The notes under the pieces: model-generated | The model's input: the letters and a program-made list of their open reading frames with translations, nothing else | What the model was told of the DNA's origin: nothing | Databases searched by the model: none | Translations under genes and position numbers: made by a program | Assembly (NCBI GenBank): GCA_001599295.1 | Contig: BCGN01000006.1 | Span: forward strand, 186,001-250,000 | Reading direction: 5' to 3' | Source of the DNA: Sporopachydermia quercuum | Lineage: Eukaryota | Length of the DNA stretch: 64,000 bases | In this document: one piece after another, positions 1-64,000 of the stretch | How the letters are laid out: each line of letters opens with the position of its first letter | Position numbering within the stretch: the first letter of the stretch is position 1

Positions 1-1139
1 CAAATATGCCCTCTATTCATAAAGTAAGAGATTGGTATGCTCAATCTTTTGAAGAACTGACAACTATTCCCGCTCCAAAAGTTACACCAGACTTAAGAAA
101 GTTACTATATCAGAACCATAANGATCGGGAAAGTGATCTGGAATTACAACAGCAATTGCTGGGTAAAACTACAGCATCAGATGGCTCAGTATTCAATGAA
201 AATGTTGTAAGTAACGGTAGAAATCCGTCATTAGAAGAAGATTGGCATTATGAAACAGTTAGTAGTAAGTCACCAGCATCTACCAGAAGAAGGTACTATG
301 CAAATGTAGCAAAAGATATTATCTGGCCCCCAGAAGTTTACAATTTTAATAAAGTAGTGACTGAAAGGCTACAGAAGATCAAACGACGCCATGATGCTAC
401 TGTGGCTACTGTGGCTCAAGGTGTAAATGAATGGAAGGCTCAGCATCAACAGGTAGTAATAGACTCAAACATACAACAGTTTCTGGACAGATTCTATATG
501 TCAAGAATTGGTATCAGAATGCTTATTGGGCAGCATGTTGCACTGAATATTGAACCTGCAAGGCCTAATTTTGTTGGGATCATTTGCACGAAAACTAATA
601 TCAAAGAAATTGCTCTTGATGCAATTGATAATGCTAGATATATATGTGAAGAGTACTATGATTTACTGGAAGCACCTAAAGTACAATTAGTTTGCCCTGA
701 CAATCTGAACTTCATGTATGTTCCTGGACATTTATTACATATGTTATTTGAAACGTTGAAGAATTCTTTGAGAGCTGTGGTGGAAAGATATAATGGGATT
801 GGTGGTATTTTCCCTGATATCAAAGTGATCGTTGCTGAAGGTAATGAAGATATTACTATTAAAATATCTGATGAAGGTGGTGGTATACCTAGAAGTGAAA
901 TTCCTCTCATTTGGACCTATCTGTTTACTACTGTTAAAGAAACTCCGAGCTTAGAACCTGATTTCAATAAATCTGACTTCAAAGCGCCAATGGCAGGTTT
1001 TGGTTATGGTTTACCTATTAGTAGACTATATGCCAGATATTTCGGTGGTGACCTTAAGTTGATCTCGATGGAAGGTTATGGTACTGATGTCTATTTGCAT
1101 CTGAATAGACTTAGCAGTTCATCTGAGCCGTTACAATGA
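1..1139 (+). CDS. Mitochondrial pyruvate dehydrogenase kinase (PDK/BCKDK family), probably 5'-truncated by the window edge
   Basis: PDK motifs WYAQSFEEL, FLDRFYMSRIGIRMLIGQH, ETLKNSLRA (N box), ISDEGGGI (G1) and AGFGYGLPISRLYARYFGG (G2). The frame is open to the window edge. Confidence 0.95.
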   Translation, partial: NMPSIHKVRDWYAQSFEELTTIPAPKVTPDLRKLLYQNHXDRESDLELQQQLLGKTTASDGSVFNENVVSNGRNPSLEEDWHYETVSSKSPASTRRRYYANVAKDIIWPPEVYNFNKVVTERLQKIKRRHDATVATVAQGVNEWKAQHQQVVIDSNIQQFLDRFYMSRIGIRMLIGQHVALNIEPARPNFVGIICTKTNIKEIALDAIDNARYICEEYYDLLEAPKVQLVCPDNLNFMYVPGHLLHMLFETLKNSLRAVVERYNGIGGIFPDIKVIVAEGNEDITIKISDEGGGIPRSEIPLIWTYLFTTVKETPSLEPDFNKSDFKAPMAGFGYGLPISRLYARYFGGDLKLISMEGYGTDVYLHLNRLSSSSEPLQ

Positions 1140-2219
1140 TGAGAAATACTTATGTCATAGGTATATATATATGAATGCTGGAGATAATAGAAAAAGTTAT
1201 AGGATCTGAAGTAGCTTGGAATAGATAGTGCTTTTGATGGGAATATGAACTATTAAATAAGAACATCAAGCAATGGTGAATAGGGACGTATGAATATTCA
1301 ATGTTTAATGTGAGTTTGTTGCTTGTATAGGTATAATGTGGACTCTTGTATTAGTCCTGTAACTAAGCCACCGAAGAGTATTGGTGGCGTTTACCTGTTT
1401 TAGAATTAAGTTATGAAATATGCATGATTTCTACAGACTTNATTTGAACCTCACTTAGACACACTAAAAGCAAAAGCTAACTATGCTACTCACTAAGTTG
1501 GTAAAAAATTGAGCTATTCACTTTCTCTTGTATGTTTATTCTCCAGTGGAAGTTGAATAGTTTGTGGACATAACATATAATAGACCATCATAGATAGCTT
1601 ACCACTCATGATAAAACTCACACATTTCAGTACTCATTCAGACCCTTTAAGTCATACTATCACAAGCATACTCAAACTCCCTCNCTCCTAATCTAGTATT
1701 TTCTCAACTCACCATCTTCATATCCATTCAATTAAACATATTTTCACTTTTCTGTCTTCTAAATAAGCAATCTTCTTAGCCTATAAATACCCCATTTTCA
1801 ACCTTCAAGTACTAATTTCTGCTTTATTGGAACTCTTTTTCCCTATTTCTTCTTATCTATGCTACCATTTCATTCAATATTCGCCAACCCTCAGTCCCTT
1901 ATAGACCCTACTATTCATATCCTTAGCCACAACCTTATTTTCATTTAGACCCTTAATCTTCCTCAAAAAGGGTCCCTCATATCTCACTTTCAACATGGAC
2001 AAGTCCTTATTGGTACCATCTCTCCATAATAATATGATCAGTTCTCTATCACATTTATCAAATCCTTCAATCAATCGACAGATCTCGATAATTTTGCATA
2101 ATAAATACCCTCCAAACTATCCACCAACATAAAAATTTTATCTTTTAAGGCTATAATTGCCAATAGATCATAGATAGATACATTTCTCATCAGCATTGCA
2201 TAAGAAATTGTGGCAGCCT

Positions 2220-2266
2220 ATGATCGGGCAATGACAGCCTGAGGAAGTAGTGGAATGATCATATAA
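2220..2266 (+). promoter_or_regulatory. Three short upstream ORFs ahead of MED12
   Basis: ATG ATC GGG CAA TGA (2220-2234), ATG ACA GCC TGA (2231-2242), ATG ATC ATA TAA (2255-2266). They matter only if transcription starts upstream of 2220. Confidence 0.5.
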
Positions 2267-2285
2267 CTAGGAGACAACACGTTTT

Positions 2286-5200
2286 ATGGCTTACAGATAT
2301 AGGGTTGATTCTGGGTCACATTCAAATGTGGCTCAGAAGATCCAAAAGTCTACAACTTCACCACCAAGTAATAATGCATCAAATCAGGGTTCGAATGTAG
2401 CTTCTACCACAAGAAGACCATTAAGACAATCATCGGTTTTAGATAGATTAGCTAGTAAAAGATATGTGGCGCAGCATCCGAACACAGTGTATCCTCTGGA
2501 AGGTGATTCTAAGCCTCAATTGAGTGGATCATCCTTATCTTCAACCCAGTCTGGTAATCAATCTGGTAACCAATCTTCCGCTAACAGTAAGACTTATCCC
2601 GATTTTCATCCATGGGCTCATTCACCAGCTGATGATAATATAGCAATAAGATGCTTAGATAAAGGATATTCTGAGCCACCTTTAGTGGAATCGGAGAACG
2701 TTTCCGCTAGGAACGTCATACATAAATTAGTACAAGATCGGAAGAGTTTATTAGGGTTTTCATCGGATTTAGTAACTGCATTGAAACTACGAGAAGAGCA
2801 CAATAAGATTACTGCACCCTCTACTTATAAGCCTCCACCGAGAGTAACACTAACGGATCAAAAAAGGGAAACGTGGCTTAGAGATTTGGCCAGCCCAAGT
2901 GTACCATTAAGGAAATTATCCCGAACAATTCCGCATGGAATCCGAAATAGGATATTACTTGAGCAATGCTGTAATAAGAACATCCCTATTTCGAGGGCAC
3001 TGTGGCTTGTACGGTGTGTGGGGTCAAACGAATTGCGGGGATTAAAACGAAAGGGAAATTACGGAACAGGCATAACCGAAAGTTCCTGGATTGGAAGTTG
3101 GACCGAGCAAGTTACTCTTTTTGTGGAAAAAGTCGCCTCGGAATGTTGCCAACACACAATGGGGAAATCATCGAACAATAATACAGTTACACTGGCTAAT
3201 GTGAAATCTCCTAGTGGAGCCGGTGTCACTGCAGCAACCCCCGAAGCGTCTTTATCTCCTTCCGCTAATGCCCCAAATACGGAAAATCTCGGAAACAAAA
3301 CGTGGAAAGAGAGAATGGATTATATAATGCGGCTATCTGTGGCTTTATATAATGAACAGCTAGTAAACAAGCGGATGTTCCTTGATTGGGTGCTAAATTA
3401 CATGAAATCTCGGCATTTGGAGCAACTTCCTCTTGGGTTATTATTTGTGGAGTTATTTTATACCGATATAACCCAACGAGATGATTTATCCCGAATTTTA
3501 GCCGAAGGACTGCTGAGCCACATCTCTCAAGTAAATAATATCAGCGGTGATAGCCTATATTCAGCCTTACATCAACAATTGGTACGAGCCACAATTCGGC
3601 TTTTTCATAATAACTGTGATGCATTTGTATTTCCTCATCATTGGGAAGAATTAGGTTCTGTCCTAGAATCGGTAGTGTTTGCTACTGATTCCGAGTTATT
3701 CCGAATGGTAAAACTTAGAAATGAGGCCTTATTAGTAGGGCACTCATCAAAAGGGGATCTTTTACCTAATTTGAACTCGGAAACATCTGGAAACCTTAAT
3801 TCCACGGAACCTTATTTACCTTATCCCCCAGAAAGCCACACAGTCTCCGCTTCTGTTCTCAAATTACTAGATAGAGCTTCAATTCCTTACGATTTGGACA
3901 GTATAGCGGCATCCCTAGTTGGGTTAAGAATGCCACTGCCACAACTGGTGCCTCTTTTACTAGAATGGGCAACTACTTCCTTCCGAGTCGGCATCTATCG
4001 GGTATATTTTGCTGCTTCTCTATTAGAAATATGGCAAGAGAAATATCCACAAACTGAATTCCAGAACATAGTTCTAGGCTTTCTGTTAAACATAAAATCG
4101 GAAGCCACATATAGTATGGAGAACATATACACTTTGGTTTCCGAACTTTGCTATAATAATGAGATACTGACTGTTTCCAGTTATATCCGAAGGGTTATCT
4201 CTTCCGGAATGATGTACGTTGAACGGATGAAGCCACAAGCTGAGTTTAATATTAAAATTGTGGCTAATTTTCCCGATGTGTTTTCCCGGGGAGCTCCAGA
4301 CATTTCTTTTATGATTTCCGCTTCTTCTAATACCGAGATATTCAATTTCAATCGTTTTAGAGATCTATCGGAAAAGATAGCGAAGGAGATTCTGGAAAAG
4401 ATACAAATCGGAAATTATAATTGGGAAATTTCGGAGACTATACAACTACAGTCACTGAATAGAAATTTCCGCTTGGAACTTTCAATCTGGCTGTTTAGGA
4501 AACTTCACAAGTATTTCAAAACTACTGGAAACATGCTTAATAAAGATCTTGCCGCATTGGTGTTGCAGATTTACCTTGTTCTCAATGACTATCGAGGCCT
4601 CCTCCAGTTCATACTACTAAGTATAAAGAAGGCTAAAGATCTGAAGGTGATTGGAATGATTTCTGATGTCTTCTGGACATATATTGATATATTCTCAGCA
4701 TGTGCTGATATCAGCTTGTTTATTGAAAAGTTAGTTCAGCAGATATTCGAGATTACCGGAAGAGTTATTACTACTGTTGATTTTCCCTGGCGAGGATTAT
4801 GTAATCTTTTATCCTTTGCAAAATTAATGCTACCTGATCTCCAAACGGAAGTTGTCTCGGCTCTTCAATTGCTATCGGAAGGAACAGTGACACAGGATTA
4901 CTATATTAAATTTCTTGGATCAGAAACGGCATCAGTTTCGGCTTCAGGAATTGCGGGTTCGATCACCCCTTTAACTCAATTGCAAAGCTTCAACAAAGCA
5001 ATAGAGCATGTCACTCAGCTCTACGCCGTGCAGTCTCATAACCTATCTATTCCGAACTCTTCGGACTCTACCAGAGGAGAATTAGCCGAATTACTCCGAA
5101 ATTTCGCCCTTGCCGTAATCGAAATCCAATCAGTTGATCGAAAAAGATTCACCTCTATATTGCTAAAATGGATAAGTGACTCTGCTGATACCAAAATCGC

Positions 5201-7139
5201 TCTGAACTATCATCTATTCCATGATATTCTGTTATTCTTATGCTTATACCAATGTCTGGATCTTCATACCATTGGAATGGAATTTCTCAGGCAAGAACAA
5301 CAAGCCGAAGATGTCTCTAGTTCGATTTTACCTACTACCTGGAGATTACAGCATAAACTTATGCTTGAACTATTATTTGGTGATATAAGCAATAGACTAC
5401 AATTAACCGTTCAAGAGGAATTCATAAAGCAGATGATAGTAAATGAATTACGGAGAAACGAACATGAGCTTGTTTTAACGTTTATAATGAGAGGAGTATT
5501 CGATTTGACTGTACGATGCGGAAATGATATCCATGATGTGAATAGCGGAAACAATCAGATAGAAGGTCTAATGTTAAGTGAACCATTAAATAATGATATT
5601 TCACCATTTGCAGGAATTCTGGAAGAGATAGACTCATATTTTTTATGCTCTATTGCCTCTTTTCCTAGAACTTTATCGGAAAAGTTCGGATCGGAATTAC
5701 TTCGGAAACGGAATTCTCCGGAGTCGATAGAAATTCTAGAAATAATGACTAGCAATATTCTATTTCAAAATAAGGATAAATTTATCAAATCAAGCAACGA
5801 TTTTTCCGCTATTGCTGAAGTCGCAACACCTGTTAATATGTTACTATGTCAATTGGTTTTATGCTTAGAAACTGTTAGAACAGAATCAATAACAAACTGC
5901 AATAACAATAGCAATAGTGGCAGTGCCACGAACAATCCTGATATCAATTCTGTTATTAATATCGCAGAAGAACATATGAATGCATCAGCACCCTCTTCTC
6001 CTTCTACCATTAATACAAAAGCTGTCATCAAATGCTTGCAGTTGGCAGATTATGTTCCAGCAGAAAGACTAGGAGAACTATTCCTATGTTTAGAACCTGG
6101 GAAGAAATCGGATCTTCAAGAAACAATTGCTATTTATGTTCTACAAGGAGAAGAGTTTCCTCGGGTTTATACAGAACGAGGAAATAGAAACAATTCCGAA
6201 GTCTCGGAACACATGAACCCTAATTTCCAGAGTGAACCTAAAAATAGACTCTCCTATCTCCGGAAGCTTCTAGATTTCCTTACCGATGGAGCTCAGAAAC
6301 AGCCGAGCCGTGAATTCATTTCCGCCTTTTCATCAGGCCTGAAAAAACTAATTCTTCAGTCGGGTAAATTAACGAGCAACAATAAGGAGTCAGCCAAAGG
6401 TAACAATACTAGCAACAATACCAATAGCAATAATAACGGTACTACGAATAATTCTNCATCTTCGTCTGTACAACAAGCGAAACAAGTTAATGCTAAAGCA
6501 TTGAGAAACGCTATTGTTTTCGTTGTCAAGCTTTTCATGATCTATCAGAAATCTTTCATTGCAGGATGCGAAATGCAAGTGTTTGATTTATTGGTTGAAT
6601 TATATCAAACGCAGTTTGTTCAACATAGCTTGGAACTGAAAGGAATTCTTGGTGACCTTGCAGGATTAGTTGTTTCTGATATACGAAATGATGTTGAGGG
6701 TATTAATACCAGAAACACTGCTACCACGAATACGACATCTATCATCAACACAACTAATGACAATAACAATAACAATAACAATAACAATAATGAGCTTATT
6801 TGTTGTAAATTAGAAGAAATACTGAAGAAACCAAAGAATCGGATGATCGCTAACGATAGTTTCAATTCTGCCTTTCTTCATGATTATTACTATGATTCTA
6901 CTTCCAACAATTTTTCTTTCGACCAAAATACTTATAATGAAATGCAATCGAGGTATTGGGAAGAAGAGACTAAGCTGAATGATTTGATGTTATTTGATCA
7001 ATCAACAGGAGATTACTATAAACTGAACATTCAGCCATTTGATCTATTAGAAGAAAGTAATCCAGTAATTGGAATTAACGATGCAGTATTAGATTTACAG
7101 CTATTCAATACTATCATAGAAAAAATGAATCCTAAATAG
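2286..7139 (+). CDS. SRB8: Mediator kinase-module subunit Med12 (Srb8)
   Basis: 1617 aa. N-terminal Med12 domain: YPDFHPW...YKPPPRVTLTDQKRETWLRDLASPSVPLRKLSRTIPHGIRNRILLEQC...RALWLVRCVG. Confidence 0.93.
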   Translation: MAYRYRVDSGSHSNVAQKIQKSTTSPPSNNASNQGSNVASTTRRPLRQSSVLDRLASKRYVAQHPNTVYPLEGDSKPQLSGSSLSSTQSGNQSGNQSSANSKTYPDFHPWAHSPADDNIAIRCLDKGYSEPPLVESENVSARNVIHKLVQDRKSLLGFSSDLVTALKLREEHNKITAPSTYKPPPRVTLTDQKRETWLRDLASPSVPLRKLSRTIPHGIRNRILLEQCCNKNIPISRALWLVRCVGSNELRGLKRKGNYGTGITESSWIGSWTEQVTLFVEKVASECCQHTMGKSSNNNTVTLANVKSPSGAGVTAATPEASLSPSANAPNTENLGNKTWKERMDYIMRLSVALYNEQLVNKRMFLDWVLNYMKSRHLEQLPLGLLFVELFYTDITQRDDLSRILAEGLLSHISQVNNISGDSLYSALHQQLVRATIRLFHNNCDAFVFPHHWEELGSVLESVVFATDSELFRMVKLRNEALLVGHSSKGDLLPNLNSETSGNLNSTEPYLPYPPESHTVSASVLKLLDRASIPYDLDSIAASLVGLRMPLPQLVPLLLEWATTSFRVGIYRVYFAASLLEIWQEKYPQTEFQNIVLGFLLNIKSEATYSMENIYTLVSELCYNNEILTVSSYIRRVISSGMMYVERMKPQAEFNIKIVANFPDVFSRGAPDISFMISASSNTEIFNFNRFRDLSEKIAKEILEKIQIGNYNWEISETIQLQSLNRNFRLELSIWLFRKLHKYFKTTGNMLNKDLAALVLQIYLVLNDYRGLLQFILLSIKKAKDLKVIGMISDVFWTYIDIFSACADISLFIEKLVQQIFEITGRVITTVDFPWRGLCNLLSFAKLMLPDLQTEVVSALQLLSEGTVTQDYYIKFLGSETASVSASGIAGSITPLTQLQSFNKAIEHVTQLYAVQSHNLSIPNSSDSTRGELAELLRNFALAVIEIQSVDRKRFTSILLKWISDSADTKIALNYHLFHDILLFLCLYQCLDLHTIGMEFLRQEQQAEDVSSSILPTTWRLQHKLMLELLFGDISNRLQLTVQEEFIKQMIVNELRRNEHELVLTFIMRGVFDLTVRCGNDIHDVNSGNNQIEGLMLSEPLNNDISPFAGILEEIDSYFLCSIASFPRTLSEKFGSELLRKRNSPESIEILEIMTSNILFQNKDKFIKSSNDFSAIAEVATPVNMLLCQLVLCLETVRTESITNCNNNSNSGSATNNPDINSVINIAEEHMNASAPSSPSTINTKAVIKCLQLADYVPAERLGELFLCLEPGKKSDLQETIAIYVLQGEEFPRVYTERGNRNNSEVSEHMNPNFQSEPKNRLSYLRKLLDFLTDGAQKQPSREFISAFSSGLKKLILQSGKLTSNNKESAKGNNTSNNTNSNNNGTTNNSXSSSVQQAKQVNAKALRNAIVFVVKLFMIYQKSFIAGCEMQVFDLLVELYQTQFVQHSLELKGILGDLAGLVVSDIRNDVEGINTRNTATTNTTSIINTTNDNNNNNNNNNNELICCKLEEILKKPKNRMIANDSFNSAFLHDYYYDSTSNNFSFDQNTYNEMQSRYWEEETKLNDLMLFDQSTGDYYKLNIQPFDLLEESNPVIGINDAVLDLQLFNTIIEKMNPK
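6759..6791 (+). repeat. AAC/AAT trinucleotide tract encoding poly-Asn in MED12
   Basis: gacaataacaataacaataacaataacaataat. Confidence 0.8.
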
Positions 7140-8423
7140 AAATATAGTAGATAGTTGGACGAATATGATGCTAGATATTATACTATGTTATGTTATGCTG
7201 AATTATACCTATAGTATAAACCAAATCCAGCAAAGAGTTCTCCAGAGGTTTGCAACCACGATCAACTGCCTGTTGCCTTACCAGCAGCAATTACAAGTAT
7301 GAACATCTAATCATATTGTGATAACTTATAAATTCACTATATAGTAAGTGCATGTCATTATGTATAATATATATTGTAGATGTAGATGCCAGACGTCACA
7401 CATATCACNTCTTATGAAGTAAAACTATAATATTACTATTCAATCCCAGCAAGTGTATTTTGTTCTATTAACAAAAGCTAGTTGCCCTGGTATAGGAATC
7501 AGCGATAGAACAGGTCATTAGTGATTAGAAGGCTTATTAATGAGGAATCCTACCACTGATATCTCATCTCAACATTTTACCTGCTATATGACCATGAATT
7601 AGCGAATTGTATCAACTATTATATTTCGCCATCATTAAAACGCATCAACAAATTACTACATCTGCAAATACTGTAATTAACCTACAAAATGTATCATAAA
7701 TACGGAACTAATAACAAATGCCATACCACACCATATCTGTCTGTTATAATGTTCTTCATTTACAATATCAAAAAATAAAGCCTTACAACCAAACTAAATA
7801 TAGCTATTGCATTTGATGTAAGGCTTATTAATAATGGATCCTATGACTATTGCTCCTATCACTATTGCATTTGACGTTGATGTAGATATTGATGTTGATG
7901 TTGAATGTATACATATTAAAATAGCACATACTATCATATGGTACGAAACAACATATAATATAGCTGTAATAAATAGATTCACAGCTTGCAATACACGTTC
8001 ATCCTTCCACTATTCTTATCAGGTACTAACGAAAGCATTTGATATATTTTCGTTAATACTGCCGGAAATGACATTTAGCAGAGGTTATAACGGGGTTTAC
8101 ATATCATTATTGAACATACTATCTCCGGCTCCTCCTTCTTTTCTTCTTCTCCCTATATGTTTGAGATTATCTTCAAATAAATTGAATGATTATTAATGTT
8201 GAATAGTTTCCATTCTGTCGGGTGACAAGATTCAGGGTGTTCTAGTACCGAAATTTAATGAGGGAAATATGCTACTACAGTAACGTGTAGTTGAATATCA
8301 TTTTTAAAAGCATTGTCCAGTATCTTCTCCGTTGATTTTCCGGCATGGTCTCCATCATTTGCTTCTCAATTTCTCCTATATTCTTCCCAATCCTTACTTA
8401 TTCCGCTATCTCGCTCTTTTTCA

Positions 8424-10103
8424 CTATAACCGCGTAATATCTATAGTGGTCTCACAATCAGACCCTCGATGTATGTAATTGCTTCCCATCAGCTCCACCA
8501 TTGCATTGCTACAAGCCTTACGAACCCTGGCCTCATCATCATCTGTTCCTGACATAGTAATTTTCATGCATCCCATGCACAGATCAGGATGAATTTGAAA
8601 AAAAGCAGCATGATCAACTGATATAACAGAATGATCGTTTGATACCGAGGATTTGATCAAACTGAGATTATCAACTCCTCCAAATGATAATAATAACATG
8701 GATGCAAGATGTCGCAATAAAGACCAACCTAGCTTAGCCATTAGGAGAGCAACAAACAATGAAATCCAATGATCAACGTTCTTTTGAGCTTCTATTGGTA
8801 AGATAGGATAAAATGTAAGAGTCAAAGCTAATCCTATTGTAAGTAAGTGAGCAGGGTTGCGGATTCTGAACCCTTGTTCTGGAGCTTTCTGTAGACGAGC
8901 TGCTGCCATAGTAATAAGTACCGTAGAGCAAAGAAGAGCTTCATGGGTTAAAACTGGCAGACTTTCGTATTCATTATAACTATGAGTATGGCTGTGGCTC
9001 ACCTCCTGATCATTTTCATACTCAGTGTGTTCATAGGTTGCTCCTGAGTAGTATACAGACTCGACTATGCTTTCAAATGAATGAGATACTAGATCACCAG
9101 CTAAAAAGACAAAAGAAACAGACAGAGCAAATCCAACTAACACAGCTACACGCTCTAGACCAAAAGGATGTCTAATACTGCTTTGACGCCAAGCATCAAA
9201 GTTCCCTAAGACTTGAACCATTATATGTACAGTTAGGCCAACCGAGTCATAGAATACAAGATGAGCCAGAGTCCCGAGAGCAGCTGAGCCACCAGAATGA
9301 CTATATAGGAAAAGGGCGAACCCTAGTAGGATGTGTATTATGCAAAATAGAAGTTTGTTGCGTTGTGGCGCAGTAATGCTATGCAGAGTCTCAGTCACAG
9401 TCGGAATAGGTAGTGATGCAGGTATAGCTAATGGGGCTCGTACTGGTGGTTCCTGAAAGAAATTCATTGACACAGAACTGTGTTTATACCGGTGACCTTT
9501 CCGATGGCTCGGCTTCGCTTGGCTGCTTGGTCTCGCTGTCATCGAAACAGAAGAAAAGTTAAACGGTTTACTCAAATTAGGCGATGATGGAACCACTTGT
9601 GGCATAATAGAGCTATTGGAACTGCTAGTTGAGCCTCCTGAGCCTCTTCTCGGGGATGCGGATCGAATTGGTGATTGTGAGCGATGTGGCGGAGGTGGCA
9701 TAAAGCTCCTTTGAGTGAAAGACCCCGCATTGCTCGGTGATGATGACCTAGAGGAGATATATGACGAAGCCGGAGATTCTGGTCTTGGTGGAGCATTCAA
9801 GACTATTGACGGTATATTGTTTCCTTGTTGGAAAATGTGTAATCGGGAAGGATTAGGTGATTGAGGAATTGGTATTGAGTTCACTGTTGTTGATGTTCCA
9901 ATATAACTTCTAGGCCTTCCATTTGGTAATGCAACTGGGAATACTCCATCGCCACGAGGAGTTTTAAAGGGAGAACAACTTCTTTCTCTCCGATAATCTG
10001 TGAATGAAAATTCGCTCAAGGGTGTTCTTCCTCTTGATAAACGTTCGGGTGTTTCATACTTTTTTTCAGCTTCTTCTTCTATCAGGTCATTTAATGAATC
10101 CAT
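8424..10103 (-). CDS. ZRG17: ER zinc transporter subunit Zrg17 (CDF-like)
   Basis: Signature RKGHRYKHSSVSMNFFQEP...LPIP, PPPP.RS.SP.R, a Ser/Pro-rich N-terminus, then several hydrophobic segments including SSIRHPFGLER. Confidence 0.9.
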   Translation of the reverse strand: MDSLNDLIEEEAEKKYETPERLSRGRTPLSEFSFTDYRRERSCSPFKTPRGDGVFPVALPNGRPRSYIGTSTTVNSIPIPQSPNPSRLHIFQQGNNIPSIVLNAPPRPESPASSYISSRSSSPSNAGSFTQRSFMPPPPHRSQSPIRSASPRRGSGGSTSSSNSSIMPQVVPSSPNLSKPFNFSSVSMTARPSSQAKPSHRKGHRYKHSSVSMNFFQEPPVRAPLAIPASLPIPTVTETLHSITAPQRNKLLFCIIHILLGFALFLYSHSGGSAALGTLAHLVFYDSVGLTVHIMVQVLGNFDAWRQSSIRHPFGLERVAVLVGFALSVSFVFLAGDLVSHSFESIVESVYYSGATYEHTEYENDQEVSHSHTHSYNEYESLPVLTHEALLCSTVLITMAAARLQKAPEQGFRIRNPAHLLTIGLALTLTFYPILPIEAQKNVDHWISLFVALLMAKLGWSLLRHLASMLLLSFGGVDNLSLIKSSVSNDHSVISVDHAAFFQIHPDLCMGCMKITMSGTDDDEARVRKACSNAMVELMGSNYIHRGSDCETTIDITRL

Positions 10104-10984
10104 TGTTGCTCTTGTAAGACCACGATTGCACTAGATGATGGATACGAACATGGAATTGAACCACTATGATGAACCGTACAATCAGGTATTCATGCGGTAC
10201 TAGAATACCTTTTGATGAAGAGACAAAATCAGTAATCAAGCACTGGATGTCTCAGTTCTATGATATGCTTCTATGCAGTAAATTTGCTGACGCAATACCC
10301 GTTTTCCTGTCAATTCAACGTTGTCAATACATCTATAATGCTAATGATGGATGAACAATCACACTGTATATCATCAATCAAAAGAGAGAACTAATAAGAT
10401 TTTGGTGATGAAAAGTGAAGACATGAACTTTAAACACTATTTAGGAAGCTATCATGCGGGATATGCGTTGCAAATTACCATTTTGGGAAGGACTGAGTAT
10501 AAAGTTCAAGGGGGTGCATCAAGAGAGAAAAGAAGAAAGTAAGGGATTTGAATGATACGAGATGTAATAATAGTTATTATTTGTCTTGAGTTGAACGTTG
10601 AGACGGTCTATGCATACTCGTAAAGATTTCAAATGTTTTATGGTAAAGATAATGAAAGTAAGAAAGTTCTGTTTGCCCAAAGTTGGTTCAAGAGGGGAAC
10701 AGGCTAAGGTGCAACAGCATTGTAGGAACGTTGCGCATGTTCTTTCTTGGTACAGAGTTAGTACATAAGGTTTTCACCACCAAGGTATTCTCTGTGCCAG
10801 ATCATGTGATCTGGTACAAGAAATCTAGTTATTGAATTGGAGCTACGTCTGGTTCGTAAGCGTAATACTTAAAGAAAGATGTCTATTACAATTACAAATT
10901 ATCAATTTTTAAAACAATAGGAATAGAACAACTTTCAAAGAACGAACATTTGTCTCAAAGGCTTGATTCTGTTTTCAAACTATA

Positions 10985-12132
10985 TTAACAAACATTCTTG
11001 ATTTCTTCCTTCTTACCATCATGTTCACCATAATCAAGCTTGAGACGACGATTGAAAAGTTCTAAAAGCCATTCAACGCAAAGCTTGGTAACAGCAGGAT
11101 CATATCTACCTTTACTGTTTTCATCACGAACGAAAGCATGNTGGGCGGCATTGATTTCCAAGAAAGTAAACTCAACTCCTTTATCTCTAAGAGTCTTTCT
11201 GATAATGTCTCTTCCTTCAGCAGGAACATGAGGATCCTTAGTACCGAAGATCATAATGATTTCGCCACTAATTTCGCCACATCTCTCCAAAGAATCATCT
11301 TTCATGCCTAAGCCTAAAGAATGCTTATGAATATCGGTAGGGAAGAAGCAAACTGCAGCCTTGACAGCAGGATTGAAAGCAGTTCTGAAAGCAATATGCC
11401 CTCCAATGCAAATACCTGAAGTGCCTATCTTACCATTGCAAGTTGGTAAAGATAAAAGATAATCAATTGAAAGCTTAGCATCTTCATCGTAGGATGCTAA
11501 AGGCTTTTGAACCTTGTATGAATTACCAGCATCGGTTCCAACGTCATCGTAAGGTAATGGTTCAGGTCCTATCTATATATTAGCAAATGATCTAACGATA
11601 TACGCGCATTATTAATTATTGGAGTATCTCATCACTCATGATTCAACATACCTTCAAAGTTGTGGTAAATAGAGGGGCACGCAACAATAAAACCTTGTCC
11701 AGCAATTTGCTTGGCCAAACGGGTAACGGGTCCTTGAATAATGTTAGTCTCAAACCATAATACAGAAGCATTCTTAGTTCACAGTGCCATTTAATATTTA
11801 TATGGTATTTGCCATTATCATCACTAAACAACTATTCTCCATCACGATCTTCATCAATTGAGTTGATTTCCTAGACAGTATTCATTCGACGTACCAGTAA
11901 CTATGACTCATGTTAGTATTCAGCTATCCTCATCTTCAGATCATTCATTCCCTATCTTCCTTCTTGGTACTTCTTGCAATCGTTTTCACATACCTTGATA
12001 AATTTCAGAGTACAAAACAACACCCGGGAATTTAACCATTGGATAGTTAGGAATTTTTGGATGGAATGTGAAAATTCTCATCGTAGTTCCGATAGATGTC
12101 TGAACATCAGTAAATGATTCGTCAATAAGCAT
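10985..12132 (-). CDS. Dienelactone hydrolase / carboxymethylenebutenolidase family (YDL086W-like), 4 exons, 269 aa
   Basis: Exons 12132-11994, 11900-11895, 11732-11652, 11568-10985 total 810 nt in frame. Product MLIDESFTDVQT...LYSEIYQ-VTG-PVTRLAKQIAGQGF...HNFEGPEPLPY...GICIGG (Cys nucleophile)...KDPHV...HAF. Donors GTATGT/GTACGT/GTATGT; branch points TACTAAC/GACTAAC/TGCTAAT. Confidence 0.9.
11895..11900 (-). other. 6-nt microexon (TTACTG) of the dienelactone hydrolase
   Basis: Minus strand reads TACTAAC-ATGAGTCATAG|TTACTG|GTACGT. It restores EIYQ-VTG-PV. Confidence 0.85.
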
Positions 12133-12145
12133 GCTGATCTATAGG

Positions 12146-12184
12146 TATAACTTTCGCTTATAACTTTCGCTTATAACTTTCGCT
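12146..12184. repeat. Perfect 13-bp tandem repeat x3 (TATAACTTTCGCT) just upstream of the hydrolase ATG
   Basis: Read directly from the sequence. Confidence 0.9.
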
Positions 12185-13256
12185 TTTTCCTTCGTATCTT
12201 TCGAGATATATGCACTTTTTTCCGCTACAATTACACGGTTAATCAATTTTGCCCTCAAGTTTAAAAGATCAAATCAGACTGTTGATATTTTAATAAAGAT
12301 CGTACTTAGTATAGCTAATATTGGGCTTATCTACATCCAACAGTTACAATAAGGACAACCCAGCCCAGCAAAACACAACTCACAGTTCAATTGAAAAACT
12401 GGAACGAACACCAATCAGGCACCGGTTTCATATTTATACATCCTCCTTGTTTTAAAAATTCTCCCTTCCTTCGTTCTGATTTGTCCATATATATTAAATT
12501 GGATTTTATTATCCCCCCATTCAGACCAGTGGTACACAACCATTACTACAATAATTAATTAGGTTACTGCTCCCTTCCCCGGTTTTATCATATCCGAGTG
12601 GGTTTTATTTGTCTGATCAGGTGATTTAATGTTTAGGTAATCAGGAATTTTTCCGAAAAGGTCAAGCTAAGTAATTCTGTGGGATTGTTCTCGAGACTCA
12701 TATGCTTTGATTTGGATTTTGAGTTAAAGTTAATGAAACTAAATTCAAACTCTATTTCCAACTTTAAAACTCTTATTTCTCAATTGAGAAGCAAATTTTA
12801 AATCTGAAATTTCGCAAACTATATTTATCCCTTAGTAACGTGAGACGTTAAATCATTGGCGTTTTGTGAAGACAAATGTGAATAGTTTGAGCAGGTCCTT
12901 CCTCTCTTCATTTCTAATATTTCACGAAAAAACAAAGAGAGAAATGTTAGATTACAGGGAGATAGATAGGTGACGGTTAGTCCAGTTTTGAGTCGAATTT
13001 TTAGGAAGAATGATGTCGAATTAGCTAATTGCTCTTTGGTTCTCTTTCCTCAGGTTGTTCAATTGTTTGCCTTATATTGTTCAATATGAGAGAAAGGGCA
13101 GAAAGAGAAGAATGGTAGAATGATGTGATAACTGTTCTCAGACCTGTACTTACATAGGAACACTTTGTGTATGTTAGAAGTTGATTATTTGGTGAAAGTC
13201 CGAAGGATAATGTAAGTATCCTATCAATAGTCATTGAGTAAGGCTTTGTTAGTAGG

Positions 13257-13307
13257 GACAAGTTTATAGAGACAAGTTTATAGAGACAAGTTTACGGAGA
13301 CGAGTTT
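13257..13307. repeat. 14-bp tandem repeat, about 3.6 copies (GACAAGTTTATAGA)
   Basis: GACAAGTTTATAGA x2, then GACAAGTTTACGGA, then GACGAGTTT. Confidence 0.85.
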
Positions 13308-14651
13308 GTTCTTCCTGATTTATCATATGATTAACTACTCTTTCCGTTGATGCAGACGTTCGTTTAATTGCCTATTGGTGCTTTTTCGTTATCATTGATT
13401 CTTGAGATTTGAGGTAGTTGTCAGAGTAGTTGTCGGAGTAAAACTGAACCAATATTGACTTTTCATGAGAACGAGCTGTCTATAAATTATCTATCCATCC
13501 GCATCCACAAATCGATTGTTTAGCCTATTATTCATATAAGTTATTATCAGCAAGAAACAATTCAACTACTCAACTTTTTTTGAAAGTATTCTTTTCTTTT
13601 ATTTAAGGATATTTTGCCTTCAAATGTAATGGTATTATGTAGCTCAGTTCTNTCTTCCATTACTATTCTCAGCTTCTCTGTCTCCCTTATTTTCTCTAGT
13701 CTCATCACATCTTTCTTACTTCTGCTACGTAGTAATCAATTGATAAAGAATACCAAATAGTCATTTCGCCAATATCTATAGATTGATTGAGAAAAATAAG
13801 AGGTCCTCCAAATAGTTGTATATGTTATTCTTATCATGCAAATTTACGTTTCAAGTCCTTTCTACAGCACTAACATTTTATCTCTTGATTGCACACTTTC
13901 TGACTGATATCTTTACTTATAACAATTAAATTGAACGGTAGGACATGAATTATACAATCTTCCTTAGATATAACGCAATTCCCCACACCAAATAGGTAAT
14001 GATATGCAGATAGTACGTAAGGTTAATGTATGGTATTGTAATTTGCTGTATGGAACTGATTCTGATGCAACTTTATTTGAAGAACAAGAAATGAGACTGT
14101 CTAAGATCAAGGTATTTGAAAGACAAAGATTGACTATAGAGATTGAAATATTGACTATTGTCAATAATTATTCCACTAAATTTAACTGGTATAAAAAATT
14201 TATTAATTCATTCAATTGTGTATTAATTGTCTATATCTTGTGGAGTGCACTGGAGCTCGACTTCATGTATGATATATGCATGATTTATAACTTAATGCAA
14301 TCATCATATAGGAATCAACTTTATTTGATCTGTCCAGTTATTTGATCTTTATCCACTCTTCTTAGAACAATGCTTGTTTCTTATTGCATGAAAAGTATTC
14401 GAAATTGATAGAAAATCATATGTAATTTATGCTCAATGATACAGAACAGCTGGATTCAGTACAAAGATTATCAGGAATTTGCCAGAGTCGTACATGCTTA
14501 GTTTGAGCGTTGATATTCTCTCTTATCAGTGCCAATCTTATTCGTCCTATTGATTTCTGAGGAAGAGAAAGCGTATACTACTTGGAAGGAAAGAAGAACA
14601 TCAAATGATCAGCTGTGTATTATTTTCATCGCTTGGACTATCTCCCTCAAA

Positions 14652-16964
14652 ATGAACCCAACTGCCTCATCCTCTTCGCATGGATTTGCTTATAAAGAAA
14701 GGAAAGCATGTATTAACTGTTATGAAAGAAAAATAAAATGCGTCTCTTCTGGAACGAATAAAACAAAAAAGGAGCTATTAAATCCAAGATGCGACTACTG
14801 TATTTCCAAAGGGTTAGACTGTACTATCCTACCGAGAAAGAAAAGAGTGGTTAAAAAGAAGAAAACATCATCTCACCAACAAAGGATTCACCATTATCTA
14901 TTTTATCATACAAATGCACCGATATCAAAGAAAACCTTCCAAACTCTAGCCGAAAATGATAAAAGAGTTCCTTCTCTAGACAAGAAAGAAGCACCTCATA
15001 ACGCATCATCGTCGTCATCATCACCAGAAGGATCAACTTCGAATCCCAGTAATAAGAATTATGAACTAGTCAACGGTAGCTGCAACTCTGACGACAGAAA
15101 TGGTAATAGTCCATCAGGTGCTCCAAAACTAACTGACGTGTATAATGTCATGTTTCCAACTTCAGGTAATATCAAGCTTAATAGCGAACCTATTGATTAT
15201 CCATTACAAGTCGCACATTGGCGTGATCAATATGGTGATGAGTTAGTTGATGCATATTTCAGGGGACCAGGCAAAAGACAACCAATTCTTAGTGAAGCTG
15301 GTTTCAGATACAGATACAAGAAGAAATTGATAACAGTTCAAGTTCTTTTAGCGACATTCACGCAAGCTGCTCTTTCTTGTGAGCATTGGAATCATAAACT
15401 GAGGAGAAGTCTATCCCATTTATTTGTTACACATCTGGAAACAAAATATCCTTGGCATACTGGGCACCCCAATGTCGTAACATTGATAATGTTGTTGATG
15501 CTCTCTATAGCTTATGGAGGTCGATCAACGTTGCCAAAGCTTTATTCTGTTGTATTCTATGCTCAGGAGCTTCGTCTTGGATTAAAGGTACCATCAGATA
15601 GTAACATGACTCCAGTGCTAAGAACCCAACGAAAAGTTCTCATATGGACTATCTACACATTGAACATTGTAGTATCAGTCAAATGTACAATAAGTAAAAT
15701 GATGAGCTATGTTGAGATTGAGGAAGATGTTCCAAGTATTGAAGAAATTATCGTCTTTTTTGGTAAGTCTCCAGAATCAGCTCCACATGAAGATTGGGAT
15801 GATGCTACTGCTTTTATAATGAGAATAAAAGCAACCAAAGTTCTTGAGGATATTGTGGATAAAGTATACACCAGAAGAGTGTTCTCTGAAATAGAAAACA
15901 AACCCTTGTATTTGGCTGAATTGATAGATACATTTGATATCCAACTAACTGAACTCAAAGAAGAGTTTCATTTCTATTCATTGTATCATCAGCATATGGC
16001 CAGTTTCTTCATATCTTCCATTAAAGCAATTTTATATTGCAGAACTTTACCAGGCTCACCATCAAGGAAAAATCCTTTACCTAAATTTGCTTGTAAATCA
16101 GTCAAAGCTCTTGAAGCCTGTTTAGATGATTTCAAGAACGTTACAGGTTATAGATCACCAGGTTTTTGGTATCCTCATGTTGCAGACTTTATGGCTCTGA
16201 TGGCATTCTTTGTCTTAGAAGTATATGTATCGTGTGGAAAGACACCTGATTCGTTTAGATTGCTTAGTAAGCTGGTATATTTATTGAATAATGTTCCTGA
16301 GTGGGTTGATGACTCTTCATATACTGTTGTCGAAAGCTTCAAGCATATAATTTCCAATTTGTTACGGAAAGATGCTGCTGCCGCTTCTGGTAATGTCGGC
16401 AATGCCGGTAATGATGCTGATAATGCTACTGGTAGTAGTTCTGTTGGTAATGGACTTGATATGCTGAATAATTCACTGCTTCTGGGAAATGGCAATAGCT
16501 CTTCAGCTATCAATGGTTCAAATATAATTGTACCTCCTGATTCAACCACTCAAGATGAAGAGCTATTGTTCCCAACTCAGTGTTTGACCATTCCAGATGA
16601 TAATACTACCGGTGTTAATGGCAATAGTACCAATGGTATAAATGTTAGTAACGGTACTGCAAATGGGTCCCATATTGCTTCTTCTGCTTCTCATACTGCG
16701 GGAGTTGATAATACCAGTAACGGATTCACNTCAAGTTATTTACAAACAGTTGTTGATAAGCAAGTGCCGTTAATTAATGACTTAGAGTATTCTAATAATG
16801 CTATTGACGCTCAAATTATAACAGCATGGTCAATGAATACAATGAATAGTGAGTCTTGCTATGGAAGGAACCGTTCACCTGGAGCGCTGGATGATAGGTT
16901 CGCTTTTGCCGAGGATGATATATTTGTTTCTGAAACTTTCCTTGAAGATCTAAAGAGTATTTGA
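14652..16964 (+). CDS. Zn(II)2Cys6 fungal transcription factor
   Basis: ACINCYERKIKC-x16-CDYCISKGLDC, a basic linker, a middle-homology-like region (YF...PIL; QRKVLIWTIY) and an acidic C-terminus. First ATG is at 14652; the ORF track starts at an upstream GTG. Confidence 0.88.
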   Translation: MNPTASSSSHGFAYKERKACINCYERKIKCVSSGTNKTKKELLNPRCDYCISKGLDCTILPRKKRVVKKKKTSSHQQRIHHYLFYHTNAPISKKTFQTLAENDKRVPSLDKKEAPHNASSSSSSPEGSTSNPSNKNYELVNGSCNSDDRNGNSPSGAPKLTDVYNVMFPTSGNIKLNSEPIDYPLQVAHWRDQYGDELVDAYFRGPGKRQPILSEAGFRYRYKKKLITVQVLLATFTQAALSCEHWNHKLRRSLSHLFVTHLETKYPWHTGHPNVVTLIMLLMLSIAYGGRSTLPKLYSVVFYAQELRLGLKVPSDSNMTPVLRTQRKVLIWTIYTLNIVVSVKCTISKMMSYVEIEEDVPSIEEIIVFFGKSPESAPHEDWDDATAFIMRIKATKVLEDIVDKVYTRRVFSEIENKPLYLAELIDTFDIQLTELKEEFHFYSLYHQHMASFFISSIKAILYCRTLPGSPSRKNPLPKFACKSVKALEACLDDFKNVTGYRSPGFWYPHVADFMALMAFFVLEVYVSCGKTPDSFRLLSKLVYLLNNVPEWVDDSSYTVVESFKHIISNLLRKDAAAASGNVGNAGNDADNATGSSSVGNGLDMLNNSLLLGNGNSSSAINGSNIIVPPDSTTQDEELLFPTQCLTIPDDNTTGVNGNSTNGINVSNGTANGSHIASSASHTAGVDNTSNGFXSSYLQTVVDKQVPLINDLEYSNNAIDAQIITAWSMNTMNSESCYGRNRSPGALDDRFAFAEDDIFVSETFLEDLKSI

Positions 16965-17676
16965 TATACAGATAATAATATAAGCTTCATTTTTAGTAAT
17001 ACAAAATATTTCATTTCTTTCTATTTCAATTGCTTCTTGATACTTATGTTAAACAAGTGAAGATATTGAGTGTATTGGATTCAGGACAATACGCATAGTA
17101 AGCATTGTAACATCTAGTCGTTAGAAGTACAACAGGTAGCTGTTGTCTTAGGTATCTCTAGGCCTACCACTTTCATTTTCAAATTACTTAATTCCATTAA
17201 ATGATAATTTCAAGCAAAAATCCAATTAATTGCTTTTATTTCTCCTTGCTTTAGCCTCTTCTGCTTGTTATTTCTTTATACCATTTTCATCTTTCTTCCT
17301 ATTATCGTCACCAATTATATAATCAAATAATAACTTCAAATCTTATACGATGTCCAATAACAGGCTCTTTTCCCTCCTGCCCCATCGTTATCGGCATAAT
17401 TACCGTTTTCATACTTCTGTGTTTAACTCTTTATCGCTCTGCATTTTATAGGTCTTGTATCACATTCCTTTTGTACGTCCCACATTATATATATTAAGTT
17501 GTCTTTCCATTGATTATTTCCGGTGTTTGGCAGACAGAATATCAATAGATTTTCTCTGGGAGGTAGTTGTGATTACCCTCATAATGAAAGAAATATCCGT
17601 GGGGTAGATATCCGGTTTTGCTTTTGGTTTCTAGCTACAGCTCATCTCATCTCATCTGCTTCAATTCCTCATTCCA

Positions 17677-20625
17677 ATGTCTCGTGAGCATTCTCCATCA
17701 AGGGCGAACTTGGGCGTAGATAGTGCTGGCCTTACAGAAAGAGAGGGAACATCAAGTAACGAATCAACACCATTGATCGAAAATAATAGTAAGAAATGTG
17801 AAAAGAACAGTGAGGAAGATACCAGAAACTGGTATCAAAGATTTTGGAGGAAATCCAGAAATGATGTCGATGAAGAAACAGGGGGTAGCTCTGTTTATGA
17901 AAGTACAAGCAACAGATCTGATCTTATTTCTCCATCGATTCCTAGTGAGACTAATTTGCAGCTAGATAGACAGAGTATAGCTTCTTCTGCAGAATCAGGA
18001 CATAATCATGCACCTCCAGTTACTTTCTGGAGTGTGGCTTATAACATTATTGACGAATTTATATGCCAGTGCCGTTGGAAGGGTCTATGTGCTATTATTG
18101 TCCTGATTGTACTGTTTGTTGGTTATCTTAATTATGGTAAATTATTTAATTCTGCAGTCCAATACCTGGTAACTAATAATGTAGAGGTCAGTGTTGATAG
18201 TATAGCTATTGGATCTTTCATTGATAACGGGTGGATACCAGTCGTGATAATTGGGTCCCTCGTTCCCAAGTATAACAACTACTTATTTGCAAAACTAATG
18301 AACGGATGTGGTAATGCTGAAGTGATATTTCCCAGCGATGTTTTGAACGTTTTTGTGACAGATGAAAATGAGAGAAATTATCATACTTTAAGCTTTTCTT
18401 CCATTGAACCAATAGCAATTGATTTACATGATTCAACTAGAACGCTCTTCAACTTATCAATGAATGTTTTACCTAAACATGGTATGTTCAAGTGTATTCA
18501 ATCAGCTTTAGAGCAAACCATCAACGACCCTAAAGCAGTGTATCCTTTAGATATTACATCAGATTTAACATTGACTGGGAAGGTTAGTCTTAAATTGAAG
18601 AGCTATACGCTAGGAACCTTTGACCTAAACGTAAAACATGTTTTTACTGCTGTGATCAACGATTTCTCCAACTACGTGAATACGACTATGGAGCTTGTTT
18701 ATATTGGAGAAAAGGATCATGGTGTAGTGTTCGCGGAAAGAGTAGTTNTTGACTGGAGCGAACTTGCAATATCGGCTGTAATTCCTGAAATAAATTGGAA
18801 TGGCCTTACTGTTGGCTGTGATAANTCTAAAAACTCATTATCTAAGTTATTCTCAGTTTCATCTTCACCCGTTGAGATTAACTATTATGATAGGAGCCTC
18901 GTAGTGGAAACTGAGGTGCTGATCTCTTCAATTCCCACTGCAATCACTACCCCATGTGAAAATGATCTCAGCATTCTAGATCTAATAGCTCGGGCAGTAT
19001 TAACTAATTGTCTAGATACGTTATCAGAGCTCATATATATAACAGGGTCAAGTAATCAATCTAATAAGACTTTTCCAGCGTGGTTGAATCAAGGGTTGCA
19101 ATCAATTATTATACGTCTGCCTTTAGAAAGAGCCTATCTGTCAAAGTGGACTGATTCTTTTGATCTTCAAAAGTATATTTCTATTACTCGTCTAGAAGAC
19201 ATCAGTATCAACGCTCCTTATAAGCACCAACCTTTTACAAATACCTTGTCTTCTTCTGCATCTCCTGACACTGGAACGAATAGTATGAGCGACCAATTAC
19301 TTGTTGATACTACATTTGATATTCAAATCATATATCCTAACCCTGAAAAGATTGATCTCAAATTCGAACTCTCTGAAGTGAAAGGTTCAATAGAATTGGA
19401 ATATTTTAATCACACTATCACACAGATAACTTTGGATGAATGGAAACCTATTCATATGCTGATATCACCTTCTAATAAAAAATATACAGTAAATATCACC
19501 GAGGAACTAGTCTCTCTATTTAATGGTGGATATATCAGTCAAGTAATCGAATCAATAGCCAATAATGAGTCACTTGCTTTCACTATTAACTGCCGCCTAG
19601 ATACTAAGGTCAAATTACCATTTGGTGATGTTGAATTGCATAAGCTTGGTACAAGCGTCAACTATGAGTTGCCTCCAACAAGCCTCNACTTCAACGATTT
19701 GTTTGATCAAGCAAAATTGAATATTTCCGATATATTACTGTTAAACTCTTCAAACAAAACCTTGGAAGTATCAGCAGATGTAAGTCTGAATACCCCAGGT
19801 TATGGAAGGGTTGATTTTCCATATTTCAGTGCGTATATCTGCTATGAAGAAGCAATTATCGGTAGAATTGATCTGATTGACTTCGTTCTTGGTGGCGTTT
19901 TGAGAAGTACCATGATCCCAAGGTTAACAATTGGCCCTGTTTCAAGCCAAGATGAGGATTATTTTGAGTTCGACAAGCTACAAGAGTTTATGGGGAGAGT
20001 CATTTCAGAAGTAGAGGTGAATTTTACAGTTGTGGGCTATGAGAACAGTATTCCCTACATGCCTCAATTATCTAGTGTCTTGAAAGACATTTCTATACCT
20101 TTGAAAATACCGGAGTTTGATTTAGGTAACGATGATAATAGTGATGATGATAATAATGGCGATAGTGAGAGTGATTATTATAGTGATGCTAATGATGATG
20201 ATAATGACATCTCTGTTTCTTGCAATATTTTCCAGTTAACAACCCTGGAACAACGGCCAAAAGGTTTATTTATAAAAGAAGCAACAATGCACTTAATGAA
20301 GTCAAATGTAGATTTCTTAGTTTATAATCCGATTGTAAACTGTGCAATAAACGCAACAATTCTCGAAGCCAATGCCAAATATAAAGATAAACAATTGGGT
20401 TATATCACAGGCTCTACTGCTCTAACAATAGAGCCAGGTTACTATCAAACACCGAGAATACCAATCACATATTCCAAAGGAATCGGTTATGATATATTGA
20501 GGAAGGCTTTGAATGGTGAACTGGAAGTAAATGGTTTAGCATTGATAAAAGTGGAGATCTACGAGTGGAAAGCTGTTATTATGTATCAAGGAAGTGGAAT
20601 TCATGCAAAAGTACAACTGATGTAG
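17677..20625 (+). CDS. Tag1 (YLR173W)-like type II membrane protein, probably vacuolar
   Basis: ESTPLI sorting-like motif, a single TM helix (LCAIIVLIVLFVGYL), a large beta-rich N-glycosylation-rich lumenal part, and C-terminus FIKEATMHL...VYNP...PGYYQTPRIPI..GIGYDILRKAL. Family assignment is from memory. Confidence 0.65.
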   Translation: MSREHSPSRANLGVDSAGLTEREGTSSNESTPLIENNSKKCEKNSEEDTRNWYQRFWRKSRNDVDEETGGSSVYESTSNRSDLISPSIPSETNLQLDRQSIASSAESGHNHAPPVTFWSVAYNIIDEFICQCRWKGLCAIIVLIVLFVGYLNYGKLFNSAVQYLVTNNVEVSVDSIAIGSFIDNGWIPVVIIGSLVPKYNNYLFAKLMNGCGNAEVIFPSDVLNVFVTDENERNYHTLSFSSIEPIAIDLHDSTRTLFNLSMNVLPKHGMFKCIQSALEQTINDPKAVYPLDITSDLTLTGKVSLKLKSYTLGTFDLNVKHVFTAVINDFSNYVNTTMELVYIGEKDHGVVFAERVVXDWSELAISAVIPEINWNGLTVGCDXSKNSLSKLFSVSSSPVEINYYDRSLVVETEVLISSIPTAITTPCENDLSILDLIARAVLTNCLDTLSELIYITGSSNQSNKTFPAWLNQGLQSIIIRLPLERAYLSKWTDSFDLQKYISITRLEDISINAPYKHQPFTNTLSSSASPDTGTNSMSDQLLVDTTFDIQIIYPNPEKIDLKFELSEVKGSIELEYFNHTITQITLDEWKPIHMLISPSNKKYTVNITEELVSLFNGGYISQVIESIANNESLAFTINCRLDTKVKLPFGDVELHKLGTSVNYELPPTSLXFNDLFDQAKLNISDILLLNSSNKTLEVSADVSLNTPGYGRVDFPYFSAYICYEEAIIGRIDLIDFVLGGVLRSTMIPRLTIGPVSSQDEDYFEFDKLQEFMGRVISEVEVNFTVVGYENSIPYMPQLSSVLKDISIPLKIPEFDLGNDDNSDDDNNGDSESDYYSDANDDDNDISVSCNIFQLTTLEQRPKGLFIKEATMHLMKSNVDFLVYNPIVNCAINATILEANAKYKDKQLGYITGSTALTIEPGYYQTPRIPITYSKGIGYDILRKALNGELEVNGLALIKVEIYEWKAVIMYQGSGIHAKVQLM

Positions 20626-21536
20626 ATAATCTTCTATCTATTGTCAATGATATATGTATTCTCGTCCGAACGTTATTAGGAAGTTGTTGATCTGAACTAA
20701 ATTGTGATTCAGCTATTGGGTCAACAGGAACAGTGCTTCGCATGAGAATTGTGATATTCTCGAGGCAACAATAGTTTATTTACTGTGTTTCGTGTTAAGG
20801 TCGCTTACGTTTCTATCGTTTGGTGTTGGGTAAGTTTTCTAGATGTTATTACTTGTTATTGCCAATTATGCTCATCTGAATGTGTCCTTTATCTGCATAC
20901 TAGTCATGGGTAGAATTTGATGTTCTATTGCTCACGTAATCATTAATCAGAGAGATTTGAATTATATCACGTAATCTTGTTTTCCTATATTAAAACGGTC
21001 GGCTATCAATAATTGCAAGAACTTCTTGAATAGGAAACTATCGCTTATCATTTGGAACTATAATCAATTAATTAAGAGAAAAAGTGCTTGGAATGCTTGG
21101 TATTGTTAATAACAGTAGAAACGTTTTAGGGTCCTGCATCAAATCCAGTGGTTAATTAAGTACAAGTGCCTAGTAAAGGTCTGACACGATGTTCTGGTAA
21201 ATTCAGCAGTTATAATCTGAGTATAAATACCTGTGAAAGGCTTATCCTGGATAACTGACCATCATATTGATCGTCCTGATTTGTATGTGGTACTTGATAA
21301 AATTGTTTTCTGGGTTATAAACTGAATCGTAGCCAACGATCCTAGACATCATACTATCAGTTTGTTTATCAGTCACACAACTTCTCAGGTTTAGTTCACC
21401 AGAATTCAATTTCAAGTTTTAATTCGATTGCTATTATTATCATTTCCGCGGTTCAATACTTCATTAGGGGTGTCTCTTCAGAAGTTCTTCCATTTCTTCG
21501 CATTTTCATCTGCAGCAAATCATCACCAAATACAAA

Positions 21537-22313
21537 ATGACAAATCAATTTGAAGGCAAATGCGCAATTGTCACAGGTTCTTCAAGAGGAATGGGAGCTG
21601 CGTTTGCCGAAGAATTGGCCAAACGAGGTGCGGCTAGTGTTGTTGTTACTTACAATTCACNATCTTCCTTAGAGAAATCTCAAGTTATTAAATCTAAAAT
21701 TGAGTCATACGGTGCTAAATGTGCTATTGTCCAAGCTAATATGGGTGTTTTGACTGATTTGGACAAAATCGTTAGCGCTGCTACCGAAATATCTCCTACC
21801 GGAGGTATAGATATTATTATCCACAACGCTGCTAATGGTGAAATCCGCAGGTTGGAAGCTGTAGATGAAGAATTCTACTATATGCAGACTGATGTTAATA
21901 TTAAAGGCGTAATCTTCCTACAAAAAGCTTGCTTGCCATATCTTAATAAACAAAGCAGAATTGTTATTATGGGATCTATCAGTGGTAGAGGTGGATATGT
22001 AGAAGAAACAGTTTACGGAATGACCAAAGCAGCAATGGAAGGACTTGCAAGAGTATGGGCAACAGAACTAGGAAGAAAATATGAATGTACTGTTAATTTA
22101 GTTAATCCAGGACCGGTTTCTACAGAAATGTGGTGGCAATATGATGAAAGTTACTTGAATGAAGTACAGTTTTTAATTGACAGGTGTCCTGTAGCGCCAA
22201 GAATTGCAGAAGTTAAAGACATAGTACCATTGGTGATGTTTCTATGTTCTTCTGAATGCGGATGGAGTACCGGTTCTACTTTGAATGCAAATGGTGGTGT
22301 TCTATATGTTTAA
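21537..22313 (+). CDS. Classical short-chain dehydrogenase/reductase (FabG-like)
   Basis: TGSSRGMG, HNAA, YGMTK (YxxxK), VNPGPVST. Confidence 0.92.
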   Translation: MTNQFEGKCAIVTGSSRGMGAAFAEELAKRGAASVVVTYNSXSSLEKSQVIKSKIESYGAKCAIVQANMGVLTDLDKIVSAATEISPTGGIDIIIHNAANGEIRRLEAVDEEFYYMQTDVNIKGVIFLQKACLPYLNKQSRIVIMGSISGRGGYVEETVYGMTKAAMEGLARVWATELGRKYECTVNLVNPGPVSTEMWWQYDESYLNEVQFLIDRCPVAPRIAEVKDIVPLVMFLCSSECGWSTGSTLNANGGVLYV

Positions 22314-22788
22314 ACATGTGTGCAATAAATTAGTATGTAACATGAAAATGTACTGATTGTCTGAATGAATGAAAGGGGTCACCGTTTTATCTTTATCACT
22401 GTCTGATCTACAGTATAAAGTTTTGCTCTAGTTGCCTTGCGATTGAATATTGTTCTTGATATTCAGCAGCAAATTCACTTTCTTTGTTTTTCAGGTTTGT
22501 TTCTTAAACATTCAAATATGCATGCTTATTTTTATATGGATGATACAAACTTTAGCCTTAAGGCAAAATGTATTAGATTGGCCCTACATCTGTCAGAGCC
22601 CCGTGCCTTATCACATTTGTCTTATTTACCCTTAAAGAAGAAAAGAGAAAAAGTGAACTTCACATATAATAAATTCAACAATGTTAATAACTTGCCCTTC
22701 GTGTTATCTTGTGAATCATACATTTCTTATACGACCATCTCTGTAATATCTCAAAATAGCTGTCAAAAATCTTGTTCAAAACTCTTAT

Positions 22789-23700
22789 TCAAAAGTTCTT
22801 ATTCACCATTTCCTTAACAAGCTTCCAATCCTGAGATTCTGCATAATCTAATACCAAAATACCAGCTCCTTTACCAAACTTCTCATTAACACGAAACTTA
22901 ACTAAATTCTTAGATACTTTCTCAGGCCAGCAATCCTTATTAAAGAAGTTGGATCCTGAACAGAAATTAACAAACAGCTTATCATGATTTGTATTGGTTT
23001 GGTTATACTCAACGGCCCTATCTAAAAACTTCTTGATGTAGTCAGCTTTCTTTTCTACATCTTCGGTAGAACCAATTTCACAGAAATCTTGAACGCAGAA
23101 TGCACCTCTATCGTCTTCAGTAGTATTGTACTTCCAATATTGAGCATTAAACCCAAAGTCCTCATTTCTGTTAAGCTGCTCGGCATTCTTAATACTAAAT
23201 CGTCGGAAGAGAATCAATTTACCTCTAACATCTCTGAGGGTTGGTAAGTTATTTCTTAAGTACCACTTATGCTTGTTTTTGTTGATATAATCGTTCCAAA
23301 TCACTTTACCAAATTCATCGTTATCACTGTCCCAATCGTTCGGTCCTTCTTGCTTGATTGAAACAAACACTGCTTCGGAAGGATGATCAGAGACCCATCG
23401 GTAATAATCGTCTAGTACTTCATTCAAGTACACTTGACCAGTCAATCTGATGGGAAATTTAGAATGAACCACTACAAGGTTGTTTTTGTTGTCTCCACTC
23501 AAACTGAGAAGGTTTCTGGATATTCTTAAATCTAAGAAACGAACACCGTTGTTTAATTGGTCAATGACGGATTCACCTTGGCATCTTACTGATGGTAAAG
23601 CCATTTTGTATGCTTCAGAGTTGTGAGTTCCAGGGATTGCTAAATTAGAAATTGGAGTATCATCCCTGAGTTCTTTCATCCATTGAGAATAATTGACCAT
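22789..23700 (-). CDS. Phosphatidylinositol-specific phospholipase C, bacterial-type X domain (Candida PLC2-like)
   Basis: WM..L.D.TPISNLAIPGTHNS, QLNNGVRFLDLR, HPSE, VRGKLILFRRF, VQDFCE. Confidence 0.9.
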   Translation of the reverse strand: MVNYSQWMKELRDDTPISNLAIPGTHNSEAYKMALPSVRCQGESVIDQLNNGVRFLDLRISRNLLSLSGDNKNNLVVVHSKFPIRLTGQVYLNEVLDDYYRWVSDHPSEAVFVSIKQEGPNDWDSDNDEFGKVIWNDYINKNKHKWYLRNNLPTLRDVRGKLILFRRFSIKNAEQLNRNEDFGFNAQYWKYNTTEDDRGAFCVQDFCEIGSTEDVEKKADYIKKFLDRAVEYNQTNTNHDKLFVNFCSGSNFFNKDCWPEKVSKNLVKFRVNEKFGKGAGILVLDYAESQDWKLVKEMVNKNF

Positions 23701-25847
23701 TGCGGCTGATTTTTATGAAGGTATAATGTAATGATGCGAATATGTGAAACCTCGATAGATCTAGATCCAATTGATATTAAATACTTGAATCTGTTAACCA
23801 GGGATGAAATGCAATTTGCATAAAAGAACAAAATTTTAAAGAAGTTTTTATGATTTACTTGATGAGGAAGAAACAAAGTGATCGTAGAATTGTCTTTGAT
23901 TAAAAAGGTAGTAAGATAGTATTGAGTAATGAAGGAGCAACAGGAGAAGGATAGATGAAGATTCCCTTGGAGAAAAAGGTAAGATGGGCAATTGTCCCGT
24001 CAAATGGGGAAATATACGAGTGCTATGTAAAGTTGCTGTATGGAAGAGTTTATGCATGACGCAGCATGACATCGAGGTAGGTGGAAACAAAGAGACGCTT
24101 GTATTGATGAATAAATTCTTTGAATATTTGTATAACTTAAAAGCTGAACTAAACAGGAGTAGTTTGAAAGACTTGCTAGACCTAGATTTATATATCTTCT
24201 TTGGGTACTCCAGTGTTTAGCCTTTGTAAAAAGACGGAATGACTATCGGTGATGAAAAAGTGTTCAAAGGGGTTCCCTTAAGGTTCAGCAAAGAACAAAG
24301 TTTATTTTGTAGGTAAAAGTAGGAGAGATAAAAGCAGGTACAATTCAGATAAACCACTACAACTGAAAAACAAGCGATTTTTAGGGGTAACTAGTAGTGA
24401 TGAGGAAGTTAGTTATAATTTTTAGAACATGTTGATTGCTTTGTATTCATGCAATGTGTTTCGTATATGTGAAGCATTGAATTAATGTTACATTTAGGGT
24501 GTTACAGTAATTATTGCAGCTGGTTGAATGAGCGTAAGTAAAGTTCACAATTCTGACGCAGATAGTGCGTAGTGATACATATTTTGCTGAACTCACCTTC
24601 AGATTTCAACAAAATCCTGAATTCCAGTGAAAATAAAAAGATGCACCCTTAACTATCTTATTTATACTGATAGGGATTATGACTACCTACAACTTCCTTT
24701 AATTCAGGGTAGGGGCATTTCGTTCTTTCTANTAGTACGGTTTTCACTTCTACATTTTTGCATAGTTGTGCATGAGAGCTAATAGTTTAGGCAGATAATG
24801 TTACAGGGCCTTATTGTATTTCTCTCTTTAAACATAAGTGCAATGGCCAAATAAAATTAACGCTCGCAGTTATTGTAAATACTGTAATACCACAGTCGAA
24901 TGTATTGGCCCATGATATATTTCCGATTGTTTGCTTCCGTAGCTCAGACGAAAGTACGCCTTAAACTAACACTATTTGATCGCATATGTTTCCGTGAAAC
25001 ATAAAGGTTGCCCATTCTTCATACCGGGCTATCAGTTTCTAATATTCTACTTCTAGTAATTTACCGTACACACTACTTATTTTGCTCTGATTTTTTTTAC
25101 TTATCCCGAATTCTCTAATTATAGTTTAATCATCTAATCTTCTCAATGTTATCTGGTTCAGCACTCCTGTCCATGAACGAACAATTCGATCGTAGCGCAC
25201 AAAAAATACAGCAAATAAACCTTTAAAAAGATTACCCCTAAAAGTTAGACCATATTTTTCGGCCAATCAACTTCTAAAATCATTCACCCCTGTTTTGAGA
25301 CAGGAATGCTTCCCCACAAAAACTTTCATGTACGGAGTGAAAAAGCTTGAGGCTTTCATATTTTGAGGAGACACATAATAAAAATAAAATTCTATAAACT
25401 GTCTTACTTCTATAATAATAAAACCTCTGTGGTTACCTCCAGGATGTCAGCTGAGTTGAAATAAGTATGAAGCCGGGAAAATACCAATAATACTCTGGTT
25501 TTTATTCATATTTCATTCATATTTTACATGGTAGAGAGGGCTTGGGAATTAAAGTTCAACACCGGCCCTGAAAAATATTTATTCAAAGTTCAACGGCTAG
25601 GGATTTGGCGATGGATCATGAATAATGAAAACCGAACTTGTTCGACGACATTTACATAAAACTGTAAATATTACTACTATTCTAAATAAACATAAGCTTA
25701 TNTAAATTAAAAAGAATTAATGGAACCCATTTGTAAGTTTTGATTACCTAAATAAATGATAGTATATGACATGTGTGTAGTATGTACTCAGTATGCTGAT
25801 AATGTAGGTAATAAGCGACAGCTTATTAAAGTGGAAAACAACTAGGA

Positions 25848-26759
25848 TTAACCAGGGGGTAATTGAGAAGCATCGACAATATCTGCTTCACTCTTTGATG
25901 GCTCATTATTCTTTTCGCCTTCTACAAGTTGGGCTCTTGGTAAAGCCATCATACCAGATCTAGCAACTTCCAAAATACCAAAAGGTTGAATCAAAGCTAA
26001 GAAAGATGTAACTCTGCTCGGCTTCGCCGATAATTCAACTACACAGTTTCTATCGGAAATATCCACAACTTTACCTCCAAATTGATTAACCAAATTGGTG
26101 ATAGACTGTAAGTGTTGATATCTATGACGCAAAGCCTCACTAGGAGCTAAGTTATTAGGGTGGTTAGCCTTTTTACTTGCTTCACTCGGACCAGTTGAAC
26201 CAGATGTAGCATTATAGTGGTGATGAATTAAATCTTCAAAATATTCGGGACCTAGCAAAGAAACTCTGGCCAGTAAAAGTTCACGCTTGATGATATCAGT
26301 GTTAGTGTAGTTCAACACAGCCCAAACAGGAATCAAATCTTCAACTTGTCGTCTAGCTTGCTCAACAACACCATCTTGACCACGAAGAACAATAGTCATA
26401 CGGGATAAATTCTTTACTTCGGTATTGCAAACAACCAGAGAATCAATATTGAAACCTCTGGCAGCTAAAATTCCTGCAACGCGGGACAAAACACCTGGTT
26501 CGTTTTGAACAAGACACATCAAGACATGATCATTGGGTTTAGCTGCTTGCTCTTCTGGTGCGCTATACGTTTCATACAAAATCGACGAAACTGCTGAATC
26601 GGCAGACCATGTTGGTGTTTCTAATGTTGGTAATGGTGGTGGTGATTTGGATCTATGTAGAGATTTATAAGCAATAGCAGATGCTGAACTCGATTCAAAT
26701 CGAGCAAACACTCTGCTACTGCTTTTCACCAATTTGCTTCGAACTGTAGCGGCAAACAT
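25848..26759 (-). CDS. ILV6: Acetolactate synthase regulatory subunit
   Basis: ACT domain CLVQNEPGVLSRVAGILAARGFNIDSLVVCNTEV; C-terminus DASQLPPG. ATG at 26759. Confidence 0.96.
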   Translation of the reverse strand: MFAATVRSKLVKSSSRVFARFESSSASAIAYKSLHRSKSPPPLPTLETPTWSADSAVSSILYETYSAPEEQAAKPNDHVLMCLVQNEPGVLSRVAGILAARGFNIDSLVVCNTEVKNLSRMTIVLRGQDGVVEQARRQVEDLIPVWAVLNYTNTDIIKRELLLARVSLLGPEYFEDLIHHHYNATSGSTGPSEASKKANHPNNLAPSEALRHRYQHLQSITNLVNQFGGKVVDISDRNCVVELSAKPSRVTSFLALIQPFGILEVARSGMMALPRAQLVEGEKNNEPSKSEADIVDASQLPPG

Positions 26760-26948
26760 ATNCAACCAAGCTGTCTGTAAAGGATTTGAGCTCAGTCAAG
26801 ATTCCTTCTTACTGATGAATCACTATATTTTTACTGATAAGGTCTCTTGTTAGTTGTACATTCATGACCACCAGCAAATAAGAAACAAACCATTACGACA
26901 AATCGTCCCTCTCTGAAAAATTTCACTCTTCACCTTTCCGGCGTTCAA

Positions 26949-26955
26949 TGACTCA
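26949..26955. promoter_or_regulatory. Gcn4/AP-1 consensus site about 190 bp upstream of ILV6
   Basis: Exact TGACTCA, which fits an amino-acid biosynthesis gene. Confidence 0.55.
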
Positions 26956-27324
26956 CAAATAAACTCACAGCCCATCTCGTTCAGGCTCCGGTATAGTCCG
27001 GAAGGAGACATGAAGCTTTTGGCGCCTCGAGTAACCCACTCTACGGTAAATATAAGCATGGGTAAATCATGTACCGTAATTAGTATGTGTGAAATCTTTA
27101 ACAATGAGATGAGACACGATGATGCTGAAATTCTAATACCACTATATTGCTTTAGTGAACTGTTTATTTGGGAGCCTTGAGAAAGTTTTAACAGCGGATG
27201 AAAACATGCGAGTATGAACTTGATCGAATTTGATACTAGAAATTAAGGAAGTCTTGTGATAAGAGAAGTTGCTTCTTGGAATCTGGCTTTGAGAAATTGA
27301 TTCCTTATAGTTGGAATTTTCACT

Positions 27325-28818
27325 ATGGACAGTCGACACTCTGAAAGGAGATCGAGAACCAGAAGCCAGAATAGGAGTAGAAGCCGCAGTGGAAGTAGAA
27401 GCCGAGATACAAGTGGTACTTCTGACAGTAGAGGCTACAGAGACCGGGGCGAGGATAACTGGGGATCAAGATCAAAGTCACCAAAGCAAGATGCAGACCC
27501 TGTAGCAGCAGCAGCAGAAATTGCTGCCAGAATTGCAGCTCAACTGCAGCAATCAGGAACCACAACGTCTCAGAACAATAGCTATGAAGCACAACAAAGT
27601 AATACCAATAGTAATTCTGGAAATGCTCCACGAACTACAGCTACAATTCTAAAATCATTTGCAGCAAATCCTGAGTCAGTTCATAGAAGTACTGATACCG
27701 GTCTAATTACAGCTGAAAGAGATATGTACATATTTGAAGGTGATTATCTACAGGACATTGAAGTAAACGACAACCCCAATAGGTACCTGTTGACAAAAGG
27801 ACCCACTCAGGTAAAAATTAAAGAGAAAACTGGTGCTGATGTTACAACTCGTGGTAAATATTATCCCGATAAACTGAAAGCTACCGAAAAAGAGCCTCCT
27901 TTATATCTTCATATTACTGCAAGTAGTGAAGAAATTTTGAAGAAAGCTGTTGAAATGATAAGAGATGTAATGAATGGCGAAGCAGAAAAATGGTTAGGTG
28001 ACGATTTGAAAAGTGACTGGGAAAAGGAGAAAGAAAAAGAGAGAGAAGTACGAGAAAAGGAAAGAGAACGAGAGTATCAAGAACGACAAAAGAGACGGGC
28101 CAGAAATAAGATAGAAATAGGATTAGAAACAGTTCCTGGATTCAACATCCGCAGTCATATTATTGGAAGAGGTGGTGCTAATATCAAACATATTATGTCA
28201 GTTTCTGGTTGCAGAATTCAAATAAAAGGTAGGGGTTCTCAATATGTTGATAAAGAATCAGGTTTAGAAGAAGATGTACCACCATATCTACACATATTCA
28301 ATGCAACTAATGAAGAACAGCTTGAAAAATGCAGAGAAATGTGCCTTGATTTGATTGGGGCAGTTAAAGAAGACTACGATAGGTTTATGAGCCACAACTC
28401 ACATCAACAAGGAAATAATTATCAACAAACTAGTCATAATGGATACAATGATCACAATGCATATAATAATCATAGCGATAATAGAGGTCCAGTTAATGCT
28501 GCTTTACCAGCGGGACCTAAAGGTATGATAGCAACGCCACCTGCTGGTCCAAGGTCATTAAGGTCTCCTGAGACCTATCACGATAGTCTTTCGAAGTCTC
28601 CACCACCAAGACCGTCTTTTCATTCAAACAATGTATCAAACGCGCTACCGCCAGCACCTAAAAGACCACCACAGCATGCCCACAACTCACAGTTGCCATC
28701 AGGCCCTCCTCCGCCAGGTCCACCTGGCCACTTTTCAAGACCACCACCTCCTCCACCTCCATCAGCACCAGCAAGAGCTCCACCAACAAGACCGCCTGGA
28801 TCAAGAACTTACTACTGA
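27325..28818 (+). CDS. KH-domain RNA-binding protein, KHDC4/BLOM7-like
   Basis: RS-rich N-terminus; DIEVND..NRYLLTKG.TQ..I...TGADVTTRGKYYPDK...PPLYLHIT; second KH IIGRGGANIKHI...IQIKGRGS; Pro-rich tail. Confidence 0.85.
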   Translation: MDSRHSERRSRTRSQNRSRSRSGSRSRDTSGTSDSRGYRDRGEDNWGSRSKSPKQDADPVAAAAEIAARIAAQLQQSGTTTSQNNSYEAQQSNTNSNSGNAPRTTATILKSFAANPESVHRSTDTGLITAERDMYIFEGDYLQDIEVNDNPNRYLLTKGPTQVKIKEKTGADVTTRGKYYPDKLKATEKEPPLYLHITASSEEILKKAVEMIRDVMNGEAEKWLGDDLKSDWEKEKEKEREVREKEREREYQERQKRRARNKIEIGLETVPGFNIRSHIIGRGGANIKHIMSVSGCRIQIKGRGSQYVDKESGLEEDVPPYLHIFNATNEEQLEKCREMCLDLIGAVKEDYDRFMSHNSHQQGNNYQQTSHNGYNDHNAYNNHSDNRGPVNAALPAGPKGMIATPPAGPRSLRSPETYHDSLSKSPPPRPSFHSNNVSNALPPAPKRPPQHAHNSQLPSGPPPPGPPGHFSRPPPPPPPSAPARAPPTRPPGSRTYY

Positions 28819-30474
28819 GATAAAATCCTCTGTAACGCATACCCAAAACTATATAACTTTATACATAGGTTACTTATACTTAATTTTATATGGATCAAGA
28901 CAACAAACTTTTTGACCTAGTGCTTCAATCAAAAACTTTATTAGAATCTTACATCTTACACTTCACTNCATCAATCAGCCTGTAATTCAGTATACAAGTC
29001 ATTCCTGATGTATGATCATCAAATTCCTACAATAGATTAACATAGCATTGAATAGAACAGATTCAAAACAGAACTAATTTCTATTAGCTTTTTAAAATAA
29101 AGCTCTATAAGACTACTACACTGGCAGAAATTTTGTCTCCCGTCATCGACATTCAGGTCCATCGCTCCAAATTAATGGAACACACGGAGTCCAAACTTCC
29201 TATCGAGGATTATTTTTTATCTCGAAGGCATTCAAGAGAAGCTTGCGGCTTCTAATGGCAACGAATTGACATAGAAAAGAGTCATATCGTCGTGGCAAGG
29301 CCTTCTGATTACTTTTTGATAAAGAAAGGAAACAAAATCAAAAGACAGTATTAAATCTTCGAAAAAGCTCCACAAGAAGTTAAGCAATGGAAGTAGGAAA
29401 TAGGTCCTTTTAAATGAAAATAGGAAATCAAAATTTTCGCTGCGCTTGCATAAAAGTCCGGGTAATGTAAGAAATTTGGAGTGAGGTACGAGGTGATAGA
29501 GCTAAAATTGTTTATTGTATTACGTGATTAGAAGTATATTCTCACATCTCACTTCGCTCAAGAATATTTGATCATTCGATTTTAAGTCAGAACCCTAATG
29601 GTACTTTAGTGTAAATTGCTGCGGAATTCATATACCAAAATAGGAAATGAGTCTCATCACCTTGACCCATTTTTGAACGACGGCAAAGCTAATCGCAGTG
29701 GAATATTTATTTGAAATAGGAAATCCTTTGTTCAACATAATTAAGAATAACCGTTTATATCGAAAAAGGAATGTAGATTCCATTGTTAATTTTCGCATCG
29801 GTAAGATAATGTGGATATTTCATTGAAAACACTGAAGGACATTCAATTGAACTGAGCATTGTATGCTGAATTCCTGTAAAATTTCCGAACATCCATCAAC
29901 TCAGTCCTGTTGATTTCTTGATATAATTTTATGTATGATTCGTACTTCAATATATGGGAATTACTTTCCTATACCTCTGATAGCACGAAATAATCCTCAA
30001 ACTCTTGATTTATATCCTAAGGTCATGATAATTTCTGTTTGCCTTATCATAAACTTTTCCTTTTTATTGCTTTATCGTTCAATAATCTATCTTTATCCTT
30101 CATATCTCATATCCCATACTAAAAATAAAGTTCCGCTACTATTCTTATAGATAAGCTACTTCATTTTCATGCATGCATTTTAAAGTTAATGGTAGGATGT
30201 GGATACTTCTATTAAACTTATTACTTCTTCTATTGAAAAAGAGATTTCGTTTCCTTAATGCATAAGATTTGATATTATATTTAGGGCCAAACTAGAAAAT
30301 ATTTCTCCTTTTGCTATTCTTTCTCTTGATTATTATATAAATAGAGATGAATCACGATTTTTTATCCATGCTAAAGTGGTTATAACATAAGATACAAGCC
30401 TTAGTGCCTATATTGCGGATCAACAAAGTGAATAAACACAGTACTATCTGTTGAAACACGAGACATAGATCAAA

Positions 30475-31491
30475 ATGCCCGCCAGAGAAAATCCTTTAAA
30501 GATTGTTGACGTTTCTGAAGTGAACCAAGAAAGCGCTAAGCAACTGCTTGACAGTGCTATGAACCAAGGCTTCTTGTTTGTTGATGGTCACGACTTCACT
30601 CAAGAGGAAGTTGATAAAGTATTTGCTTTAAGCCGTGAATTTTTCCAGTTACCAAAGGAAGAAAAGGTAAAGTACCCTATTGATAGTGATGATGCTGGAT
30701 ATACTGCTTACCATCAAGAATTATTAGATCCTGAAACTCAAAAGAAGGGAGATCCAAAGGAAGCATTCAATTTCGGTAGATTCAACTTCCTTACTGGTGA
30801 AAACCATAATGACGGTTTACCTGCATTATTCAAGACTGAAGAGAACAGCGAGCTGATCCGAACCACTGCTTTGAAGTTCTACAATCTCGGAAACAGAATC
30901 TTAGAATTGATAGCTATTGGCTTGGAAATCGAGGAATCTGCTGGTGGGTCTGAATGGTTTACTGAACGTCATTCCGCTCCAGGTAGCTCAATCACAGCTA
31001 TGAGATTTTTGCATTACCCTTCTCAAAAGCAACTTGACAGTGAATTTCAAGTCAGAGCTGGTGCCCATACCGATTATGGTTCTGTCACTTTGTTATTCCA
31101 GCAAAAGAATGAAGAAGGATTAGAACTTTTCACCAACAATAACAAATGGGAATTGATTCCTTACATTGAGTCTCCTAATCAAGAATATGTTGAACAAAAG
31201 AAAGCTGCTCCCATTATTGTTAATATTGGCGATGCTTTATCTTACTGGACTGCTGGTATTTTGAAATCTACTATGCACAGAGTTGTTCTCCCACCTAATG
31301 TCGATGATAGATACTCTACTGTTTTCTTTTTCAATGCTAACAATGATGTTCCTTTAGAACCTATTCCAAGTAAACTTGTTAGAGAAGCTGCTAAGACTAC
31401 TANAGGACCTCAGGTTGCTGATGGAAAATATGTGACTACCAAGGAGTATCTTGATAAGAGATTTGCTGCTACTTATGTTGAAGGCCATTGA
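30475..31491 (+). CDS. 2-oxoglutarate/Fe(II) dioxygenase (DIOX_N, IPNS-like)
   Basis: GFLFV.GH, RAGAHTDYGSVTLLFQ (HxD), KSTMHRV (distal His), RYS (RxS). Confidence 0.92.
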   Translation: MPARENPLKIVDVSEVNQESAKQLLDSAMNQGFLFVDGHDFTQEEVDKVFALSREFFQLPKEEKVKYPIDSDDAGYTAYHQELLDPETQKKGDPKEAFNFGRFNFLTGENHNDGLPALFKTEENSELIRTTALKFYNLGNRILELIAIGLEIEESAGGSEWFTERHSAPGSSITAMRFLHYPSQKQLDSEFQVRAGAHTDYGSVTLLFQQKNEEGLELFTNNNKWELIPYIESPNQEYVEQKKAAPIIVNIGDALSYWTAGILKSTMHRVVLPPNVDDRYSTVFFFNANNDVPLEPIPSKLVREAAKTTXGPQVADGKYVTTKEYLDKRFAATYVEGH

Positions 31492-31824
31492 GCGGAGTGC
31501 AACATAGTTATGACTTTTCATTTTTTGCACTCAAATGTTAATAATTGGAGTAATAGTATTTTAAGGTATAGATAAATTATAACGAATAACCACCTTTGGT
31601 CTTTAGTAGTAAATTGCGATATTATCAATTAGATGAGTTTTGTATTTGCATTCACCTTGTAGTAATAATTATAGTATAGCTGAATATAACAATAATACTG
31701 CCATCCAGTATCATCGACATTTGCTACATTTATGCTAAATATACTCTATTTACGTCTACCTGTTTACTCAGAATGTTTTATTTATATATTAAAGCAATAC
31801 ATACCTTTATCTATATAATCCCAT

Positions 31825-34221
31825 CTAAAAACCAGTCCATAAACTTGACATCTTTGGCCAAACTCTCTTATATAGAGCCATACCAACAGTGTCTTGTGAT
31901 GTAATTCTACCATCAAATGTAGCCTTGAAATAACCATGAGTGCCCAAACTTTCCTTAATGAACCCTGTTCTACCCATTTTGGTGAATAGTGGTACAGCTT
32001 TATACCACGCAATATCTTCAGGGTTAAAGAACATGTATCTGATAGTAACAAGTTTCTTATGAATTTTGAGAGGATGACCAGTGAGAACAACTCTTTTAGC
32101 AAGAATTCTTGAATAATCTGTGTTAAGTAAACTTCCCGTGCCAACAAAGTGTACAGCTCCAGGTTCTTTCCCAGGTTTGAAAAACAATGCGGGACAATCA
32201 CCAGAACTGAACATAACCGGAGATATAACTGTAGCAACACCTAATGTATCCTTATGTATGAATCTTTCATATTTATGAACATTATTAGGACTGTTGACCA
32301 TTTGAGAGTATAACGGCTGTACAATCTGTCGCCTGAATCCATATTGAACAATTAATGTATCCTTTGAAGGTACAGGTTCTTCATAGCCCTCCCACGGTTG
32401 CAAAGAAAAGTTGACCACTGCCAATCTATGTTCATACTCATGTAATCCATATAAAACGAATGGTATTGTCTCAATATTATTACTGCTTGCAACAATAAAT
32501 CGTGGGGCTTGAATCAAAATTCTAACCCTTGTTCCAGCTGACGCAGATTTACATAGCTTAGCAGTTTCTTTGATGACTCTATTCCTAGTAGCTTTATAAT
32601 TGCTGATTCTTAATAGCTTTCTCCATTCTTCAGGAGCTCTAGGATCTTGCTCATCATAATCCCAATCGCAATTATAGAGATTCTTAACCCCACGATATCT
32701 ATGAAGGCGTTCACGAACCTTTTCGTTAGGGCTCAATTCAATTTCATCTGGAAATTCTCTATCTTCTTTCTCTCTAGCTCTGAACTCTTCTAATTGTCTA
32801 GCCTCTTCTGCTTCATTCAAGTCAACAAACATTTCACTTTCCATATCACCACCTTCAGTTGCAGCATATGTTGATTGAGCATCCATTGACACATTGCCAT
32901 CATCCATCATAGCATCATCATNATTTTCGTTGATATCATCAGAGTTAAACCCATCTTCCTCTTCATCACTATCATAAATATGCCACCTCGCTTGGTACTC
33001 TGACATACCTTGCTTCATTCTATCTCTCATGAGATTAATATGCTTAGCTTTGTATTTATCGGTTAAATATGTATGTCCTTCTAATCTAACACCTTGTTCC
33101 TCATTACAATCTAGTTGTCCAAATGAAGCACTGTTGTTTTCTTCCATATCATCATAATCAGCTTCATCCATAGAATACTCTTCTTCTGCTAACTCATCAA
33201 GAGTCTCAGCATTCTCAGAAGGAGTACTTAACACAGATAGTTGGTCATTAGACATATCTTCATCTTTTATGCCATGCCTGGAAACAGACGATAATGAAGG
33301 TAATTGTTCAATTCTACTTATTTTATAGTCACCAAACCCAGGAATATGAACTAGCCGGTCAGCCGTAAAACCATTACCACGAACTATACCTTCAACTGCA
33401 ATGTTTTCATTATCATACTCAACAAGCTTATCAGCAACTAGATATCCTCTAGAATCTCTCCATGAAACACCCTTAGGAAGTTTCTGGCATAGATTTCTAG
33501 TAACTGTTAATGCTTCTGAAGCATTACTCAAGGCATATACTTTCTCCTCATTGGGAAAAAAATGATGGAAGAAACTAAACAAAGAGTTTCTTACGTCNGT
33601 CTGAAGTCTCAGTTTTCCAACCTCGTCCAGGTTCGGTATCACTCCAATTACATTTGATACACCTTGATTCTCAATTGCTCTAATCCATTGCTCACCCAAA
33701 GATTCGTCGACCTCCACTTGAGACGATAAACCAAGAACAACAAAATCTGCTACTTTAGCAGCATCTAAAATTGCAATAATACTTGTTAAATCTGGGACAA
33801 TAAACTTAACTCTTTGTTTGAATCTCTTGAGAATAGCACTCAAAACAAATGGTTGATTATCACCATATTCCAGAATTACTTCATCATTGTCACCTGCTTC
33901 TCTTCCTTGATTGATAAAAGTTTCCACTATATCTTTAGCGCTTAAGTCGTCAGTTAAAGGTATAACAGTGATTATTTTCTCTGCACCATTTAGACCTTGA
34001 AACAGTTTTCTTGCTGAATCATTATCAGCTATCTTCTTGAGTTTCAATTGCTTCGCTAAATTTTTTCTCTCTTGTTTATTTAAAACGTGNGCAACATTGT
34101 TACCTTTGGTGTTTTCAATTTTACCTTTNTTTTTGGCTTTTATTGCACTCTTTGATGAATGTCTTGATTTAAACGCTTTGTGCTTAGTTTTAAGCGTAGA
34201 GCGATGGCTATGTCCCGCCAT
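31825..34221 (-). CDS. TSR1: 40S pre-rRNA processing factor Tsr1
   Basis: MAGHSHRSTLK..HKAFKSRH, EFPDEIEL, RYRG, KRVVLTGHP, IKESLGTHGYFKATFDG. Confidence 0.96.
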   Translation of the reverse strand: MAGHSHRSTLKTKHKAFKSRHSSKSAIKAKXKGKIENTKGNNVXHVLNKQERKNLAKQLKLKKIADNDSARKLFQGLNGAEKIITVIPLTDDLSAKDIVETFINQGREAGDNDEVILEYGDNQPFVLSAILKRFKQRVKFIVPDLTSIIAILDAAKVADFVVLGLSSQVEVDESLGEQWIRAIENQGVSNVIGVIPNLDEVGKLRLQXDVRNSLFSFFHHFFPNEEKVYALSNASEALTVTRNLCQKLPKGVSWRDSRGYLVADKLVEYDNENIAVEGIVRGNGFTADRLVHIPGFGDYKISRIEQLPSLSSVSRHGIKDEDMSNDQLSVLSTPSENAETLDELAEEEYSMDEADYDDMEENNSASFGQLDCNEEQGVRLEGHTYLTDKYKAKHINLMRDRMKQGMSEYQARWHIYDSDEEEDGFNSDDINENXDDAMMDDGNVSMDAQSTYAATEGGDMESEMFVDLNEAEEARQLEEFRAREKEDREFPDEIELSPNEKVRERLHRYRGVKNLYNCDWDYDEQDPRAPEEWRKLLRISNYKATRNRVIKETAKLCKSASAGTRVRILIQAPRFIVASSNNIETIPFVLYGLHEYEHRLAVVNFSLQPWEGYEEPVPSKDTLIVQYGFRRQIVQPLYSQMVNSPNNVHKYERFIHKDTLGVATVISPVMFSSGDCPALFFKPGKEPGAVHFVGTGSLLNTDYSRILAKRVVLTGHPLKIHKKLVTIRYMFFNPEDIAWYKAVPLFTKMGRTGFIKESLGTHGYFKATFDGRITSQDTVGMALYKRVWPKMSSLWTGF

Positions 34222-34319
34222 GATGCACTTACTGAACTATACAGTATATTTATTCACAACAGGCTGAATATTTAGCTGCCAAGGCAAATGGCTGTACAAT
34301 TATTAATGAGCTGACTGTT

Positions 34320-34556
34320 GATGAGAACTTATCAATAGGTTAGACTCATAGATAGTACCGCAGAATATAAGTGGTTCTATGTACTCAACTCTTTGATCTC
34401 ATTATGCTTTTCCATAGTAATTAAAAAATTTTAAGAAATTTTTCATTGATTGAAAGGAGATTCTATGTTGACAGCTTTTTTCTGATAGTGTAATCATTAA
34501 ACATATTACATTAACAAACACACGTGTACTATATAAGGGTTTTTCGTTTACACGTG
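34320..34556. promoter_or_regulatory. Divergent TSR1/RPS29 promoter with PAC-like, RRPE and two CACGTG sites
   Basis: GATGAG 34320-34325; AAATTTTTCA 34436-34445; CACGTG 34521-34526 and 34551-34556. Confidence 0.55.
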
Positions 34557-34855
34557 ATANTGCCTTCTTATCTGTTCTTTGACATGGCGTAATTACAAGA
34601 GAATGAGTAAATATCAGTACTATGAAACGGTACGTCTACCACGCAATCCAGAATTTCCACCTACTCCAAACTGGAACCGCATCAGTTCTGGTTGTGACAG
34701 ACAATGTGTAAGGTGTTGTGAAATAGATGATAGTGAAATTCACTAAGATCAAGTGCCTATCTATTATATGTAGCGTTGAAAGAATATTCTCAGCATAATA
34801 TTATAATACTTCGTGTTATTTGCAACTAATAAACCAGTGTTATTACTAAAATCTG

Positions 34856-35344
34856 GTATGTATGAAACATGTAGAGGTTGAACTGATGATGGTTTTCAAC
34901 AGAATGGAACAGAACTGTCATGATACACCAGTTCGGGATAATAGCAAATCAACATAGAACACTGGAGGCTGAACGATATCAAGTGAACATATTGTGCGTT
35001 GTAATCAAGAACTATCGAATTGATCTATGATAAAGCTGCATCAGTACTAGCTTGGAAGATGGATTATGGCATGTTTGGAGATATTAATTTTGACGTATTG
35101 AACTATTCCACTGTTCCTCGACACTTGTATAAAGCAAGCACCAGCACTTCAGAACAACCAGCAACCAAACTATTGTCTAAACAAATGTTCAATTTTCAGA
35201 AAAATTATTCAATCCACATTGTGTCAATATTCAAATATCAAGAACGAAAGGTTCTATTCGTTGATTAACCATATCATATCATACTTATTATCTTACTACG
35301 ATATGGACAATTATCCTTGGAGACAAAGTACTAACTAGTAATAG
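34856..35344 (+). other. Probable 5'-UTR intron of RPS29
   Basis: GTATGT at 34856, TACTAAC at 35329-35335, TAG ending 35344, 5 nt before the ATG. Alternative donor GTACGT near 34630. Confidence 0.6.
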
Positions 35345-35349
35345 CAAAA

Positions 35350-35588
35350 ATGGCTCACGAAAACGTTTGGTATTCTCACCCAAGAAAGTACGGTAAGGGT
35401 TCCCGTCAATGGTAAGTTCAAACTTTTCTTTGTTATATGTTTCTCACTATTTCAACAGAGTTCCTAACATATTTTTCAGCCGTATCACTGCCACCAAATC
35501 TGGTGTCATCAGAAAGTACGGAATTAACCTCGGAAGACAAGCTTTCCGTGAAAAGGCTTCCGATATTGGTTTTTATAAATACCGATAA
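35350..35588 (+). CDS. RPS29: 40S ribosomal protein uS14 (S29), 2 coding exons, 56 aa
   Basis: Exons 35350-35411 and 35480-35588; intron GTAAGT...TCCTAAC...CAG. [56 protein letters not shown]. Absent from the ORF track. Confidence 0.96.
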
Positions 35589-36113
35589 ATGCGTTATCAA
35601 GTGTATTTTTCATGGTGTGTTTACTATATGGATGTTCATTCAGCACGCTCATGTAGCGGATCTGTCTCTATACAAGATGTTATCAAATTCTATATAGTCA
35701 AATGTTATTAATATAAGATGAATATTTGTTACTAATGTTTTCACTCTTGTAAAAAGGCTACGGGAGAAGCTGATACCAATAATTTTATTGCATGTGCTCC
35801 TTCCTATTCATGTTTGAATATTGAGGCAAACACCACATTAGCAACGCCATTAGTTCCAATCCCTTAATTGTTACTAGNTAGCTGTAACTATTATGTTCTT
35901 ACAGCTAGAAAGCTACTTCTGATTCTGATTTATGCCCAACTGCAACGTTACTTGCCATACCTTAACATGTCCATAATTATAGACAGTACTTCCCACCAAA
36001 TCTGTTTACCAATACAATACAGTAAGAACTGGAAATTATACAATAGCTGATAGATACAAATGAAACCATGCTAATAATTATATCTTTATACAATTCCTAT
36101 TCATATTGACTGT

Positions 36114-36557
36114 TTAACAAGCATCAGGTTGAGAGGCTATGTAGTCGATAGCTTCACCAACAGTGGTGATGGCATCAGCTTCTTCGTCCGGAATTTCAAT
36201 TGTGAATTCTTCTTCAATAGCCATAATTACCTCAACAACATCTAATGAATCTAATCCAAGATCAGTGGTGAATGAAGCTTCCGTTGTGATTTTAGAAGTA
36301 TCAGCAATCTTATCAAAATCTTCCAATAGTTCNATAATTCTTGTTTTTATAAGTTCCTTAGTTAACTCTGGTGCTGCTGAATAACTTCGTCTAGTTTGAA
36401 AAACGTTATTAAAAGTAGTTCTAGGGAAAGTAACAACATTACTAGAGGTTGCGGCAACTCTGAAGCTGTTCTGCGTTAGAGTTTTTCTGATTTGAGTAGG
36501 CAATATTGTCCTTGTTAATTGTGAACGCATAGCTTTGGTGAAATTTGATCGCATCAT
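36114..36557 (-). CDS. ACP1: Mitochondrial acyl carrier protein
   Basis: Arg/Thr-rich presequence; [25 protein letters not shown]. Confidence 0.95.
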
Positions 36558-37245
36558 TTTGGAAAAATTGTATGACTATATATTGATGTTGATATGAATG
36601 AAGTAGGTTTCGTCAGCAGTGCTGGATATTGTTTTAGTGTAGATAGTCTGATAGTAATAGCCTAAGATCAACTCTGGGCAGCCGTTATGCTTATATGCCT
36701 GTTGTAAGAATGCAATGACAATTAGATTATGAGTAATCTAATTTCTGATATGAATATATAAATATACAATCAAACAAAGTGCAACGTGTTCTTGATAGTG
36801 AGTGTGATTCTACAAAACATTAGTTCAAAATAAATTGAGAGCAAACTATGGTCATAATAGATTGGTAATAAATGTTCATATTTCTCGTAGAGTACTATTG
36901 TTTATTGTGAGTGAAAAGATGTTGACTTAATGAATGAAAAGGCCATCCAATTAGAGCTTGAAGAATTTAAGGAGATTTGAAGTCTCCTTACGCAGTGAAT
37001 ATTCTGGGATGAGACATGATAGTGGTCCCTTTTAAAGTACGGAAATTATGTAGGCAGACGAACTCCGAAATTTCGATACATTTCATTAAGGACATGAAGG
37101 TCTATATATACTAATCAAGTAACTTAATTATTGAGTACGATATCACAAGATCTGTGGATTCATATAATAAGTAATCGTTCTGATAAGAGTGGTAGATTTT
37201 TATGAAAAAACTAGAATGTAGTTAGTTCCAACTTCATACTATCTA

Positions 37246-39225
37246 TTATGACATTCTATAGAATACTTCTTTCTCTAGTTCATGAAGAGCTGATGTGTAT
37301 AACGACTTATCCTTGTCGGTAAGAGCCTTTGATAGTTCGAAGTTTTCTACACGCGCTGAATCACTAATTCTACTTCTCAACTTTCTAAACCACTTTCTTT
37401 CACCGGCTCCAACTGCAAAATTATATGCAGAACCTTCTTTACCTGCTCTGGCTGTTCTACCAACACGGTGAACATATTCTCTAGCACCGATTGGTAGATC
37501 ATAATTGGTCACACATGTCAAATTATTCACATCTACACCTCTAGCTATCAAATCAGTACAAATAATTACATCCCAGGCATTATTTTCGTCCATATCCTTA
37601 AGGATTTTGTGTCTTTGATGCTGCGATATCGTGGAGGTTATAGATGTAATTCTTAGTCTGTTGCTTCTAGGAATATCAGATTGTTCTTCTAAAAGTTGCA
37701 GTAATCTAGAGAGTCTTAGTGCTGAGTCGTTTGATTTCGTAAAAACAATAGTTTTCTGAATATTTCCCAGATCATTATGCAATAAGCTCCATAGTAATAA
37801 TGGTTTTATAGATGAACTATCAAGAGATAATGGAATAAACTTCTCAGAAAGAGTAGATGGAACTGAGAACTCTGTTGATTCATCATTTTTACCATCTTCA
37901 TCAGATGCATTATCAATACTTTCTGGTAAAAAGATTTGTGGTTCATATAGCTTCAAATTAGTAAGCTTACCGACATCACTTGTAAGAGTAGCTGACATCA
38001 TCACCTTATGAACCCGCGTTGACCACTTATCAAACATCTTCTTGTTTGTCCCATGAGCATTATCAATAGCTTTAATTAAAACCTTGACCCAATCTTGAAA
38101 GCTTTGTCCCAAAAGTCTATCACCTTCATCAATTACTAGAAACTGAAGGTCATTTAATCCAATCCCACCGTTACTCGAAATTAAGTCAACCAGTCTACCA
38201 GGCGTACTTATAAGTATATCGGGCACATTAGTTTCCAGTTGTTTCTGTTCTAAATGTAAACTTTGCTCTGGCTTCACACGCATGACCTTCAGTTTAGTAC
38301 CTTTGGATAGTTGATCTATGACAGTTCTCACCTGACTGACCAATGGCTTTGTTGGAACTACTATTATGGCTCTTAGCCTCGACACAGTACGATTCTTCAA
38401 GGCTGATACTAAAGGCAACGAATAAGCAAGAGTTTTTCCGGAGCCAGTAGGTGATCCAACAAGTATATCTGGTTGTGAATCTGGCCTTGTCTGTAATGAC
38501 TTATAGCACTGCGAAATCAAAGGTATTACTGCTACTTGAACAGCGAAAGCCTCCGTTATGCTAGCTTCTTTCAGATTTCTCTGTATAATTTCATGTAAAT
38601 GCAATTCTTCAATGGGAATTTTCACAGATGGGTCAAATAATTGGATCTCACCAATCCACGATAGTGCTGATTTTCCACTAGGTTTCACGCGCTGTAGATA
38701 TTCGTTTTTTGGTTGTGGTAAAGGAGCTAAAGGCTTGAGCTCAACATGCTCTTCAAGTTCAGATGGGTTTTCATTCTCGGTTGATTGAATTACGGAATTG
38801 TCATTTTTGACTGACGACTGAAATCTTGCCATTATATGAGCATACTTACTATTAATAGGTAAGTCATCCAATACATTATTTTCATCTTTGATAATAANTG
38901 ATTTCTCGTCCGACTCTCTTTCCGATTCTGATCCTAAATCAGAGTCTGACTCTGATTCCGAGTCAGACTCTGAGCTATTTGATTCACTTGATTCCCTTGA
39001 AGATGTCTGATCCTCCACATCATCACTCTCTTCCTTTGCTTCCTCTTTCTTACTGCTGTCAGTGCCATTTTTCTCAAAATGTTCTGTCCTTTTCTTATTC
39101 TCCTTATCCTTCCTTTCACCATTCACGACACTATCAGTTTCCATTGAATCCCCATTTTGCTCAAACTTCAGTCTCTTGCGACTAGTGCCTTCTTCCTCTA
39201 ATGGATCAAATCTCACTCCAAACAT
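37246..39225 (-). CDS. DBP6: DEAD-box RNA helicase Dbp6 (DDX51)
   Basis: MFGVRFDP start, acidic N-terminus, FAVQ, SPTGSGKT, PTKPL, TPGRL, DEGD, SAT, ARGVD, YVHRVGRTARAG. Confidence 0.92.
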   Translation of the reverse strand: MFGVRFDPLEEEGTSRKRLKFEQNGDSMETDSVVNGERKDKENKKRTEHFEKNGTDSSKKEEAKEESDDVEDQTSSRESSESNSSESDSESESDSDLGSESERESDEKSXIIKDENNVLDDLPINSKYAHIMARFQSSVKNDNSVIQSTENENPSELEEHVELKPLAPLPQPKNEYLQRVKPSGKSALSWIGEIQLFDPSVKIPIEELHLHEIIQRNLKEASITEAFAVQVAVIPLISQCYKSLQTRPDSQPDILVGSPTGSGKTLAYSLPLVSALKNRTVSRLRAIIVVPTKPLVSQVRTVIDQLSKGTKLKVMRVKPEQSLHLEQKQLETNVPDILISTPGRLVDLISSNGGIGLNDLQFLVIDEGDRLLGQSFQDWVKVLIKAIDNAHGTNKKMFDKWSTRVHKVMMSATLTSDVGKLTNLKLYEPQIFLPESIDNASDEDGKNDESTEFSVPSTLSEKFIPLSLDSSSIKPLLLWSLLHNDLGNIQKTIVFTKSNDSALRLSRLLQLLEEQSDIPRSNRLRITSITSTISQHQRHKILKDMDENNAWDVIICTDLIARGVDVNNLTCVTNYDLPIGAREYVHRVGRTARAGKEGSAYNFAVGAGERKWFRKLRSRISDSARVENFELSKALTDKDKSLYTSALHELEKEVFYRMS

Positions 39226-39840
39226 ATCGGGGACTTATGATAGTCTAATTTTCTTCAAAACTTCAGATTTACCCTTACTATACCTCCTGAACTTCAACTT
39301 TCCGCTATAAAACAATACATTCACTCTCCAGAAATTGATACAATCGCTAGCTAGTGCATGTCCTACAAGCCTATTTATTACTCTGGCTTATTATGCTCAC
39401 AACATAAATAATTCATTCCCCATAATAAATATATTTTCATGGCTGTTACTCGTTTAGGAAAAGATAGATTCCGGGTAATAGTCAGTATGAGTTAAACCTT
39501 ATTTTTAAGGTGAAAATGACTTTTTTGGCTTTTGTTCAAGTTTCATCACAGATGTAAATATGCTATGCTTGGTAAGTGGGACATTTGATGATTCGATAAG
39601 AATATGACAGACGAATGGATTGCTGTATGGAAAGATAACAGGAAGCGTAAACGGAACGATATTGCTCAAACNTACAGGAGCTGCTGATAGTTTGTTTCAA
39701 AGAAAGAAAGAGCAAGATAAAAGAGCTTGTTCTTTTGCTTTTGAATATTGAATTGATTGGACTTGGATCTGATTGACTGCTCTGTTAAAGGGATAGAAGA
39801 AGAAAGAATCAGAGTAGATATATATATCCTTTGATTCAAA

Positions 39841-40685
39841 ATGCGTGCATCATTGGCTATGCTTGGAAGGGCGAAATGGAAGGGTAAGCATTGGTTTTTG
39901 ATTTTCATACAATCGAAGTTGTTTTTTTTTGTTTTTTTTGAGAGAATCATCACTGGTGGACAGTAGATAGATTGGGAGCAGTTAGTTGAGGATGGAATCA
40001 GGTTTAGTTAGTTATAAGCAACAATATGTTCTGAAGACATATGCAACTTAGAATGAATAGTCAAAGACTAGAGGGGACATTTCAGCATTGACTAATAATG
40101 CGATGAAGTGAAGAGAAAAGGATTTTATGGATACAACAATGTGCAATATAATGCGATAGAATATATACTGGAGTGAGATAGTCCTCTGTCAAATTCTTCT
40201 CTACAAAAGGAGCTTTATAAACAGAGATACTCACGAAGCTGATTATATGAGAAATCTTAAAGTTCGGCTTCCAAGTTTCTTATCTACTAGTCGCTATGTA
40301 AAACATATCTTCTGATTTCTCCTCTCATGGAAGTACAACTGATTATACAATTCCTCACCATGTTATTATCTCCATCAGTTACACTTAATACTTAATAGTT
40401 ACTATTGATAGTTACTAACAATCTTTAGGTCCTTTCGTTGTACCATTACCTATTCAAGAAGCCAGAAAAACCGGAGCTCCTATTAGAACAATGGCTAGAT
40501 CATGTACAATTTTGCCTGCTTTTATTGGTCTGAAATTTGAAGTTCATAATGGAAGATATTACATGCCAGTAACTATCACCGAAGATATGATTGGTCATAA
40601 GCTTGGCGAGTTTGCTCACACAAGAAAGTTATTTAGATACACGCAACAAGGTAAAACAAAACGTATGAACAAGCTAAAGACTTAA
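39841..40685 (+). CDS. RSM19: Mitochondrial ribosomal protein uS19m, 2 exons, 99 aa
   Basis: Exon 1 39841-39883 ([15 protein letters not shown]); intron 39884-40428 GTAAGC...TACTAAC...TAG; exon 2 40429-40685 (PFVVPLPI...[20 protein letters not shown]...[10 protein letters not shown]). Confidence 0.9.
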
Positions 40686-41155
40686 AGAGACCTGACTTGA
40701 AATTACGTTTTCATGTACATATATTATAAGTGGTTTCATCGTTAGTTATTGTTTATTATTTCGTATCCACATTAAATGAATTAGAACACAGGTTGAGAGT
40801 TAAATAGTTCATTCACGTCGTTTAGTGTTGTAAGTGTAGGAAACTAAATGTAAGAGAGTAAACGATGTTTGCTTATAGAAAGTGGTTATAAGGGGCTTAA
40901 CGGTATTCACAATGATGCATAAGTTGAATGAGAGTCAGTCAGAAATCATAAAGTAACAAATATGATTACTTGGGGGATTCCTTTTTGATTCTTCATGTAG
41001 GTGCATACTATTGTTGTTGTTATAGTTTGGTTGCTTGTTGATGCCAGCATTCAACAAAACTATGGCTTTCACTTTCTTATGCATCCAGCAAAAAGAAAAT
41101 TGATTTTGCACCAAGTCACCTTTATTTCATCTTATCTCTTGGGAATATCTGCCAC

Positions 41156-42460
41156 CTATTGTCTCCTGAACCTATCAACAGCATCTCGTAACTTCACTTC
41201 TCTCAATTCACCAGTTCTATCCGCTATTGGCCACCTACCCCAACCTCCCAATCGTATAACTAAGCATGTGGCATTATCATCTCCTCCTACAGCTTCTATA
41301 AACTTGATTACTTCAAGAGCCGTATCATGGGGTGTTGCATTTCCAGTGAAATTAACTTTNGCCATCACTAAATCAACAATCTCTTGATCAGTAGCATAAT
41401 TGCTTACCCCATCACTAACCATTACCAAGAAACATTCGTCACCGCCCATTTCTCCTATTGTATCGTCGAGTTTTACACTTTCTACGCCATTTTTACCTAT
41501 ATTCTTCTTGATTTCGTTGAAATCTCCTATGGTGTACGATAGAATATCTGGTTCTGCAGAGACACCTTTTGACTTCATTTGAAGGTCACCAAAGGATCTA
41601 GTGTTAGCAAAAGCGCCAAATCTTTCTTCTCCAAACGAATCAGTGAAAAAAGATGTGGCATATCTACTTAGTCTAGTAGCTTCAATAGGTGAACTGGGAT
41701 GATGATTAGATGTCAGTGGGTGTGCTGTGCCTGTTCTGTCGCATACTATACAGCGAGTATCTCCAACATGAGATATATACAATCTTGAGATCGTACGAGC
41801 ATCCCAATAGAATTTGCCTTGCTGAGCATATGAATCCAATGTATATATGTAAGCTGAAGTACATGTTGATCCTGACATTCTATGAGTAGTTGTGAAATCA
41901 TAATCAGCTGAGAGGAATGCTATTGGGAGTCTCAAGTATAAATCATCATAATCAGTCATTTTAGAAATATATGAATCGAAATGTACACTCCTATTTCGAT
42001 TCCATAGTTTCCAATAACCTCCAATGTTTGAAGCATACTTTTCGCTTAGAGAATCTCGGAATTCGTAGTCCGTCGGTGTAGTTTCAACGTATGTTCCTAA
42101 TTCTCTTGCTAGAAAGTCAGAACATGCATCACCACCATGACCGTCAAATATAGAAAAATTAAAGACTTGCCGCGTAGTATTACCTGATGATTTAGCCAAT
42201 GAGGATTTCGCTGGTAATTGCAGCACGCAAGCAGAATACCTATCTTCATTGTAAGGGCGATCAACTCTCGAAGTCGAGTGACCGAAGTGTGATGGAGCTT
42301 TCAAAAGAGGAACACTTACATGAAAATCCTTATGATTAGGCACTGGTAATGATATTCTAGTAGAAACTCTTCTGATTTGTTGGCCCATAAAGTGTGGAAT
42401 AAATCTATTAGGAAATGCCCACCAGATTTGATGCTTATATGTGCAAGATATCATTTTCAT
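41156..42460 (-). CDS. PTC6: Mitochondrial PP2C phosphatase Ptc6
   Basis: GHSTSRVDRPYNEDRY, FDGHGG, HVGDTR, ANTRSFGD, SDGV, GGDDNAT. Confidence 0.88.
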   Translation of the reverse strand: MKMISCTYKHQIWWAFPNRFIPHFMGQQIRRVSTRISLPVPNHKDFHVSVPLLKAPSHFGHSTSRVDRPYNEDRYSACVLQLPAKSSLAKSSGNTTRQVFNFSIFDGHGGDACSDFLARELGTYVETTPTDYEFRDSLSEKYASNIGGYWKLWNRNRSVHFDSYISKMTDYDDLYLRLPIAFLSADYDFTTTHRMSGSTCTSAYIYTLDSYAQQGKFYWDARTISRLYISHVGDTRCIVCDRTGTAHPLTSNHHPSSPIEATRLSRYATSFFTDSFGEERFGAFANTRSFGDLQMKSKGVSAEPDILSYTIGDFNEIKKNIGKNGVESVKLDDTIGEMGGDECFLVMVSDGVSNYATDQEIVDLVMXKVNFTGNATPHDTALEVIKFIEAVGGDDNATCLVIRLGGWGRWPIADRTGELREVKLRDAVDRFRRQ

Positions 42461-45340
42461 GTGAATATGGTAATGCGGTTAATAGATGCTGTTGCTGTTT
42501 GTTATTTTGCTACCTTTGCATATTGGTGTAATATTATTATCACTGAACGTATGGTAGGTATGATTATGTTGTGTAACGAATAGCAGTATAGTAGAATACT
42601 ATGAAACAGATGAGTGATGAGTGTGCTGCGTCTATGTCAATGTCAACATCAATGTCAGGTCATTACTCGATATATTCTACTGCTTTTCCAGAAAAACCAT
42701 TAATTGCTTTTAGTCGTTCTATATCATGAGCCAAAAAAGTCTCTCTTTGAGATATTCTAATTTATCGCTATTCTATTGTTCTGCTCTGCTTCTGTCGGTC
42801 ACCTCGTTTTGTTCTATGGATCGTAAATGGATTGATAGAACTTAAATATAAAGATTTACAGCAAGGATAAATGTATCAGTTAGTGCATCAAAAGTATTGA
42901 TGCCACCAATTGTTTACATAGTATTCTATAATTACAAACAATCGCTAGATTCAACATATGGAACTGCTATAAATCAAAGATAATCATTGATGCACATTGA
43001 ATCATCTCAGGCGCTGATTGCATAAAGTTTGGAAACAAATAACCGATATGGCACTGTCCCATAACAGGGAAAATTATAGTAGATGATTGTGAGTTGAGAT
43101 ATGAAGTGTTTGTTGATACCTGTTCCAAAAACTGAATGAAGAGCGGTATGTAACATGGGACGTTAAATTGGAAAGAGTGAGTTTCGTTGAAGCCATATTG
43201 CCGGTAATCGATTTGACTAAATTAAATTATAGAAAGGTTGTTGAAGATATAAGGAAATTATTGGTAGATATTAAATATTTCTTACCGTTTTATAAAGAAT
43301 AGTGTATTTTGGAAAGTAGAATGACCTTATCTTGATGAAAGAAACAATAGTCAGAATGTTCCGATGTTTAGGTGTTGCATTGACATGATGAAGATGTGAT
43401 TTGGTTCGGAATAAAGAAAAGGAGAAAAACTGTTGATTTTATTTGTACTTCATTTTCAAGTTCTATTTCAAGAACAATTACCCTTTTCTATAGAGTTGTT
43501 CCATNGATGTTCATTTTGACGTATGCTTCCCTTCTTTCTGTATTGGGTCCAATATCTGGTATAAGAGTTGAAACATTATCCATCAGCATCTAGAACGTCA
43601 AGTATCTTTTGACTTGAAATTCACAGGTTGTTACTTATTTTTATTTTGATTGGGCCTTAGATTCCCAACTGAGTATTTNACTGAATACGCATTGTATTAC
43701 TTAGTGTATAGCAAAAAGCAAAACATTAATTTAACTTAATCTCGCATGGAATGATTCTAGGCAAATAACATGGCACATCTACTGTTCAAATTTTCACCTA
43801 AGTTCAGTTTCAAAGTTCATCCAATTTCAATTTTCTCTCTCGATCATGATTATCAAGAACTTCAAAAAACATTGCACCAAAATACTAAAAATAGTTATGG
43901 ATATTTTTATCTACAAGTTGCTCATTGCAACCTTATACTAAACCTTTATTTCAAGCTTATTCTCTATATAGAGTTTTGAAGANTCAGTTTCTTATGCTGA
44001 AGCAAAATATGGCAATATGAAGCTAGGTTGGTTCAATGAATTTAGCTCGTTTAACTTTGAGTACAGATCTAAGATCTCCAAAATGATTATTAAACTTTCT
44101 ATTTTTCTCGGAGCCAATAGTTTAGATTTGTTTTGCTTTTCTAAGCCCTCTTATTTTCGTATTAATGTTTAGCCGTTTAGGAATATAAGGAGCCACCGAG
44201 CAATTCAGTGCTCACTTTANCATCCGTCGGAGATAAATATTAATTAGCGTTTGAAAACTAAGGTTTGTTTTTATTTTGACTCCAGAAGTTAAACTTACTC
44301 ACGGCTAAAGTTCAATGAACAATTGTTGGGAGTGATAGTTCTTGAAATTTTCATGATGATTTTGATGATTTTCAGCCTCAAATTCTATGAAATTATGTTT
44401 TCTATATCATGAAGCTAATTCTAAGCTGCTTGCTGAATCACTTGAAATTTATATAATGCAAATAACTAATGGCATAGCAGCAAAATAAATAAGATCAAGC
44501 TTGTCTCCCTATGGAAAGTACTATGTCAACCAAGGTTTGGATAGAACTTCTCTGCGTTTATGTGTGTCTTAAAAGTGGTCCCTTAGTTATTATTTTCGTT
44601 CTTATTGATAATTGATCTCTTTGGGCCAATTTCATATAAACCAAATTAGCATTTCTCTTGCCGCTTCCGTAATCCGAATCTCATTTAAAAAAANAATGTA
44701 ACTTAAAAAAGAAGCTCTTAACTGTAATTTGATTTTCCATCTTGATTATTAGGGTAAAACTTAATTGATAGGAATTAATGTCCTGATATATCGTTTCCAT
44801 ATCGTTTGTTTAGGTCATTATTACATTATGATTAACTATTTATTGAGAGATTAATAGGAAAGTATAATGTATTATTGCTTAATAAATAATAGGCAGTTTG
44901 ATAGTGTCACTGAGAAGATGAGTTTTAGGCTTTGAACACTGCTTTCTGTTGAAGAAACCCCTTCTCTAAGGAAGTACTACCCTTATGACTAACTACGTGA
45001 CACTGTCGTTCTTGAGATTGCAATATACTTTCCAATGTGTTTAAATCATATCCTATTACAGTTTGACGACCCGGTTGGCTAGCAAGAGACACTTNGATAA
45101 CCAGTTAGTCTGAAACTGATTGCATATACATACAGTTTTCTTACCTCCTCTCTGAGGTAGCATTTTCTACTCGGCAAATATGAACAAATCATTGATTAGA
45201 CGTTCTCTCCCAAGAAAATAGGAATTCAAATTACATTCTTTACTANATTAAATTATTATTTGGGACTTCGGAAATTTTCAAATTATGAAAAATTATAAAA
45301 ACAGGTACAAACCTTTCGCTTGACAGCCGTNTGTACGAGT

Positions 45341-46135
45341 TCATGAATCAGCATCTTGACCAGGGTTAGCTGTTTCGTAGTTGAGGAACTTAAGTAATTT
45401 GTAGAGAATGACAGAAAGTACTGACCCAATTATTGGGCCAACCCAGTAAATCCAATGATAATTGGGGAATGATGGAATAACAACACATGGTCCAAAACTT
45501 CTTGCAGGGTTTAAACCAGCTCCAGTGTAGTAAACGGCTTCCAAATGTCCAAGGAATAAAGAAAATCCAATAGCAAGAGGTGCAATGAACGTTCCTCTAT
45601 GCTTTTCAACAGCCATAAAGCAAACAGTAGTGCATAAAATTGCAGTTCCGAAAGCTTCGATCCATACGCCTCTTGATCTAGAACAGCCACCTCCTAGACC
45701 ATTAGCGAATGCAACTGGACCCGGAGTAATAGCACTAGCAGCTGCAGCTGCACAGATACCAGCTACAATTTGACAGACGAAAAACAGAACTGCTCTAATA
45801 GGTGGAATGGCNCCAATTAACGCCAATGTAAGTGTGACAGCTGGATTGAACAATCCACCAGAGACACGGAAAAAAATGAAAATGTTGACCATGACGGAGA
45901 AGCCAAATCCAAGGGCGATCATAATCAACTTACCAGGATCTGATTCATAGCCCAAACTTGCTGGTGCTTGATTAGCAATTTGAGCAATAACATATGCAAA
46001 ATAAAGGAACAAGAATGTTCCAACGAATTCACCGGTTGCTAAAACAATATAGTTTCTGAAGGTGTCAGACAACCCATATTTACGAGTGTAAGCAGTGGTT
46101 GCAGGGACAGGTATCCCGGTATCAACTCTAGCCAT
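45341..46135 (-). CDS. AQY1: Aquaporin (MIP family)
   Basis: [39 protein letters not shown]. First ATG at 46135. Confidence 0.93.
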
Positions 46136-49100
46136 ATTTCCTTTTTTTAATTTTGTTCTATCAACGTTCAAATGCAAGCAAATATATGTCCTGGTTTATA
46201 TTGATGAATTACGTCGTGTTGTGATGTATTGATGAGAGGTAGAAAAATTAACTAAGAATGAGTACAAATCAAAAAAATTTTGAACAATTGCGGATGTATG
46301 TTTATATTAGGATCTAGCCAGATTGATAATATAGTCAATTTTGCTGTTACTGTTGAAGGATACTATGTACTATCATCTTTCTAGTGAATTCATTACTCCT
46401 TCCACTCGGATGCTTATAAATGATTTCCTTCCACCAGTTAAGTTAACATTTTCACATTCCAATTAGAAATCATGTACTAACTATTCCTTTTTGGGCCTGT
46501 GTTCATCTCATTTACCAAAAGTTTAAATCTTGATAATGTTTCTTTTTCGGTTAGTACTGTNCAAATTTACACTCCTTTAACAAACCTTTAGGATTCAGGC
46601 ACCACGAGCAGAACTAATAGGGTTAGAAGTAAAGTAGGTTATTTGATGTTCCGTTTCATTTTCAGATAAATTTTCGTGCCGCGTTAAATGAAATAAGACT
46701 TTCCCGTTAAAAGAAAGATGTTATCGTAGATGGGAAGTTCTATTGAAGATTGATAAGCTATAGGTAGAGGGATCTTTATCAAGAATATACGAACCTGAAT
46801 ATCTATTTCTTGTTGGGAGACTTACTGTAATTCAAGGTCATTCAAAATGAGTCTGGTGGTGCCTAATATCACCTCCTGAAATCACTCTCCCTCGCTTTGT
46901 TTGATAGAGAATTGTATAGTCAAATACCTCGAATGACAAGAATAAGCAGGAGGTAAATAAAAGTATGCACTCCTTTGCAAGTAAAAATTACGGTTAGGAT
47001 GTGATGAACCTTACAATAAAGTTTCCGCTAAAACTTTTAAGGTTCAGGAAGAAAATCTTCTAGCTGATGTTCATTTCCAGATCTAAACAGTATTTTCAAT
47101 TAAAGTTCCATTTTCCTTTTGCTACCTCGATAAATAGAATTATAGTAGGGAATGCTTGATCTGAGACAGACACGATGAGGGAAGAAAACTAATGTGCAAG
47201 GGCCCTGTTACTTTTTCAAAAATAATATGAAGAGGATCAACTACAAAGTATCTCCGTTATGAACAAAAATTGATGCTGTATNTAGCGAAAGAGTATGTAC
47301 AAACAACCCCTTTTGTTGTCAGTGATCACATTTGAAAGTGATGGTCTTGGTTGCATAATTCCTATCAAAAAAGGGAGAAAAAGAAGCATATTGAAATTAA
47401 GCGACGACCAGCCAATTATCACACTTGAAATGGTAATTGAAATAGTACTAAAAAAGAACTAAAGTTAGAATGTTCTCTAAGTTCATATAATTAGATATAA
47501 AATGTTAACTGGAACAGTTCTAAAAGTTACTAATTGGAACGTAAATTCTCTTTGTCACAATTGAAACAGATCCAAGGAGTATGTATATCCAAGGACTATC
47601 CTCTAGATTACAGTATACTAAGTTTTACTCCATTTAATACCTGAAGTTTCATAACTCAAGTTTAGATCTTCGCTTTTACCATGAACAAAAAGTGAATTTA
47701 TAACAAACAAGTTATCATTTATTAATCAGCGGAAAAAAATAACGAAGCGAATAATATTTCCTGCTACATCTGGTGATAAACTATTTATTTACGGTTCTCT
47801 TAAAGGAGCCTATCGAACAATCTTTGTCTGACACCGTTCTCAACTGTGGTGGACTTGGATATGTTCCTTCCTACGAACTTCTTATTGTTAGAACATAATT
47901 ATTCATCGAGATTTGAGTTATCAAGCTCCTGTCCCCGTCTATTTCAAANCCTTTACAATAAATAATATGTAAAACCGTTGTAATTTAAAGTATGGTTAAA
48001 AATTAAAGTCAGCAGTTGCTTAAACTGCAAGCATATGCAACAGAAAAGACTTTACGATATTTACAAAACAGCTTAATTTCGGAAAGCTCTATAATAAAAC
48101 AGGATTAGCTAACACTATTATTTTCACTGAAGTATGTTTATATGAATTCTAAGTGCATTATGAAATATATTCTGAGGATGAGTACTTGGCAGAATTCCGA
48201 GTACTTTTTTGTCGCTCTTTTTCGTAAGATCCTTCACACCAGACAACTCGCACAAGGGATGCACAACCGAATGCAACATGGCCAAATGGATGGATTGATC
48301 ATTGAACAGAAGAGGAGAAAGGAGAAATATGCATAGCTGGTAAGATTTTTCAGTTCAGTTGAGTATATTTTTTATAGTGACTCAGCATTGTTAGTAATTT
48401 GAGTCAAGAGTCAATTGTAAATGGCTTCTCAATTGTTAGCTTCGAAATCCACGTTAGCAACTTCTTTACACACAGNTATTGAATTAGTTCACTACAGATT
48501 GAACTTCAAGATATTTCATATATATGACTCGATGTTCAAAAGCCCTGCCGAAGGTAGTAGTGCTTGAAAAATAAGATTTTCAATCGTTAGTATTTACAAT
48601 CTAATTNTAATNTTTTGATGACATCTCTCTATGTCTTTTGAAGTAGTCAAACATATTGATGTGTACAGTAACCGTTAGAGGCTTCTACCTATCTATTGTA
48701 CTTATATAAGAGTTCCAAACAAAAGTTGTATTAGGTTTGACGGCAGCTTTGCAAATGAGTATTCCAATTCGGAGAAAACTTGAAGCTGAATCCAAAGGAT
48801 ATGCGTATATGTCAAAAAATCATTGACTATTTGTTGATTAATATATCATTTATCTGTATTAGACACTGTTATGATAATAAATACTTCTCTGGTAGTCTCA
48901 TTATGTTCCATAGATGGCTATTCCATTGCGGCTATGGAAATAACCAAAAATACAATTTGGAAAGACAATAGTAAGACAATTCTTAAGGCTATCACATTTC
49001 TATATCTTGATGCTTCTCTCTCTCTAGGTAAATGACATAGAACGCGGATCCTGATAATCAGCTAGCGAGCAGCATCTTGTAAATTGTGCAGATGTCAACA

Positions 49101-50983
49101 AATCTGTTACACCACTTTGTAATTGCTACTTGAGTTTGAGATCAAGTCGTCATAACAATAATCTCTTAAATAATTTTAGCCACTTGTAGAACGTTTTACT
49201 CAGGCCAACACGAGGTAAAGCAATTGAGGATGCCTTGTTTAGTAAAGTTTTCTCCTTACAAGTTAGGTAGCAATCACCTACTAGGTATATAAAGATACTG
49301 AATATAATTGAAACCTCATAAAAGAACAGAAAAACAAAACGTCTCGTTCTCGCATAAGAAATCGAAAATTTTAGTAATAGCAAATTGTCATATCGTGTTT
49401 ATTCGCGACAAGAACCAATGACGTTCAATAGCTGTTCTAACAAGTACGCAAAAAATGCTCTTGTATGTAGCTGAAATTAAGAGCATGGCACTAGTTGATC
49501 AGCTGTTAAAGGGGATCAAATAAAGACTTAAAATACTCAACAGGTTGCATCAATTGAAAAAACAAACAAAACAGTGATTGTTGCGAAATCGCGAGGCATT
49601 GTCATATTGAATTATCCATGTTGAAGTTTCAATCTGTCAAAGTGCTTGCTGACCTCTTCTCGAGTCCCTGTTCATCGCTAAACTCAACTGACTGATCCAA
49701 CAGGGAGGCTCTCTCAAATGAACAGTCTTTCATTCAGAACTATGCCCTCATTAATTTTTGTTTTTCCACCTACAGCATAATCAAAACATACCATCGAGCA
49801 TGAGATCATCGCTACCCAGTTAATCAATTGACACTTCTCCCAGATATAGTCGGTCACNAATTCAAATGCTTTCTGAACCTACAAGCATAATGAATATTCT
49901 CGTAACTTATTCGAAACACTAGTAGATTACCATACCCGCAACTTTAGCAACAGCACCAAAGACATACTTTCGGAAGGTTTAGAATGAATAACCCTGTACA
50001 ACTATATTTGATATCTTTTCCGTTTTTTATTAAACCTCAGTTAATCTTGAATAAGTTAGACATTTCATCAATATGAGATATAATTAATATATAGGGTATA
50101 AGAATTCTGGCTAATAACATAATATAACTATTACTAATATAAATCTTAGATTAAATATTGCTTTATAATATATTCAATACTAATGACAATAGCAAAAGAT
50201 CTGATTTCTCTGATCATTTCCAAGCTGTCTAGTTTTCACGTGAAACCATTCTCTCCGGCTATTCCAAATAAAATAAACTTTTAAACGTTAAATGTAAACA
50301 CAATAATACAACTGTTGAATTGAATCACTCAATTCGATCACTGTTAAGTTGCCATTATATAGCAAACAAAGATATTGGTTTATCTGTAGCGCACGGTCTC
50401 CTATGTGATAGATATTTTATAAAACAATTGAATACTAAAATGCTCAAGTGTGCGCTGAAGTAGTTGAAGCATTCTCATATCCTTGCATTTATCGATATGA
50501 TCCATCAATAAGAATATATCGATTAATTTTATCGATAAATGCATAAGTATGCATTTCCTGCATAGAATAACTTTACATCCCCTGTTATTTGCTACAATAC
50601 TGAAACAAAGTCTCAACTTAAACTTTACAGAAATATAAACAACAAACAACAACAGAGATTAAGAAACATCTTAGGATGAAGGAGCTTGAATTTTTTAAAC
50701 AAAAAATTGTAGTAGATGAAAATCAGCATATACTGGCGAATATTAAGTTGACACAGGACTACTGGCAGAGCAATAGGTTGTTTGTTTTGGCCAGTTTGGT
50801 TTGTTTTCACAATAAGAGTTTGTTTTGATACTTTGTTCACACAGTAGTGTCGCAAAGCATTACTTGAACTGCATTGTCCGATTGAAGTACTGGCCTTTTC
50901 AGTGGAGAAGCGGTGAATACTGGAGTAGTTTGATTGAAAAAAAGGGAAGAATAGACAACAAAATCATCAATTGTTAGTCATCG

Positions 50984-53002
50984 ATGAGTATACTACAGCA
51001 ATCATCAGCAAATCGAGGATCTGCTCAGATCCTCATTTATCGAGACGAAAATCCATACTTTATGGATACAATGGCACAAAGCGATTATGAGAATGGTGAT
51101 TCATTTGCCAATTTCTTCACTTCTACCAAATTATCGAGCTTGGAAGAGCAGCATCTGAATATTCAAANGTCCCTCTATAGCAACAGAAAAAAGCTTGACA
51201 TAGACATCAATCCAAGAAGAAGATCTCTAGATATATCTAACTCTCCAGATCTAAAAAGTATATCACAGAAGATTGATCAGTTGACAAATGACTCATTTTC
51301 TGATCGTATATTCATAGCTTCTTTGTCAGTACTGCAAGATGTCAATTCCACCAGATTGCAGGATTTATCTGCAATGATTCTTTCAATGGCAGCTGAGCTA
51401 GATTCTCTGAAATCCACAGATGAGAATCAATATTCTGATAACAAGGACAAGAAGATCAACATCGATAATCCAAATGAGAAAACCGTAAAGAGAAAAGAAA
51501 ACAAGGAAAATCGTTTGAAATCGGAAAAAGGTTCAGTTGAAGTTGTTGGAGATAAGGAAAACAGATTCACTGGGAGCGGGAATGGGAATAAAAATGGAAA
51601 TGGAAATGGTAATGTGATTAACACTACCAGCAACAATAGCGCTGCTAGACCTCTAAAGGCTTCAAGCAATCATTTCAATATCCTGGTAGATGATAAGAGT
51701 AATAAAGCAAAAGAGAAGAAAGCAAAAGAGAAGAAAGCAAAAGAGAAGAAACCAAGAAAGAGATTTGGTAAGGGTGGCGCCAATAGTTTGGTTAAGCGAA
51801 TTGTTAATAGTATCGAGTATGGAATAGAGAATGGAATTGAAAGTGGTACCGAGATAATGATTGATACGGCTGTCGAGGAAGAGGGAGAGAATGTTGTAGA
51901 TGATGAAATTGTTGCTAAAGAAGTTAAGACAAAGGATGCAACTGCAGTTACTGAAAGTACTATTATTCAAGATGTGGACTCAACTGATTATTCAAATGTA
52001 GATCGTGATACTACTGTTTGTAGCTGTAGGAGTAACAGCAGTAATGTTGATATGGTTGATGAGCCAAAGGATGGATATGATGGAAATAACAGCCAGATGA
52101 AAGAGTCTACGAGCATTGAGATAGTGGTAAGTGTGGTTGAGAATTTGGAGGAGAGCAGCACAGAGAACAGAGNACTTGATACATCTAGTAATGCTACTAA
52201 GAAGGATGAGAATGATAAGCGTGACGAGCATAATGAGAGCAGAAAGAGTGAATTTGTTGATGTTCTCAATAGTAGCGAAAAAGATACTTTAGCAGTAGTG
52301 CTTGATACTAAGAATGATAAAGGTGAAAATCATGATGAAAGTGATGATAATATTAATAATTATGCAAGTAATAATGTTATTGAAGACAGTGCTAGCATCA
52401 ATAACGACAACAGCGTTAATAATATTATTCTCACTATACCCAGTGCGCCGATTGACAACATGATCAATGCTACAACTGCCAAAAGTGATTCTGACATTCC
52501 AACTGCTACTTTTACACACGAGAACACTGATTCTCCTGCGGCAACAGATATCAGCTTAAAGTCTCTTTCTGGAAATTCACAAGACACTTCTTCATTATCA
52601 ATTCCGCATTGCACTTCATCTAAGTTATCACTATCATCATCTCCATCAGCAACTGCTGCAAACCTCTCAGGATCGTCAACTGCAATAGCAGAACCAGACC
52701 GTCAAGACCTCACTGAACATCATGTGGAAGAACCAGTAAACAGGTCAACTGAAGACTCAACTGAAGAGTTGCTAGAACAACCGATGGAACAACCGGTGGT
52801 ACAACAGACAGAAATTTTGACTGAATCTCAGCCCGAATCAAAACCTGGGTCAGAATCTGAATCAAATGAAACGAATGTAACAACAGATGTGAGAACATTG
52901 AATGAAATTCCTTCAAGTATGTGGGGTACTCGTAAATGGGAATTTTTTGCCATAATGGCTGTCATAATAGCAATTCTGTCGATATTAATAATGATTAGAT
53001 AG
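50984..53002 (+). CDS. Hypothetical low-complexity protein with a C-terminal TM helix (tail-anchored-like)
   Basis: 672-aa open frame, S/N/E/D-rich, ending WEFFAIMAVIIAILSILIMIR. Confidence 0.7.
   Translation: MSILQQSSANRGSAQILIYRDENPYFMDTMAQSDYENGDSFANFFTSTKLSSLEEQHLNIQXSLYSNRKKLDIDINPRRRSLDISNSPDLKSISQKIDQLTNDSFSDRIFIASLSVLQDVNSTRLQDLSAMILSMAAELDSLKSTDENQYSDNKDKKINIDNPNEKTVKRKENKENRLKSEKGSVEVVGDKENRFTGSGNGNKNGNGNGNVINTTSNNSAARPLKASSNHFNILVDDKSNKAKEKKAKEKKAKEKKPRKRFGKGGANSLVKRIVNSIEYGIENGIESGTEIMIDTAVEEEGENVVDDEIVAKEVKTKDATAVTESTIIQDVDSTDYSNVDRDTTVCSCRSNSSNVDMVDEPKDGYDGNNSQMKESTSIEIVVSVVENLEESSTENRXLDTSSNATKKDENDKRDEHNESRKSEFVDVLNSSEKDTLAVVLDTKNDKGENHDESDDNINNYASNNVIEDSASINNDNSVNNIILTIPSAPIDNMINATTAKSDSDIPTATFTHENTDSPAATDISLKSLSGNSQDTSSLSIPHCTSSKLSLSSSPSATAANLSGSSTAIAEPDRQDLTEHHVEEPVNRSTEDSTEELLEQPMEQPVVQQTEILTESQPESKPGSESESNETNVTTDVRTLNEIPSSMWGTRKWEFFAIMAVIIAILSILIMIR
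51704..51748 (+). repeat. 15-bp coding tandem repeat x3 (KAKEK)
   Basis: AAAGCAAAAGAGAAG x3, perfect. Confidence 0.9.
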
Positions 53003-53347
53003 ATTATTGAATAACTAGATAATTAATGCATGTCGTATTATATTAACACTAATACTAACACTTATACTAATAACCTATACTTCTATCCAAATATAGTCAA
53101 TTATGGTATTGGGTATACAATTTATTTATATGAAAATCATATATAATCATCAATAAGCCTTCAAATGAGCTTTTGTTCATTTTACCATCTTCCCGTTTAT
53201 TGTTTCTTCGATTTCCTGTTCTGCATTCATTCCTCCTTATTACCAGCAATTCAGCGCTCCATATTCTCTCTCTTCCCCATTTCCCTGCTTTTTCTTTACC
53301 TTCGCTTCATCCTCTTTGTTCCATAATCTTCTCCTTCTTATTTGTCT

Positions 53348-54545
53348 TCAGTAATTGAAATAAGGATGCTGCAAAGCTCTAATAGCAGAAATTCTACCAA
53401 CAGGATCATATACTAGAAAGCTCTCTAACAAATCAACACCTGTTTCATCCAGTGTGGGCACATATTGACTCAAAGGCTTTCGAGACCATTTGGGGAAAGA
53501 TATCTTGAAATCGGGTAATAAATTAACATCAGGCCAAACCTCCTCATTAGGAGTACCAAGAATACGAAAGATTCTAAATATCTCATCGATTTCTGAATCA
53601 CCGGGGAATAAAGGCCTTCTATTAACCATCTCAGCGAAGATACAACCAATTGACCACATATCAACACCCGTACTATACTGCTTCCCACCTAAAAGGATTT
53701 CCGGTGCTCTATACCATAGAGTCACAACTTCATGAGTGTAAGCTCTAAGTGGCACGCCGAAACCTCTTGCTAAACCAAAATCACCTAGTTTCAGATTTCC
53801 TTCTTTATCGATTAATAAATTCTGAGGCTTCAAATCTCTATGCAAGATTCTATGAGCGTGACAGTATTTGGTGCCTTTCACTAACTGCATCAAAAACTTT
53901 TTGACCATATCAGCACCTAATCCTTCACCGGCAGGGATAGATTCCATATATTTTCTCAAATCAAGGTCAAGATATTCAAAGACAAGGTATAATTTATGAG
54001 AATCAGAATGTACAATGTTATATAAACGAACAATGTTATCATCGTTTAATTCCTTCAACAATGAGATTTCTCTTATAGCTGTAGAAGGAACTCCTTCGTC
54101 TTCTGATTCTAAACGGATTTTCTTTAAAGCTACTAAACGGTTACCATTTTTGGTGTCTAGAGCCTTATACACAACACCATAAGTTCCTGGTTGGTTAGTA
54201 TGTATGAATATACATTTGGATGATATGATAGGTACCAAGCATATGGTATAATGAATGGATCGTCAATGATTTGTTGTAGTTAAAGATATTATTATTGAAA
54301 TGCGCTGAATAAATATTCCAACAAATTGCTACTATTCTGGCCAATATTTTCTTCTATTTTTCTCCTTGAATGTTCATCTTGCATAACTGATCACCGACTA
54401 TCATAAATTAACAGTTCTCTCATCATATCAACAAGCCAAACGCCTTTAAAGNACACACGCTATTCTTCCTTTCATGATAACACTATTTCTTATACATACC
54501 TTCACCGATTTTCTCTAATCTGTGATAATCAGATAATTCAACCAT
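53348..54545 (-). CDS. CDC28: Cyclin-dependent kinase Cdk1, 2 exons, 294 aa
   Basis: Exon 1 54545-54500 ([16 protein letters not shown]); intron 54499-54187 GTATGT...TACTAAC-CAACCAG; exon 2 54186-53348. [37 protein letters not shown]. Confidence 0.97.
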
Positions 54546-56039
54546 AGTGACTAACAATACTAATCAGTTTCACGTTTTGACAGTCTTCTAGTTGGTTGTT
54601 CTCTTTACTGCTTTTCAATCTTTAATTTAACAATGAGCAGATTATTCAATCTCACTACTCGATCAATAGTCTATTTTTGATTATCAACTAATTCTGTTCA
54701 GCTTTCTACGAGTTCTTATCTATCTATTATATTGTGAACCGAAGCAACGTAAGACAATTTTTCCTGAGCGCCAGATGATCAAATCAAGTAACAACTGACA
54801 GCTCACTTAAATCAGATATTGATCGGTCGGTACGTCTAAAGGAAAAATACTATACCAGTAATACTAAAGTAATGCTAATAATAATATTCTTCAACAAAAT
54901 ATTCTGTTATATTTAAACGATTGACCAGTTTTTTTCAGCTAAGAGACACTTTACACCCTACAGTTCAAGTGCGTTTCTATCTCCAATCGTTAACAACCAT
55001 ACATAATAAGTAGTCGCAATGCATGATTGTAGGAAGGGCTATCCAAAAGTATGGAAGAAATAAAGTGTGTGTGTGTTCGTTGTGTTAGGAGAAAAGTAAA
55101 TAAACTAACTGAGGATGGTACGTTTGTTTATGCAGGAATGGGGATCATGCAGTTTTGTGCACTATATTGCAGGAAGAGAGGAATGGTGCATTAGGTATCT
55201 GAGAGTAAAAAATAGATTCAAAGAGAAACAAAAGTAGAATTTGGTGTTTTAAGTGGTTTTCAGAGGTTTTCACTAAAATTCGCAACGTAGATATATTGCG
55301 TTAGTTNCATAGTGCTTTGATCAGTCCTCAATTGTATTGACGTCGGTTGGAGAAGTTTGGAGCGTTAAGGTTAANGAGTGCATGTTATATGCATGAGTTA
55401 CATGTCTGATCAATCCCATTTGAACGCCAAACAACTTCAACTGCTTCAATACTNATGATTATTATGCTTATTTACGATGCATATAAATACATAATAGTAT
55501 AGATAATTTGCAAGTGAAGCTCTTATATCGGTTGAAAGAACACATTTACTAAGTTTGTTATTGCTCTCTAGGAAGATAGTGGACCCTTTCGAGGTGATCG
55601 TGTTGAGTTAAAGTTGAACACTTCCATTACACTACAAAATAAATACAACTTTAATTCGAGAAGAAACTGGACGCGTTTTTCGGTTTTATGCTAGAAACAA
55701 GTATTGAATTGAGTATTATGCGTTAAATTAACACCCTTTTATTTAGAAATGTTAAGTGATTAATATACATTAGCTGAATGAGGCGGGTAGTTGAGTCAGT
55801 AGAGTAGTGATGGTAGTAGCATCGACTATGCAGAATAAGTAGTAAGCCTTGGAAATCAGTGAGAAGGAATATCCAAGACAAAAGCTCATATTACATTGGA
55901 AACGCTCGTTATATTCATCCAGTCAGCTAGTTTGTCGAGTCTTCGACGAAATTATGATTCTTCTGTTTCAGACTACTTCACCAGCTTGAACCATACGAAT
56001 TGCATGTCTTGCAATGCACTAATCCGTCATTATAAATAA

Positions 56040-57727
56040 TTAATACTTTAAATCAGAATGCTGGGTAATCTTACCGTCTTTCCAATCCTTACCCTGCACT
56101 TTCAATCTACCTGCAGCAGGGAATTTAGCATCTTTAGTCAATTCAACCAAATCTTCCACAGCTACAAGTAACATTTTTTCGGCTTGCTTACCGAATACTT
56201 GCAAAAAGTGTCTAGCTCCAGAATCCCACCAGGAGCTCAAGACTGTGAACGTGGCATTGGTGATCAAACTAACATCAGTGTTTAATTGTCTAGATAGAAA
56301 CTCCCACGTACGTGAATAAGGGAAAAATTGCTGAGAACAGATATCCATTCGAACCATTGCACCCCAGAGCGAGCAAATGCCACCTATACGATCATTGTAA
56401 GTTGTTTCATCTTCCCATTTACCTTCATAGTTCTTTTTCCAACCCATTTTCTTTCTTCCTTCGTCTGTAGTAATTGAACAATTGTAGCCAATAATAAAAG
56501 GACATCGTTTCACTAGCCTCGACACTAGGAAATCATACAGCTCGTTTATCTTGATACACATGTGGCAAGTGAAATAAGCCAACGGCATCACTTTCTCAGG
56601 GGAAGATATAACCTCAGATTCAATTTGACTCACAACAGCCTTACTTAGAAATGTGAGACCCCATTTGAACGCCAGAAGGCTTGATGCCTTTGCTTCAAGC
56701 AACAACGATGATAAATGGTTCGCTTTTTCTTCTATTTGCCGTTTTGAGTTTGTTAGTTGTCCTACAATTTTACTTATTTCACCTCTCATTTTGAAACATT
56801 GACTCTTTGTTGGTTTATCCTTTTTCACAGCAGCAGTGACATTTGTTTTGATGTCAAGAATAAGATCCATACATTTCCGGTACTCTTCTTCAATGACAGT
56901 ATTGGTAACTCTGCCAGTTGTTAACGCAGCTTTAGAAGCAGCTTCTTCCTCTGCTTTCTTTTTCTCTATTGCTACTTGTTTCTTTTTCTCTGCTAATATT
57001 TCGGCCTCTAATCGTTTCCTTTCTATTTTCTCTTCTTCTGCTTTTTTCTTTAAAGCTTTTTGTCTTTTATTCTCCTCTTCAGCTTTCTGCTTCTCCAACG
57101 ACTCTTTCCTTCTTCTCTCTTCCTCCAGTTTCCTGCGTATTTCGGCCTCTTCTAGAGCTTTTCTACGTNCCTCTTCTTCCTCACGCATACGTTCTTCTTC
57201 CTGTATTATCACATTGGAAATAAAATGGCCCAAACTGGTTTTTCTATCTTGTATGTTTTCTATGATCTTGTGATATTCTTTTGTGTTGATATCATTACCA
57301 GTTCTAACTTTTGGTGAATCTATAGCTGATTCCTGTACACGTGTTTTCTTCAATTCGCTATTACTTCGTTGNTGACCGGGAGCAAAAAGCTCGTATGCAG
57401 AGATTGATCTTCTTTGCAGCTTTTTCTCTACTAGTCTATCATTGCTATAATGTTTTGTATCCTTTATCCCTTCAGCTAAATCAAATAATTTTTTCTTAGA
57501 TATAGGACTGTAGCCAGAAGATATGCTTACTGCANTAGTATGTTAGTATGGTGTGGATAGAAATAATTTGTTTGATTAGTATTCTGAAAAGTGTCATATC
57601 TGGAAGCTCTACTTCTATACATACAATCACTCAATTCTGCTAGGACAGTGTCTGAGGATAAGTCGGCAAATGAATCGTCAAATGCATCTTTAGAGATGTC
57701 ACTTGGTTGACATAAGCCATACCACAT
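56040..57727 (-). CDS. GLE1: mRNA export factor Gle1, 2 exons, 530 aa
   Basis: Exon 1 57727-57625; intron 57624-57530 GTATGT...TACTAAC...CAG; exon 2 57529-56040, in frame. E/K/R coiled coil then GQLTNS, KRCPFIIGY.C...T.EGR..MGWK, Y.DR.GGI. Confidence 0.88.
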
Positions 57728-57755
57728 AGTTTATAGACAATATAATTATGAGCAG

Positions 57756-57785
57756 GATATGATATGATAGGATAGGATAGGATAG
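57756..57785. repeat. Pentamer microsatellite (GATAT/GATAG)x6 upstream of GLE1
   Basis: gatat gatat gatag gatag gatag gatag. Confidence 0.8.
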
Positions 57786-58634
57786 TATATGATGGTATGA
57801 CAAACAAAGAATAGTAGTAGTATAGTAGGAAACAGAAAACAGATGTCTCTGATCGTATACAAACAAAATAACGAGAACACCTGCGGATTTATAGCAATTC
57901 AGCAGATCTCATACACGTTTATTCACATATATACTAATACAGGGCAGGGCTAATATTTCATACTAATGAATCCATTAAACAACAACTGAACCCCAATCAT
58001 TAATTGAATCCTTTCACTTACTCATCAAATCCATTCTTACTTCAACAGTACACAGTTTCAGTACTTGAAGAATGACATTGCATCTCTTCACAGAAACGTT
58101 TACGGCAGGTGACAAGTTAATGATTATAAAACGAATAATCTCGAGAACTCACCTTTTCGTGTTCACTTAATCATCCACAAGCAAGAAAGATTATTATCCA
58201 TGAAAATATTATTTCCGGGTAACTCAACTTTTCATTCACTTTCCTTCAATGAGCACCATTTTTCAACTGACTTTGACTGATCGAGAGACGGAGTAAAATG
58301 TCTNATCGATCAATGAACTGTGCGTATTCATTGGTGTTTGCTACTCGCTATTATTACATGTTTATTGCTCGTAGTGCTAGTAGCTGATGGTTGTTCTTAA
58401 CTGTAACTATATGTCTTGTGAAATAAGTATTGGGCACAAACACCTCACACCACAAGTGTCAGCAATCGCATATCAACCGTCTTTGTGAATGGTAACCAGG
58501 TAGTCATTTCTCTGCGCTAGGCAAGATCATACAAATAGCAACAGTGAGCGGTTTATTCATTCACTGGATCTTCGGGAATAAAAGTCAAACATCACTATTC
58601 TGCTTAACTGAACCCAGCCCAACTCACAGTCAGC

Positions 58635-59501
58635 ATGTTCACCGTTAGGCAATCCATAAGGAGCTTCTCTACAACTGGAGTCTCCTCGAAAGCCAAGATC
58701 TCAATAGTAAATCCTGTTCACCATAAAGTGAAAGTAGTGAAAGCAAATTTGTCTAATAGATTTCCAAACTTGAAGTATCCCACTAATGATATCAGATCTC
58801 CTAGATATAAACCTACAACTACATATGCTGATAGATTCGCTGATCATTATTCAAATACAATAGTTTCTGATCAATTACTGATTAACTATGTTCATGGAGA
58901 GCAAAAGAAAGAAGGCGCCAAGTTTAGAAGATGGAGCGGAGAATCTCCTTATCATGTTTTCCGTCCAGTAAAAAAGCCCAAGGGATATGAGAATGAACAA
59001 AAGGATGTTAATCCTCATACTTGGAAAAACATTGGAAAAATAACTGACGTTATTATAAACTGTTTTGTTCCTAAGGCATCTGAAGACTCGACTCTTCATA
59101 TTCATGCATTGGGCGTTTTGCAACAAATCACCAACGTCGGTCCTAAAGTGGTCTTCGCTAAAGAAAATATCGTGACTTGGAAAATGAGAAAAGGTATGAA
59201 GATGGGTGCTAAAGCTGAATTGAAAGGAAGAGATGCAAGTCAGTTTCTATTCACTTTAGCTGAAATTGTCCTTCCCAGAGTTCGTACCTACAAAGGCATC
59301 CCCAAATCATCTGGTGATACTAATGGTAATCTCTCTTTCCATGTTCCAAGAGAGGCCGTTTCATATTTCCCAGAGATTGAATACAATTTGGAAAATTTCC
59401 CTGAGAGATTTCCTTTGAACGTTACTGTACGAACAACGGCTCAAACAGACGAAGAAGCAAGGAGTTTGCTCAGTGCTTATGGATTCTTGTTTTCTTCATG
59501 A
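58635..59501 (+). CDS. MRPL7: Mitochondrial ribosomal protein uL5m
   Basis: Presequence, then W.G.SPYH..RP, LQQIT, WKMRKGMKMGAK..L.G, EIVLPRVR, SSGD.NGN.SF, FPEIE, TTAQTD.EAR.LLS. Confidence 0.9.
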   Translation: MFTVRQSIRSFSTTGVSSKAKISIVNPVHHKVKVVKANLSNRFPNLKYPTNDIRSPRYKPTTTYADRFADHYSNTIVSDQLLINYVHGEQKKEGAKFRRWSGESPYHVFRPVKKPKGYENEQKDVNPHTWKNIGKITDVIINCFVPKASEDSTLHIHALGVLQQITNVGPKVVFAKENIVTWKMRKGMKMGAKAELKGRDASQFLFTLAEIVLPRVRTYKGIPKSSGDTNGNLSFHVPREAVSYFPEIEYNLENFPERFPLNVTVRTTAQTDEEARSLLSAYGFLFSS

Positions 59502-60951
59502 TTATTAATGGGAAAAGTTTTGATGAGATGAGATGAATTGATATGCGGATTCTGAAGGATGATGCGCTGTAAGAAGAAGACGGGAGACGGATTGGTTGTC
59601 TTGTAAATATTTACCGTTGTGATGTGTTTATTAGATAGATGATTTCTATAATTGTGGTATAATAAACGAGTGTATACATAGTATCTGATGAAATCAATTC
59701 AACGATGTTCATAATTCTCCAAGGAATCAGTGAGTTGAAACAGGAGCAATTCTTTTGGCAGATAATCTGTTGTTTACAGGATTATCACCAACGTTTTCCA
59801 CTCAATCATTAGACAAGATTCGATTATTCGTTATCCATGTTATTCAGCCTTCATGCTGTAAGTAGATGAAAAACAATTAATATGAATATATCAAGTTTTA
59901 TTTCATTGTTTATAGTAAATAGGGAATATTGAAGCAAGAGTTCTGTTCATAACGTGCCACTAATCGAACAAAATACAACACAATGAGCATAGTTATTATC
60001 TCAGTGTTGTTAATATTTTAGTGATTTCCCCTGTTGGAACATCAACAATTTGTATATACTTCTTCTAAATTCAGATTCAACTCACCATTTCTACCCTAAA
60101 CCAGATAGTCCAGAGACATGAAATATGATGGTAACCTCTGAACATCTTAGAGCAATTTCCACTTTCTAACATAATAGAGAACAACTGAGTAACAGAGTTA
60201 ATTTTGACATTCCGAAATGTATGGATGGCAGGAAATAATAAAGCATTCTTAGTAGGAGAGTTTCCTACGGTTACACAGCTTCCTTGGTTTTCTTTGCACC
60301 TGTATGTCTTCTCTACAGATGTGCAGGTGTGAGGTTAAATACATGAATTGAAATAGACAAACACCATGCTTTGGTGCCTCAATCTTAGAACCTCAAAAAT
60401 AGGCTAGGAATAGATTTCTACTTCTCATTTTATATTTTCTCCTATAGATTATGTTATATTCTATTGTGAATATGTTTTGGTTGTATATTGGAATTCATCA
60501 ATAGCGGCGTGGCGTTAATGAGAGCAAAGACTAAGCTGTAAGTATAATGATAATCTTACTACTGTTACTGTTATCTTAGCTATAGTACTACTGTTGGTAT
60601 ATTATCATTCATTGTTCTAGCAACCAATTTAGCCATTATATCCATATTGTTGGTCCTAATCATATATAATATTATCACATCCCCTCACACTTTTATCTTC
60701 ATCATACAACAAATTCGTACTGCGTTCTTCAAAATATTTTCGGGCTGAATTAATCTTCATACAGATATATATACCACTTTGGAGCCAACCTGAATACTCC
60801 TTATAGTACTTCTTAAAACCAGCGCTTAACTGGTTTAATAACACATAGACTCTTGCCCAATCGCATCTGGGTAGACAAGCCTCAAGGAAAGCATATATAT
60901 GAGCTAAATCTTTACCCGATCGACCACGATGTCCCTATCCAGGACTTCCAT

Positions 60952-62661
60952 CTAATCACTCTCACTGTCAGGATTAGCTACGAATAATCTTAATCGCTCG
61001 CCTCCGTCCAATTCCTGCACCTCATCCAAATCATCCTCTGGTGCAACAAGCTCATCAACTTCTATATCCTCATCTTCCTCCGCTATTCCATCATACATCT
61101 TCTTCCTCTGAGACGACACCTTCTTACTGTTATTTCCCAAATAATCATCATCGTCATCATCTATCTCGCTAGCAAGCATCCGATCCGCTGTAACACGGAC
61201 ATCTAAATTACTAGAAGTCTTCCCTTTCCTTGGTTTACTTGACCTTGGCCTCGTGAGGGTAAGATTAGCCTTGAAAGGTCGAATTCCTATTGGCAGTTCC
61301 CATACTGAGTAGGAAATTGGCGAATAGCAGGTGCCCCACGTAGATCTCACCAGTTGGACGTAGGCAGATTTTTTCCCTTGTCCTGGTTTAGATGGGTTGG
61401 ATATCGTGAGAGTGTACTCTTGAGAGCCGTTAGTTTTATTTGAGGTTGAAGTAGACGATCGAGTTATCAAACGGTCGTTCAGTCCATTTGATGAGGATTT
61501 ACTGCTGTTGTTGCTGAGCTCACCATTGGCAGTACCAATGGGAGAGAGTCCTTGAGTATCTATACCAATAGTATGGTTGATATTAGCACTGTCGGTCCTC
61601 AGGTGTGAGTAATGAGTAGGGGGAATTGGAGGAATTGAAGGGATTGATTGCGAAGACAATGTTTGGTCATTATATGGCAACTGGTTAGTATTATTAGGAT
61701 TTCCTGTTGCCATAGTAGCATTCGCAGTTGAGCCTGACCCTGGGTCAATGCCTAGGCCAGTACCTATGGCAGTACCTATGGCAGTTTCTATAGACGAGGG
61801 GGAATACTCTCTATTATACTCTTTTCTATGATACAGCTCATTTCTGTCTTCCAGACCATGAAAAGATAAATCGTTAGGTCCATTCGCTCCTGGAGCTCCT
61901 TCGAGCTGTGCTTGCTCTGTTTGCTGAAAATAATCTCTTGTTGGAGAAGAAAACTCTATTCTTGGTTTGATTTCCAGCTCCTGGCTTTCCATACTATCGG
62001 AATCATTGTTGGAGAAGCCGTGGCTTTTGTATTCAGCCAGATCGTCAGGAAACGTAAGGAGAACTTGGCTGTCAGTGTGATACTGATTTCTTTCGGAGAA
62101 ACTGAGGTCGTCTTCATCGCTGCTTGTCTCTGAATTAGATTCTGATAAGGTGATTTCTCTCTCTTCTGGTTGAATATCGTGCTGATGATCTGCAGCATAT
62201 AAACCATCGTCAATGTAATGTGCTGCTCCTGAAAGATTTGGGGTGTTTGAAGAACCTGCTACGGGATTCACATGTGAGTTCGGTCCAGAGCTTACTGGGT
62301 GCAGGTCTGGTTCTGGTACTAGTTCTAACACTGGCCCTAGTACTGACCCTGGTAATGGGTCAGAATGTGAATTTGTTTGGCTCAAGCCCAAGGGTTGAAG
62401 AGGCACAACTAGTAATGGTGACTGAGCGNCTTCCCGAGACGGTGACTCGAAAGAAAAACGGGAATTGACATTGCTGTCGTGTGATATTACAGTATGATAT
62501 GACTCTGGGACAGTGTATTGGCTGTTATTCTGATGCTGTGTTTCTCTAGAAGATATCACAGGAGTTCTTGTTGGTGGAGGTTTCCTTCTCAGAGATGGAA
62601 GCCTTTGTTGGTATAAATATTCACCAGGCGGTGGTGAACTGACCCTTTTTTGGTCAGCCAT
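60952..62661 (-). CDS. Hypothetical, largely disordered protein
   Basis: 569-aa open frame, S/P/N-rich. Short ordered-looking blocks LRRKPPP, YSVWELPIGI and terminal LRLFVANPD. Confidence 0.75.
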   Translation of the reverse strand: MADQKRVSSPPPGEYLYQQRLPSLRRKPPPTRTPVISSRETQHQNNSQYTVPESYHTVISHDSNVNSRFSFESPSREXAQSPLLVVPLQPLGLSQTNSHSDPLPGSVLGPVLELVPEPDLHPVSSGPNSHVNPVAGSSNTPNLSGAAHYIDDGLYAADHQHDIQPEEREITLSESNSETSSDEDDLSFSERNQYHTDSQVLLTFPDDLAEYKSHGFSNNDSDSMESQELEIKPRIEFSSPTRDYFQQTEQAQLEGAPGANGPNDLSFHGLEDRNELYHRKEYNREYSPSSIETAIGTAIGTGLGIDPGSGSTANATMATGNPNNTNQLPYNDQTLSSQSIPSIPPIPPTHYSHLRTDSANINHTIGIDTQGLSPIGTANGELSNNSSKSSSNGLNDRLITRSSTSTSNKTNGSQEYTLTISNPSKPGQGKKSAYVQLVRSTWGTCYSPISYSVWELPIGIRPFKANLTLTRPRSSKPRKGKTSSNLDVRVTADRMLASEIDDDDDDYLGNNSKKVSSQRKKMYDGIAEEDEDIEVDELVAPEDDLDEVQELDGGERLRLFVANPDSESD

Positions 62662-63781
62662 AAGTGTGTGTTAGTTCGCGTAGAGAGATTAAATTGACGA
62701 ATACTACCAGACGGTCTGCAAAATACCAAATTCCCAAACCTTATGTAAGAGAAAATTGATTTTATAGATAACATAGATAAGTGAGTTAATTGAAAATATG
62801 GTAAAGCATCAGAAACCGAAGGTACATACTGAACAAAATAGTTGATTAATGCTATGAAAATGTGTGGAGGAGTGTGTGGATTTCAATGTGGGGGAAGCTT
62901 ATTTTTCCATTGTAGATCACGTGGTTCAGAACGAAGGGAAGAGCGATGCAGACGATGGAGAAGTAGAACAGTCTACTACAAGTATAATTTCTTGTCCTTG
63001 GATACAAATCATTTATTTGTATTTTTTCTTTATACGAGAAAAGAATAAATTGAGGGTTTAGCCAAGTAAAATAATAGGTTAAGGAAGCACAAGAAAGCAC
63101 GTTTTCATTCCCGAGAGTACTAGACAGATAATATATGGGACGGAAACGGTAGAACATTTTTCAGGGAAAGGCGGAACGATTGACAGTGACAATATATTCT
63201 GGGGTTACAGGGGACAGTTTGATGTTATACAGTAGCATACACCTATTATTGGTGTGTTACACAAATTCCGGTATTCCACAGTAAATTCTTCAATTCCGTT
63301 ACAACTGGCAACAGTTTCTTCTCTTCTTGACCTACCTGTCTCTCTCTCTTTCTCTTTATCTAGTCACACATCATTGGCGTCCGACCCATGCACTTCACAA
63401 CGCTATGCATAAATCTTGCATTAACTGCAATCATTTATAAATACGTCATCATAAATAAGTATGTGAGTTTTGGATTGGTCATTTTCCCTGGCAACAACAT
63501 TTATTATGTACATTCACTATATACAAACATAAGAGTCAAACAAAGAAATCAAAACAATCCATTTTTATTATATAATCAACAAATCCCACCTTTCCACTTC
63601 CGCCCTTATTCGCTCCTCCTGCTTTCATCCATTATTACGTTAACATTTAATCATTGTTTTGATTTTCAATTGTTATGAAAAAAGAATGCAATAAACCGTC
63701 TTATCTACAATATAAGCACGAAAGGCAGATTTAATAAAATAAACGGTTAATTGGTGGATTCAATTCAATCAAAACTGAAAT

Positions 63782-64000
63782 GTAAGTACATGCTTTGTGG
63801 AGCCCTTGTTGTTGTTTACTCTATATGTGAAATGTTAGAATGTAAACATCGATTATAAAAGATGGTGTACAGTGATTCATGGCGCGTTGAGTAAAAAAAT
63901 GATGATATATAAATTATCTGTGATTGATATTACTGTTTTTCGTTCGTGGAAGATTTGTGAGTGNGCGAAACAAGAAAGCTAACTGTATACTTTGTTTTAG
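63782..64000 (+). other. Probable intron of a + strand gene continuing beyond the window
   Basis: GTAAGT at 63782, AGCTAAC at 63977-63983, TTTTAG ending at 64000. Confidence 0.5.

Follow-up and report, generated by a model that had tools for sequence, protein, structure and literature searches.

A gene-confined excess of CGG words, in both orientations, within the MED12 coding sequence of Sporopachydermia quercuum

The 64,000 nt of Sporopachydermia quercuum DNA analysed here (positions 186,001 to 250,000 of contig BCGN01000006.1, hereafter the window) include a MED12/Srb8 open reading frame (Table 1) whose product is most similar to fungal MED12 proteins (25-37% identity). Between positions 1200 and 8400 the sequence shows 0 differences from contigs of 3 sequencing runs in 2 studies, possibly of the source strain, and over this interval those contigs contain no variants, joints or ends. 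The sequence of the locus is not an assembly accident. The longest alternative frame within MED12, counting overlapping and antisense frames, is just 92 aa, and the window contains 0 tRNA genes.

Table 1. Features in and around the MED12 coding sequence, in window coordinates.
Feature	Position	Strand	Basis or remark
MED12/Srb8 ORF, 1617 aa	2286..7139	+	one uninterrupted frame; Pfam Med12 PF09497, E 4e-30
CGG/CCG-dense domain, ~2.4 triplets/100 bp	2434..6439		site list, 250-bp bins
Direct repeat CGG-N7-CGG, CGGAATTGTTCGG	2921..2933	-	motif listing
Direct repeat CGG-N7-CGG, CGGAAAATCTCGG	3280..3292	+	motif listing
Direct repeat CGG-N7-CGG, CGGAATAACTCGG	3691..3703	-	motif listing
Direct repeat CGG-N7-CGG, CGGCATCTATCGG	3989..4001	+	motif listing
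Direct repeat CGG-N7-CGG, CGGAGTAATTCGG	5086..5098	-	motif listing
Densest cluster, 7 CGG/CCG in 48 bp	5675..5722	+	includes CGG-N7-CGG at 5677-5689 and 5709-5721

A reading of this DNA made from its letters only (the sequence-only reading) had pointed to an abundance of CGG and CCG in this gene, and its approximate hand count of about 95 triplets turned out to be exact: positions 2690-6845 hold 53 CGG and 42 CCG (95 in all, 22.9/kb), along with 34 CGGA and 20 TCCG. Its two comparator genes were also correctly judged, with 5.0/kb in the TSR1 ORF (31825-34221) and 5.8/kb in the Tag1-like ORF (17677-20625), and the cluster that it quoted matches the DNA letter for letter. Across the whole MED12 ORF the density is 20.4/kb, compared with 5.0-16.7/kb in the 17 other window ORFs of at least 200 aa that, with 1.04 Mb of DNA from other fungi, formed our background. 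MED12 uses 99 of the 380 places at which its protein would synonymously allow one of the triplets (26%), as against 212 of 2271 (9.3%) in the other 17 ORFs. The excess was then set against two null models (1000 simulations), one redrawing codons from the usage of the other ORFs and one shuffling the gene's own codons among synonymous sites. The 99 CGG and CCG compare with 41.8±6.4 under neighbours' usage (z 9.0) and 77.2±5.8 under reshuffling (z 3.8); CGGAA and its complement were found 37 times (6.7 and 15.3 expected, respectively) and TCSGA 29 times (5.3 and 12.4). In 0 of 1000 simulations under either null were the observed counts of CGG+CCG, CGGA+TCCG, TCSGA or CGGAA attained, with z across these four word sets running from 9.0 to 11.8 for neighbours' usage and from 3.8 to 6.3 for the own-codon shuffle, so that the excess persists against the codon-matched null that the sequence-only reading had proposed as a check. 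The same test gave z from -2.5 to +0.9 for the 17 other ORFs; the excess is thus far beyond chance and, relative to these ORFs, specific to MED12.

This excess is confined to the gene body. In bins of 250 bp there are 1-9 triplets inside the dense domain, compared with 0-2 in flanking sequence (1251-2250 and 6501-8000), and the promoter region (1140-2285) is almost without CGG, the bins over 1251-2250 totalling 2 triplets in 1 kb. Along the domain the triplets are spread in Poisson-like fashion (variance-to-mean ratio 0.91), and the domain apparently ends within the ORF, whose final 232 codons contain 1 triplet where the codon usage of the core would give 6.1 (P=0.017) and whose first 50 contain 0 where 2.5 would be expected (P=0.09). 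A uniform domain with edges inside a reading frame might be the functionless residue of a past local episode, whether context-specific mutation, gene conversion with a diverged copy as donor or the exchange of part of the stretch for foreign DNA, and such a neutral history would also accommodate a second, unrelated word, AGCCACA, which is raised as well (11 copies, 2.0 expected). The composition of the gene nevertheless makes this account rather improbable. The GC3 of MED12 (0.336) lies within the range of its neighbours (0.255-0.370) and the flanks are ordinary, which does not describe a foreign or introgressed island; the CGG family and AGCCACA are the only raised words, other GC-rich words being flat or depleted, and neither the CGC/GCG ratio of 1.1 nor the lowered CGT (3.4/kb vs 6.0/kb) is a donor signature. 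The codon shifts involved (AGR to CGR, TCW to TCS, GGT to GGA) fit no single base change, the non-coding flanks are untouched, the amino-acid composition is unshifted, and the pattern is strand-symmetric, unlike that of transcription-linked mutagenesis. To our knowledge, moreover, no process makes CGG words. A longer hidden repeat or transposon relic was also considered and rejected, as the CGG words stand in unrelated contexts and belong to no repeat family longer than 40 nt.

The words occur in all three phases on each strand (CGG 16/26/12, CCG 6/28/11), the sequence-only reading having noted both strands and several phases, and four of the six phase and strand classes are enriched (z 4.7-7.5), which bears out its further claim of independence from phase and strand. 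Enrichment is comparable in the two orientations, CGGA (34, 8.0 expected) alongside TCCG (22, 7.3 expected) and CGGAA (22, 4.0 expected) alongside TTCCG (15, 2.8 expected); the bias to the sense strand is modest, and a runs test found no local strand runs of CGG versus CCG (P=0.18). With words in all frames and on both strands, something beyond the protein code must have shaped MED12. The protein itself offers an ordinary capacity for the triplets, at 23.5 places per 100 aa compared with 12.8-28.8 in 15 orthologues; shaping by amino acids was rejected on this ground and the excess placed in synonymous positions, where it had been supposed to lie.

Codon choice in MED12 does have a character of its own, and a different account would make the CGG excess a by-product of control over translation or mRNA stability, in which slow codons and codon pairs (CGG, CGA, TCG, and NCG before GAN) limit the amount of a sub-stoichiometric regulator. 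Consistent with this, CGG (16) and CGA (17) make up 44% of the 75 Arg codons, compared with 13% (55 of 427) in the other ORFs, and usage of TCG, ACG and GGA is likewise higher, that of GGA even where no CGG could arise (29 of 53 vs 128 of 394). The strongest single class is the sense-frame TCG-GAN, with 13 occurrences where the two nulls give 3.6 and 1.5, and the sense-strand bias, modest as it is, points the same way. Most triplets nonetheless straddle the boundary between two codons (77 of 99) and just 22 lie in frame, so the excess is not carried by in-frame rare codons. Antisense TCCG, TTCCG and TCCGA are enriched about equally to their sense forms, the rare codons CGC (1), CGT (2), CCG (6) and GCG (6) are not raised, and adjacent CGA-CGA pairs number zero. 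Deviation in codon usage is concentrated at codons that could form the motif (G/df 3.82 over 358 codons), usage at the 1199 others being near normal (G/df 1.71); serine before G, for example, is encoded by TCC or TCG 29 times in 52, as against 19 in 160 elsewhere. This disposes of the simple form of the rare-codon alternative that the sequence-only reading had allowed for, and leaves translational control in the wider sense rather improbable.

The core word of the excess is (T)CGGA(A): CGG is preceded by T in 55% of cases (vs 33%) and followed by A at +3 in 57% (vs 32%), and GGAA lacking a preceding C is not enriched in MED12. Pairs of CGG in the same orientation at most 20 nt apart are also overrepresented (18 vs 7.8 and 18 vs 5.0 expected). 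One arrangement, the direct repeat CGG-N7-CGG, is seen 7 times where 0.68 would be expected, other spacings up to 20 nt being near expectation. As many as 7 pairs at any one distance were reached in 1 of 600 shuffles, and 7 of the 9 CGG-N7-CGG sites in the window are in MED12, where they account for 14 of the 99 triplets, the other 85 lying outside such pairs. A direct spacing of this kind has no meaning for translation; it is a Zn2Cys6-like trait that goes beyond what the sequence-only reading had observed. The spacings that belong to Gal4, Put3, Ppr1, Hap1, Leu3 and Pdr1 were tried and set aside (CGG-N11-CCG 1, N10 0, inverted N6 1, direct N6 0, everted N4 0, N0 0), as was the Rgt1-type motif CGGANNA, A at +6 showing no preference (32% vs a background of 28%). 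Nor was a helical periodicity retained, the best period of 10.1 bp (z 3.0) being attained by 13.8% of shuffles.

The co-occurrence of a word with its reverse complement on the sense strand may alternatively reflect folding of the message, UCGGA pairing with UCCGA and AGCCACA with UGUGGCU along one mRNA. Windows of 150 nt do have a mean minimum free energy of -27.99, compared with -26.63±0.45 for synonymous shuffles, and the resulting z of -3.0 is the most negative among the 7 ORFs tested (range -3.0 to +2.0). The gain amounts to only ~5%, however, and another ORF reaches -2.3. Inverted and everted pairs of CGG and CCG within 20 nt occur at expectation (7 vs 6.3 and 9 vs 6.0) whereas direct pairs are the enriched class, and the best local candidate hairpin, AGCCACAA..TTGTGGCT (4231-4265, tested over 4205-4295), gives a z of -1.0; RNA structure is a very improbable source of the excess.

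A link to MED12 as such, for which a comparison of orthologues had been suggested, is not a general one: 0 of the 38 other fungal MED12 loci tested (out of 80 fetched, all from distant relatives with at most ~30% full-length identity) show the excess. The gene-to-flank ratio for CGG+CCG is 0.68-1.21 in these loci and 2.37 here, that for CGGA+TCCG 0.57-1.58 and 4.79, and ORF-level ratios are similarly flat in other fungi (1.09, 0.92 and 0.99 for loci L001, L016 and L025). One apparent parallel, L075, was discarded, its high observed-to-expected value being due to a low-count tail with 14-25% GC. Since it is absent from all 38, the excess is lineage-specific, a circumstance that favors a neutral history, and conservation provides no argument for function. 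A search of titles and abstracts did not turn up any description of a CGG-dense MED12/SRB8 coding sequence.

Our preferred explanation, to which we would assign a probability of roughly one in three, is that the gene carries a double-stranded DNA motif array of the Zn2Cys6 type, written in synonymous positions. Under this hypothesis about 4 kb of the MED12 body would comprise roughly 50-100 copies of the word (T)CGGA(A), some of them forming direct CGG-N7-CGG pairs, which may have been installed by choice of synonymous codons and of codon neighbours, irrespective of frame and strand. The likeliest reader would be a putative DNA-binding protein recognizing CGG half-sites, that is, a Zn2Cys6 zinc-cluster factor, and the N7 pairs would fit the type of site used by the AcuK/AcuM pair (Ert1/Rds2, Aod5/Aod2). 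Binding of such a protein within the gene body might tune MED12 output, candidate routes being the obstruction of elongation, or initiation (internal or antisense) that occurs under particular conditions, for instance when the carbon source changes. Several points count against a zinc-cluster reading of the array, namely its Poisson-like spread over 4 kb with no discrete modules, the minority share of the N7 pairs, the nearly CGG-free promoter, the modest sense-strand bias, a 10-bp periodicity short of significance, and a background of 17 ORFs only. Because AGCCACA is enriched too, one factor does not explain everything that is raised. A bolder version, which strikes us as distinctly unlikely, would see in the MED12 body a landing pad of ~50-100 putative half-sites, AcuK/AcuM-type pairs among them, through which a zinc-cluster factor would make the supply of the Mediator kinase module depend on physiological state, by elongation block or by internal or antisense transcripts, as a second message at the DNA level in synonymous positions.

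Should a protein indeed read the array, MED12 would offer a clear natural example of regulatory sites densely packed into the coding sequence of a core transcription-machinery gene, and zinc-cluster factors would be linked to control of the Mediator kinase module at the gene itself and not just at the protein complex. If the array is instead a mutational relic, it would point to an undescribed process, highly dependent on sequence context, that acted on one gene only. In both cases, synonymous positions in one gene depart strongly from those of its neighbours with no shift in GC3, and for that reason standard screens for codon bias or GC content would miss a case such as MED12.

In several respects the array resembles known Zn2Cys6 (Gal4-type) sites: CGG/CCG is above background in MED12, the core tends to be preceded by T and followed by A/A, and pairs in the same orientation are enriched. 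Known sites, however, are few and placed in promoters, whereas here ~99 triplets, mostly single putative half-sites, form an intragenic array (2434-6439) in coding sequence. A likeness is also found in the AcuK/AcuM family (Ert1/Rds2, Aod5/Aod2, Zcf11/Cwt1; CCGN7CCG, the Neurospora AIM), of which AcuK/AcuM and Aod2/Aod5 are reported in PMC12719309 to recognize directly repeated CGG with a 7-bp gap, the spacing of the 7 direct repeats in MED12; the Neurospora site CGGACAAACTCGG in Table 3 of that review shares its outline with CGGAATAACTCGG and CGGAAAATCTCGG. AcuK/AcuM elements differ in location, being upstream of gluconeogenic, alternative-oxidase and flavohaemoglobin genes, in ones or twos, whereas those described here lie inside the MED12 coding sequence. 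No gluconeogenic genes are present in the 64-kb window. Leu3 and Rgt1 are said to be the factors in a study of locus pairing in Saccharomyces. According to that study (bioRxiv 10.1101/385047), homologous loci pair inducibly through clustered sites for zinc-cluster factors; such a chromatin-level rather than promoter role for grouped factor sites could offer a parallel to the array in MED12. The GC-rich origin motif of Pichia was compared as well, and its core as given in PMC3945215, TYGAAC, does not match. Finally, the array is akin to non-translational selection on local codon usage ('duons') in that synonymous choices spell a word regardless of frame; described cases (compare PMC8410138 and PMC3575835) mostly concern individual sites or avoidance across a whole genome, whereas in MED12 the enrichment is 3-6-fold over 4 kb of one gene.

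The MED12/Srb8 gene lies in yeast-like nuclear DNA of about 36% GC, with ordinary housekeeping genes as neighbours (among them ILV6, BBP, TSR1, GLE1, a DEAD-box helicase, PP2C, an aquaporin, and genes for a PDK-like kinase, a cation-efflux protein and a Tag1-like protein). Its product is most similar to fungal MED12/Srb8 proteins, with 25-37% identity to the best relatives, including those of Trichomonascus, Magnusiomyces, Yarrowia and Nadsonia; no close relative was found in the databases. Contigs from three runs in two studies, possibly of the source strain, show 0 differences over 1200-8400, so the MED12 sequence is not an accident of assembly. Single isolated N letters, perhaps masked ambiguity codes or heterozygous sites, number 55 in the window (about 1 per 1.2 kb), and only one falls in the 4.85 kb ORF, at 6456, giving an X in the protein.

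Features of the MED12 locus (window coordinates)
Feature	Position	Strand	Basis
MED12/Srb8, 1617 aa	2286-7139	+	Pfam Med12 domain, E 4e-30
Domain dense in CGG/CCG	about 2434-6439	.	site list, bin counts
(A)AGCCACA/TGTGGCT(T)	2328, 2674, 2873, 3002, 3339, 3516, 3587, 3834, 4103, 4231, 4260

The sequence-only reading had counted by hand about 95 CGG and CCG triplets in 2690-6845, and the count is exact (53 CGG + 42 CCG, 22.9/kb); the low densities it gave for TSR1 (5.0/kb) and the Tag1-like gene (5.8/kb) are right, and the cluster it quoted at 5675-5722 is correct to the letter. The mean of the whole window is 8.6/kb, and CGGA+TCCG stands at 11.5/kb in the MED12 ORF; the 17 other ORFs that reach 200 aa or more have 0.4-5.1/kb. 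The proposed comparison with synonymous-codon shuffles used two nulls that preserve the protein, each with 1000 simulations: null A permutes MED12's own codons among synonymous positions, and null B draws a new codon at every position according to the usage of the 17 other ORFs taken together. Across the window's ORFs the MED12 excess persists (null A, z 3.8-6.3), while the other 17 give z of -2.5 to +0.9. CGG+CCG occurs 99 times versus 41.8±6.4 under null B (z 9.0) and 77.2±5.8 under null A (z 3.8), CGGA+TCCG 56 times versus 15.4 (z 10.3) and 32.0 (z 5.1), TCSGA 29 times versus 5.3 and 12.4 (null A, z 5.6), and CGGAA with its complement 37 times versus 6.7 and 15.3 (null A, z 6.3), values reached by 0 of 1000 simulations under either null. 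Total CG is not in excess given the gene's codon usage (z -1.4); it is the sequence around CG that is non-random. Of the 380 places at which synonymous codons allow CGG or CCG, MED12 uses 99 (26%), against 212 of 2271 in its neighbours (9.3%, range 5.9-19.1%).

Unbiased k-mer scans return a single family, (T)CGGA(A), with TCGGAA/TTCCGA at 18 copies versus 5.6 expected, CGGAAA at 15 versus 4.8, GCGGAA at 10 versus 2.8 and CGGAAG at 10 versus 2.5; GGAA without the preceding C is not enriched in MED12. The flanks of CGG sites are skewed, relative to those of CGG sites in the rest of the window, to T at -1 (55% versus 33%), A at +3 (57% versus 32%) and A at +4 (55% versus 42%). The words are nearly missing upstream, downstream and over the ORF's final 700 bp; its last 232 codons contain a single triplet, where core codon usage predicts 6.1 (P=0.017). 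Within the dense domain the triplets are spread in a Poisson-like manner (VMR 0.91).

Independence of phase and strand, claimed from sequence inspection, also holds. Of the 99 triplets just 22 coincide with codons, and four of six classes are strongly raised under null B (CGG codons 16 versus 3.1, NCG|G 26 versus 9.3, NCC|G 28 versus 12.3, NNC|CG 11 versus 3.1), NNC|GG (12 versus 8.4) and CCG codons (6 versus 5.7) being the exceptions; the longer words are in similar excess in both orientations (CGGAA 22 versus 4.0, TTCCG 15 versus 2.8). Where a codon starting with G follows, serine is written TCC or TCG 29 times in 52, versus 19 in 160 elsewhere, and CGG or CGA accounts for 33 of 75 arginines versus 55 of 427 in other ORFs, with CGC+CGT down to 3. 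Deviation from neighbours' usage is concentrated at the 358 codons with a synonym able to form CGG/CCG (G/df 3.82, p 2e-13), and the choices are therefore aimed at the motif; the remaining 1199 codons depart little (G/df 1.71, inside the 0.8-2.6 of other ORFs in a related, not identical, test), save for a general preference for GGA. Rare codons are thus not favoured in general, deliberate rare-codon use having been an alternative raised earlier. Motif-directed synonymous choice that is independent of frame and strand points to a selected double-strand DNA word or a very odd mutational history; codon-pair or translation control of MED12 we consider unlikely.

GC3 is 0.336 (neighbours 0.255-0.370), CGT is lower than in the window (3.4/kb versus 6.0/kb), and a foreign or GC-biased origin fits poorly because other GC-rich words are not raised in MED12 (CGC/GCG ratio 1.1). 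CGG-capable places in the protein are ordinary (23.5 per 100 aa versus 12.8-28.8 in 15 orthologues), and there is no long repeat, alternative ORF above 92 aa or tRNA gene. RNA structure is a very improbable explanation. Compared with synonymous shuffles, the mRNA folds only slightly better, by about 5% (z -3.0, with -2.3 to +2.0 in six control ORFs), and the best local hairpin in MED12 is not significant.

MED12 also holds 11 copies of a second, unrelated word, (A)AGCCACA/TGTGGCT(T), in every phase and on both strands (6 on +, 5 on -). Either null predicts about 2.0 (z 6.8), and the other 59 kb have 12 copies; top 6-mers in control ORFs reach 3-6 copies versus 0.2-1.6 expected. A CGG/CCG lies no more than 20 nt from ten of the 11 copies, but at this CGG density that is not significant. 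Near the 5' end, CTGAGCCACA(T) forms a 20-nt inverted pair, 90% complementary (2324-2343 and 2664-2683, 320 nt apart), with a third copy at 3510-3523. AT-rich words fall below MED12's own-codon shuffle (AAAAA/TTTTT 15 versus 25.2, TTAAA/TTTAA 8 versus 18.5, ATAATA 8 versus 15.1, GTATGT 0 versus 2.8); a long gene might be avoiding cryptic signals for termination, polyadenylation or splicing. Where MED12 and the cation-efflux ORF converge at their 3' ends (8001-8500), nearly all CG lies in CGG/CCG (12 triplets, 15 CG) and a branch-point-like TACTAAC occurs at about 8025; one strand may carry an exon or intron here that is not annotated.

Metagenome contigs yielded 80 fungal MED12 loci in one scan, of which 38 were analysed (gene of at least 3 kb, flank of at least 4 kb; duplicates removed by eye, with some redundancy left). 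Gene-to-flank observed/expected spans 0.68-1.21 for CGG+CCG and 0.57-1.58 for CGGA+TCCG in these loci, versus 2.37 and 4.79 here, and the ORF-level used/available ratio is 1.09 in L001 (the closest relative, 30% identity), 0.92 in L016 and 0.99 in L025. The excess is accordingly not a property of MED12 at large, 0 of 38 loci showing it, and is rare and lineage-specific as judged against comparators that are all distant and from other genomes. Over 1515 four-kb windows from the 66 loci that are 4 kb or longer (1.04 Mb in total), CGGA+TCCG observed/expected has a 99th percentile of 1.43. One value is higher, 2.79 at the metagenome locus L075, and was rejected because it stems from a tail where GC is 14-25% and counts are few. 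In that contig (17001-21521) GC drops abruptly from ~50% to 14-25% downstream of the MED12 region, in a block resembling RIP-degraded or AT-rich repeat DNA. For MED12 here the maximum is 2.99, at 2501-6500. That the MED12 pattern is a neutral relic of unknown cause seems about as doubtful as translation control.

Pairs within 20 nt are enriched in the same orientation (18 versus 7.8 and 18 versus 5.0), not when inverted or everted (7 versus 6.3 and 9 versus 6.0), and a broader 10-bp periodicity of sites is not significant. The standout spacing is CGG-N7-CGG, with 7 copies versus 0.68 expected, a count reached at any distance from 3 to 60 by only 1 of 600 shuffles; all seven follow the scheme CGGA(A)...T(Y)CGG. 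The whole window has 9 versus 1.78 in shuffles, 7 of them inside MED12. The other two are both strands of one palindrome, CCGGACTATACCGG (26988-27001), in the promoter region from which the ILV6-like ORF (25848-26759, -) and the BBP/KH ORF (27325-28818, +) diverge.

CGG is the canonical zinc-cluster half-site. Since the word is this half-site and the direct N7 pairs match those reported for AcuK/AcuM, we place first a putative array of zinc-cluster-type sites in the gene body, at a probability of about 0.35; a zinc-cluster protein would bind there and might affect MED12 transcription. Against such an array, the sites are diffuse, the triplets mostly unpaired and the promoter lacks them, there is no conservation to support it, and AGCCACA is raised too. 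The leftover probability goes to explanations outside those listed. The anomaly is robust, unusual and open to direct test; any function is a proposal. Literature searches listed no earlier description of a MED12/SRB8 coding sequence laden with CGG; selection for nucleotide motifs inside coding sequence is a known kind of feature, as are arrays of zinc-cluster half-sites. Direct CGG repeats 7 bp apart are reported in the review PMC12719309 for AcuK/AcuM of Aspergillus and Aod2/Aod5 of Neurospora, whose Saccharomyces counterparts are Ert1/Rds2, and it is these sites that the enriched direct N7 pairs of MED12 match.
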